Source of the DNA: Eledone cirrhosa
Lineage: Eukaryota
Direction: 5' to 3'
Assembly (NCBI GenBank): GCA_964016885.1
Contig: OZ024745.1
Coordinates: 34,286,001-34,350,000 of the forward strand
DNA length: 64,000 nt
Part shown: piece after piece, positions 1 through 64,000 of the stretch
Layout of the letters: each line of letters begins with the position of its first letter
How positions within the stretch are numbered: the stretch's first letter is position 1
The notes under the pieces: model-generated
Told to the model about the DNA's origin: nothing
Seen by the model: only the letters and a program-made list of their open reading frames with translations
The model's database searches: none
Position numbers and translations under genes: made by a program

Positions 1-153
1 GCCATGCTTTCCAGCATAGTTACGTCCCTTTACGATCTGAGTTCAAATCCCGCCGAGGTTAACTTTGCCTTTCATCCTTACGGGAGTCGATAAAATAAAG
101 TACCAGTAATACACTGGATAATTGTTGGCCTTGTGCCAAAAGTAGAAACAATT
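1..153 (+). mobile_element. tRNA-derived SINE, family S1 (cut by window start)
   Basis: B-box GAGTTCAAATCC followed by central domain AACTTTGCCTTTCATCC...GTCGATAAAATAAAGTACCAG; near-identical to copies at 2546, 17462, 21286, 25853 and 59407. Confidence 0.85.
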
Positions 154-179
154 ATTATTATCACCGTATAACAGAGTTT

Positions 180-390
180 TGGGTTGGCCGAATCGTTAGA
201 GCGTCTTACGAAATACCTTGCGGCATTTGTTTCGGCTCTTTGTGTTCAAATCCTACCGAGGTGAATTTTGCCTTTCATTTTTCTGGGGTCAAAAATGTAA
301 AGTACCATTCAAATACTGGATTCAATATAATCGACTTACCTTCGATCCCCAAACGCCTGGCCTTGTGTTTACATTTCACAAAACATATAT
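180..390 (+). mobile_element. older SINE sharing the S1 central domain
   Basis: A-box-like TGGCCGAATCGTTAG, B-box GTTCAAATCC, TTTGCCTTTCAT...AAGTACCA, 3' GGCCTTGTG. Confidence 0.7.
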
Positions 391-547
391 TATCGCCGAA
401 AGTATATAACGATCTAGGAAAGGAATACTTGTAGCAGGGTGGTCCGTGGGGAAGTTCATTTTAACAACAGAGGGTCCTTGGTTATGAAAAGTTTGGGAAC
501 AACAGAACGATATACAAAATTATCAACGTCATCATCGTCTCTATCAA

Positions 548-846
548 CATCATTTATCATCAGCAACACCATCATCACCATCATCATCACCAACACCATC
601 AACATCACCATCATCAGCAACACCACCACCACCATCATCAGCAACACGATCAACACCATCATCATCAGCAACACCATCATCACCATCATCAGCAACACCA
701 TCATCACCACCACCATCAACACCATCATCACCACCACCATCAACACCATCAACACCATCATCACCATCATCACCCTCATCACCACCACCATCACCACCAC
801 CATCACCACCACCATCACCACCACCACCATCATCACCATCATCACC
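548..846. repeat. imperfect (CAT/CAC)n trinucleotide microsatellite
   Basis: direct inspection; source of the Thr/Ile-rich pseudo-ORF. Confidence 0.95.
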
Positions 847-917
847 AGAAATATCAGACAGTCACTAAATAAAACCGCAACTAATAACATTCTCACTACA
901 CCTCATTCAAATCTGTC

Positions 918-1358
918 AGACACACATTCATACACCTTCACACACACACAGACACCTTCACACACACACACACAGACACGCAGAGACCCCCCCCCCCCCA
1001 CATATATATGCTATGCACACACACACACACACACCGACACGCAGACACCCCCACCACCACATATATATGCACACACATACACACATACACACACACAATT
1101 ACAAGCACACACACACATACACATGTAAGCACACACATACACATACAAGCACACACACATACACATACAAGCACACACACATACATTTACAAGCACACAC
1201 ACACACACACACTCTCTCTCGACATATTTATATATATGCATGTTGTATGTGTGTATTTATTCATTACCTCTCCCCTCTCTCTATCTCTCTCTTCCTTTCT
1301 CTCTCTCTCTCCCTCTCTCTCTACCCCTCTCCCTGTCGCTCTTTTTCTGTCTCCCCTG

Positions 1359-1437
<79 letters not shown>
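918..1437. repeat. compound (CA)n/(CT)n low-complexity tract
   Basis: direct inspection. Confidence 0.95.
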
Positions 1438-1440
<3 letters not shown>

Positions 1441-1752
1441 ATATATATTTGTATATATTCAATTTTTATTTTTACTTTAAAAACTACCGCTCTTGTTTTA
1501 ACTAACAGTCACACCTTACTATACTTCGTTCTCTCTTTCTACATCCCTCTCTCCCCTTCTCCGCATCACTCTCCTTTCCTTCCTACTTCTTACTCTCTCT
1601 CTCTTTCCCCCCGTCCTAGCTCTACCCCCCCTCTCTCTCTAGTTTTTCTTTCTTTCTTTCCGTCATATTCCTCTTTATTCTTTTCTTCATTTCCCCTCCT
1701 AGATTGTCGTATCAGTCTTCCTCAATTTCTGCACTTTTCAATCTCCCATGTA

Positions 1753-1796
<44 letters not shown>

Positions 1797-1800
<4 letters not shown>

Positions 1801-1990
1801 AAGTATGACCCCGACGGCAGAGCTCAAGCCGTTTCGACGGCTAATTCTGGACTAGTTCAGAATTAGCCGTCGAAACGGCTTGAGCTCAGCCGTCGGGGTC
1901 CTACTCGTTCCTATTGCCCACTCTACTACCCTAAGTATTGAGTACTTTGGTGCGTTATGGTCCATCTGGTTCCTTACCACATTTCCTTCG

Positions 1991-1993
<3 letters not shown>
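1797..1993 (+). mobile_element. palindromic mini-PLE end, family P1 (hairpin plus tail) in (TA)n
   Basis: inverted repeat 1807-1900 plus ~90-bp tail; same sequence as the 3' end of the PLE at 43853-45120; carries the HHR 3' half GAAA-CGGCT..AGCCG-TC. Confidence 0.8.
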
Positions 1994-2056
<63 letters not shown>

Positions 2057-2058
<2 letters not shown>

Positions 2059-2266
2059 CTTTAATCCTGGGTTCAAACGAGGGTAACCACAATAAGTAAG
2101 GTACTCAATACAAAGCAGAGTATAAATATTCAATATAGAAAAGCCTCTACAGGACTAGAACTGTTTCATTCGGGAGAAAATCATCAGTAACAGCATCACA
2201 AGCTTCCAGGTGATTTCTCCCGAATGAAACAGTTCTAGTCATGTAGAAGCTTTTCTATATTAAATA
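2057..2266 (-). mobile_element. palindromic mini-PLE end, family P2, in (TA)n
   Basis: inverted arms ~2131-2184 and ~2211-2262; tail 2057-2140 homologous to 43002-43088; HHR core on minus strand 2141-2190 and degenerate copy on plus strand 2200-2252. Confidence 0.75.
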
Positions 2267-2368
2267 TATATATATATGTATATATATATATAGGTGTATG
2301 TAGTGCGTGTATATACATATATATCTATCTATATATGTATATACACGCGCCACATACACACACAGAGA

Positions 2369-2420
<52 letters not shown>

Positions 2421-2422
<2 letters not shown>

Positions 2423-2508
2423 AGGTGTCCCAAAATGTATACACACTTTGATTACCTGTAGAGGCAATATTTATTAAGAATGGTGTATACAATTTTGGGG
2501 ACACCCTG
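2421..2508. mobile_element. 88-bp Tc1/mariner-type MITE
   Basis: TIRs CAAGGTGTCCCAAAATGTATACAC / GTGTATACAATTTTGGGGACACCCTG flanked by TA; a solo matching end at ~37658-37682. Confidence 0.75.
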
Positions 2509-2545
2509 TATATATACAGGCGCTGGCATGACTGTGTGGTTAAGG

Positions 2546-2737
2546 GTTGCGGTGGATTGGCAGTATCGGTAGAGGGTCGGACGCCATGCTTTGACGCATA
2601 GAGTTACGGCCCTTGCCATTCTGAGTTCAAATCCCGCCGAGGTTAACTTTGCCTTTCATCCTTACGGGGTCTATAAAATAAAGTACCAGTAATCTACTGG
2701 GTGATTGCTGGCCTTGTGCCAAAAGTAGAAACAGTTA
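2546..2737 (+). mobile_element. SINE S1, full length
   Basis: A-box TGGCAGTATCGG, B-box GAGTTCAAATCC, central domain, 3' GGCCTTGTGCCAAAAGTAGAAAC. Confidence 0.85.
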
Positions 2738-2840
2738 TTAATTTATATTTCTAGTTTCGCACTCTCTCCCCGTTCTATCATTGTCTTAATCTCACTTTCA
2801 GCATCTCTCTCTCTCCCCCAATCTATCTACCGACTATCTA

Positions 2841-2910
<70 letters not shown>

Positions 2911-3152
2911 AACACACACAGAACACACACACACTTTTATATATATATATATATATATGAAAACAGGGAGAAAGAGACGATTATGAGGAAAACAAATTTT
3001 TTTTTTTCTCTTTTTTGTTTCTCTCTCTCTTTCTACTGGGTTAGAAAATGATTAAAACGAAATGTTTTACTTTGTGTGAAGTGTTAAGGTATTAGTTGAT
3101 TTATTTATTTTTTAACAATGGCATTTATTTATCTATTTATATATTTAATTAT

Positions 3153-3231
<79 letters not shown>

Positions 3232-3300
3232 ATCTATCTATATCTATCCTTCTATCTATCTATCTCTATATATCTATCTATCTATCTATCTATCTATCTA

Positions 3301-3565
3301 GATGAGGAGGAAGGAACGAGGGAGCACCCCCTTTCTGTGCTCCTGAGGAAAAGGGTTGCACACTTTTTTCGGGGGTGTGTGCGACCCCCCAAGGCGCCTC
3401 CTCTCTTTTGAGGATTTTGTTATAAATTTTATTTTTTGTTATATTTTATTTTATTTTTATATTTTGTTATTGCCTCCTCCTTATTGAGGACGCCTTTTTG
3501 TGTAAACTCCCCCCTTTGTACTTGTCCCACTTTTGATGCCCTGGTGGCAAATAAAAGAAACATAT
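3301..3565 (+). mobile_element. L1/Tx1 3' UTR fragment in (TATC)n
   Basis: homologous to 61515-61740 (GGAGCACC..TGCTCC hairpin, TGTAAACTCCCCC, AATAAA) and followed by TATC repeats. Confidence 0.75.
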
Positions 3566-3574
3566 CTATCTATC

Positions 3575-3832
3575 TATAAACCTGTAGGTTGAAGAAGAGA
3601 GCAAAAAAAAAGAAAGGAGCACTTGCACAACATGCTCCTGAAGTTGAGGGATGTTCTATCTACGGGGTATAAAGCAACCCATTTGTAACGCCACCCCCTT
3701 ATTAGGGATTTCGATCGTTAAATTTGTTTGTTTTAATAATATTTTTACACAACTTTATGTAAAATCTCCGGCATGTGTCCTTGTAGTGTCCCCTTTCCTT
3801 GTGCGCCCTTGTGGCAAATCAAGAAATATATC
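3575..3832 (+). mobile_element. second L1/Tx1 3' UTR fragment in (TATC)n
   Basis: close match to 61990-62240. Confidence 0.75.
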
Positions 3833-4146
3833 TATCTATCAAGCTAGCTAGCTATCTAGTTCATATACCCCTCTCCTCCACCACGATCATTTTCACTATC
3901 ATTATCTCATACTCTTACTCTTTCTATTCATCTATATTATTCATTCTTACATTCTCCACTCGTCTCTCATTCCCCCTCTCTTCCATCTTTCATTTTTTTT
4001 TTGTTATCTTTTATTTTCGCTCAATCTGGACACTCTTCTCTTCTCTCTACCTCTCTCTCTTTCTCACTCTAGTTTCTTTTCTACCCCCCTCGTCTCTCTT
4101 CTCTCTCTCCCTCTCTCTCTTTCTAACTCTTGTTTCTTTTCTACCC

Positions 4147-4183
<37 letters not shown>

Positions 4184-4323
4184 CTCTACCACACTCACAC
4201 ACATTCTCCTTCTTATTCCTTCCTTCATTCTAATACCCCCCCTCTCTCTCCCTCACATACACTCTATTTCTCTCATATACACTCGTATGCACACCCGCAG
4301 TTCATTTTCTATCTCTCTCTCAC

Positions 4324-4369
<46 letters not shown>

Positions 4370-4614
4370 ACGCACTTTCCATTCTCTCTCTCCTTTTCAT
4401 ACTTCTCCTATTTGTTCTCTCTCTCTTTCTCTCTCTCACTCTCTCTCACCCCCCCACCCACACGCATACACACATACACAGATACACACACATACATACG
4501 ATCTAATCCACTTTCGCTCCGCACATGGTAACAAACACACACACCAACAAACACACACACCCACGATCACACACACAACCTCAAACACACACACATACAC
4601 ACACACACACACCT

Positions 4615-4655
<41 letters not shown>

Positions 4656-4771
4656 CTCTCTGTCACTCTGAGTCACTCTTTCTCTCTCACTCACACTCGC
4701 TGTCTCTCTCTGTCACTCTGAGTCTCTCTCTCTCACTCTCTCTCTCTCGCTGTCTCTCTCTGTCACTCTAA

Positions 4772-4827
<56 letters not shown>

Positions 4828-5104
4828 TTTCCCTGACACTTTCTCTCTGTCTTCATTTGACTGTTTCTCTCTATCTCTGTCTTTCTTTCACTACCTCTTT
4901 ATATCTGTCTACCCCCCCTCTCTCTCTCTCTATCTATCTATTTGTCTCCACGTGTATCTTTCTTCCCCTCTCATTCACTATTTACTATTCCATCTTGCCG
5001 TTCTCTCAACAGTCTTTCAATCAGATTGATACTGTAGTTAGAGGTCTTATCAAGGACGTCAGTATGGACATACACTATACATTGCCATTTATATATACTT
5101 TATT

Positions 5105-5260
5105 TATTATTTCGCTGGTTTCAAGCCATTAGACTGAGGCCATGCTGTGGCACCACCTTAAAAGGATTTAGCCGAGCATATCGAAACCCAGTACTCATAA
5201 TTTTTCAAGGCTTTACACATATTGTCAAACAGCTAAGTTACGGGACTTAAATGCAGACAG
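5105..5260 (-). mobile_element. SINE fragment (family with GGCCATGCTGGGGCACC-like motif)
   Basis: related segments at ~22220, 37270, 38895, 51450 and 56650. Confidence 0.55.
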
Positions 5261-6499
5261 AGACACTGATCTGAGTTCAAATTTCGCAGAACAGCAATTT
5301 GCTTTTCTTTGTTTCGGAGTCGATAATAGAAGTACTAAACCATTCCTGATACGCCTTGGATTTTCTGCTGTCGTGAAAATGTCTATGTCTGCTTGCAACA
5401 GCATAGGAACCTACAACCCTTAGTAAATTCATGGTTTATACTAAAAAATCGTAGGTCCTTGTCAAAAAATACTTAAGAATAAACAATACTAACAACACCA
5501 ACATGAAAAGTAACAATACAATTCGCTTAATTGTTTAATAGAAATGGAGTTCGTTTGTATCTAAAAGGTACAAATGACGTAAGTGAATTAATTATACTTT
5601 ATAAAAAGTGGGTCACTAGTAGAATTTACCAAAGTCTCTTTGCTTCCACTTTTGTAAGACATCTACTTGCCGTTTTCACTTTAGCATGCGGTCTACTTGG
5701 CCATTTATAGTTCAGAGTATGGTTTACCTGCACATTACAGTCTAGCGTGCAGTCTATTTCGACAGCAAAAACCAAGCCTATCCCTAACAGTAAATCTAAC
5801 CCATTAGACATGTCTGGTCATTACATAGCATAGATTACGGAGACTGTGATAGACCCCATGCTAAAGTACTCCAGGCATTTCTTTTATTGTGCAACAAGTA
5901 AGATATATTCTTTATGTAGAATAATAATAGATAAACAGGAACGTTTGGTAATAGTTTTAGAACCTGCTGAGACTTTCAGTGATTCAGATACTTTGCCTTT
6001 CCAATCGATATCGATTCACTTAGAAGAAGGAGAGAGTTTGATCGTCGGCTGGCGACCCGGTCACGCACAAACTCAGTATTGTTAAAGAAACAGTGGGAGT
6101 GTCTCCTTTGCAGATATGAAAAAAGACAACGAAAATGTTATTGGTAGACCCAACTTGTATAGAGTGAAGAGCGGATTCAAACTGCGTCGACATAAATAGT
6201 TTTATCCAACCATTAACGACATATATGTCAAGTTGCTCCATCTGGATATCAATCTTGAAAGAAGCTCTCTTTTATTTCTTTAATGGCTTAATCAACAAAA
6301 GCAAGGCAGCACTCGTGGTTCGTTTCAAACTCTCACAAGATGCGGTAGGAGAGCAAGACAAAAGAATTATCTTCAGAGAAGAAGCCTGGCAGGAATGTTT
6401 ACAAAAGAGCAGACTCTGCTAAAGGCTATCAAAGAATAGGTGGTGGTGGTGGTGGTGTTAAACTAGTTTATTCTATCACGTAAAATCCTGTCGATCCCC

Positions 6500-6935
6500 T
6501 CGACAAGCTTCTACATGATGGTTTGACCATCTTCTCGTTCGCGGTGGCAAACCCCTCATCTGGGATGCCACTTGCACCGACACTTTCTCCAGCCGCAACC
6601 TGATGCAGTCTACGACTAACCCAGGTTCTGTTGCACCTCGGGCTGAGGAGGCCAAACTCTCCAAATACCGGTCGCTCTCCGACAGGTTTGAGGTCGTACC
6701 CTTGGCAGTAGAGACTTCTGGTGTCCTCGGCCCTAGGGCTACCTCCCTACTCACCACCATAGGCGCTGAGCTGGCCAGCCACAGATGTGAGCCTGGCGCG
6801 TTGGAATGGCTCTTCCAGCGCGTCTCCCTTGCCGTCCTCCGGGGAAACGCCTTCTCCATTCTGTCCGCCGGGGCTGTGAGGAGGCCATCAATATGATTGA
6901 CTGATTTGCCATTTTATCATGTACTTTTTATATAT
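6500..6935 (+). mobile_element. CRE-clade non-LTR retrotransposon 3' fragment (restriction-like endonuclease)
   Basis: GKPLIWDATCTDT...AEEAKLSKY...PLAVETSGVLG...WLFQRVSLAVLRGNA, the characteristic CRE C-terminus; GC-rich against the background. Confidence 0.8.
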
Positions 6936-7576
6936 CTATATCTGTCCAACACCAGCTTCCACATAGATTTCGTCTACCAATTTTTATTTAAAATCCATTG
7001 CTATACTGATTTATCTTCGGCTATTGTAGAAGACAACTGTCCACCGCCACACGCAGTGAGATCGAAACAAAAGCCCTGTAGTTGCAATGCGAAGTTCCAA
7101 ATCACAGATCATCATTTGTGTACTTAACTACAACAACAGCGACAACGACAATATATCTAGCATGCATCCAAGGGCTGATTTTGGTTGTGTCGGGGTAGTC
7201 GATTACGATGATTTATGTATTGGTCTGATATTTTATTTTATCAGCCCCAGGAGGTGATGAAAGTTAAAGTTGACAGCAGCAGGATTTCAACGTAAAGCCT
7301 CATAACTAAACAAACAGTGGTTAACCATTACAGTGGTTCATGTAGTCAGATCGAATGTTTTACAGTATTGGTTCTGGCTCTCTGCTCTCTGAGATCGACA
7401 CTTAAATCACCACCATCTTGTGATTTCAGGAATAAATGCGAAAGCAACGAACAGTTGACATAAAAATAAAGTCTCAACTAAAAAACACTAAAATTAACAG
7501 CTACAGAAACAATAGGAGCATAAAGAACAAGAACAACAATAAAGAAAGTGAAATACATATATGTACACAGCAGTAT

Positions 7577-7762
<186 letters not shown>

Positions 7763-8320
7763 ATATCTAAACTATAATAAAGTAAGAAGCGCGGGACTGC
7801 GTTCCGGTTTATAATTTTTTATCCCATTAGTAAAATAAGTTGTATTACTTTGAATAAATAATTGTATAAATAATGAATGAATATTACATAATTTATCTAC
7901 TAAATTTCGTGGCTGTTCATTAAATATATTTTGTTTATTTAAAGATTCACTTCTTTAAAATTTCTGAAAGGTCAACACTTCCGGTTAGCCATCGCTTAAA
8001 TAAACATACTAATTTTCTGTCACTAATTTTCTCCTAATGCAGTTTATATATAATATCGTATTTTTTAATGTATCATGGATTACGTTACTGATTAAATAAG
8101 ACAGTGTACGCAGTCTTCGTTCAATTTCTGTGGATATTGTCAATTACGATTTTATTTGATGTATCATATCTAAATGTATATATATATACCTGCGTATAAT
8201 ATCAATATACACACTACACATGCTAGCAGAAAACCACACGAAGGGTGGTTTTTCTGCTAGTATATATAACATTTGTTGACTTTACAAAAATTGAGAAATT
8301 TGTAATTTGAAAAAGAAAAT

Positions 8321-8330
8321 GTATGTACGA

Positions 8331-8363
<33 letters not shown>

Positions 8364-8390
8364 TGTATGTATGTATGTATGTATGTATGT
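8321..8390. repeat. (TATG)n microsatellite at the LINE 3' junction
   Basis: direct inspection. Confidence 0.95.
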
Positions 8391-11300
8391 TCTTCTGGTT
8401 TTATAATTTCACAAATGTTTGCCAATAGAGAGAGAGAGTCGGTTTCTCACATAGGACCAAGACTCTCTCATTGGAATTTACACAACATCAACTAGGTAGA
8501 TATGTATGCATGTCTGCATGCATGCATGTGTAGATATGGATGTTATTGTATGTGTGGATGTGTATATGCTTAGTATCTATACATGTGTATATGCAGTTAT
8601 TAGATGTAACATTTTTGGAATGTTTTACATATTTTTACTGTTCCATTAATGGATTGTACTTGTAATTTCCTAACTAGTTGTGTTTATTCTGTTCCTGTGA
8701 GCCCAGCTTCTCAAGATTTGTATTGAGGCAGTTACTAACATATCCCAGTGCCCCAATAATCACAGGCATAAATCTGAAGGTATAATCAGGGTGGAGTATC
8801 TGCAGATTTCTCATTAGTTCTGCATAAATATTCTCCTTTTCGCTAATCTTTGATATTATATTGGCATCTGCTGGACAACAAACTTCCACAACTGTGCATG
8901 CATTCTTTTCCCTGTCCCATATCATAATATTTGGTCTGTTATGCCTGCATTTTATTGGGGTTTTTGCTGGAACATTCCACCAGTACTTTTTCATATTATG
9001 TATATGTATGTCTTCCACATACATATGTTTTCTACAGATTGCATTGTACAGTGTTTTGGCCACTACATCGTGCCTCATGGGTAGATAGTACCTCGATGAC
9101 ATTTTTGGACAGCTGCTTATGACATGGGTGACATCTTCGATGTTAATTCTGCAGGATCTGCACTTGTTATTACATCTAGGTCTTTTGCCTGCATCCATAT
9201 CTCTTTTGTGAATCAGGTATTTCGTGTTGATTTCCTGTTCTTGGATTGCAAAAGCGTATCCTTCAAAGTGGGAGCCAATATAGCGGTTATTGGTACTTTC
9301 TTTATCTATATTACTCTCACTCTGGAGCTCCCTGGCAACATATCCATGCATGACTTTTTGCTGATAAGCATGCAGTTTTTCATCCATGGATTCACTGCGA
9401 TACTGCTGAGCAACTTCCCTGGGTGTGAGTTTTTGATTATCACACAGGGAATATCTCTCGAGGAGTTCCTTCCCAACTCTCATGATCTTATCTGTTTCAT
9501 GCAGATAGACTTGCTCGAGAAACGGTCTCTTCCGTTTTGAAGTTTGTAGATGTCGGAGGGATATGATGCGACATTCAAATGCTGTCTGGACTGATGTTAG
9601 GCCTCTGCCTCCCTGCTTACGTTTCAAGTAAAGGCGTTCTATGTCACTGTTGATGTGTAAGTTTCCGGTGTCGTTTAGTATTTTTCGAGTTCTAACATCA
9701 ATCGCTGGGATTTCGTCTATCGTCCAATTGAGTATTCCAAAAGTTGGTGTTATGACAGGCACAGCAATCAGATTGTGACCCACTGTTTTGTTTTGCGCAG
9801 AGTGATCCCATGACCATAACTTTCTTAATCGGGTGTAGTATTCCCTGATTACGCGTTCCTTATTATAGATATTATTATAGGATATGTTCTCAGCTATCCC
9901 CAGGTATATGTAGCAGTCCACATCAGATATTGGTGAAACAGTTAGGCCATTGATACAAATGTCGCTAGATTGGGTTGTTGTTTTTCCCCGCTTTACAGTC
10001 ATATGAGTATTTATCTTGGCTAAACTCCATTCCTATATCCTTTGAGAATGTTGAAACCAGGTCAAGATTTTTCTTCATCCCATCCATGTTCTTGGCATAG
10101 AGTTTCAGATCATCCAGAAAGAAATTATGGGTTAGGTTCGTATTTCTGTCCTCCTGTGAGCCAATGATGTATCCTTCACATTTCTTGAGCAGAATGTACA
10201 AGGGGTTTAATGACAGGATGAATAACATCACAAAGAGACTGTCTCCCTGAAATATACCCCTACGATATTTTATTTTATAAGTGAAAATAGAGACCTTCTT
10301 CTCCGTCTTTAACTTTAGGATAGTAGCCCAAGAAGAAGACAGCTTCTCTATGGCTCTGATAATAATGTCTGGGACTTTAGCAAGTCGGAGGGCCTCTATC
10401 ATCCAAGAGTGGGGAACAGAATCGAAAGCTTTCCTGTAGTCCAGCCAGACTATAGCCATATTCCTCCTAAGTTGTCGCACCTCTGACATCGCAGTTTTGT
10501 TGATTAGGAGTTATTCAGCACATCCCCAAATCCATTTCTTTCCAGCTGCTTTTTCATCTGTGATGATGTTATTATTTTCACAATGATCTTGGAGGAATAG
10601 GTTCAGGCAGGCTGTATTCTGGCATGCAATGGGTCGGTAGATTTTTGCCAGGTGGGTGACTTTGTTCTTGGAGACCAGTAATGTTTGTGCTAATGTCAAC
10701 CATTCTGGTATAAGTGTATCTCCCTTAAGAACTTGTTGGTAGAGGTCGGTAAGATACCCCCGATAGAATATCAGTTTTTTGTACCGGTAGCCGACAATCA
10801 TGTCTCTTCCTGGTGTTTTCTTATCTTGGAGTTTTCTATCACAGTCTCAAGGCTACCCTCACTTATTTCGTATGTTTTGTTGTAGTGTAGGAGCAATAGT
10901 CTTTTGGATTTCTTTTAGCCACATTGCATCTTGGTTGAAACACTTCTTTTCACTCCATATTTTTCTCCAAAAGGAATCTGTCTTTCTGGGATGGGACCTC
11001 TGTGACACATTTTGCCCTTCATATCTCTATAGACTAATGTTTGGTTTTGTCTGAATCTTTTATTAAACACTTTTCTTTCATCTACCTTCTTCAGGTATCG
11101 GCGTTTTTCGCTAACAGCTCTCAATTCTTGTTTCAGGGTGATCAGCTTATATTGAAGAGTTCTGGTTCTACTATTACCAAACATCGTCTCTATTTTATTT
11201 TTCACTCTTTGTTGGCGAGGAGTGAAGTATTTTTATGTTTGTTTGCACGTAAAGAGCATAGTCACATATCCTATGGTTTTTCAGCAATCTTTTTTTCTAT

Positions 11301-12421
11301 TTTAGTTATATATGAGGGTATTTTTGGTGGTGTTTTGTTCTTGTTAATGTCTCTGCTATCACCAAGATAATGCTTCACTGTCGTTGCTAAGGCTTATAAA
11401 CAGGCGTTGATTTGCCAGAATGTTGGGGTTTTTATCCGTCGTAAATATTCATCCCCTATTTCGTCAATAACACGTAATATTTCATTATTTGTTGTTGTTG
11501 TTTTTTTTTTTTTAATTAAATATTGTTGTTTTAAAACGTTCAGCAAGAGAAATGTTTATACATGAATTAATTTCTCTCTGGAAGACTTCGTTGAGGGAAA
11601 TTTTCAATTGTTTATACTTTTGATTATTATCATTATCGATAGTATTTTCCACAATAGTCGAGGTAGACTCCGATGGTACACGTGGTGTCAAATTTCTTCG
11701 ATTATTATTATTATCGATAGTGTTTTCCCCAGCATTTGAGGTAGACTTAGATGGTACAGGTGGTGTCAAGTTTCTTACAGGCATAGTTGTTTCAAGGCAC
11801 TGTTCGACCTAGCGGCTAGGAAGTCTAGAAGCATGGTGACCTGTAGCACGTGTTGTTGATTCCATGTTTGTGTTGAGGGACTTACAATTAATATTTATTA
11901 TCTATAATATTTATCTTATTTTTACGTTCAACAAACTTTGCTTGTTGGCGTAATTGTTTCGCTGTGAAGTGATTTAGCTCTAGGAGTATTTCGTGTAGCT
12001 TCATTCTGTTCATATAGCCAATGGAGGGATTGTTTTTTGCCATTTTATAACAATTAAATAAATCATTATTAAGTTCGCAACTCCTAGAGAAATGCGATTT
12101 ATAATTTCGGGTTCTTCTGTAGCTACAACTGAATAAAGTTTGTTTACCTTTCTCGTTTTTTTTCGGTACTCCACTGTTGTTGTTGTTGATGTTGTGTTCA
12201 GCCATGCTGTTTGTAGCAAATATTTGTAAAATGAATTAATGTATTTAGTCGGATATCTCTACGAATTAGAATAAACGGTGTCTTCAGTAGATATAGTTAG
12301 AAGAATACCCAGGTATTCAACATGACTGGTTGTTGTGGCATTCCTGTCGGAAATAGTATTCATCTTAAATTTAATGAATAGTCTCCCACACCAAAATATG
12401 CGACTGATCGCATTGACTGAC
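8391..12421 (-). mobile_element. near full-length, frameshifted RLE-type LINE (R4/Dong-like): RT, CCHC knuckle and restriction-like endonuclease
   Basis: ORF pieces 12205-8674 with YRPIAC, WLDYRKAFDSVPH, GIFQGDSL, FLDDLKLY, YLG, RLYLKRKQGGRGL, CRSC-ED-HVISSC, RHD, HNRPNI, VEV..K..Y; flanked on both sides by (TATG)n. Confidence 0.88.
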
Positions 12422-12433
12422 TATGTATGTATG

Positions 12434-12467
<34 letters not shown>

Positions 12468-12525
12468 TGTATGTATGTATGTATGTATGTATGTATGTAT
12501 GTATGTATGTATGTATGTATGTATG
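12422..12525. repeat. (TATG)n microsatellite at the LINE 5' junction
   Basis: direct inspection. Confidence 0.95.
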
Positions 12526-13001
12526 TTTGAATGCACGCATATATCTTTGGAGGTATCATACATTTTCAAATCAAATTTTAATTCAGTCGATGTTCTTCAT
12601 TTAGCAATTGGAACTTTGATAATCAATTTAATAGCAGCAAAACTTGTATTACAAATGAAGCCATATACAACTGACTAGCAGTACACACATTCACATTCAT
12701 ACGCACACACATACATACACACACGCAAACACACAAGCACGCACACATACTCACACTCACACATACACTCATACACACACACAAACATTTTAATATACTG
12801 CCAGTTAACTTGAATATGGCTTCGTTTGTAAAACTTGACATATTTCTCATACAAAATTGTTTTGTGTGAAAAAGATCCATTGATATCTATAAAGATATGT
12901 TAAGTACGCGTGAATATATTTTTGAACTAATTCTGTATTATAGTCGCCAAAATACATTTTCATAATTTTTTTTTTACTTCAACATAATTAAAAAAAAAAA
13001 A

Positions 13002-13465
13002 CACTTTAGTCTTTATTGTGTTGTATCAGATGAAAGAATGGTATTTAACTAATGTATTGGTACGCGATGGGGCCTACCCACAGCCCCGGCGGACAGAATG
13101 GAGGAGGCATTTCCCCGGAGGACTGCAAGGGAGACGCGCTGGAAAAGCCACTCCAACTCGCGGGGCTCACACCTGCGGCTGGCCAGCTCAGCGCCTATGC
13201 TGGTGAGTAAGGAGGTAGCCCTGGGGCCGAGGACACCAGAAGTTTCCACTGCCAGGAGAACGACCGAAAACCTGTCGGAGAGCGACCAGTATTTGAGGAG
13301 TTTGGCCCTCCCTCAGCCCGACGTGCAGCAGAACCTGGGTCAGTCACGGACTGCACCAGGTTGCGGCTGCAGAAAGTGTCGGTGCAAGTGGCATCCCAGA
13401 CGAGGGTTTGCCACCGCGGAACGGGAAATGAGTTGCTGGCGTAAGTTGAAGCCGCCATCTTTTAT
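13002..13465 (-). mobile_element. CRE-clade 3' fragment, second copy, inverted relative to 6500
   Basis: LVWDATCTDTF..., ETSGVLGPRATSLL...WLFQRVSLAVLRGNA; AATAAA near the 3' end. Confidence 0.8.
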
Positions 13466-13624
13466 CCTCACGTAGTCATATCAACCCTAGAGGCAAAGAA
13501 ATACTGACACTCACACGTACATACATGTGTGAGCGTGAAGATGAGAATGAATTGCTGTCGTATAAATTTGTGTGAGTTAATCTTTGTGTATGTACATGTC
13601 ACAACATGCAGATACGTGCCCTAT

Positions 13625-13745
13625 TATTTAGGGAGTAAATCATGCGATTGCAATGTAGTGGGTTCGATTCGAGGACCCTGCGGCACGTTCTAGCCTTAAG
13701 CAAATTATTTTATTTCACTTTGCTACAGTCCGTTCAGCTGAAGTT
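13625..13745 (+). mobile_element. degenerate tRNA-derived SINE, family S2 (CORE-like)
   Basis: GGTTCGATTC B-box followed by CTTAAGCAA...TTTCAC..GCT.CAGT. Confidence 0.55.
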
Positions 13746-14205
13746 TTTTCATTTCAAAGAACATGCTATTTGAATACTTATATGGATGTGCATGTATTGC
13801 GCGTGTGTGTATCCGTGCTTACATGTGTGTGTGTGCGTGCTTACATGTGTGTGTGTGATTATGTGTGTGTGTATGTGTGTGCGTGTATTTGTGTGTTTAT
13901 TTTGCAATAATCGTTTTAAAAATAGGCACAAGGCTAGAAATTTGGTGGAGGAGGAACAGTCAATTAAGTCGGTCCCTACTGGATAGCTACTATATTTCAT
14001 TCATTTTGGAAGGGCAAAAGGCAAAATTGACCACGGCTGGATTCAAATTCAGCACATCCTTTTGGCCTCGATGAAATAAAGTGTAAGTTAAACATAGGAT
14101 CGACTTAAAAGACGGTTCCTCACTCCTCAAATTTTTTACCCTTTGCCTAATGGATGGGAACGTAGAAATAATTGCGATAGTGAACGAGCATGCAGAAAGC
14201 CCAAT

Positions 14206-14906
14206 TTTGGAAGGTTGGATTCTTAGGTTTTGTCAGATCACCTGCTTAAAAGAACAGTATGATAGAGTCGTAGGGGCGCATCTGTGGTTCTTTAAACGTG
14301 GTCTGAACACAGCCAATATATTCTAAAGAAGAGAGACATTGAGAAAGATATATAGAAAATTAATCAACCACAGTACTGGAATTCTAGCTATTCTAGAATT
14401 TTGGGGAAATTTGGGGAACACCAACGGTGAATACTTTTGCATGCTTTTACTGTTCCGTTTACAGGTTTCGTTTAAGAGGTAGTACCTGGTCACACTCCGT
14501 ACATGGAAATTCTATATTTTTCCGAGTTTTACTTACAGAATTTTAATAAAATAGTTAGGTTTACCAATAAACAGTAGGTATAAACGTAGGTTTAGGCGGC
14601 GGATTGGCAGAGCCGCTAGAATGTCGGATAGAATACTTTGCGGTATTCGTTTCGGCTCTCTTCTCTCTGAGTTCAAATTCCGCCGAGGTCAACATTGCCT
14701 TTGATCCATTCAAGTACCAGTCAAGTACTAGAGTCGATTCTTCCTCCATCTCTCTTTGTCATTTCCATTTCTCTCTTCTTTAGAATATATCGGCTGTGTT
14801 CAGACCACGTTTAAAGAACCACAGTTGCGCCCCTACGACTCTATCATACATACACCGTTCTTTTAAGCAGGTCATCTGACAAGACCTAAGAATCCATCCT
14901 TCCAAA
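14206..14906. repeat. ~130-bp inverted repeat pair (14206-14336 / 14770-14906)
   Basis: arms align as reverse complements with few mismatches; the motif recurs at 14910-15030, 20625-20765 and 21095-21230. Confidence 0.8.
14595..14740 (+). mobile_element. SINE (S1-related)
   Basis: GGCGGCGGATTGGCAGA...GAGTTCAAATTCCGCCGAGGTCAAC. Confidence 0.7.
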
Positions 14907-15039
14907 TAAATCTGGTGTATTCAGACTTGGAGAGGATTGGCCTCCGCTAGGTCTTAAAATGTCCTAGAAACGACGTATGTCAATACGGCGCTCCTAAGAC
15001 TCACTCGTAAGTTACGTAACCATGCCATAACTGTATCAA

Positions 15040-15195
15040 GTAGCAGCATGTTTCGAAGTAGTTGTCTATAAAACGTTTTTCTCTTAGATTTTCAAGGATA
15101 TATTCACCTGTTGGGAAGCTGACCTTTATAACTACATAAAGTTTTTCTCTGTCCCAAGCAACTATATCTGGTCTATTATGTACGCACTCTATGTA
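15040..15195 (-). pseudogene. small RLE-LINE endonuclease remnant
   Basis: HNRPDIVAWDREK matches HNRPNIMIWDREK in the 8674 ORF. Confidence 0.65.
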
Positions 15196-16077
15196 CGAAA
15201 TGTATGTATGTATGTATGTATGTATGTATGTGTGTATGTATGTATGCGTGTGTGTGTATGCACCCACGTGCATGCGAGTGTGTATTTATATATGTATGCA
15301 CGTACGAGCGTGCACGTGTGGTTATTTATATATGCATGCATGTGGTATCAATATTTATGTATCCATATATGAATGTAGACTGTATTTAAAGACCTATAAA
15401 CCGCACACGTTTAAGACATGTATGTCTATGTGTGAGTATGGAGATATCCGAATTTGTGTCTGTGTAAGTGTGTGTTCGACATTATGTATGTGTATACGTG
15501 TTTTTGAAGGTTACTGTGTGAGTGTGCGATTTTGAACATGCGTGTGAGCGAATGTGTGTGTGTTGTTGGATTGGTATGCGTGCGCGTGAGTATTTGTGTA
15601 TATGTGTGTGTTTGTGTATACTACTTTTGCTCTCCAGCATATCACTTTCTCTCTCTCTCTCTCTCTCTCGTTCTCTCTTTCTCTCTCTTTCTCTCTCTTT
15701 CTATCTGTTTGTCTCTCTCGCTCTCTCTCTCTTTCTTTCTATCTATATCTCTCTATTTTCCTATCTCTTCTCACAACAGTAATATGTTTTATTTAGATAA
15801 AGTCTGTAATAAAGCAATCCACACCAGGTCTTTCTCACTGATTCTGTTGCTAAGCTATATTGCAAAGTCACATGACATTGATAAAACAAAAGAAAAAAAT
15901 AGACCAAGAAACACAAAAATGCAAATGAATAAAAATATTAATTTTATCTTTTGAAATGTTAAAACAAAATTTAATTTTTCATTGGTAGTATTCCTTCTTT
16001 AACACATGTATGGCATTGTGGTGGTACCCACACAATGTAAAACCAACATACAGTCTTATACACACTCACACACACAG

Positions 16078-16111
<34 letters not shown>

Positions 16112-16179
16112 GAAATAAATAAGAGAGACGGGATTATTCGTGCATCATCATTTTATTATCTAATTCCATATATATATGT

Positions 16180-16210
<31 letters not shown>

Positions 16211-16273
16211 AACACGTATCCCTCTATTAACGTATAAATACATATTTGCATACTTGCATACTTGCATACTTGC

Positions 16274-16306
<33 letters not shown>

Positions 16307-16541
16307 CGCACACAAAAAGTACATACGTGAGCTTGTGTGACTGTGTGTGCTTATACGTGTGTATGTCACTCACTCTCTCTATATCAGTATATATATGTGG
16401 CTATAATTTTTACTAACATTTTTATTTAATTATTATTGGTAGTATTTAGTTATGTAACTCATATTATTTTTTCCGTTATCCGTATTCAGAGATATTTGTT
16501 AAATGATGATCAGGGTTAATAATTATTCCTCTCTTTCTATG

Positions 16542-16659
<118 letters not shown>

Positions 16660-16814
16660 TATATATATATGTGTGTGAGAGAGAGAGAGAGGCTTTAAAA
16701 AATGGACATGTTGCGAAGTTCACGTAAGTTCATACGTAGGTAAACATATGTAAGCGCCTACAGACGCCCACTCACTCATCCACATAAAACATCATATTAT
16801 ATTATATTATATAC

Positions 16815-16861
<47 letters not shown>

Positions 16862-17372
16862 CATATATATACATAAATATATATATGTGTGTGGGTGTAT
16901 ATATATATATATATATATAAGTATACGAACGCATACAGACACACATGCACATTTTTACACACACGTATACGTCTCTATCCTTCGCACACATTCTCGTCTC
17001 GTACATGCTATTACAATATAATTAATAATAATATTGTATGCAAATATTTACATATTCCTTACATCCGCAATTATGTTTAAATTATGACCACTCTCCCTAT
17101 TTATCGCTATCAGCCTGTCTCTGCTACACATAGACTACAATGTAATTAATTACACACCAACACACTTCAGGAATTCTCAGGCTCCAGCCTGTCCAACGTG
17201 TGGACCAATAATTTAATTACGCACATAAATACACCTATCCACGTAAACATTTTTTCCACCTCTCCACATGCATAAATATGACATATATATATATAAACAC
17301 ACACACAGTGACACATACATACATAAATGCCCCCCCCCCCCCACACACACATCCATACATGCATACCCATAC

Positions 17373-17413
<41 letters not shown>

Positions 17414-17461
17414 AGAAGATAAGGTAGTATACATTTATTGTATATATATATATATAGTAAT

Positions 17462-17647
17462 TGTCTCTACTTTAGGCACAAGGCCAGCAATTAACCAGTG
17501 CATTACTGGTACTTTATTTTATCGACCCCGTAAGGATGAAAGGCAAAGTCAATCTCGGCGGGATTTGAACTCAGATCGTAAAGGGACGTAACTATGCTGG
17601 AAAGCATGGCGTCCGACCCTCTACTGATACTGCCAATCCACCGCCCT
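17462..17647 (-). mobile_element. SINE S1, full length
   Basis: reverse complement of the 2546 copy; flanked by TATATATAGTAAT duplication. Confidence 0.88.
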
Positions 17648-17771
17648 ATATATATATATAGTAATAATAATAAATTTCAAGACTAAAATCCAAAGAGGGC
17701 TCGATAAGGATAGAAGATAGAAGATCCCGTTAAGGGCGAAAGCAGCGATTCTTTGCTTAAACTTTAATCTG

Positions 17772-17806
<35 letters not shown>

Positions 17807-17811
<5 letters not shown>

Positions 17812-18335
17812 TATCTCCTTGCTTGACTCACTTCTCGACCGGCACTCGTACGGGTGATGACAGCAGAGCTATGTCGGTGGTGCATCCGGAACCCGCCTAC
17901 CTGAGCAGTCGAACGTATTGCGCCTCGACTCCTTGCCTCTGCAGCGAGTTCAGCACTGCGTTGATTTCGACGCTGTCGAAGGCCTTCTCGTAGTTTACGA
18001 ACGCGACGCAAAGAGGCATCTTGTACTCTTTTGCTCGCTCAAGCAGTTGTGTCAGAATAAATATGTGGTCCATCGTGCTGTACTTTCAGATGGGCGGGAC
18101 ACGTCACCCGGTTCACCGATAATCGGTGGACCCGGGCAGCCTCTGAGTGGTGCCCGCGCGAGCGGAAACGACCACTCGGAAGGCCTCCACCAGGGTGGAG
18201 TTACGATTTTAAGAATACGATTGGGAATACATGGATGAGGAAAGCACGATCCAGAGAGGTATGGACGGCGTGCTGTGACCAGTGGCGCTGAATGGACGCC
18301 CGACAGACTGGTCGGTCAAGGTGATCAAGGTGATA
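17807..18335 (+). mobile_element. 5'-inverted RTE-clade LINE fragment
   Basis: minus 18087-17807 reads STMDHIF..ERAKEYKMPLCVAFVNYEKAFDSVE..KQGDT; plus 18088 onward reads RWAGHVTRFTDNRWT..W.PRERKRPLGRP; tail (TCAAGGTGA)2. Confidence 0.85.
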
Positions 18336-18399
18336 TATATATATATATACACACATCGGCTATAAATCCCGCTGCGTTGAAGAATGACCATACGCTTTT

Positions 18400-18636
18400 G
18401 TACTTAGAACCTTAGAAAGTTCCCCTCCGAGACACAAGTACGGGCAAGGTACTTGTGGAAGGCCGCAGTCAGCTATGAACACAAATCTCCCCTCTCCGGA
18501 ACTCATATACACTGCTGAGTGAATGGGTGCAATATGAAATAAAGTGTCTTGCGTAAGGACTCAACGCGTCACCTGATCCGGGAATCGAACACACTACTTC
18601 ACGGTTTTGAACTTAATGCTCTAACCAGTAAGCTAC

Positions 18637-18637
<1 letters not shown>
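18400..18637 (-). mobile_element. SINE S2 (tRNA head, CORE-like body)
   Basis: reverse strand has GTTCGATTCCCGG then GTCCTT..GCAAGACACTTTATTTCA; relatives at 23290, 38380, 40150 and 42120. Confidence 0.65.
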
Positions 18638-18690
<53 letters not shown>

Positions 18691-18694
<4 letters not shown>

Positions 18695-19040
18695 AAAAAA
18701 AGATGAAATCGAAAATGCAACTGGAGTCTTATTTAAAAATATATATATACATATTTATTTGGTTCCTTTACCGGTTTCGCAGTTCTTCTGCTTTTCAAAA
18801 GATGAGTTGAGATGGACGGTCTGTAGTTTTTCTCACAGGAAAACCACAGACCCTCCAACTCAACTCTACTTTTGAAAAGCAGAAGAACTGCGAAACCGGT
18901 AAAGGAACCAAATAAATATATATATATTTTTTAAAATAAGACTCCAGTTGCATTTTCGATTTCACCTTTTTCTTTATACTTTCACTCGTGTAGGACACCT
19001 CGATTATTTTTCATTTTGTAAAAAAACCTCACTTTCTAAT
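18691..19040 (+). mobile_element. palindromic mini-PLE end, family P3, in (TA)n
   Basis: ~140-bp inverted arms 18691-18976 plus ~64-bp tail; same two boundaries as 33796-34073. Confidence 0.8.
18868..18905 (+). ncRNA. minimal type I hammerhead ribozyme, U3-A8 variant (mirror copy on minus 18765-18802)
   Basis: CTT-TTGAAAA-GCAG aagaa CTGC-GAAA-CCGG-TA-AAG. Confidence 0.75.
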
Positions 19041-19134
19041 ATATAAATATATATATATATATATATAAATATAAAGAGAGAGAGAAAGAGATAGAGAGAG
19101 ATGTATACGCATATATACATACATGTATATATAC

Positions 19135-19221
<87 letters not shown>

Positions 19222-19347
19222 TGTGTGTGTTTGCTTGCGTGTATCTGTGTGTGTTTGTCTGTGTCGTTGTGAGTTTAGAAGTCATCAACAATGCATATTA
19301 GTTTCTATTTAATTTCCAATGGATGAGATCGGGTTCATGATACATGA

Positions 19348-19420
<73 letters not shown>

Positions 19421-19631
19421 ATAATAATAAATTTGAAGACTAAAATCCAAAGAGGGCTCGATGAAAGCAGCGATTCTTTGCTTAAACTTTAATCTGTTAT
19501 TTAATAAATATATATATATATTAATATACACATACATATATATATATATACATAGAATGCCACACCAAGTCAGTGTTTAGTGTTATCTAAAATATCGTTA
19601 GAGGTCAGACTGATCTTACAGAAATGTTACA

Positions 19632-19831
19632 NNNNNNNNNNNNNNNNNNNNNNNNNNNNNNNNNNNNNNNNNNNNNNNNNNNNNNNNNNNNNNNNNNNNN
19701 NNNNNNNNNNNNNNNNNNNNNNNNNNNNNNNNNNNNNNNNNNNNNNNNNNNNNNNNNNNNNNNNNNNNNNNNNNNNNNNNNNNNNNNNNNNNNNNNNNNN
19801 NNNNNNNNNNNNNNNNNNNNNNNNNNNNNNN
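19632..19831. other. assembly gap (200 N) within a (CA)n tract
   Basis: run of N. Confidence 1.
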
Positions 19832-19994
19832 ACACACACACACACACACACACACACATTTATATATATATATATATATATAATATGCATATAGTGGTCG
19901 TAGAGAAGTGTGAGGTATAATTAGTGGATGCTTTTTCGTTCAGTAGTGGTGGAAGTCATTGTATGTATGTATGTATTTATGTATGTATTCATGG

Positions 19995-20079
<85 letters not shown>

Positions 20080-21285
20080 GAAGGTAGATAGGTGGATAAA
20101 TGAATGGTGGGGAGATAGATATAGATATTGAGAGATAACAAATATGTCCAGATAGAGAAAAGATAGACGGACAGATATATCGAGATACAGAATAAGGTGG
20201 TTTCGACTGCTGAAAACGAGCTATTAACTATTGTCAGAGAATGACTGCAGGTTTCAGTCATGCTCCGTTTGATATTACAAACTTCCGTTCATTCTCGAAA
20301 TGCAGAAGATACGTTGAAACGTTCTTCTTTTCCGCATGATTTAATGCTGAAACTTGCTTCCTTTTGGTTTTAGTCAATTTTCTAGCTGACATAACCCTTT
20401 TGAAACCAAACCGTCCTTGCTTCAACAATACAAAGCTATTTATTTTAAAGTGTTTATATTTATCTAAATCACTCCCATTACAATTTTCTTGTTCCAAACA
20501 CATTTTTTTATTTTAATTCTTGTTGTTTTTCCCATCAAGTTGGGGATACTATAATACTGACTGTTGATTAAATTTGATCTAAAATAATAAAACTATTTTC
20601 ACCAACTTAATCATTTTCATCTTTTTCATGGGTCTTTAAACCCCGATAGAGTCGTAGGGGCATCATTATGGCAAATAACGTGTTCTGTGCATTTAAATCT
20701 CGGGGAGTCCATATCTCTCCAGGCCTGAACACTACCGATTTCTTCTAGACAAATAAAGAGAAGAAGCCAGTAATAGACATAAAAGAAGGATCGGTCCCAG
20801 TACTTTATTTATCGACTACAAATGGGTGAAAGCCAAAGTTTTCTGCAGTGGCATTTCAACTTAGAGCATAGAGAACCGGGACGAATATTACGACATTCTA
20901 ACGCCAATTTGCCATCTTCTCCTTATACGCCAATTATATATGAGATAAACCATGAACTAGGTTCTATTCCATGGCAAGGTCAACTCATTCTTCCATACAC
21001 ATACAGTCCCATAACGTATCATTTCAGTGAATCAAGTTTTTAAAATTTACTACTATTTTCTTCCTCTACTCACTTCCATACTTTCGCTCCCAGTCTCACT
21101 TTTTCTGGGAGAGATCGGCTGTGTTTAGATCTAGAAAGGGATCGGTTCCATCATGTTTGAATGTCCAAGACACGCCGTATAATGTGATGACGTCCCAAAG
21201 ACTTCATCAGGAATTAAGACCACATGGTATGACATTAGATAACACAGCTACATGGTATCACATTAGATCATATTATTACAGCTAT

Positions 21286-21442
21286 CGGTAGAGGGTCGGA
21301 TGCCATGCTTTGAAGCATCCCTGTATGATCTGAGTTCAAATCCCGCCGAGGTTAACTTTGCCTTTCATCCTTCCGGGGTCGATAGAATAAAGTACCAGTA
21401 ATGCACTGGGTAATTGCTGGCCTTGTGCCAAATGTAGAAACA
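21286..21442 (+). mobile_element. SINE S1, 5'-truncated, 14-bp TSD
   Basis: ATTATTACAGCTAT at 21272-21285 and 21443-21456. Confidence 0.85.
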
Positions 21443-21632
21443 ATTATTACAGCTATATTGAATTTTTGTATTGAATTACTTTTCAACTTGTAAAATATAG
21501 CACTTCGGATAAAATGTTTTACGGTATTCGTTACGGCTTCAAATCTTGCCGAGCTCAACTTCACCTTTCTTCCATTTGAGTTCCATAAATAATGTACTTG
21601 TCTAATATTGGTACCTATTCTTCTTTTATATT

Positions 21633-21716
<84 letters not shown>

Positions 21717-21722
21717 TCCTCT

Positions 21723-21756
<34 letters not shown>

Positions 21757-22379
21757 CCCCCTCTCTCTCTCTCTGTATCAATCTCTCTGTCGTACTCCCC
21801 ATTTCGTACACACACACACACTCTCTCTCCTTCTTTGTTTCTCTGAAAGAAAGCAGCTGTATTCATACCTAGCGCAGAAGGAGCTCTACAAGTTTTGAAA
21901 TGTCCACATCAGCGCGATTCCATGAGTAATTAAGTGTCCACACCATGATATACATGACATGACTTTCCTATCATGGCTGATCAGTAGGTATACCACAATA
22001 ACAAAAACACTCGAATTTGTTCTTCAGTAAAATTTATCAATATGATTTTTGGAATACATAAAATTACTTTCATTTGCCACTTTCACTTAATCGCTTTCAC
22101 TCGATCATTTGTGAATAGTGTGGACTTCATACTCTCTAATCACCTTTATAACATTAGTGTATCGTGTCTTGATAGGAAATCGTTATACACATTAACCTAG
22201 AATATATCATAATACTTTTTTACTTGTTTTAGCCCACCAGCCGAGGCCATGCTGGTGCACCGCCATTGTTACTTCACTTTCTATAATCACCATTCATTGG
22301 TCGACCACACTCAAGCATATATATATATATATATATATTTGTGTGTGTGTGTGTGTAAAGAGAAGAGAGAGAGAGAGAT

Positions 22380-22410
<31 letters not shown>

Positions 22411-23105
22411 TATGCACGCAAGCCCACACATACACGCACATATATCAGCATACCTCCATTACCACCACACAATCAGTTATTTCAGTACACGTCTTTAGAA
22501 AGAAGTCGTTGAGTACTTATTAATGGTATAATTTTCAGCTATTAATGTTGTTAATTTAAGCCTTAGTTTCAATGCAATATTGTTTAACAATAGCTCCAGT
22601 TGGAATCATTCTTGAATTATTTATATAACTAATAGCACCGTTCATGTAAAGTTACTCTTTACCTAATTCGAATTGAATGTGATCGAAGGCCAGTTGTGAC
22701 AGAAGCCACACACACAGGAGTTTGGTGATTTTTTTTTTCGATTCTTCATTGTGGCCACTTTATGTATATTATTAGTGATAATGCAGAGAAGGCTGAGATG
22801 TTAAGATGTACACTTTGTAGCCATGAGGTCTGTGGTTCGATCTGAATGCATGCTATCTTGGGCAAGTTTCTTTGTTGTTATTAAGGCAAGCCTTGAGAGT
22901 GAAATTGGGTAGATGGAAACCGTTTTGGAAATCCTTCGAAGGGATTTTTTATGTAATTCATATCTTACGTCACGTTGATTCTGCTGAATATTACCAGCCT
23001 TTAAAATACTCAACCACATATTTGTTTATTCGTGACCAAATGACTGAATGCTCATCATCGAAACTGAGGGTAATTAATGTTCCGCGTTACCGCGTGTGTG
23101 TGTGT

Positions 23106-23165
<60 letters not shown>

Positions 23166-25852
23166 GCGCCTGTGTGTGTGTGTATATATGTGTGTCTTTT
23201 ATGCCGTCCGTTGTTCCATGCTAGCGCGTGTTAAGTGAAGGCCGTAAATTATCCGAGTTTCCTGTGGCGCTGAGTGTTTCGGAGTATAAGAGTCTCCTGT
23301 GTGATGGGTCAGCAGTTTGTCGCACGTTTTCCCTAAAGTTCTTTTGGTACACTCTTTTAGCCGAGCAACATATAATTGATTAAGTGCCTTACTTTTCAGG
23401 GCACAATACGCTGCTGAGCCAGGAGAATGTACTCACTACTTCACCGTCGCGATATCAACACCGTAATCACCAAATCACGCGTCTTCATTCTGGTTTATAC
23501 GCTCTGACTGTAATAAACAATTGTACAAGACAAGATTAATCTCAGCTTCTGTTGCTTATACATATGTTCATCTCTGTCGACCGAGACAATGTGTTTTGAA
23601 GTGCCATCGAACCTATCACATTATGATCGTAAGACCAGCATATTAAACACCAGGCTGTATGACTTCCTTCTCGTATATATTCTCACCATTTCATATAAAC
23701 CTCACTTCATATGTATTAATATTATTCCGTTTTATCTCTGCCGTGGTTATTTCCGTACTTTGGTTCTAACGATCTGAATGTTGTTCTTCCTTTTCCAGCA
23801 GCTCCCAAAATACCGACATTACAAACACCAACACTAACAAAGGCACAACAGAAAACACCACATCTGTTACCATCACGACTAACACCACAACTACCATCAC
23901 CGCCAAATACATTAAAACTACAACTACCACCGAACCAGCACCACCACCACCACCACCAGCAACATCAACATCAGGACCATCAATATTAGTAGTATTTATT
24001 ACGGGCAGGAATGAGGTTAAATAGAAAAAGAAATGTAACATTAACCACTTCTTTCTCTCCCTTACTTTTCTTTTATATTCTCATCCTTAACTGTGTTAAC
24101 GAGAATGATCTATAATACAACTGCCATCTTCTTTATATGGTAATCTAATCGTTTTCTGTAGAAAGCTTAAAATGGTGGGCTGTGTTTCAAGCTGAAGTTG
24201 ATAATTTTAACACAACACGCCATAATGACAGCTTTCAAGGAAGTTGAGTGTTACATTAGGATATATCCTAGCAGTGTCAACCTTTTCTTCGATATAATTT
24301 ATGCTAGACTGCAGGTAAAAATGTTCTGTCATTCTGGATTACGTTCAAAATTTTTAGCCATCAACACCGCTTTCCCGTATTATTTTTTATATATATTTTA
24401 TCATACTTTCTTTTCTTTTATCATCAAATCCATCCGATAGAACTTCAAATGTGGTTTTATGTTCTTCATTCCTAATTGATCCGTTCAAATTCTTGTCTAT
24501 TTCACTCAGGAGTGAGATAATAAAAACTGTGAGATTCCATTAGCTTAATGTCTGTCATCTGATAGATAAGAGAAAGTAAAGAAACCTTACAGTTGTTCAC
24601 AATGTAGTATATCTGACCTTTTGCAATCTTAAGATATTGCACTTTAGCTCTGATCTTTTGTAAAAAAGGAAAAACGCTTTGATCTCAAACACAAAACAAC
24701 AATAACATTAACAAAAACCTTTCTGACCTACAAGCATTCCGATTACAAATTCTTGGTAGTTTTACAGGAATTAATCCAGTTTCCTGCCTTTCTGTTATAT
24801 AACCGTAACATCTTCCTCTCTTTCTTTAATTAATATGTTGTTGGAATGTGAATAGCTAAATCAGAACTAAATGAAAATTAATTGGTTAAACGAAACAGGA
24901 TGCATGGTCTTTCACTCGTGAAACAGTGCTTCCTAGACAACAGGAAAATACAGTTTGGTTGATAATAACATTTCCATTATCATTACTGTTAATCTCGGTT
25001 TAGATGGAGATTAAATGCTAAGTGACAACGTAAAGTTTTAGACATATGTATGAACCGCTCAATTTGAGTTTCATGCGATAAGCCCTATGACATATACGCC
25101 TGAGTACATTAGTGTCGTAAGTGAAATGAAATCAAGTTTAAATCTAACAGAGATTATAATACACTTAGTTCTCTTATGATGCCTATATTATATTTCCGCT
25201 TGACCTGCTAAAAATAGAAGATAAATTTGCTTCAAACCATATCCTACCGCCTTAAAATACAAGTCATTGGATAATGAAGTTCTGGATAACCTTAGAACAA
25301 TATACAATAGTCATGGCTTTAATATTCTTGATAATGGGCCTTGGCAATCATGTTTGACTAAAGGGTAAACAACAACACAACATTAAAACTGAAAATAAAT
25401 TGAAATCTGCTGTTAATAAGAATTTCTGATATAAGCATAAGACCTCAGTATTTAACTGGTACTATTTTATCAAACCCTAATATGATGAAAGGCAAATTCA
25501 ACTTCGGCGGGATTTGAAATCGGAAAGTAAAGTGACACAACTAAATGCAGATTCTGCCACCCGTCATCCTTCTAATATTGATTTATAATTCAGACACAAG
25601 GCCAGCAAATTTAGAAAAAGTAAAAATGGATTAAATCGACTCCTCTACTCCAATGGTGCTTTATTTTATCGAGCCCAGAATGATGATAGACAACCTTGAT
25701 CTCGGCGGGCTGTGATCTCAGTATTAAAAGAGCTACAAAAATACCACAATAGCATTTTATCCAATGGTATACTAATCTTGTAAGTCCACCATTCTCGGTC
25801 AATGTTAATAATAACTGTTATTATTGTAATAACTACTATTATTATATGAATA

Positions 25853-26040
25853 AAGGGCGGTGGGTTGGCAGTATTGGTAGAGAGTCGGACACCATGCTTT
25901 CAGCATAGAGTTACGTCACTTTACGGACTCAGTTCAAACCCCGCCGAGGTTAAATTTGGCTTTCATCCTTACGTGGTCGATAAAATAAAGTACCAGTAAT
26001 ATACTGGATAATTGCTGGCCTTGTGCCAAAAGTAGAAACA
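25853..26040 (+). mobile_element. SINE S1, full length, 15-bp TSD
   Basis: ATTATTATATGAATA at 25838-25852 and 26041-26055. Confidence 0.88.
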
Positions 26041-26254
26041 ATTATTATATGAATATAATGCCAAAATATTAACAGGTAATTATTTCATCTATTTCGGTAG
26101 AACGTAAGGGGAAGTCGACCCCTGCAATATTTGAACTAAGAAGATAATATACCGTAAGTTTTTTTACCGCACGCTGAAACGATTCTGCTAATCCATCGCT
26201 TTTTCTATTTTTGTTATCAACAAATTTTTGTTATATAAATAAATAAATAAATAA

Positions 26255-26300
<46 letters not shown>

Positions 26301-26392
26301 GTCAACATGAATGGACCTGTTAGTTTTATCTAAAGACATTTTTTCCAATTCCACCCCGCTTGTCCCTTCAATCTATCTTATTTCTCATTCTT

Positions 26393-26428
26393 TCTTCTGA
26401 TGAAGGACTCGCGTACGAAACATTAAGA
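26393..26428 (+). ncRNA. degenerate minimal HHR (family P5) in a repeat shared with 48708-48840
   Basis: TCTT-CTGATGA-AGGAC tcgc GTAC-GAAA-CAT-T-AAGA; comparison with the other copy gives GAAACGTT. Confidence 0.55.
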
Positions 26429-26580
26429 CCCTCTTCCTGCTATTTCAATCGTTAGCCTAATATATTCCTTCCATATACCGTACCGAATGTGCTGTTATTT
26501 CTCTTTACCTTTTACACACACACATACATATAATACTATAACATATATATATATACACACATATATATAAAAATAAATAA

Positions 26581-26687
<107 letters not shown>

Positions 26688-27786
26688 ATAGTATTATATA
26701 TACAGAGTGTGTTCGAGAGAGAATTTTATTGTGCCTCTCATGTACTTATTTCAAAATTCTGTCGTGTAATCGTGTGTCACATCTAAAATAATGTTTTATT
26801 TATTTTTCAATAATTCTATGCTACATTTTTGAATATTATTATTAGTATCATTATTATTTCTTGTTTGACGCGATAATGTTTATTTCCTTCGCGAAGTCAT
26901 TTATTCTTTCTTTACTCTTTTATCCTTTTTTTTCACTTTTTCAATCGATGTGTTGTAGATGTAATGTTCAGTCTCAATAAGAATTGTTTCAAAGTATTGG
27001 TCTCAACGAAGGTTGCCATAGAAGTGGGGTTTAATTTTCTCATTACTATGGAAACAAGTGAAATTAAGTCGTTTTTTTTTTTCATTTTAGGGATTTGTCT
27101 TTGATATCGATTTTTATTTACTTATTTTATATATTTTTATTTTTATCTTTACCAATAAGATTTGTATGCCGTTCAAAAGGAAATGAGAGTCTGTCATTCG
27201 ATATATTAGATATTTGTTAAGACTATCGGCATCTGTCCGACACTATCTCTTATAACTTGCTGAAAATATCATCTCACTATCCTCCACCTTCTACTCTTCT
27301 ACCATACCCGATTTCCATCTATTCACATTTCTGCAAAGAACAGCAAAGCAAAAGTAAACAGGCCAGAACAACAACAACAGCAACAACAACAACAACACCA
27401 GCAACAATAACTATAATACCAATAACTAACACCAACTATTTCGCTTTAATGAATTATAAAAAAAATAAGAATACAGAAATAAATACATCTAAATAACAAA
27501 TACTGGTTTATTTGAAATTATCATAGATTTGACGGTGTCTTCAATATCCGTAAAGATAAGCATTGTTATAGAATATTAAATATTAGTACAGCTTCTACGC
27601 ATTACATATATATCCTCACTTAATTTGCATTCTGAGCGATTACACTGATGAACATCATGATAGGAAACAGTTACAATGATAAAAGCAATCGTAGCAATCA
27701 TCAGCCATAGAGTGTGATGTTAGCAATGTCTGGAATTTCATGAAAACATAGTTTATTGAAATGTTCGACCAAGAGAATTATCAGTT

Positions 27787-27827
<41 letters not shown>

Positions 27828-28029
27828 TGTAGAAAACAACTTTCTTTCAAAGGTGATATAAGTTCTTTATATATAGTTTGGAACAATACTGCACCTAAAT
27901 GTCTCTCTTAACGTTTCGATACCTACTCAGTCAGAATAAGAGTGCGTATATTAATGATGAATGACTCATGTTCTTAGCAGTGGTCGCAATGTACCATAAG
28001 CGTATATGTATATATATATATATATATAT

Positions 28030-28230
28030 AGGAACCAGTAAGACCCCGACAGCTGAGCTCAAGCCGTTTCGACGGCTAATTCTGGACTAATTCAGTCCAG
28101 AATTAGCCGTCGAAACGGCTTGAGCTCAGCTGTCGGGGTCTTACTGGTTCCTATTACCCACTCTACTACCTCAAGTATTGAGTACTTTGGTGCGTTATGG
28201 TCCACCTGGTTCCTTACCACATTTCCTTCG

Positions 28231-28266
<36 letters not shown>

Positions 28267-28476
28267 ATATATATATATATATAACGGAGGAAATGTGGTA
28301 AGGAACCAGGTGGACCATAACGCACCAAAGTACTCAATACTTAGGGTAGTAGAGTGGGTAATAGGAACGAGTAGGACCCCGACGGCTGAGCTCAAGCTGT
28401 TTCGACGGCTAATTCTGGACTAAATTTAGTCCAGAATTAACCGTCGAAACGGCTTGAGCTCTGCCGTCGGGGTCTT
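28030..28476. mobile_element. two P1 mini-PLE ends, tail-to-tail around a (TA)n tract
   Basis: 28030-28233 (+) and 28282-28476 (-), each a hairpin plus tail like 1797-1993. Confidence 0.85.
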
Positions 28477-28599
28477 GAACATTTTCCTGTATATATATAT
28501 ATATATATATATATTTTGCCGGTTGTGCATATAACTGTATTTTCCTTTTCTCTTTCGTCTCTCTCTCGCCCCCCCCCCTTCTAACAAGTTTGATTTAGA

Positions 28600-30225
28600 A
28601 CGTAGCACGATGGAAAGCATCCACCAGATAGCTAATTCCATACACCAGAGTATAACTGTAACTATCGACTTCCCTTCCAAACACCCTAACAATAGACTAC
28701 CTGTATTAGACACAGAATTCTGGATTAACACTATAGACAAGAGAGCCCAAATTCTCCACTCACACTATGCTAAACCCATGGCCTCCAAATACCTGATACT
28801 CAAAAACTCAGCAATGTCCAGTAGTGCTAAGTTTAATATTCTGATCGCAGATTTGGTACGAGTGATGAAGAATGTATCCCGCATGTGCGACCCAACTGAA
28901 ATGGAAAGACACATCCAACACTTCATCAACCGCATGTAGTTCTCTGGCTACAACCAAGGAGACAGAGTCAGAGTGTACGAAGGAGCCATGGAAAAGTATA
29001 AGACCCTCACAGAACTGGACATGAAAGGAATTTGCCCATTATACAGGAGCAAATCATGGAATAGCTTAGATAGGGCTAGACATAAGATAAGGAAAGCCAC
29101 CTCATGGTACGACAACAAGAGATACCAGAGTGTCATGTTTGTGGACGCTCCCCTGGAGGGAAATTAGCTAACCAGTGTAGAAAGGCCCTGAGAAAGACCC
29201 ACTTAAAAATAAAGGTGGTAGAAAAGCCAGGAACCACCATAAAATCCCTGATCAGCAAAACCTACCCTTTTAAGAAAACCCACTGTACCAATAGGAAATG
29301 TATCATATGTAAGGTGAACCCCCGGATAAACTGTAAAACTAGAAACGTAGTCTATAGCATAAGATGTACAGAGGGTACTTGCAGAAACATGACAACAACA
29401 TACATAGGTGAGACAGCTCGTAGCATAGGTGAAAGGATAGACCAACACGGGGAACTAAAAGGACGAAAAAACGGGTCAGTACTATACGAACATGCGAGTC
29501 AACAACATGACGGTAACATAGACAACATAGAAATTAGAATAATATCTAAACATAGAAATGACCCAGCAGATAGGCAAATCAGAGAGGCCAGTGAAATAGA
29601 AATTAGAAGACCAAAGCTAAACAGAAAGAATGAATGGAATAACAACAACACCCAAACAAACAACACTGACCTAAGAGAAGTATAAATAAGTAAATAAAAT
29701 AAGATAAATAAATAAGTAAATAAATACACAAGCACAATAACAACAAGCACATAAACACACACTAGTCACCCATCACACAGCAAACATAACACTATACACA
29801 CACGCAAACGCATGCGCAAAGAAGACAAAATAAACTAAACAAACAAGCAAATAAATAAATAAATATATAGACAGACTGAATAAAAATGGCGTAGACATAC
29901 AACACAACAGGAGGAAAATATAATACCACTGATGATGTTGCAGATGTGCAACGAAAGATTTATGATAAACTATATATATCTGTTTGTGTCTATATTGTAT
30001 CTGTATTATTTTTGACCGTCGGTCAGTCAATGGCAACATTGAGGACCGAGTAAGTTAGATTACCGATATAAAAGACAGCGAGAAGCGAAAACCAACCAAA
30101 GAGTGAGTGTGTTCTGTTATTAATTCTGGCAATATTACACAAATATGACCCTCCCCAAGTATAACAATATTTGTTTCGACACACGATTTCATATAAAAAA
30201 CCTCGAAAAACTAATTCATCGCCGC
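28600..30225 (+). mobile_element. 5'-truncated Penelope-like element: RT C-terminus, GIY-YIG endonuclease and 3' HHR
   Basis: DFPSKH..LPVLD..HYAKPM; one stop (28937) and one frameshift (~29150); C..C..CKTRNVVYSIRC..C..YIGETARSIGERIDQH..RQIREA..LNRKNEW ending 29685. Confidence 0.88.
29924..29967 (+). ncRNA. type I hammerhead ribozyme downstream of the GIY-YIG ORF
   Basis: TACCA-CTGATGA-T-GTTGCA gatg TGCAAC-GAAA-GATT-TA-TGATA. Confidence 0.75.
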
Positions 30226-30239
30226 TATATATATATATA

Positions 30240-30430
30240 TAGGAACAAGTAGGACCGCGACGGCTGAACTCAAGCCGTATCGACGGCTAATTCAGTCCAG
30301 AATTAGCCGTCGAAACGGCTTGAGCTCAGCCGTCGGGGTCCTACTTGTTCCTATTACCCCCTCTACTACCCTAAGTATTGAGTACTTTGGTGCGTTATGG
30401 TACACCTGGTTCCTTACCACATTTCCTTCG

Positions 30431-30433
<3 letters not shown>
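30240..30433 (+). mobile_element. P1 mini-PLE end in (TA)n
   Basis: same hairpin plus tail as the 1797 and 28030 copies. Confidence 0.85.
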
Positions 30434-30475
<42 letters not shown>

Positions 30476-30524
30476 ATAATAAGACCATTACTGATAGTGA
30501 GACCCATGTAGTTAATTATGTAGT

Positions 30525-31115
30525 CTGACTCTTCTTATGGATTGGCCGGGTGTGGCACCCCATGTTGGATTGTAGTCATCATGATACGAACTCCTTTAGT
30601 ACTTGTTTCTGGACTCCACTCTAACTTGTGGATGGGATACCTGATCTATATGTGGGACGTGGGTTTATGTATTGCTTGGTGGCCAGACAGGTGCCCTGGT
30701 ATGAGAGATTTAATCTCCAGTTTGTAATCATCTTGATGTGAACTCCTTTAGTACCTATTAATAGACTCCACTCTAGCTTGTAGATGTGATACTTAATTGA
30801 TTTATATATGAGACGGGGGTTGTCTATTGCTTGATGACCAGACTAGTGCCTTTATATGAGAAATTGGATCTCCGGACCATACCGAAGATTTACTGGAGAT
30901 TCAGACATGCAATGACCCGGAGCCTACCGGGTGGCATATATAATAGTGGGACCATACCAGGTCCTACTGTTATATTACATTTGCATGGAACAGTGACTTG
31001 AGAGTCTGACTCCTCTTATAGAACGTTCAGATGACACCCCTTAATGGATGGTAATCATCCTAATATATACACCCTTGTACTTCTTAATGGACAACTCTCT
31101 AACCTATAAATGGGT
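30525..31115 (+). repeat. diverged ~150-bp tandem repeat (two units plus a partial third)
   Basis: 30570-30720 aligns with 30722-30875; 31003-31115 aligns with 30523-30640. Confidence 0.7.
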
Positions 31116-31886
31116 AACATACTCTAGAAATTAGTTATAACTTCATATGATAGGCACGTATTTGAATCACCATTAATGTAGTTTAGGATAGTAATTTAAC
31201 TAAGATAACTAGCTAGTTATTAATTCCCCTTAGTCATTCAAACACTTCCGGAATCTGGACAGCATGATCTATTACTTAAGAACCGACTGGATACGGTTTA
31301 TAGCTTGATTATATGCTGAACCACCGCGAATTATACGATAGACACGTGTTCTCTATATATATTGCGTCTCATGGATTATGTGAGTGGTGGTGTGAGCGAA
31401 GACAGTGGTACGGCTTTGCCTACGATACAATAAGGTTTATAGTATGTTGAAAGTTTTTGATATTTTGGTGTTTCCCTGCATCCGAGACTGTATATCATAC
31501 AGATGTATGAGAATAAATGACTTAATAATTCAGCCCACATAATAAGATCGATTGCCTGCTTCAACTGCCTGACCCTGCAAATATCATTCTGACGCACTCT
31601 AATCATGTATAAATAAGACACGCGTGCATGCTACACGTGAGATTGTTTCATACACTGACTACTCTAAACTTTCCTCTTGCTTTATCTTCATAGACTGCCA
31701 ACGCTTCATGTTTATCTTTATTTTCATTCTTGTTTTTATTTTATTTTTATCCTGTAACCTTTATATGTAAATTGCCATGCTATATCATTTGATGAGTGTC
31801 ACCCCACTGTTGATCAATATGCGCATATGTTTTATGTGTCTCTTGGGTTGAAAAGGAGGTCAAGTATGTTATAGATCAGTAAATAG

Positions 31887-31935
31887 TTGCTCCGAAGAAT
31901 CCAAACCTCGGTTTGGAGGAAACAATTGTAAGCAA
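31887..31935 (+). ncRNA. type I hammerhead motif with U4->C change
   Basis: TTGCT-CCGAAGA-A-TCCAAACC tc GGTTTGGA-G-GAAA-CAATTG-TA-AGCAA, followed by ATAAA. Confidence 0.72.
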
Positions 31936-32518
31936 ATAAATGACTTAAACTGAACTTTGATTATTGTAATCTCTATATGTAATCTCTCTCTCTCTCTATA
32001 TATATATAATAAAATAGGACCGAAGTCACTGTTGTAGCATATATATAAACTCTATTGGCATATATTCGGATGTGGCATATGTGGTGCGATGTAAAGGAAG
32101 CGTCCGGACCTGATCATTATGATTTTACTCTGAGCTGATCGATGTTGAAACGATTGTAGTATATAAATAAAGTTTATATATAGGATGCAACCTTAAATTC
32201 GATCCTAATTACTTTATTTATACTCTGCCCACGACACCCGCCTTACCTCTAGCGTACAACCCAACACGAGACGCACCCCGTATCATCATCGAATGCTTCA
32301 GAAGGCGCACCGTATGTAACTCTAGTTACATACACACACATATACATACATACATACATACACACACACTCACATACACACACACATATATATATAGTTC
32401 AAAACGACAAACAAATCAACAAACGCAGGAGTCAATGGTACATAGTATTATATGAGAGAAACCTGGCAGCTATTCCTCGAAGGTAGAGTGAACACATACG
32501 GAATATGTTTTGTTATGG

Positions 32519-32566
<48 letters not shown>

Positions 32567-33436
32567 TATAATATATATATATATATATACATATATATAA
32601 TATATATATAACCCATCACAAAACATATTCCGTATGTGTTCACTTTACCTTCGAGGAATAGTCGCCAGGTTTCCTTCATATCACACCCCAGTGATTTAGG
32701 AAAAGAAGTGATACATTGGATAACATAATACTATGGGATTGCGAGGGTGGAATCTTTATCGGTTTTGATGACGAACATTCCGCTGTTTGATCACTCGAAT
32801 GCCCAGCTCATGAATTTACGTGAAAGTACCTGAGTATGTCAGACACAGGTTCAACCACAACGTAGGCTGCATCAGCTTTGACATAAAATGTAAAGAATCT
32901 TGACCATTGTATCATGGTTATTAACGATTTTCCGAGCTTCCAAACTTTCCGTCTATACGTTTTCACTCAGAATTTGGGACGAACCAACCTTAAAGTAACG
33001 ACATTTGACCAAGACGCCATGTGAGGGATCAAACTCTGAATCTCATGAGTGCTAGGTGAACTTGTATATGTCTCCACCACACCATGCTTGCATCAATTAT
33101 ATATAATTAATACGATGGCAATGATTGGAATGTCTTTGACCATAGGTCCATTCGATCAATTTGGGGCTAAACAACATCAACAACAACAAAAATAAGAAAA
33201 ATAACAAGAGCAACACTAAACACGCTAAAAGCAAAACCATTTCCAATATTCTCGAAAGATTGCATTTAACACGAGTTGCAAGGCAATACATGGATGTTTC
33301 CAATCTGGAAGATATGTAATATACAGAATCTGTATATAAAATAGAACTTATAAAAACTGTATCATCAATACATTCCCACCATCACCAAAACAATTCTGGA
33401 TTACTTAAATAAGTTCAGAACTATTACACACACACA

Positions 33437-33495
<59 letters not shown>

Positions 33496-33740
33496 ACACA
33501 CACACACATGCACACATACACACATACATACAGACAGGCACACATACATACACATATATTCATATAGTTTTGTATGCCTGAGGGTGTGTGAGTATGTGTA
33601 AGTATTCTACATTGACGCGAACATTACTCTGTGGTTAAGGAATACGCTTCACACACACGTAGTTCCGGGTTCAGTCCCACACTGCGATTGTCGCGTATAT
33701 ATATGTCAAATATATGTATATAAATGTACATGCCAATGTG

Positions 33741-33795
<55 letters not shown>

Positions 33796-33799
<4 letters not shown>

Positions 33800-34065
33800 A
33801 AAAAGGGATGAAATCGAAAATGCAACTGAAGTCTTATTTTTTAAAAAAATATATATATTTATTTGGTTCCTTTACCGGTTTCGCAGTTCTTCTGCTTTTC
33901 AAAAGGTGAGTTGAGATGGAGGGTCTGTGGTTTTTCTCACATCTGGTTGGTCTCTAATTGTTACTTGTTTTATATGGAAAAAGTGGCTCGAAAACCAGGT
34001 TTTCTTTATACTTCCACTCGTGTAGGACACCTCGGTTATTTTTCATTTTGTAAAAAAAACCTCAC

Positions 34066-34073
<8 letters not shown>
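33796..34073 (+). mobile_element. P3 mini-PLE end with internal deletion/rearrangement; HHR on minus strand 33869-33906
   Basis: same ends as 18691-19040; reverse strand reads CCTT-TTGAAAA-GCAG..CTGC-GAAA-CCGG-TA-AAGG. Confidence 0.8.
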
Positions 34074-34096
<23 letters not shown>

Positions 34097-36841
34097 GTTG
34101 GTTAATTTCCTGAAACTGTAGAGTGCTCAACTTCTCGGGCTGGAAGGTACATTCCCGGAGGGAGTACCTTTCCAACGGAAATACTTCATATATATATATT
34201 TGCTATAAAATCATCAATGTTTATGCCTCTCTCTAATGCTTGTGTATGTCTGCGTTTATTTCCCATGTATGTAGTTCCAAGATGTCATCAATTATTTGTT
34301 ATGAATCTATCAACATTACTAGCCGTGGTGTGTTTAGGACATTGACATTTTCTTTTCTGTAGCTGGATGAACTCTTTTTAATGAAATATTTTCTAAAAAA
34401 TCACAGGTATGAACTTTTCTTGGAAAGTCTCAAGTATAAGCACAGCGCAGTTCAAAGCAGCTAGAAAAAACTTCAAATTTGATCAGTCATTATTTACAAT
34501 AGATGGATCGAAGACATTATTTCGAGAATCGATTTGCACGGTGAAACAAAATTAAATAAAAATTATTAATTAGCTAGTCCTAAAAGGTCAACATTCTGCA
34601 AACCCTAGGGCGGCTATAATTGTTGACATATATATTTCATTAATTGCTACTAATTAAAACCATCCACTAAATAATTTTAGCATAATGATATGCATACTCT
34701 AAATTGTAGCGCATATACCGCCTAACTCTGTCTGGAATTCTGACCAGCACATGTTATCAACAATGTAAATATAACTTCCTTGTTTCAATCTGACGATTGG
34801 CCGTTTTTCTGTATTTTTTTTTTCATATAAAAATTGTTTAATTCCAGAATATATCAATATTTTTCTATATTTCATAAAATCATGATCGGGGAATTGCGGT
34901 ATATGAGCAGTCTTTCTCTTAATATTGACGGTTTAATGATCAGTTTTTCGAAATTCTCTGAAAAGATATATTACTAATAACAACTTGGCAATTGGCTATT
35001 TAAATATTTTAAGAACATTCTCAGAAGTCACGCATGTCCATTTTCTTAATAATATTTATTAGCACTTTCTCTGAATTAATTATTATCTTTACTGGTCTCA
35101 ATACTAGTTTCAAGATTACTATTACTTTTATTTATAGACAGAGTGAAGTATTTTTGCTGCAGCTGCTGCAATCGAAATAATATAAAATAAAATTTATTTT
35201 AATGTGTTCTGAAGACACCAGACAGCAATTACGTCGTTTCGTAATAAGCAATTTCAAATAATGTCAATCTCTGTCAAGTACCGGTATTTGGCAATCCTAG
35301 ACGGATGACTGGTTAGCGTGTAGGGGGTCAGAGAGCTGATAGATCGGGGATTATATTGTCACTTTTTGTACATTGGATCAATGATATATACATTAAACTC
35401 TTGAACAATTCAGTCGTACTAGCAGTAAATACGCACTTCAAGGCCTGACTAACGCTCTTCGGTACTCGAATACTATAACGTTATCAGATAATTCGTTAGC
35501 TTGGAATGTCAAGTAGAAGATTATGTGTCAGTTTCATAGCAATTCTACTCGTCTGTGGAGCAGAAGTATTTTTTATCAACTTGATATTGGAATCACTTAA
35601 TAGAAAGTTGACAGTGGAATTAAGCCGGTGGCAAGGTCACACAGTTTGAAAAAGAATGTGACACTAAGAAATATATAATATCAGTAATAAGATGTTAAAA
35701 TTGTTTGTGAATTTCCCGAAGGGCTAAAATATAATTGCTGAAAATAATAGGTTCAACCGAAATTCTAATAGGTGCTGGAATACCGCAAGCATTTACATTC
35801 TGGTTTAAATTTGCAGTCAGTGTTTCATATTGGTGTTGAGCATTATTTATTTATTAATATCTCCCAGATACTAAGAACCCTTAGTAAATTGTAATTGATT
35901 TTGATGAAATGTTATTATTGATGCTGATTCCAGCGCTAATGATGCAGTATTAACTCCAATCAAAATATTGCTAAATATAAAGTTTCTGTAGCATCAAGGT
36001 TATGAGAGAAACATTTTCTTAACTTGACACCAACAGACTTCTCAAGATAGAAATTAAATTAAATAAACTTCCCAGGGTCAAAATGCCAAGCCACAGCTAA
36101 TTACAAACTCTCAACTAAAGGGGACAAAATTGTATCTCATAAACGATCTTTTCAAAAAGATAAACCTATTTGACACAGATGCTCAGCAGTGCATTAATAT
36201 GAAACATTGTAAGATATATGGATAAAATAATTTTAGGAAAGCTGCTACAATGCAATTTCCAAATAGAAGAGTTGAAACTAGCGTAAAGGAAGAAAGGCAT
36301 ACTCGTCGTCAACAACACACACCTTTTTCTTTTCTTTGAAAAAGAGATCCTAACATGTAATATCCTTTAGAAATGTAAATTGGTTTGGTTTCGCCTTTAT
36401 TCATTTACACTTCTCAAGTTTTCATTTTTGTATTGATAATTTGTATTGCACGTGTTTTTCTAAAACAATCATATCCATGGATATGTAGATTTTTCAACAT
36501 AATTTATAGATATTGTTGGCTGATATTATACCCTGCCTTTATATCAAATACATTATTTCCTCTATAATTCCATGTTAAATAAATCCTCTAATGACGAAAA
36601 TATACATTTTCCATTGAAAATACTTCATTAAGCACAAAGAATGAAACGGGTTTTTCTCGAGACTCTTGAATCATAATCTATGTTATATATATATAGAAGT
36701 GAAACGGTTATAAATAGAGATCAAAACCGCTTCTGGTATCCCAAAGAGGTTCTTCTTCTTCTTCTTCTTCTTCTTCTTCTTCTTTATATAGACAGTGATA
36801 ATGTGTAGATTCAGGGATTTTTTGCTACTATTATTTGCAGA

Positions 36842-37042
36842 ACAGTATCTGTAGAGTCGGACACCATGCTTTGCTGCATAGAGTTACGGCCCTTCGTGAT
36901 GTGAGTTCAAATCCCGCCGAGGTTAACTTTGCTTTTCATCCTCAATGGGTCGATAAAATAAAGTACCAGTCACGCACTGGAGTCGATTTAGTCGACTTTC
37001 CCCTCCCACAAAATTGATGGCCTTGTGCCAATATAAGAAACC
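36842..37042 (+). mobile_element. SINE S1 variant with 12-bp TSD
   Basis: ATTATTTGCAGA at 36830-36841 and 37043-37054. Confidence 0.85.
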
Positions 37043-37588
37043 ATTATTTGCAGAGCAGGAGCCTAGGTAGACCCTCTGTTATAAAAGCTACAAATAAGAT
37101 TAAGATACTTGTAAGGGTATTAGTAGGGATGATAGTAGAAGAAAGGTTGATCACGATTGAAACGAGTTTGATCATACGTGTGCTGGTAAAGACTATAGAT
37201 TAAACAACACCATCCGGTGGACTATAATGTCAGTTATAACCAAATGTAAAATCTTCTAGAAGTTTAAATTATTGGGGTTGATATAATCCCATAAATCTCT
37301 TTAGGATAATGTTCCAGCATAGCCTCAATCTAATGGGTGAAACCACTAAAGAATTAAAAGAATAAAAGAATATACCACTGTTATTTTACAAACCTTATCC
37401 TCACAACCTTTGTGAATCTCTTTAAAGATTTACTTCAGTATTATTCCAAAGGATGTCGTTAATATTTTGTTTGGGTTTATTTTTCATTATTATAATTTTA
37501 TATCAAAAAAACATGCTGAATGTTGTTGTGGCAAAAATCAGAATATCAGAATTCACAATTCAGTCATACGTAAAGTATAGATGGAACG

Positions 37589-37634
<46 letters not shown>

Positions 37635-38379
37635 TCCAACAACAATCTACTAAATATGTGTTTACATTTTTTGGGACACCCTATATATCTCTCTGTATCT
37701 AAGGCGGGTAAAATTCACGAGATCCATGGACGAGTTCTCTCCAGCGGTCTCTGTCCCTCATTCATTCTACAATCATCGTTATTGAACGCTATTACTAAAA
37801 TTACCATACCATTTTCGTCTCAATCAGTTCGCATCAACTATTGGACACATTCCTTCTATCTTAATTATGAAACGATGAGATACAAATAAGGTTTAAAGTT
37901 ACATTTCGTTGTTAGTAAAAGAAAACAAAAACGAGGTCCATAAATTGGTTGTCTTTTGTAATTTAGGTAAAAACCTCTAGTTTAATGAGCAAACATCTTC
38001 CATCATCTGAAGTGTTTTTTCAACTGATGAAAAGAGGAAGGAAGTAACTGTTGTCGTGTTTTCTATTGCACCATCTTTTGTAGATTTCGGCGAGATTGAA
38101 ATTTAGTCAATAATCATAACAAAAATAGACTCTAAGTTTATGGTTGATTAATTTCTTAATTATACAGAGTGTTAGTTGGCCTGTACGATGTAGTTTTACT
38201 AACAATCAAATTTCCGGTATTTTTCGAGTTGAATCTAAGAAGATACTTTGGAGAATTCACTTAAAGTAGTTGACAAAGAAATACCAGCAAATATAACGGT
38301 ATCGTTTTACCATATATTTGGGATACAGTGTTGTTTAAAACATAGTTAAAGACTGTCTGAAGCACAGATGTTCATCAAA

Positions 38380-38652
38380 CCAGTGCTTATCCTGGTTTCA
38401 TTGGCTTTAAGCAACTAAGATAAGATTTAAAATACCAACCCTACCCGCCTACCACCGGATGTGACGCCATTCCGTCGCAGGGTTAACTCTCCTCTCAATT
38501 GCTGCTGTTGGTGTTAATTATTTAAACCGAATGTACTGTAGCAACGTTAAATGACGTGTCTTGCTCAAACACACAACACACGTTCCGGTAAGTGAATCGA
38601 ACTTACGATCCCGTGATCCTGAGCCTAATATCCTCACCACTAGCTCACGCGA
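38380..38652 (-). mobile_element. SINE S2, degenerate
   Basis: reverse-strand GTTCGATTC B-box and TGTTTGAGCAAGACAC. Confidence 0.6.
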
Positions 38653-39607
38653 CTACAGCCTTTCTTAAGACTAAATAACGGACACTGGAATATTTCCAAT
38701 TTACATATGGTTAGATTATAAATGAGAATTGTGTGATGTATTTTCTGAGGAAATAACCCACGTATTTTAGAATCTCCAATATTAGCTCTAACAGAATATA
38801 TTTAGGGACACGATACCAAAACAATGCTGCTCTACATATATGCCAAACCATCCCCAAAAAGCACTCACCTGTCTCAACGTTCTTTTCTTCATTTATTGGT
38901 TTCAGTCATTAAACTCTGGCCATTCTAGAACACCATCTTAAAGATATTTCACTCAATCATATCGACCCCAGTACGTATATATTATATGTATGATGCATAA
39001 TTTATCAATCTCAATTTTGTCGGACCGCTCCGTTATAGGGCATACAAATAGAAAACATCCTGCAGGTGCATCCGCAAAGTAAGCCAATTCACTCGAGCAA
39101 TCCTCACTACATTCACCCACTTTTAATAAGTGGACTGGGAATGTTGATTAAATTGCCCCCAGTGTGTTACTTATATTTTATTTTATCAACCCCGTAAGGA
39201 TGAAAAACAAAGCTAGCCTCGACAGGATTTGATCTTAGAACTTAAAGAGATATAACTATATACCGCAAAGTATTATGTTCGACGCTCTAACGATATTTCC
39301 AACATCAACACATCGTCATGGATGAATTTGAAAGTGAATCTTAGAAAGCCAAACCTGAATCTGGGATTGGATACGGTGCTAAATCGTTGCTTAATTAGAT
39401 CAGCAATGAGTAGCCAGAAAGTCTCTGACCCAAAATGAGCATAGCTATGGGGGAACCATTGTAACAGAATATACAAGAATGGCTCTCATCTTAGACCATT
39501 TGAAAGTAAATGTACTTATGTCGGTTAAAATATTCATATCTATGTAATAGCAAAAGCAACAATAACGGCAGCGACAGCAACAATAATAACAACAAGAACA
39601 TAATACA

Positions 39608-39716
39608 AATAATAATAATAATAATAATAATGATAATAATAATAATAATAACAATAACAATAACAATACTAATAATAATAAAGAAGAAGAAGAAGAAGAA
39701 GAAGAAGAAGAAGAAG

Positions 39717-39808
<92 letters not shown>

Positions 39809-39809
39809 C

Positions 39810-39844
<35 letters not shown>

Positions 39845-39845
39845 C
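39608..39845. repeat. compound trinucleotide microsatellite (AAT)(AAG)(AAC)(AGC)(AAC)
   Basis: direct inspection. Confidence 0.97.
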
Positions 39846-42674
39846 GCTTCTGTTATGTAAAAAATCCAGTAGCAGGTTGTTTAAAGAACGATAATATAAT
39901 AATTATGTCAATAAGCTTTAGTCTTAGCTGTGGGTTACAAGTTGTAAATGGTCAAATAACGAAATAAATTTTCTCGTGTGAAATTGGTTTGATAAGAATA
40001 ACTCTGGTATTGCCGATCCTCTTAAATCCCTACATCAATCTCTTACCAACTACTGACTGAATATTTATTCTAAGAATACGTGTTCTTTCTACTCAAATGA
40101 AAAGAGCCGAATGTCTAATCGGACATAGTAAACAATATTTCCATTGGTCCTTATATTGTTGAAAATCTCTGCCGGTAGCAACTTCTGGTAGATTGAGCAA
40201 CGCAAAATAAAGTATCTTGCTCAATATCCCCACACGCTGCTTCCATCCTGTCCAGAAATCGAAGCCATGATCTCATAATTGACAGCCAAACACCCTAACC
40301 ATTAATCCACATACATTCACTTTCTCGTAAACAAGCCAACTGAGTTATGGAGGGATTTAGAATAATGACGAATTTAATTTTCATTTGGATAAATTCAATC
40401 TAGTTAGCTTGAGGCGATTGCATACAAAGCTAACAACGATTCGCATGATTGTTTGAAAGTAAACCTATCCCTGTGACTTCGACGTCATCTTGTCTGCTAT
40501 TGTTTACATTGGTAGGACAAGTATTCAAGTCTATGCAATTTTTCTTTCTTCTTTCACAGTGAAGAAGATTAACTGTGCTATATAGTTTCCTTCAGATATG
40601 TTCTAATGTCACTATGACCTTCCTGCTGTCACCTACAAATACAATGGATTATTCAAAATCATAGATAACTTGAACAGATTCAGAACGTCTGGATTCGAAA
40701 GCTATTCATTGCACAACAACAGTTAAAGGCTGCCTCTCATAATACAGTTATTTAGTACATAGCTTGACGACATTGCGAAAAGCAATGTAACATATAAACA
40801 ATTCAAGAATATATCTTCCACCAGTTTATTTTATCTGCCAAATATCTCAATATGGATTATGTGTTATACCAGATATCGCTGATACATTTTATCTTATATA
40901 AGCATGGGTAAATGAAACATTACTCTCAACTTTCACCTTTTGGGGGATATTATTTTGATTTCTTTTATATAGCAATCTCTTCTTTTATGCCACAATCTAT
41001 CTACTTTCATTGAAACGAAGCAGAAGTAAAAGATAATACGTTTACAACACGAATCACTCTTTGTTTCTCTCTTTTCTATTGCTATCTACCTCCCTACAAA
41101 CATACAGACCCTGTTAATCTAATGGCTAAACATCTAAAGGGAACATGGAAAATAATCTTTATTTTCTGCACATTTTTGCATTGCAACTGACTGTTGTATA
41201 ACGTTTTATCCGTCACAGCTTGTTGCTTTTTCACTACAAAATTAACATTTGCCACACTTAATACCCACAAAATACCATTCTCTTTATGGAAGAAAGCAAT
41301 CAAAAAGGACTCCCTATTTCTAAAACCTAGATTCTTTTATTATGATTATTTAACTTTAACGCAGCATCGATGGTTTTTGAAAAACACACAGCTTGTTCTT
41401 CTCCCTCATCGATCTTCCAATTTTCTACATTATTCATTTTCTAATCATCCTTTAATCAGAAGTTTCCCCTCGTTAACACGTGAGTTGTTCACTGGAATAA
41501 CATTTAAGTATTTCTATTTATTTCACAGCCTAGATTAAATAGATCTCTCGTTTCCTATAAAAATATATTATACCTTGGTTATTCACAAAGGTATGGTTTC
41601 ATTTTATTATCAAAACTCCTCCAGTAATGTGGACTAGCACATAATTTCCAGTCAGTAGTATTCTTGCTTAGGATTTGAATTGTCCATCTCCGATAATGAC
41701 GAATTACACGTCACCCATTTCATTGCTGATAATTTATAAGGTATCTGTAAAGGAGCGTGCCGTAGTGGATAGGGTGTTGGGCTCACGATCGTAAAGTCAT
41801 GAATAATATTACTGCACCGAAAATGTTCATCTGGTCAGTGTCGGGATGCATCCATTCGCAAGGAACAATCGATTGAAGTTAGCCTCAGTGCGCCACATGA
41901 GAAAGATATAGTCCATTGGAATTGTACTCATGAGGTCCAAGAAAATACGTTTTTATATAAGGTTTGGCTATAAGCTTTGGGTCTAATACGATTTCATCTG
42001 CAAAATCATTTGTGTTGACACCTGAACAATAGAAAAGAAAGGAAACAATAATAATGACATGAATAAAATATAAGAATGAAGTAAGTTGAAGTAAACTTTT
42101 CAGTAACAATAAATATATTTGGTGAAGTTTCATGGCATGGTATTTAGGCAGTTCAGATCAAGATCGGTAGGGCATCTGTTTGCTTCTCAGCAAAGCATTT
42201 TGTCCTTCAGTAAGACATTTTACTTCATGTTGCTCCAGACCACACAGCTGCCAAAAATGAGTTGTACATGTAATTCAAGAAGCCAGCCTGGTCACACATT
42301 GAATTACACTGAATCACTCTAACGAATACATTAAGAGTGACTGTGGAATTCTTAGTCACATGCACGTTAATTTCACGAGCTGGCTGTTCCGTTCATTGAA
42401 CAACTAGAACATTCCCCATCCGAACTGATGTAGGCCCAGCAAAAATAACGTATCTGATAACCTGATTTCCAATTCCACCAAAATGATTGCATTCAAGCAG
42501 ATAATATAGTTCTTCCGGCCAAATTTTGAGACTGATTTTATTTTAAAATCAATTTGTTCATTGAAAATTCATGCATTACACATCAAATTGAATCGCTGAA
42601 TAATCACATTAGGCGGACAACATGTGATATTAATATATTCTTCAATTTTCCCACTATGCGTTAACTCTGATATA

Positions 42675-42982
<308 letters not shown>

Positions 42983-43088
42983 ATATAAGAATATATATAT
43001 AGGTAAGTTATTCCGGGTTGAATCGGAGGTAACCACAGTAAGTAAGGTACTCAATACATAGCAGAGTATAACAGTTTTAATATAGATT

Positions 43089-43139
43089 AGATTCTACAGG
43101 ACTAGAACTGTTTCATTCTTTAGAAATCATCAGGAATCT
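43089..43139 (-). ncRNA. type I hammerhead ribozyme (P2)
   Basis: AGATTC-CTGATGA-T-TTC taaa GAA-T-GAAA-CAG ttctagtc CTG-TA-GAATCT. Confidence 0.8.
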
Positions 43140-43590
43140 GGCTTTCCAAAATAAATGTTTTGGTATTTATATCTTTTCAGGTGGTAGGAGAGGGTGGGGG
43201 TGGGATGGGTGGAGGTCATTGGTTGAAAGAAAAGGGAATTCATTAAAAGCTAATTCTTTAAGGCTATAATTTATATTGAGAGTGACAAAGGCAGAAAGAA
43301 TTCTATAAACAAGTTCAGATTGGGGTACCATTCCTTATTTTTAAGTTTCTCTTAAGCTAACAATGCCTATATTTCAGGTATCTATAAGATGGTTGGGGGT
43401 CGGTCATGGTTGATGGATTTAAAGAAAAGGAAAATTCTTTAAAAGCTAATTCTTTAAAGCTCTACTTAGAGTGACAAAGGCCAAGAGAATTCTATAAACC
43501 AGTTGAAAATATTGGCTGCCTATCATATCATTATTGTCATGTTTCTCTTAAGCTATATTCCAGGTGTCAATAGACACATTCACACACACG

Positions 43591-43640
<50 letters not shown>

Positions 43641-43766
43641 TATACACATATATATACATATATACACACATATATATACATATATATATATATATTTATA
43701 CACATATAAATGTATGTGTATAGATATATAGATATAAGCGTCTATGTATATATGTATATATATATA

Positions 43767-43852
<86 letters not shown>

Positions 43853-43855
<3 letters not shown>

Positions 43856-45120
43856 CGAAGGAAATGTGGTAAGGAACCAGATGGACAATAACGCACCAAA
43901 GTACTCAATACTTAGGGTAGTAGAGTGGGTAATAGGAACAAGTATGACTCCGACAGCAGTGCTCAAGCCGTTTCGACGGTTAATTCTGGACTAAATAAGA
44001 ATTTTTAGCCCGGTAAATAAATAGCCGAACTTCTCAGGGGGTAATCCCTTATATGGGAAGATAGTAATTGTCAAAAGGATTGGTAAAAAATTTGTTGTAA
44101 AGACAGATGATTCTATCATGGCATTTGGTGGCTGAACTTGCTGGTAGAACAAAGAGGGAGTGGGGCAAACCCAGTCAAGCGTTGAAAGTGATATCTATAC
44201 AGCAGATTCTAAGGATAATGTATAGAAGGTCGAAAAAAGTGTACTAGAGAAGGGGAGGGGGGGGGGGGGGTGAAAGAATAGGTAAATCTCTCATTGGTAT
44301 TGCTAAGCTATACAAAAGTTTAATAGATGGAGAAAAATACTAAATACGAGATTGTAGTGAGTGAAAGAATTTTATAAAGCCGGCTTTACAGGGGGTCTAA
44401 CACCACTGCTATAGATAGTTAGTAATCAGCCAATGATATCTTACAATGACAGGTTAATAAGTTGAGAACAAAAATACTAAAATACTACTACAAAAATACT
44501 AATAGAAAATATTAATTCAAAATACTAATACAAAAATACTAATACAAAGTACCACTAAGAAATTTAGAAACCACAGAAATGGAGCAGCAACCAGAAAGAA
44601 AACAATTTACTGGGGTCTAACACATCTGCTATAAAAAGCGTAATTGGCGAATTCTATCTTTAAATTAGGGGGGGGGGGGTAATGGGGCTACAGAGGACCG
44701 ATGGGCTGCATCGGGGTAGGCGAAAAGGTGAAAAAAAGACAAGGAAGGAGATCTGGGTTGGAGGGACTAGGAAGAGATGGAGGGAAGAAGGAAATATAGA
44801 GGAAAAGATAAAAAAGTTACGTCTACCTTTATAAGTAAGTGTTACCCCTTACAAAATCGGCAAGTGGGGTGTATCAGCCCGTGTCTAACCCTTCCCCGGG
44901 TCATTATGCGGTTTGAGGGCGAGGTAAGTCCTACGCAATCTATGTTTGCATGCGGTTACCAGTTCGTCTTTCTTGTTTAGGAGTTGGTCCTTCGAAAACA
45001 ACATTTGTAATATTTCCTCCGAGCATAAGTTACACGGACGGCGTCCTCCCGTGTAAGAGTTAGCTCTGGACAGTAAGCTCCAAGTAAGATGTGGCCCGAA
45101 AGTGTAGTAGCATTCTATTT
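43853..45120 (-). mobile_element. Penelope-like element 3' part (parent of P1): GIY-YIG C-terminus, 3' UTR, HHR and tail
   Basis: minus ~45115-44885 reads NATTLSGHI/WSLLSRANSYTGGRRPCNLCSEEILQMLFSKDQLLNKKDELVTACKH; ends in the P1 tail at 43853. Confidence 0.8.
43947..44042 (-). ncRNA. full P1 hammerhead with long stem II and altered core
   Basis: ACCCC-CTGAGAA-long stem II (..CGGCTA..CGGGCTAAA/TTTAGTCCAG..TAACCG..)-GAAA-CGGC..GCTG-TC-GGAGT. Confidence 0.65.
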
Positions 45121-45159
45121 ATAATGTTTTTTTTTTTACTCCCTTTCGATTTACCCATT

Positions 45160-45209
<50 letters not shown>

Positions 45210-45370
45210 GTGCGTGTATATGTATATATATGTATATATATATATATGGGTGTGTGTGTATGTGTATGTGAATGTGTCTGTTGACACATTAAGAGAAACA
45301 TGATAATAATGATATGATGGGCACTCAATATTTTGAACTATATATATATATATGTGTGTGTGTGTATATG

Positions 45371-45440
<70 letters not shown>

Positions 45441-45444
<4 letters not shown>

Positions 45445-46314
45445 TCAATTTATCGTTTTCGGTATGCCTGACCGATTTAACTCACTCAATATGCAAATTA
45501 GGCTGCTCAGCCGTTAATTTTCATAAGGAAAGTATATACTTTCGAACGTTCAACTATCTGGCAGATGGGTAAACGGTGCTGATGATAGCTAACAAGCTTG
45601 AAACTAGTACATCGTTCCTGTGTCAGTGTTGAACAAAAAGGTGACGTGGTTGCCTTAACACCGTATGGCATAAATTCAGGCTGTTCAGTTTGTTTACAAA
45701 CGAACAAAGCGACGTTAGCGCCGCTAAACTGATACGTGCATATATGTATGTGTACCTGTATGCATATGTATATATATATGTATATATATATATATATGTG
45801 CATGCTACTGTACGTCTGTATACATATATGTACGTATACATGCATACTTACATTTAAGTAAGTGCCATACTAAGAGTGAGAAATGAAATTTCGTTTTCAT
45901 TTTGTTTCAATTTATCGTTTTCGGTATGCCTGACCGATTTAACTCACTCAATATGCAAATTAGGCTGCTCAGCCGTTAATTTTCATAAGGAAAGTATATA
46001 TTTTCGAACGTTCAACTATCTGGCAGATGGGTAAACGGTGCTGATAGTAGCTAACAAGCTTGAAACTAGTACATCGTTCCTGTGTCAGTGTTGAACAAAA
46101 AGGTGACGTGGTTGCCTTAACACCGTATGGCATAAATTCAGGCTGTTCAGTTTGTTTACAAACGAACAAAGCGACGTTAGCGCCGCTAAACTGATACGTG
46201 CATATATGTATGTGTACCTGTATGCATATGTATATATATATGTATATATATATATATATGTGCATGCTACTGTACGTCTGTATACATATATGTATGTACG
46301 TATACATGCATACT

Positions 46315-46319
<5 letters not shown>
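45441..46319 (+). repeat. near-identical tandem duplication with 462-bp period, each unit carrying an HHR
   Basis: 45441-45853 matches 45903-46319. Confidence 0.9.
45572..45616 (+). ncRNA. minimal type I hammerhead ribozyme (family P4); second copy 46034-46078 has core CTGATAG
   Basis: AACGGTG-CTGATGA-T-AGCT aaca AGCT-T-GAAA-CTAG-TA-CATCGTT. Confidence 0.8.
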
Positions 46320-46392
<73 letters not shown>

Positions 46393-46487
46393 TATATTTG
46401 TGTATGTGTATTTATGTATTTTGTATATGTGTATATTTATATATATATATATATATGTATGGATATATCTATATATATATATATATG

Positions 46488-46538
<51 letters not shown>

Positions 46539-46602
46539 TATATATATATGTGTGTGTGTGTATATATATGTGTGTGTGTGTATATATATGTGCGTGTATA
46601 TG

Positions 46603-46649
<47 letters not shown>

Positions 46650-47090
46650 ATGTGTATGTGAATGTGTCTGTTGACACATTAAGAGAAACATGACAATAAT
46701 GATATGATGGGCACTCAATATTTTGAACTGGTTTGTAGAATTCTCTTGGGTTTTGTCACTCTAAGTAGAGCTTTAAAGAATTAGCTTTTAATGGATTTGC
46801 CTTTTCTTTAAATCCATCAACCATGACCGACCCCCATGCATCCTATAGACACCTGAAATATAGCATGGTTAGCCTAAGAGAAACTTAAAAATAAGAAATG
46901 GCACCCCAATCTGAACTTGTTTATAGAATTCTTTCTGCTTTTGTCACTCTAAATATAAATTATAGCCTTAAAAAATTAAGTTTTAATGAATTCCCTTTTC
47001 TTTCAACCAATGAGCTCCACCCATCCCACTCCCCACCCTCTCCTACCACCTGTAAAAATATAAATAGTAAAACATATATTTTGGAAACCC

Positions 47091-47243
<153 letters not shown>

Positions 47244-47351
47244 TAAACGGAATAGAAAATGTTGACAAATTGTTCACAGTGAAAGATAGTTTAATTAGGA
47301 ATAAGTGAGAATTAGTAATAGGATTGGTTATTATTCAGTTTTGGTTTTAAG

Positions 47352-47387
47352 TTTTACCGGTTGCGCATTTCTAATGCTTTTCAAAAA
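47352..47387 (-). ncRNA. degenerate U3-A8 hammerhead
   Basis: TTT-TTGAAAA-GCATT aga AATGC-GCAA-CCGG-TA-AAA (GAAA mutated to GCAA). Confidence 0.6.
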
Positions 47388-47471
47388 TAATTTTGAGATA
47401 GAGTGTCCGTGATGTTTGCTCTGATCAGCTTGCATATGTATGTTTTCGCATGTATTTGTGTATTTCTTTTT

Positions 47472-47504
<33 letters not shown>

Positions 47505-47513
<9 letters not shown>

Positions 47514-48293
47514 AAAAAGAAATACACAAATACATGCGAAAACATACATATGCAAGCTTATACACACATATATCCCTGAATTTGTGTGGTGCCAACCTCA
47601 ACCGTTGTTGCTCTATGATTAGTATGGACAACATAATCTGAGTGAATTAGATTGACTCAATATCAGAACTATATAATACATTATAAGGAAAGAAGAAACA
47701 TTAGACATAAATAAAATATATATATATATACCCAATATACTTCAACATCCTCGACTGTGCAGTTTCGTGGCTACTATACCAAAACTTTACACCATAGAGA
47801 TGCAGTATATTTGTGAGGTTTGCCAACTTATCAAGAGAATACCTCATTAAAGTTTCAAAACACGTCCGCAAGGCATGAGAGAGAATCCCGGAAAGGCGGA
47901 TGGGGAACTTATCACGTGATACAGCGGTCAGGAAACAGAGTTAAGCCTCTTACAACCAAGAGAAAAATACCACAATTGGCGGAGGGGGTATTAATATCTC
48001 GGCTACAGACGAGGTGGCTAAGGAGGGCTAGAAGTGTTTAATAGTGTAAGCTTGACAGCAGTCACTATACTTCTGTGGTTACTCTACCGTAGGGAGTTAT
48101 AGACAATAAAAAGTAACACACAGATACATGCGAATACATACATATACATGCATATACACACACATATCCCTAAATTTGTGTGGTGCCAACCTTAACGGTT
48201 GTTGCTCTATGATTAATAGGGACAAAATAATCTGAATGAATTAGATTGACTCAATATCAGAGCTATATAATACATTATAAAGAAAGAAGAAAC

Positions 48294-48297
<4 letters not shown>
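47505..48297 (+). repeat. pair of ~195-bp direct repeats (47505-47703 / 48103-48297) between (TA)n tracts
   Basis: direct alignment, e.g. shared AATTTGTGTGGTGCCAACC and GAATTAGATTGACTCAATATCAG. Confidence 0.8.
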
Positions 48298-48364
<67 letters not shown>

Positions 48365-48486
48365 AAATGTGTGTAATCCTTCTTAATTTATAAAATAATT
48401 TTTTTTAAGAAAAATTCTTTTTGGATTCTGTGAAGAAAATAAATTTGTTGAAAGCACAAGTGAAGCCATTTTTTCTTCCCCCCGTC

Positions 48487-48526
<40 letters not shown>

Positions 48527-50074
48527 TAGCGATACTCCGGCCAAATTCCAACTCACTCAACAAACATTAGGAAATAAGTGATTATATTCACAATTATACG
48601 TTCGATATGTGTGTGTGTATATATATATATATGTATGTATATATATAAACATTTCATTTCGTTTCTCCCACTGTTCACTCTACTCAGCCTTTCTATTCCT
48701 TCTTTAATTTCTCATTCTATTTTCTGTTGAAGGACTAGCGTGGGAAACGTTAAGACGCTTTTCCTACTATATCAGACGTAAAACTAATATATTTCTTCAT
48801 TATACTGTTTCGTTTGTTTTGTTACTTCCGTTTACCTTTCGCATACTTATATACTTATATATGTATATACGTACGTATGTGTTTAAGGAAAACATTGATT
48901 TCTCTTTTAGCTTTCTTCTTAAAATCAACTTTGAATAAAGAAAAGATGTATTGTTTACTGAAAGCCCTCTATTATGTTTTCAAGCAGAAAACTTTGTTAG
49001 GCTGACAGGGAAAAATATAAACGTATGTGAATTGGATTATATCTTCTAATTTTCATTTGTTCCAACAAAACTTGTTTTAGTAGTCTTTCTTTATTTTCAT
49101 CTATTGAATCCTTAGTTCAATGAATGAATATTTGATAAAGACCTCCAATTCCATTTTGCATTTCATTCCCAAGAGATTTCCTTAGACTCATTCATAATCA
49201 TTCGGGGATCGTTATAAAATCTCAGTAGTTGATTTTTCTCTATAAAGCCATAAACGAACGTAAAGGAATTAAAATCGCATTGCAATTACATGAATAGCCA
49301 ATATATAATTCAATAATTATATTTGTGTTCTTGGTCGATATATTTTATCTTGATCGATTTAAATAGAGATGTTGTGCAGTCACATTCCTTGCAATACATT
49401 CCATTGCAGCAGAATAATAACTTTATTTATCTTTTCCATTTAAAGAATTTGAAAACAATTTAAGAATCTTTAACCCATTTATTTTTCAAAATACGTTTAT
49501 CGCGACATGATTATTCAAAATACCAATGATCGGTTCTGAAATGTTACTAAGGATTTTTTCTTTAATTATTTCAAAATGTATTTTACTTCTTTTGTTTGAT
49601 TTCTTCTTGTTTCCTTTTCATTTCTGAAAAATATTAACATCTCCAATCCAATCTAGGATATCATTTAAGAAAATAACAAACAAAAAACAACAAAGCATTT
49701 ATTCTTTCACCTTTGTCATTTACAACGACCTGTTATTGGTTGTAACGTAGTATCATTAAATCTAATGCCCAGCTTACTACTGAATTAATTATTAACTGTA
49801 GAAAGTGACGGTTTTGATTGAAGGTCAGATGACCAATCATATTATAATTAAGACATTAAAGCTAAAGATGGTACACATACGAACAGATAAACATATACAG
49901 ACACACACAGTAACACCGTAAATGAAGCAATAACCGCGATACATGCACCCCCACACAATATACACACACACACACATATATATATAAATATATATATATA
50001 CAAATATATATGTGTGTGTGTATGAGTGTGTGTGTGCTTGTGTGTGTGTTAAGAAAGGGAGAAAACTGATACAT

Positions 50075-50123
<49 letters not shown>

Positions 50124-50827
50124 TTTACGTAAAAATGTTTTAGTTCGCACATCTGAGTGACAATTTGGAACACTCGTTTCCGAAACCGACAGATGTCCAT
50201 TCCATTGCAATACTAATGTAACATACAAATTGTATAGTCACAAAGGAAATCACTGCTTTATATAATACAGTCACTATTAAGCAGCCAGTCATTTATATTT
50301 ATATAAGAAGTTTCATGCAAGTTGATCATAATGAGAACGAAATGTGTATTTGTGAAATAGGACAGTCTTCAACTGTCCCAAACATCAACCATGCATTCTA
50401 AACAAAATAGAAGCATTCAACATGGTTCAACCCAGCTATTTTCTATTTTTCACAGATAAACACTTAATACTTTTGTAATCTACAACTACTCTGTAAAGAA
50501 ATAGAAGTAAATAGAAAACAAATAATATAGAGAGGTTTTAAATACCTAATTACAAATAGCTATATAGTATGGGAAGTCAGCATTATCTCGATCACTAATG
50601 TATGTTTGTATTTATGTATGTATGTATTTATGTATGTATGTATGTGTGTATGTGAGAATGTGAGTATGTATACATGAATGCATTTATGTCTCCCTGTCTG
50701 TATGTCTGTCTGTATGTATATATGTATGAATGTATATATGTATGTATGTATATATGTATGTATATATATGTATGTACATATGTATATTTGTATGTATGTA
50801 TGCATGCATGCATGCATTTATGTGTGA

Positions 50828-50872
<45 letters not shown>

Positions 50873-51298
50873 AATGTGCGTAAACAATTCCTTTGAAGTG
50901 ATTTTACATTATCTGTAGCGTATCAACTTTCCCACTTCCTACCTATCGCTTCTAGCTCTTTAGCACTATTACTTTAATATCTCAGCATCTCTTATAACAT
51001 CTAAACACAGAACAATCTGACTTATTTATTCATGGAGTTTAAATTTACATTATTTTTACTTCAAACAAACCGTAAAAATAACTTTAGATATTATTGTTAC
51101 CCTTATCAGTATTTAACTCCTTTACCCATCATCAAATGAATCCGAATACTTTTCAATCAGACTAATTCTTTGTTATTCAATTGATTTCGGAAATGAAGAG
51201 CTAATCTTTCAGGAAGAAGACTTTCCCAAAATGGGTCATTTGTGGAAGCCCCATTTTCGTCTACCGCTCCGACTTATTTCTTTTCCTTTTTCTCTTCA

Positions 51299-51370
<72 letters not shown>

Positions 51371-53816
51371 GTGTGTGTTTGTGTATGTGTGTGTGTGTGC
51401 GTGCGTGTGTGTTATTGCGTGTTTACGTTTCCTGTTTGTTTATATCCCGTTATTTAGCGGCTCGACAAAAAAACACAAGGAAATAAGTACCAGATTTAAA
51501 AAGAAATGATTACTGAGTTTTGATATGATTAACTAAATGATTCCAAGGTAGTTCCACAACAAGACTGCCGTCTAATGTATGAAAATAGTAAGATAATAAA
51601 ACAACTAGTACTGTAACTATATTGGAGGGGAAGACATAGAAGTTTGGTGGAAAACAAATAAACTTCGATTATTTAGTTTCATACATCAGTTTTATTTTGT
51701 TTCATTCAAGCTCTGGTTAATTATTATTTTTGTCCCTATGGTAAAGTTTAGATCAGGGCTTCGTTAACTGTGGAACGCAAAGGTAGTCATATAAGATTTT
51801 AGGTGTAACATGTCTCGTAAAAATATATATATATTAAATAATCTTGTAGTTATGCGAATGTTCCTTTGCTGTTAATAGCTCCCCTGCCCGACTAACTTTC
51901 TTTAGTGACGCACTCGCTTTTCTTTTTCTGTTGCTGTAGGGCATGTGTGGGTGAGTGCCGCACTGACATAATTTGTGTTCTTTACGATATCACAGCAGGA
52001 TTGAAGATTCGTGAGAAAACTTTCTTTGATCTATATTGGACGCCAATTGAAAAAGTTTAATGTTAGCAAACTGTAAAGTGGATAGTTATAGGGTTAAATA
52101 TAATCATTAACATGTATACTGCCTTTGAACTTTGCCAACAAAGAAACTACCATGCAGTCGCTTAACGTTTTAAAAACGATGTCCAAATTCTCCTCAAATC
52201 ACTCCTTAATATCTTGAAATATGAAACACATATTTGACTTTTTGATTCCCACAGAAAGAAGGATGGTCAGAGCTGAAAAAACTTTCATCATACTTTTGCT
52301 TTATCAGTGTTGATCTGGGATTAACCAACAACAATTGGTTTTGTAATCATTTTAAAGAATCAAAAGTTCAAGTAGTGTAGGAGAGCTCTGTATATTTAGA
52401 TTTTTGTTCACTCCGGGACAATTAGAACACTGACAGTGATTCAAATGAATGAACTATGAACTCTACCGTCTATAACTGGTTTTCTACAGGGCCGACAATG
52501 AAATTAATATACGGTTAATAGATATTTTAGAAATGGCATCCAGATCTACTTTAAATTATACACCACAAAATGGTTTATGATTAAGGCTAGAACTCTTTCA
52601 TCCTAGGTCTAGTTTATTAGTGCTGAACTGAAATTAAACAACAACAGGCGGATTTGTGATCTATTCCAGAATTTGAATCCGAAACCGCCTGAAACCACTT
52701 TTGGTACTATTATACTAGACCATTTATTTTAAAGTGTTTATATTTGTTCAAACTCTGATGTCAGTCCCTCTTTTAAGTTACGGTCCAAACTTCAATTTAA
52801 GAATGGTTTCTAATTTAGTCACAAGATCAACATTTTGTAGTGAGGAGTGAGTCGATTATATCGAGATAGTATATGACTGGTAGTTTATTTATCGATCCCG
52901 AAAAGACAAAAAACAAACAAAAAAAATTGAGATCGGTGGGATTTGACCTAAATGCCGTTAAGTAATTTGTCCAAGAGCTTAACAACACCCTCAATTCACC
53001 GTTTTAAAGCACGGACTTAGTTATAAGAGAGTTCATTACATTACTAAATCACTCTAGATTCAGGAATAATTTCAAAATTCTTTGCAAATCATATGTAGTA
53101 ACTTTCATTAGATACAAGGTAATGAAAGAGTTAAAGAACTAAAATAGTGGGAAATGATTTCTGTTACTAATTATATTTCAAACCAATCTGGTAAAGACAT
53201 AAATGACATAATTGTTATATTGAAATTTTAAATAGTTAACTCATGTCGCTTATGAAAAAGTTCTTCTTTTGTCCTGAACTTTCTGAATGATACATAAAAT
53301 ATGAAGATACAAAACTAACACAACTATATTCTGTTGGAAAATAAAACTTATTCTAATAATTTAGTGAAAATGGTTTAGTCCGTTTGAAATATTCTTCAAT
53401 TTCTCTATTACTATCCTTAGATTATGAGTACTTGGTTAAATAATATTTAAAGAAGCTACAGTCTAGTGTTAGACAGTTTTATCACAATGGTTAGCTTCTA
53501 GCTAGGACGTGTTATCACAGTATGCTTAATGTGAATCTTTGTTATATTTCCTCCCTCATTTTCTTATAGCTACGAAGTAAATTCCCCAAAATTATAAGAA
53601 TGCAGTACAGTTGACATTAAGTGCAGTATGTAGTTTTAATACCTTATCCGATTGAATGGTTCTTTCTTTTTCATAGTTAGAAATTTAGCGAGGAATATGA
53701 TATCAAGCCATTCTGCTGAATGGTGCTTAAAACCGGGTCATTAAACGATTGTGTAGTTTCGGGATGCCAATTAAAACTCATTATTTCTATACATAAGTAT
53801 TCTATACGCCAAGAAG

Positions 53817-53890
<74 letters not shown>

Positions 53891-54878
53891 TATACAGTAT
53901 ATATATATATACAGTATATATATACATATATATATATATGTGTGTGTGTAGGCTGATACGTTGTAAGCAAGGGCTTGAATATTATCTGGATATATGAGTT
54001 AAATTTACTTTGAGTTGATAGATAGAAGTTAAATTAGTTATAAATATAACATATTATTGACTCTGTAAATACATTAAGGTCATTTAAAGGTCCATAAAAC
54101 CCTAAAACTGTCAACTATATAAATTAACTTAGTGAATCTCATGGATGTATGGCTCTTGTATTATAATATAACATGAAATGAATAATGTCTAATATTGATC
54201 TATATCAGTTATATTAAATACTCGGACAATCTTTCTATAATTAAACTTCTCGAAACTGTCGATTAGTTTTAAATTGGGTCATTGATTAACTGTTGCAGCG
54301 TTTTATTTTCGTGCCAGCTGACCTCCGGTGCACTCAGTTACCAGACTAATTTTCTTCCGCCAATTTGGGGTAATGGCCCTTGAAGCTGGTATCGCTGGCT
54401 GTTGTCCGTGGCAATGCATTAGCCTTCCTATTCGCTGGACGCAGCTGAAATATACCGTTTTGCCAAGCCTGTAGAGTTAACCTTCATCACATTTCTCTCA
54501 CCATTGTTTCTTATTTTTCCTTTTACCTTTCTTCCTCATATATACACTTGAATATGAAAGTTTCAATCAATAAAATGTTTTAAACTATTGTTTTTATTAA
54601 CAATTCTTTGTTTCATTTTTTTGTTTATTAACCAGAATAAATCCCTCTTATAATATCTGATCATCGTTTCTGTTCGTCTGTCACACGAAGAATACGATCT
54701 GTCCAAAAGGTTCTAAAATCTTTCTTTGAAATTCATGTCACACAAGTGTAAGGCAAAAAGGATAGGCCAAATGTTTCAACATGCTATCATTGAATAAATG
54801 TTATTTGTTCGTCTGCACATATATTTACATCTCTCTCTCTCTCCCTCTCTCTCTCTCATATATATACATATATATATA

Positions 54879-54913
<35 letters not shown>

Positions 54914-57152
54914 ATGAGCAGTGACAGAGAGAGAAAGAGAAAATTCTCGTGGCTTATGTAATGGAAATCAACATTATTCTTGACTACTTGACTAGATCAA
55001 CAACACATTGTCTTGCCAGATTACTTGTAGGTGGGATTACACTTCCATCGTATATTTTCTTCGTGGATATATGTAGTCTAATACCATGTTTCTAACTTAA
55101 CCAATCAATATTGATATTTAAATTCACGTCATCAAATGCCAACTTGATAACCTAACTTTGCCTTTTGTTATTTCGTGGACGATATAAAGCGTACCAGTAT
55201 AATTGTGCTTGACTATAATATTGTTAATAGGGTGGATGGGATGCTTTGTAGGGTCTTCTCTGTCTTTGTTCACTCTGAGTTATAATCCGTCTCCTGTCAC
55301 CAGAAATGTGATGACGCTTTTGCCATGTGTTGCGACTGTCAGGATGTGTCACCACCGGCAAAACCAATGAAAATTTGCATCCTTAGTCCGATCTGAAGAT
55401 TAGATTTTACATCCACTTCAATCTTATCATTTCTCACTTTATTGGCGGCTCAGTCTGTAAACTAGATGCCTCTAATGTTTCGATCTAAATAATTATATGG
55501 CAAACCTATTAAAAAAATATGAGTATCAGAATAATCAATCATTCCATATATAGGTTGTGTTTGTTGTAATCGCCGAGGTCAATTTTGTCTTTCATTCTTC
55601 ATTAGTCGATAAAATTGAATATCAGTAATGAACTGGTGGTAGTATAATCAAATTCCGCTCAGATGAGTTATACTAAAATTAAGTAATTACATCGTAGAAG
55701 AGTCACTTAAACTATTCACCCCTACCCCAAACCAACTATTGAACTCGCTTTACATTTATCATTTATTTCTTTGTGTTAAATGCTTTGCGACCTGGACACT
55801 AATACTAAATATAAATTAAAGTTAAACCGATTTTATGTGGCTACAATGACTCTTCCACGATCTAATTGCGTTAGTTTTAACACACAGTCTCAAATCAAGT
55901 CACTTACCAGGCATGAACAAATTAGAAACTAATATATTCCTACAAATAAAAAGACGTTTCTCTAGTAATATATTTCTTAATTTCCAAAGAGATATGGTGT
56001 CATTTTGGCGGATGTTAAGTATAGTAATTGTATACATCGTTCCAACAACATTCGTGTTCAAAGAAACTTTGATGACATTATTTCTTATAGGGTTCCTTTA
56101 CTGAAGCCAAACATATATTAAAATGTCAATACATAATCAACCATTATCAATGAGTTTGCACACTTGATAAATGTCTAAAATTATGGCTGACCTTTACACC
56201 CTGACTAATAGTCTTCTCATATGATTCATCACTTCACATTTCATTAAATATCAACATCATCTGGGAGCAATGTAGTTTTCTTTTGTTGAGAAATACTAAC
56301 TTGTAGTCAGGATGTTGTTAAATAGATAAAAGCTTGCTTAATGTAAACATTTTCAGCTATAAACCAATATAGCATTTTACAGAAATTAGAATAGGATACT
56401 CTCATATCAGCAAAACGTTTACAGGTTTATATTCCAGAGATGCAATAGTGTTGTAAATATATCCCATTAAGCATTATTTTGTTGGTTTCAAGAAATGTTA
56501 TGTCCCATACATCAAACGGTACATATCCGTAAAAAGTAAAATATATGATCGCAAAAATATTGGATTCCGATATTTAAAACAAAATAGATATAGAGGGATT
56601 CTAGTCTTAAGTGCAAGATTTTCTGGACAAACAATTATTTATTTTTTATTAGACTGAGTCCATACTGGGGCATCGCTTTAAATGGTTTTAGTTGATTATG
56701 TAGACCTCCAATTATTTATTTTTTCAAATTTTAGACATCGATTTCGTTTCTATCAGACTAAGTTACAGGACATAATCATGCCCCCCCTCCCCCTCCAATA
56801 TATATATTAAGTAAGAAAGATGGAGGAAAAAAGTTACTCCAAAACTTAATTTTAATTTTTAGTTTTTAACGCGTATTAATTCTTTTTAATTTTCTATTTC
56901 AATACTCAACATTTGATAAGATGAATTTTGCTAATACATTGAAATCGGTAATACTTTATATACTTTATATACATTATAAAACTTTTTAAAAAGAATTGTC
57001 CATCTCTTTTTTTCAATAATGTCACTTTGTTGAATCAAAGAAAGGATAAAAAAAAAGATAAACAGACCCTAAAATATATTTTCCATGCCATTTCCAACTT
57101 CACCTTTTCTCTATATCCAATGTTTTGTATAGAACCTTACTTCCCTTTTCTA

Positions 57153-57205
<53 letters not shown>

Positions 57206-57279
57206 GCCGATTTTGGGGGTTTGAAACGCTGAAAATATATGTATATAGATATAAGTATAAAGAAAGTACTCAAGCACAG

Positions 57280-57600
57280 AAATGCGTGACCCTCCTTGAG
57301 TGACCATACTTGGCTTGCCAGCTTCGTGGACAATCGCTTGTCAGAGTGTCTATAGGTCATCTGATTGTTGAGGAAGAGGCCATCCGACATACCTACATAT
57401 GTCTTGACCTCTTGCTGTTGATTCGGCCGGGTGAATGTAACTTAATCCCCATAGACGACTGTGGGTGTGTTACACTGTTGTTGTAAGGCACAGGATTCTG
57501 GCTTTCTGCAAGAGCATCCGGATGGGGCAGCACTCTTGGAGTCCGTGGTGTTGAGAGCTTTCATATTTTTAGTACAGGAGTATACGAGTTGCACAAGGAA
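57280..57600 (-). mobile_element. Penelope-like element GIY-YIG fragment
   Basis: VYSCTKNMK..CSCRKPESCALQQQCNTPTVVY..KTYVGMS..STKLASQVWSLKE; disrupted by a stop and deletions; flanked by microsatellites. Confidence 0.75.
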
Positions 57601-57825
57601 CCGTTCTTCCAAGGTTTTCCCGCGTACAACAATCTTACTCGGATTACCTCCCAACCAAGTCATAAATACTTCCATTCTCACCATAACCATACACGAGTTA
57701 AAGAATTCTTCGGGTGAAACCCGTGTTCCTAAGAATGGTTTGTTAATTTGTTGAGGAACTAATTCTATACCAAACTCGTCGTATGGACTGAGTGCTCTAC
57801 CAACTTTTGCTATAAACTCCCGGTT

Positions 57826-57917
<92 letters not shown>

Positions 57918-59406
57918 TTATATATGTATATATGTATATATATATATAGAGATATATATCAAATTGAAACTATTAGTTGTACTGAATAGGAGATAACTTC
58001 AATATTTCGTATCATATAAAAACTTAAATACCTATAAATAAAAGTTTTCTTAAAGTAACGTCTGAAAAGCATCTTGAAATTCTACCAGATAACAAATGAT
58101 GGTTAAATTTCCACCGTGGACAACGCATTAGATATTTCGAGGAAATAGGTTTTCTTAATTGATATATTGAGGATAATATGAATAGTTACTTAATATTTTT
58201 ATGTAAAATAATTGGTCGCCATTGTTACTATGTTTGTGTGTCTTTGTGAGAACGTGTGTGTGTGTGTGTGTGTGTATGTGTGTGTGTGCATGTATGTGTT
58301 TACCAGTGTATGTGTGTAAATGTTGCTGTGTATGTGTATCTATTTGTGTGTGTGTGTGTGTGTGTGTACATACATCTACACGTCCGTCTATACAGGCATA
58401 CATATATACGCACATCCATTCATCCATCCACCTATTCGTAAATACATACATACATCATTCTTCTTCTTCTTCTTCCCCAGGGACGCCTAACAGAGGGTCC
58501 TATTAGCAGCGAAAGCTATAAATCATCTGTCTGAATTCCCACGCGATAAGAAGCAAGCTTATGGATGTTATGCAATCATCTTTCTTATAACCACACGTCC
58601 GTATTATCGGATCTGTGATCTCTCAATTTAAAGGTAACGTGACTACCTGAAATGGACACCCTGTTCTCCCAGTCACTCACCCTCTCGCGTAACGTTACTC
58701 TGAAGTCTTTATGTAAGGATAGGTCCGAACACATCTACCCCTTCTTCTGATAACCAAGTGCTGAACATGGCGCATTATACCACCAAATCCTGGAATTTTT
58801 TACTTTAATTCTACCTCTATGATTTCAATCACACCTGAAAAAGTCACTCGATTCAGTATAACATTATAACATAATTTCGGCAAACAATGATTAGGGGATA
58901 TATTATTGCGTGGTATGATTTACATATCGTTTGGACCGAAAATGCTCTTCTACAGTCGCTCTCACAAATTTCCAAATATCGAAATTATCATGCCCATACT
59001 CTGATCTACCTCTTCACTGAACTGACAATCACTATTTATTGTACAGTCCAGATATGTAAAGTTAACTTGCCTCTAGCAGTTTGTGTCAATTAGCTTCTTG
59101 TCAGACGATGACTGATAGAGAACAGACAGATAGAATAAGAATAATGTTGGTGCTAATCCACAATCCTGCTGGACTTTAACTGTAACATAAAACTTTGCAG
59201 AGCTGTACAACTGTCTACGTGTTGTACTATTTTACAAGATTACCAGTAGCAATTTTCTGGATATCAGATTTTTGTCTTGACACGTCTATTTCTTATCAGA
59301 TGATGTTAAGCAGTGACATATTTGTAATCAGGCGATAGTAAACTGTCGTTTGTCACTTAGATTATTGTGTAGTGGACTGATGAAAGGATTAGTCGAACCT
59401 TTAATA

Positions 59407-59582
59407 GTTGTTCTACTTTAGGCACAAGGCCAGCAATTACCCAGTACATTACTGGTACTTTATTTTATCGACCCCGTAAGGATGAAAGACAAAGTCAATC
59501 TCGGCGGGATTTGAACTCAGATCGTAAAGGGACGTAACTATGCTGGAAAGCATGGCGTCCGACCCTCTATCAATACTGCCAA
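59407..59582 (-). mobile_element. SINE S1
   Basis: nearly identical to 17462-17647. Confidence 0.88.
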
Positions 59583-60634
59583 TAATATTATGGATTTGAC
59601 TAAAAACTCATTGTTTTAAACGTTTTACGTGTCCAAGAGTAAAGATCAAACACAATATAAAAAACATCCTGGATTTCTAAAGTAGAAATATTTCATTCTT
59701 GATTTTTGTTGTTGTGGTTACTATTACCCTTTCGTGTCTATATCAAATATTTCCATTATGTTTTTAAGCCAGTAAGTTTGGGAATCTAGGATTGTTGTTT
59801 GTAAGACTTGAAATATATATTAAAAACTGTTAGCATAATTTCACAGAAGATTCTGACAGGAATCGCCACGAGAAAGTTCATGTTGTGACTCCTAATATGA
59901 CACTGAGTAATTGTCGTCTTATATGTGTCAACTTCATCGCAACATTATCAATATTTCTTTGCTTAGAGTCAAAGCTGAACGTTTTTATTGAGAGGTTAAA
60001 TGGATCTCCGACATTTATGTGCGTCTTTCGGAAGTCACCCGCATATGGGAATTACTAACTTGAGCAACCGGAACTGAAATGGCACACTACCGTGAATGAC
60101 TAGTCATCTTTTGAAGTTATAATCTATGTACGAATGAGAAAAAGTGGGCTACACTAAACTATACTCCCTTTCACATTTGTAGTATTTTCCCTGCTGTCAC
60201 TGTTAGAAAATAGGATAATAAGAAATCTTAAACGGATACACTGAAAAGATATTGCCAAGCAAACAACGAACCAACTATCAATACATTGTTAGAAAGATAA
60301 ATAAGAGAATCCTAATGAAACAAATGAATCTGATACTCTCGAAAAAGATTTTAGTAGGAAAATATGAATATTTGATACAATATTATAGTAACAGATATAA
60401 TATGGAAAGAAGACATTGTTTCAAGTGACAAGTAGTTTTAAAACAACAAAAGACACACGTAAATAAACACAGATAAAATTTAAGAAATTTATCAATTCGT
60501 GCCCCAAATTCTATAAGTATTTTTCATATTTGTAGTATGACAGATAGCTGGAAGTAATGCTATTAACGTATTAGCGTACTTCGCTTTGTTTTGGGGGAAG
60601 AAAATAGATTCTAAACAGAAATAATATAGTCAAT

Positions 60635-60681
<47 letters not shown>

Positions 60682-60718
60682 TACATAAATAATATATAAA
60701 TATATATATATGCATATG

Positions 60719-60760
<42 letters not shown>

Positions 60761-60911
60761 TAAATACATACCTCCCAAACTATCTATCTGTCTATCTATC
60801 TATCTATGTGTCTATATGTAAACTTCCCCCTTTGTATTTGTCCCCTTCTTTTGTGCCCCTGTGGCTAATAAAGAAATATATCTATGTGTCTATCTATCTA
60901 TCTGTCTATCA

Positions 60912-61740
60912 CCCTTGGAGAGTCGCTGGACATGGAAGAAGACGAACTGGCCAGCCTGTTCGGTAGGACTTTCGGCCCAGGACCAATGGACAACTTCCAG
61001 AAGTCACTGGCCTGGCAGTGCTACCGGGGGCTCTACCCGTTCGAGAGAGGCTCTACAGACACGGGCGCCCGGGCAGGGATCCCTCAAAAAAAGATTTGCC
61101 CTAGATGCGTGCGTCACGAAGAAACCGTTGCGCACGCATTGGTGCAATGTCCGGGCGTGGCTGATCTGTGGGGCTACGCCGAACGACTGCTGTCGCGGGT
61201 GGCGCCGATTCAATTGACCGCCGAGTCCGTGATGACAATCAAACCGCCTCCCCTCTTCACAAAGGAAGCAAAGGCGGTTTTTCTGTGCGTAATAGCCATG
61301 TTGAAAGAGGTTGTTTGGTGGACACGATTGAAAGGTCTGAGGTCAGGCAACTTCCTCTCTGGCCATAGTCTGGTCTACTTCCTCCGATATCACTTCGGAA
61401 GAAGGATAAGAATGGAGAGAGAGGTGCTTGGCCACAGGCAGTTTTATGAAAGGTGGGTGATAGTGGCGAGAATGGCTCGTGTAAATGGGCCTTCTCTGTA
61501 TACCATCCTGTAGGTAAAGAAGTAAAGGAGAGGGGAGCACCTTCTCCATGTGCTCCCCGGGCAAAGGATTGCACACTTTTTCGGGGGAGGGGGGGGGGGG
61601 TGCAACCCCCATCACGTCCCCTCCCTTTTGAGGTTATTTTCGATTATTTTCATGTTACACCCTTTTTACTCGATTATATGTAAACTCCCCCTTTGTATTT
61701 GTCCCTTCTTTTTATGCCTTTATGGTAAATAAAGAAATAT
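60912..61740 (+). mobile_element. L1/Tx1 3' fragment (ORF2 zinc-binding C-terminus and 3' UTR) in (TATC)n
   Basis: SLAWQCYRG..CPRC..ETVAHALVQC..W; stop at 61513; AATAAA then TATC repeats; a short extra 3' end at 60815-60880. Confidence 0.85.
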
Positions 61741-61763
61741 ATCTATCTATCTGTCTATCTATC

Positions 61764-61804
<41 letters not shown>

Positions 61805-61841
61805 TACATAAATAATATATAAATATATATATATGCATATG

Positions 61842-61907
<66 letters not shown>

Positions 61908-61959
61908 TAAATACATACCTACCAAACTATCTATCTGTCTATCTATCTATCTATCTATC

Positions 61960-62236
61960 AATGGCCCGAGTGATTGGGCCTTCTCTGTTTATAAACCTGT
62001 AGGTTGAGGAAGAGAGCAAAAGGAATAAAGGAGCGCTTGCACAACACGCTCCTGGAGTTCAGGGTTGTTCTATCGACGGGGTATTAAACAACCCATTTGT
62101 GGCGCCTCCCCTCTATTGGGGATTTCGATTGTTGAAATTGTTTGTTTTTATATTTTTTACACGACTGTATGTAAAATCCCCGGCATGTATTTGTATTGTC
62201 CCCTTTACTTGTTGCGCCCTTGTGGCTAATAAAGAA

Positions 62237-62238
<2 letters not shown>
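61960..62238 (+). mobile_element. L1/Tx1 extreme 3' fragment
   Basis: matches the ORF2 end at 61465-61513 and the UTR at 3575-3832. Confidence 0.8.
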
Positions 62239-62273
<35 letters not shown>

Positions 62274-62274
62274 G

Positions 62275-64000
62275 GACGCATTATACTTGAATCCAAGCAG
62301 ATGTGCGCACCCTTCCATCAGCATTTTGCACGACTGTTCGGGCAAAGCGGTACATCGAGCGAGGTGATGGACTTCAGCTCTTACCTCGATGGAGTATCGC
62401 TACTCTCGAGCACGGATACGGAGAGCTGCGAAAGGCCGATCACAGCGGGCGAAATAGAAGATGCCCTAGGCCGCTGCGGGAAACGCAAATCACCCGGTTT
62501 AGATGGTCTACCCTATGAGTTTTACATAGGCATGTCAGATTTGTTCTCTGGCGTCCTCGAAGCGGTCTACTGTAACTGGCAACAGAACGGGAGGATTCCC
62601 AGTTCTGTAGGCAGAGGCGTAGTAACGCTGATCAGGAAAGATGAGAACAAGGGGGATGAGATAAGCAATTTCAGGCTCATAACTCTGCTCAACACAGAGT
62701 TAAAGATGTTGGCCAAGGGGTTAGCAACGAGGCTGGCGCTTGTCGTCGAGAACCTGGTAGGGGAAGCCCAAACGTGTGCAATCCCGACCAGGTCCATATA
62801 CGACAACCTCCACCTCATGCCATACATCATAAAGAGGGTAGGGTGTAAACCTGGCTTTGGCGGGGCTCTGATCAATTTAGATCAGTCTAAGGCATTTGAT
62901 AGGGTCGACAATCAATACTTGGAAGCAGTTCTCAAGGCGGCCGGCTTCGGTCCCGTTTTCAGAGGCTGGATCGCTGCCATGCACACCAGCATCTGCTCGG
63001 AGTCAAGGTGAATGGCTACCTATCAGATCCATTCCAAATCATGCGTTCCATCCGTCAGGGATGCCCTCTCTCCTCCATTCTGTATGTACTGACTCTCGAG
63101 CCGTTACTGCGGAAATTAGAGCTGTTGCTGGGCAACCCGATCGAACCAGGACTGTGGAAAGCAGCGTCAGCCTATGCCAACAACATAACCGTAATGGTGT
63201 CGAAAACCTCGGAAATCAGGGTAATTGGCAACCTATTACAGGAATACGAAACGTTGACAGGAGCAAGACTAAACCCAAACAAGTCTGTCGGTTTGCAACT
63301 CGGCACATGGAGAGGAAAACCCATGCCTTCCGATAGTGTCGTTGGACGCTGGACGGAAGGACCGGTGAAATTGCTCGGGGTCTGGTTCGGTCCAGACCTC
63401 CAGGTGAACAAGAACTGGAACGAGGTCACGGCGAAGGTGTTTGCACTCACCCAGAACTGGGCTGAGTGCAAACTCTCCTTCAAAGGTCGAGCGGAGGTGG
63501 CGAACACTTACATAGCGTCCGTCATCTACTACCGCTTGACAGTCGTGCCTTGCCCTCGCGAATACCTTACCAAAATGGAACGCCTACTCTTCAAGTTCCT
63601 CTTGAAGAAACAGGCTCCATTGGTGAGGAGATCCATATGCTGTCAACACCCTTCTAACGGAGGGCTGGGCATGCCGTGGCTGATGATGCGCAAACATGCG
63701 CTGAGGCTACGCCATCTCCAGGTATTCCTGACCGGTGAACCGGTGTGGCTGTCGTTTGTGAGACAAGCCCTTCCACAACTCGTCTCACTAACAGGGCTGC
63801 AGTCCTGGGTCAAGCGAAGACCGAAAATGGGTGCCTGGCAGCTCGAGTGCCTACAGGCGCTCACAGCCTTCTACCAAGCGGAAACGGCAATCAGTGGAGA
63901 CTCCACTTCGACATTCTATAAGGGATTAGTGGAGGATAAATGCAACGACGTTCTCGGGAAAACTCTAGGCATCGAGGAGAACGAACTGACCAGTCTGTTG
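62275..64000 (+). mobile_element. 5'-truncated L1/Tx1 ORF2 reverse transcriptase region (inactive), running off the window
   Basis: KSPGLDGLPYEFY, NFRLITLLNTELK, LDQSKAFDRVD, frameshift ~63000, IRQGCPLS, YANN in place of YADD, LLGVWFG, LSFKGR, GGLGMP. Confidence 0.92.

What the first reader, a model, noticed from the sequence alone, without database searches (positions are those of the whole stretch)
1797..1993. Mini-PLE palindromes fold back at the hammerhead stem II hairpin
Seen: four P1 copies (1797, 28030, 28282, 30240) are hairpins whose apex is CTGGACT/AGTCCAG. They carry only the HHR 3' half (GAAA-stem III-GUC), twice and in opposite orientation. In the parent copy (43947-44042, minus) the same apex lies in the long stem II of a complete HHR. 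Established: PLEs carry HHRs and often show inverted pseudo-LTRs. Inference: nascent cDNA self-primes at the ribozyme's own stem II hairpin, producing ~200-bp palindromes that lack the CUGA box. Slightly different apex sequences suggest independent events, tying ribozyme structure to second-strand synthesis.
Basis: partly seen in the sequence, partly recalled or inferred. Interest (0 to 1): 0.8.

Follow-up and report, generated by a model that had tools for sequence, protein, structure and literature searches.

The report
Twin run-off cDNAs make Penelope palindromes
Thousands of short mirror-image repeats in this animal genome are stubs of a Penelope-like jumping gene, likely made when both cut DNA strands each copy the element's RNA back to its capped start and the two copies are joined head to head, which would explain a long-puzzling shape of these elements.

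Summary
The hairpins are real: the four copies are stubs of a Hydra-clade Penelope-like element (PLE), and the genome holds 16,855 such tight head-to-head pairs. The tail-less arm reaches further upstream than the tailed arm in 39 of 77 short pairs and 11 of 23 long pairs, so it cannot be the tailed arm's copy. Arms stop before the stem II loop, at an adenine that is +1 of an Initiator match, often with a non-templated G. A sister family makes the same palindromes with its apex outside stem II. Best reading: both target strands prime one RNA at two fixed sites in its 5' pseudo-LTR; both cDNAs run off the capped 5' end and are joined. The CUGA half is missing because transcription likely starts inside the ribozyme. 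The window's 'parent' has a C3-A8 core mismatch and is not the source. Inverted copies, tails and two start sites are published; this joining model was not found in my searches. No RNA data were available.

The parts
1797..1854 (-). Mini 1, tail-less inverted arm (element -16..+45; subfamily differs from the tailed arm)
1853..1993 (+). Mini 1, tailed arm (element -16..+132): hammerhead 3' half plus 87-nt tail
28030..28090 (-). Mini 2, tail-less inverted arm (young subfamily)
28090..28233 (+). Mini 2, tailed arm; 8 of 40 scored genome hits, the window copy included, are 100% identical over the whole 204 nt
28282..28425 (-). Mini 3, tailed arm
28424..28487 (+). Mini 3, tail-less arm of another subfamily; zero-loop junction
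30241..30293 (-). Mini 4, tail-less inverted arm (ends at -9)
30290..30433 (+). Mini 4, tailed arm (reaches about -15)
43853..45160 (-). 5'-truncated long copy of the same PLE family (end of the endonuclease region, 3' UTR, pseudo-LTR, tail); not the source of the minis
43932..44050 (-). Type I hammerhead motif of the long copy: 5' core half at 44037-44031 with C3-A8 mismatch, GAAA at 43974-43971, GUC at 43954-43952
43988..43994 (-). Initiator match (YYANWYY); its +1 A at 43992 is element position -15, the limit of mini arms and the inferred transcription start
2058..2263 (-). Mini palindrome of a sister PLE family (natural control: same layout, apex 5' of stem I in that family)

Best explanation
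The palindromes are stubs of a Hydra-clade Penelope-like retrotransposon, likely formed from two separate cDNAs that are primed by the two cut strands of a (TA)n target at two fixed sites on one RNA, run off its inferred capped 5' end and are joined head to head. Shown: element identity, fixed outer ends at +45 and +132 (each followed by TAT in the element), one tailed and one tail-less arm per insertion, either arm longer, a shared inner limit at an Initiator adenine, extra G there. Inferred: transcription starts at A(-15) (minor start A(-19)) inside hammerhead stem II, so the RNA carries -15..+132 at its 5' end and again at its 3' end; priming in the 5' copy gives 60- and 147-nt run-off ('strong-stop'-like) cDNAs and the mini; priming in the 3' copy gives long head-to-head pairs; one of each gives a full-length copy with a short inverted arm. 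The 3' ends join by 0-4 nt microhomology, blunt joining or a template jump.
For: Exactly one tail in 15 of 15 tight palindromes and 23 of 23 long pairs, all picked without using the tail. Tail-less arm longer in 39 of 77 short pairs (tailed longer 27, equal 11) and 11 of 23 long pairs, by up to 2.5 kb. Non-overlapping arms in 4 of 77. Zero-loop perfect palindromes in 6 of 50 loci listed (counted by eye). A(-15) is the only YYANWYY match between -84 and +51; background 60 per 3,542 nt. One-base insert between two -15 ends: G/C in 27 loci, the templated A/T in 3, of 57 loci listed; 15 of 20 such copies fetched belong to subfamilies with T at -16, so the G is non-templated. An extra 5' G is read as a cap signature for L1 (PMC11702581, PMC9341517). 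Full-body copies end at the same site next to a short inverted arm in 6 of 30. Sister family: 5,523 palindromes, limit at another YYANWYY adenine, next base non-templated C in 21, templated G in 7, A or T in 0 of the 28 unambiguous loci among 84 listed (counted by hand). In vitro a PLE extends both target strands from two internal sites near the RNA 5' end (PMC11167929). Arms agree at a subfamily marker in 11,021 of 11,197 pairs, as one RNA would give.
Against: No RNA data: start site and cap are inferred. Non-templated bases also occur at other arm ends (single G in L080, L227, L228), so the G could be terminal-transferase bias. The 98.4% arm agreement fits fold-back equally well. One junction length dominates (24 nt in 11 of 50), which a snap-back of a run-off end could give; my idea of G.A-mismatch annealing of the two ends got no support from the duplex calculation. 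One RNA copied twice needs strand displacement, untested. PMC11167929 saw no difference in start site between strands, unlike the strict one-each rule here. The parser mis-places some ends in diverged copies, and all sampled loci come from the start of contig C1. The 23 long pairs were hand-picked neighbours. 18 of the 30 best hits share the window's apex without an indel, so some copying of finished palindromes is not excluded.
Confidence: 0.7

Rival explanations
1. The nascent tailed cDNA folds back at the hammerhead stem II hairpin and copies itself (first reader; akin to the self-priming idea in PMC3846280).
For: Breakpoints fall within stem II; arms agree in 98.4% of pairs; the cDNA could form a weak hairpin (-2.5 kcal/mol) if it reached -31; tailed arm is longer in 27 of 77.
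Against: Tail-less arm longer in 39 of 77 and 11 of 23; 4 of 77 non-overlapping; only 2 of 77 pass -22; natural loop not kept in the loci listed; a cDNA ending at -15 has no predicted hairpin; sister family apex lies outside stem II; 176 pairs differ at the subfamily marker.
Confidence: 0.06
2. Two cDNAs are primed as in the best explanation, but one run-off end snaps back on itself over a 4-6 nt loop and the new sense strand then anneals to the other cDNA; the hairpin is set by the RNA end, not by stem II.
For: Modal 24-nt junction in both mirror forms and in several subfamilies; arm agreement.
Against: Cannot give zero-loop palindromes, non-overlapping arms or arms from two subfamilies. It can be a contributing joining route only.
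Confidence: 0.15
3. Two cDNAs are joined, but the stop at -15 is an RNA break, an exonuclease block or a reverse-transcriptase pause at a protein-bound stem II, not a capped start.
For: The stop lies in a structured, U-rich region; some ends carry A-runs that suggest slippage on U; no RNA data.
Against: Extra G at the stop in two families and an Initiator match at each; long copies that pass -22 then run on for hundreds to thousands of bases, and their partners do too.
Confidence: 0.12
4. The minis descend from one or a few finished palindromic masters that move as a unit.
For: 8 of 40 scored hits are identical over 204 nt; 18 of 30 share the apex without an indel.
Against: That search was biased to the query; position-ordered samples show many junctions, both mirror forms, in each subfamily; each mini subfamily has long ribozyme-bearing counterparts.
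Confidence: 0.04

Closest known systems
Hydra-clade PLEs (Craig et al. 2021, PMC8557442; passages read)
   Same: C-terminal GIY-YIG, RWK-like and DKT motifs, CxCX5C linker, no CCHH, (TA)n targets, hammerhead in the pseudo-LTR, adjacent inverted 5'-truncated copy, tail at one end only.
   Different: Tail is 87 nt rather than 30-40; the passages read give no mechanism for the inverted copy and no fixed truncation site.
Poseidon PAc of Anolis in vitro (Frangieh et al. 2024, PMC11167929; parts 1-2 of 4 read)
   Same: Both target strands cut and extended; two internal start sites define the tail; priming near the pLTR-ORF junction; protein predicted as a dimer.
   Different: They saw no strand difference in start site and did not address how products join; here each insertion uses one site per side and stops at a shared 5' limit.
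Adineta vaga Penelope elements (Arkhipova et al. 2013, PMC3846280; passages read)
   Same: Head-to-head inverted pLTRs with palindromic junctions, optional tail, Initiator-like motif in the pLTR.
   Different: They inferred self-priming, possibly on an antisense template; the arm-length symmetry here argues for two sense-templated cDNAs.
L1 twin priming (as described in PMC11702581; passages read)
   Same: Second target end primes inside the same RNA; cDNA ends are joined; extra G marks the cap.
   Different: L1's second site is chosen by microhomology and the two pieces barely overlap; here both sites are fixed and the same 60 nt is copied twice.
D. virilis Penelope promoter (Schostak et al. 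2008, PMC2377424; passages read)
   Same: Internal TATA-less promoter, transcript starts inside the upstream pseudo-LTR.
   Different: Start site there was mapped by experiment; here it is inferred from insertion ends.
Non-LTR retrozymes (bioRxiv 10.64898/2026.07.22.740005; part 1 of 5 read)
   Same: Short non-coding PLE derivatives related to the pLTR.
   Different: Retrozymes are head-to-tail tandem units with complete ribozymes; these are head-to-head with half a ribozyme.

Membership tests
Hydra-clade PLE | Single ORF with RT and C-terminal GIY-YIG endonuclease | tested here: met
   717-aa ORF in a 3,542-bp tandem unit, read by motif inspection; no profile scan or tree was run on it
Hydra-clade PLE | RWK motif, DKT in place of DKG, CxCX5C linker, CxxC and CxH near the end, no CCHH | tested here: met
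   RWR, DKT, CNCPDRSIC, CNLC, CKH seen in the translation against the description in PMC8557442
Hydra-clade PLE | Insertion into (TA)n | tested here: met
Hydra-clade PLE | Phylogenetic placement of the RT in the clade | not tested
   No reference PLE proteins were fetched
Type I hammerhead ribozyme (young subfamily) | Three stems around the core, position 3-8 pair, GAAA, GUC site | tested here: met
   Lowest-energy fold gives the three-way junction; 58 of 87 long arms read UUGAnAA; U3-A8 is reported for a PLE hammerhead in PMC4209133. Rfam scan listed no hammerhead among the 150 of 313 matches shown
Type I hammerhead ribozyme (window copy 43853-45160) | Watson-Crick pair between core positions 3 and 8 | tested here: not met
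   C3-A8 in this copy and in 27 of 87 long arms
Type I hammerhead ribozyme | Self-cleavage | not testable with these tools
   Needs a bench assay
Fold-back (self-primed) insertion | First-strand arm always reaches further and carries the loop | tested here: not met
Twin-primed insertion | Two arms with separately set inner ends, including non-overlapping arms | tested here: met
Run-off at a capped Pol II start | Initiator match and non-templated G at the limit | tested here: met
Run-off at a capped Pol II start | Capped RNA 5' ends at that base | not testable with these tools
   No RNA holder was listed
Non-LTR retrozyme | Head-to-tail units each with a complete hammerhead | tested here: not met
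   Minis are head-to-head and lack the 5' core half

The most novel reading that the evidence does not exclude
PLEs integrate by an obligate double priming in which each target strand takes one of two fixed sites on one RNA; priming in the 5' pseudo-LTR yields retrovirus-like strong-stop cDNAs whose joining or jumping builds the inverted pLTRs, tails and tandems seen across the class, and hammerhead cleavage of the 3' copy (which removes both priming sites there) switches output from full-length copies to minis.
Probability: 0.35. Interest if true: 0.82.

Novelty: new variant of a known kind. Interest (0 to 1): 0.63.

Why it matters
How PLEs, the closest mobile relatives of telomerase, build their inverted pseudo-LTRs and finish integration is unresolved; the papers read offer self-priming as a guess and leave later steps unvalidated. 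This genome gives over twenty thousand independent junctions in two families that separate fold-back from two-cDNA joining, name an exact predicted start base and cap signature, and give a simple in vitro test. It would also let PLE start sites be read from DNA alone.

Tried and rejected
Stem II fold-back and single palindromic master: rejected as general routes (see rivals). Rfam scan: hits over these copies were microRNA-precursor models below their cut-offs, i.e. generic hairpins; no hammerhead among the 150 of 313 rows shown. Pfam scan of 7 window ORF pieces gave nothing for the two PLE-like pieces; the full-length ORF was not scanned. Sequencing runs: no RNA holder listed, so no reads were laid. 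G.A tandem annealing of the two cDNA ends as cause of the 24-nt mode: not supported by duplexfold; left as speculation. Downstream promoter elements: only partial matches by eye to the DPE (5 of 6) and MTE (7 of 12) consensus; not used as evidence. First parser over-extended into self-similar stem II sequence and was replaced, which still errs on diverged copies; at least 3 of its 12 'no inverted arm' rows (L229, L234, L238) show a short inverted arm by eye. Earlier findings of the scan: three look-ups, nothing. Literature: nine answered searches; some searches were aimed at twin priming, strong-stop or capped head-to-head cDNAs in PLEs and listed no paper with this model. Subscription journals are not covered and no supplements were read.

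Full report
Observation. The four short copies exist at 1797-1993, 28030-28233, 28282-28487 (minus) and 30241-30433, each between (TA)n runs. Each has a 53-63 bp inverted arm joined to a longer arm that ends in an 87-nt tail. Positions below are element coordinates, 0 being the G three bases before the core GAAA. The window lies in a 3.0-Gb assembly. Exact-pattern counts there: 22,044 for a 31-mer of the arm, 36,652 for a 30-mer of the tail, 16,855 tight head-to-head pairs, 4,670 arms with both ribozyme halves; reversed controls gave 0. These are lower bounds.

What the element is. [quoted passage not shown] It has RWR, DKT, a CxCX5C linker, CxxC and CxH and no CCHH, the marks given for the Hydra clade in PMC8557442 (passages). 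I ran no tree. The same paper describes an adjacent inverted 5'-truncated copy and a one-sided tail as standard for PLEs.

The ribozyme. Young long copies fold as a type I hammerhead with a long stem II. Of 87 long arms, 58 read UUGAnAA (U3-A8, reported for a PLE in PMC4209133), 27 read CUGAGAA and 2 AUGAGAA. The window copy at 43853-45160 is of the C3-A8 type, does not fold as a hammerhead at lowest energy, and differs in subfamily from the tailed arms of the minis. It is a relative, not the parent. Activity was not tested.

Breakpoints. I took the first 100 tail matches on contig C1 in positional order and parsed all of them: 77 short head-to-head pairs, 11 with a long tailed arm, 12 with no inverted arm recognised (at least 3 are parser misses). 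Outer ends are fixed at about +45 (tail-less arm) and +132 (tailed arm); in tandem units both are followed by TAT, which can pair with a (TA)n primer. The furthest inner end lies between -19 and -9 in 61 of 77 pairs, peaking at -15 and -14; only 2 pass -22. Junctions vary widely (50 loci listed), although a search with the whole mini pulled 8 identical copies among 40 scored and 18 of 30 with no indel at the apex.

Fold-back fails. A self-primed cDNA makes the tailed arm the longer one and keeps the loop. The tail-less arm is longer in 39 of 77 pairs, the tailed arm in 27, equal in 11; in 4 the tailed arm starts at +46 or later, so the arms share no sequence. In 23 long pairs (20 hand-picked, 3 from earlier loci) the split is 11, 11 and 1, with up to 2.5 kb present only in the tail-less arm. 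A tail-less cDNA cannot fold back to make a tail. The stem II apical loop is at -23..-20; a cDNA ending at -15 has no predicted hairpin; none of the C1 loci listed, where both arms reach -18, keeps the natural loop with its 5' strand. Six of 50 loci are zero-loop palindromes (by eye). At one subfamily marker 176 pairs disagree against 3,231 and 7,790 that agree (random pairing would give about 4,670). The agreement fits one RNA or fold-back alike; window copies 1797 and 28282 are among the 176 and differ at several linked sites, which fold-back cannot give, though later recombination could.

What sets the stop. A(-15) is the +1 of a YYANWYY Initiator match (consensus from PMC4581360), the only match between -84 and +51; the unit has 60 matches in 3,542 nt. 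Among 57 loci listed, a single base between two -15 ends is G/C in 27 and the templated A/T in 3; 9 more show an unambiguous extra G. Of 20 such copies fetched and oriented, 15 belong to subfamilies with T at -16, so the G is not templated, and it sits on either arm or both. An extra 5' G is read as a copied cap in L1 work (PMC11702581, PMC9341517, passages). A second limit with extra G lies at A(-19). Six of 30 copies that run from the pseudo-LTR into the ORF begin at the same hot spot beside a short inverted arm, so full-length cDNAs end where minis end. D. virilis Penelope is transcribed from inside its upstream pseudo-LTR (PMC2377424). Against: single non-templated bases occur at other ends too, and no RNA could be examined.

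Natural control. A sister family, with a mini at window 2058-2263, has 5,523 tight palindromes with the same one-tail layout. Its limit lies 5' of stem I, so many of its minis keep CUGAUGA; the limit is again a YYANWYY adenine, and the next base is a non-templated C in 21, templated G in 7, A or T in 0 of the 28 unambiguous loci among 84 listed (hand count). The layout therefore does not depend on stem II.

Mechanism. Shown in vitro for another PLE: both target strands are cut and extended, from two internal sites near the RNA 5' end (PMC11167929). Shown here: exactly one tailed and one tail-less arm in 15 of 15 tight and 23 of 23 long pairs chosen without the tail. Inferred: the RNA starts at -15, runs through tail, ORF and 3' UTR and ends after a second, complete ribozyme. 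One target end primes at +45, the other at +132. In the 5' copy both cDNAs run off the cap after 60 and 147 nt and are joined, giving the mini and explaining the missing CUGA half. In the 3' copy they truncate at scattered sites, giving long pairs. A run-off end can also jump into the element body (L144, L150). The joining step is not settled: a snap-back of a run-off end may account for the modal 24-nt junction (11 of 50). Whether ribozyme cleavage of the 3' copy, or transcription of minis themselves, explains why minis dominate is untested.

Comparison and novelty. The inverted copy, tail, internal promoter, hammerhead and two start sites are published. Self-priming was the published guess for palindromic junctions (PMC3846280). 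Searches aimed at twin priming, strong-stop or capped head-to-head cDNAs in PLEs listed no paper with this model; subscription journals are outside the library and no supplements were read.

Noticed in passing
window 59832-59904 (-): Match to the Rfam CPEB3 (HDV-like) ribozyme model above its cut-off (36.6 vs 35 bits, E 4e-6); likely a retrotransposon-borne HDV-like ribozyme.
   Followed up: no
window 1797-1993 and 28282-28487: Both are among only 176 marker-discordant pairs genome-wide (1.6%); four of the listed ones lie in G000:C5:34.28-35.88 Mb. The local excess is unexplained.
   Followed up: partly
window 28535-30226 (+): Fragment of another PLE (RT thumb-like and GIY-YIG-like frames with extra cysteines) flanked by P1 minis; no Pfam match.
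   Followed up: partly
L296-L300 (G000:C1 about 91.48 Mb and 437.2 Mb): Arrays of four or more head-to-tail 3.5-kb units plus one long inverted arm, again one tailed and one tail-less end; suggests repeated jumps, a circular template or read-through RNA.
   Followed up: partly
window 45120-45161 (-): The long copy starts with a short inverted piece of its own 3' UTR that seems to match the roughly 90-nt gap inside it.
   Followed up: no
window 18637-19063 and 33742-34096: A third (TA)n-flanked family; the first copy is a long palindrome, the second a linear form. Could be another test case.
   Followed up: no
window 42990-43551 (-) and 46679-47146 (+): Long head-to-head copies of the sister PLE family with canonical CUGAUGA hammerheads, bracketing the P1 long copy.
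   Followed up: partly
window 17455-17637 and copies near 1, 2549, 21283, 25843, 36843, 39158, 59399: A roughly 190-bp SINE-like repeat with many copies in the window.
   Followed up: no
L098, L123, L135: Arm ends extended by long A/T runs at the -18 T-tract, suggesting reiterative copying at the template end, as telomerase-like enzymes do.
   Followed up: no
window 42675-42982: 154-bp-arm palindrome centred on a (CT)n-(TA)n-(AG)n run.
   Followed up: no
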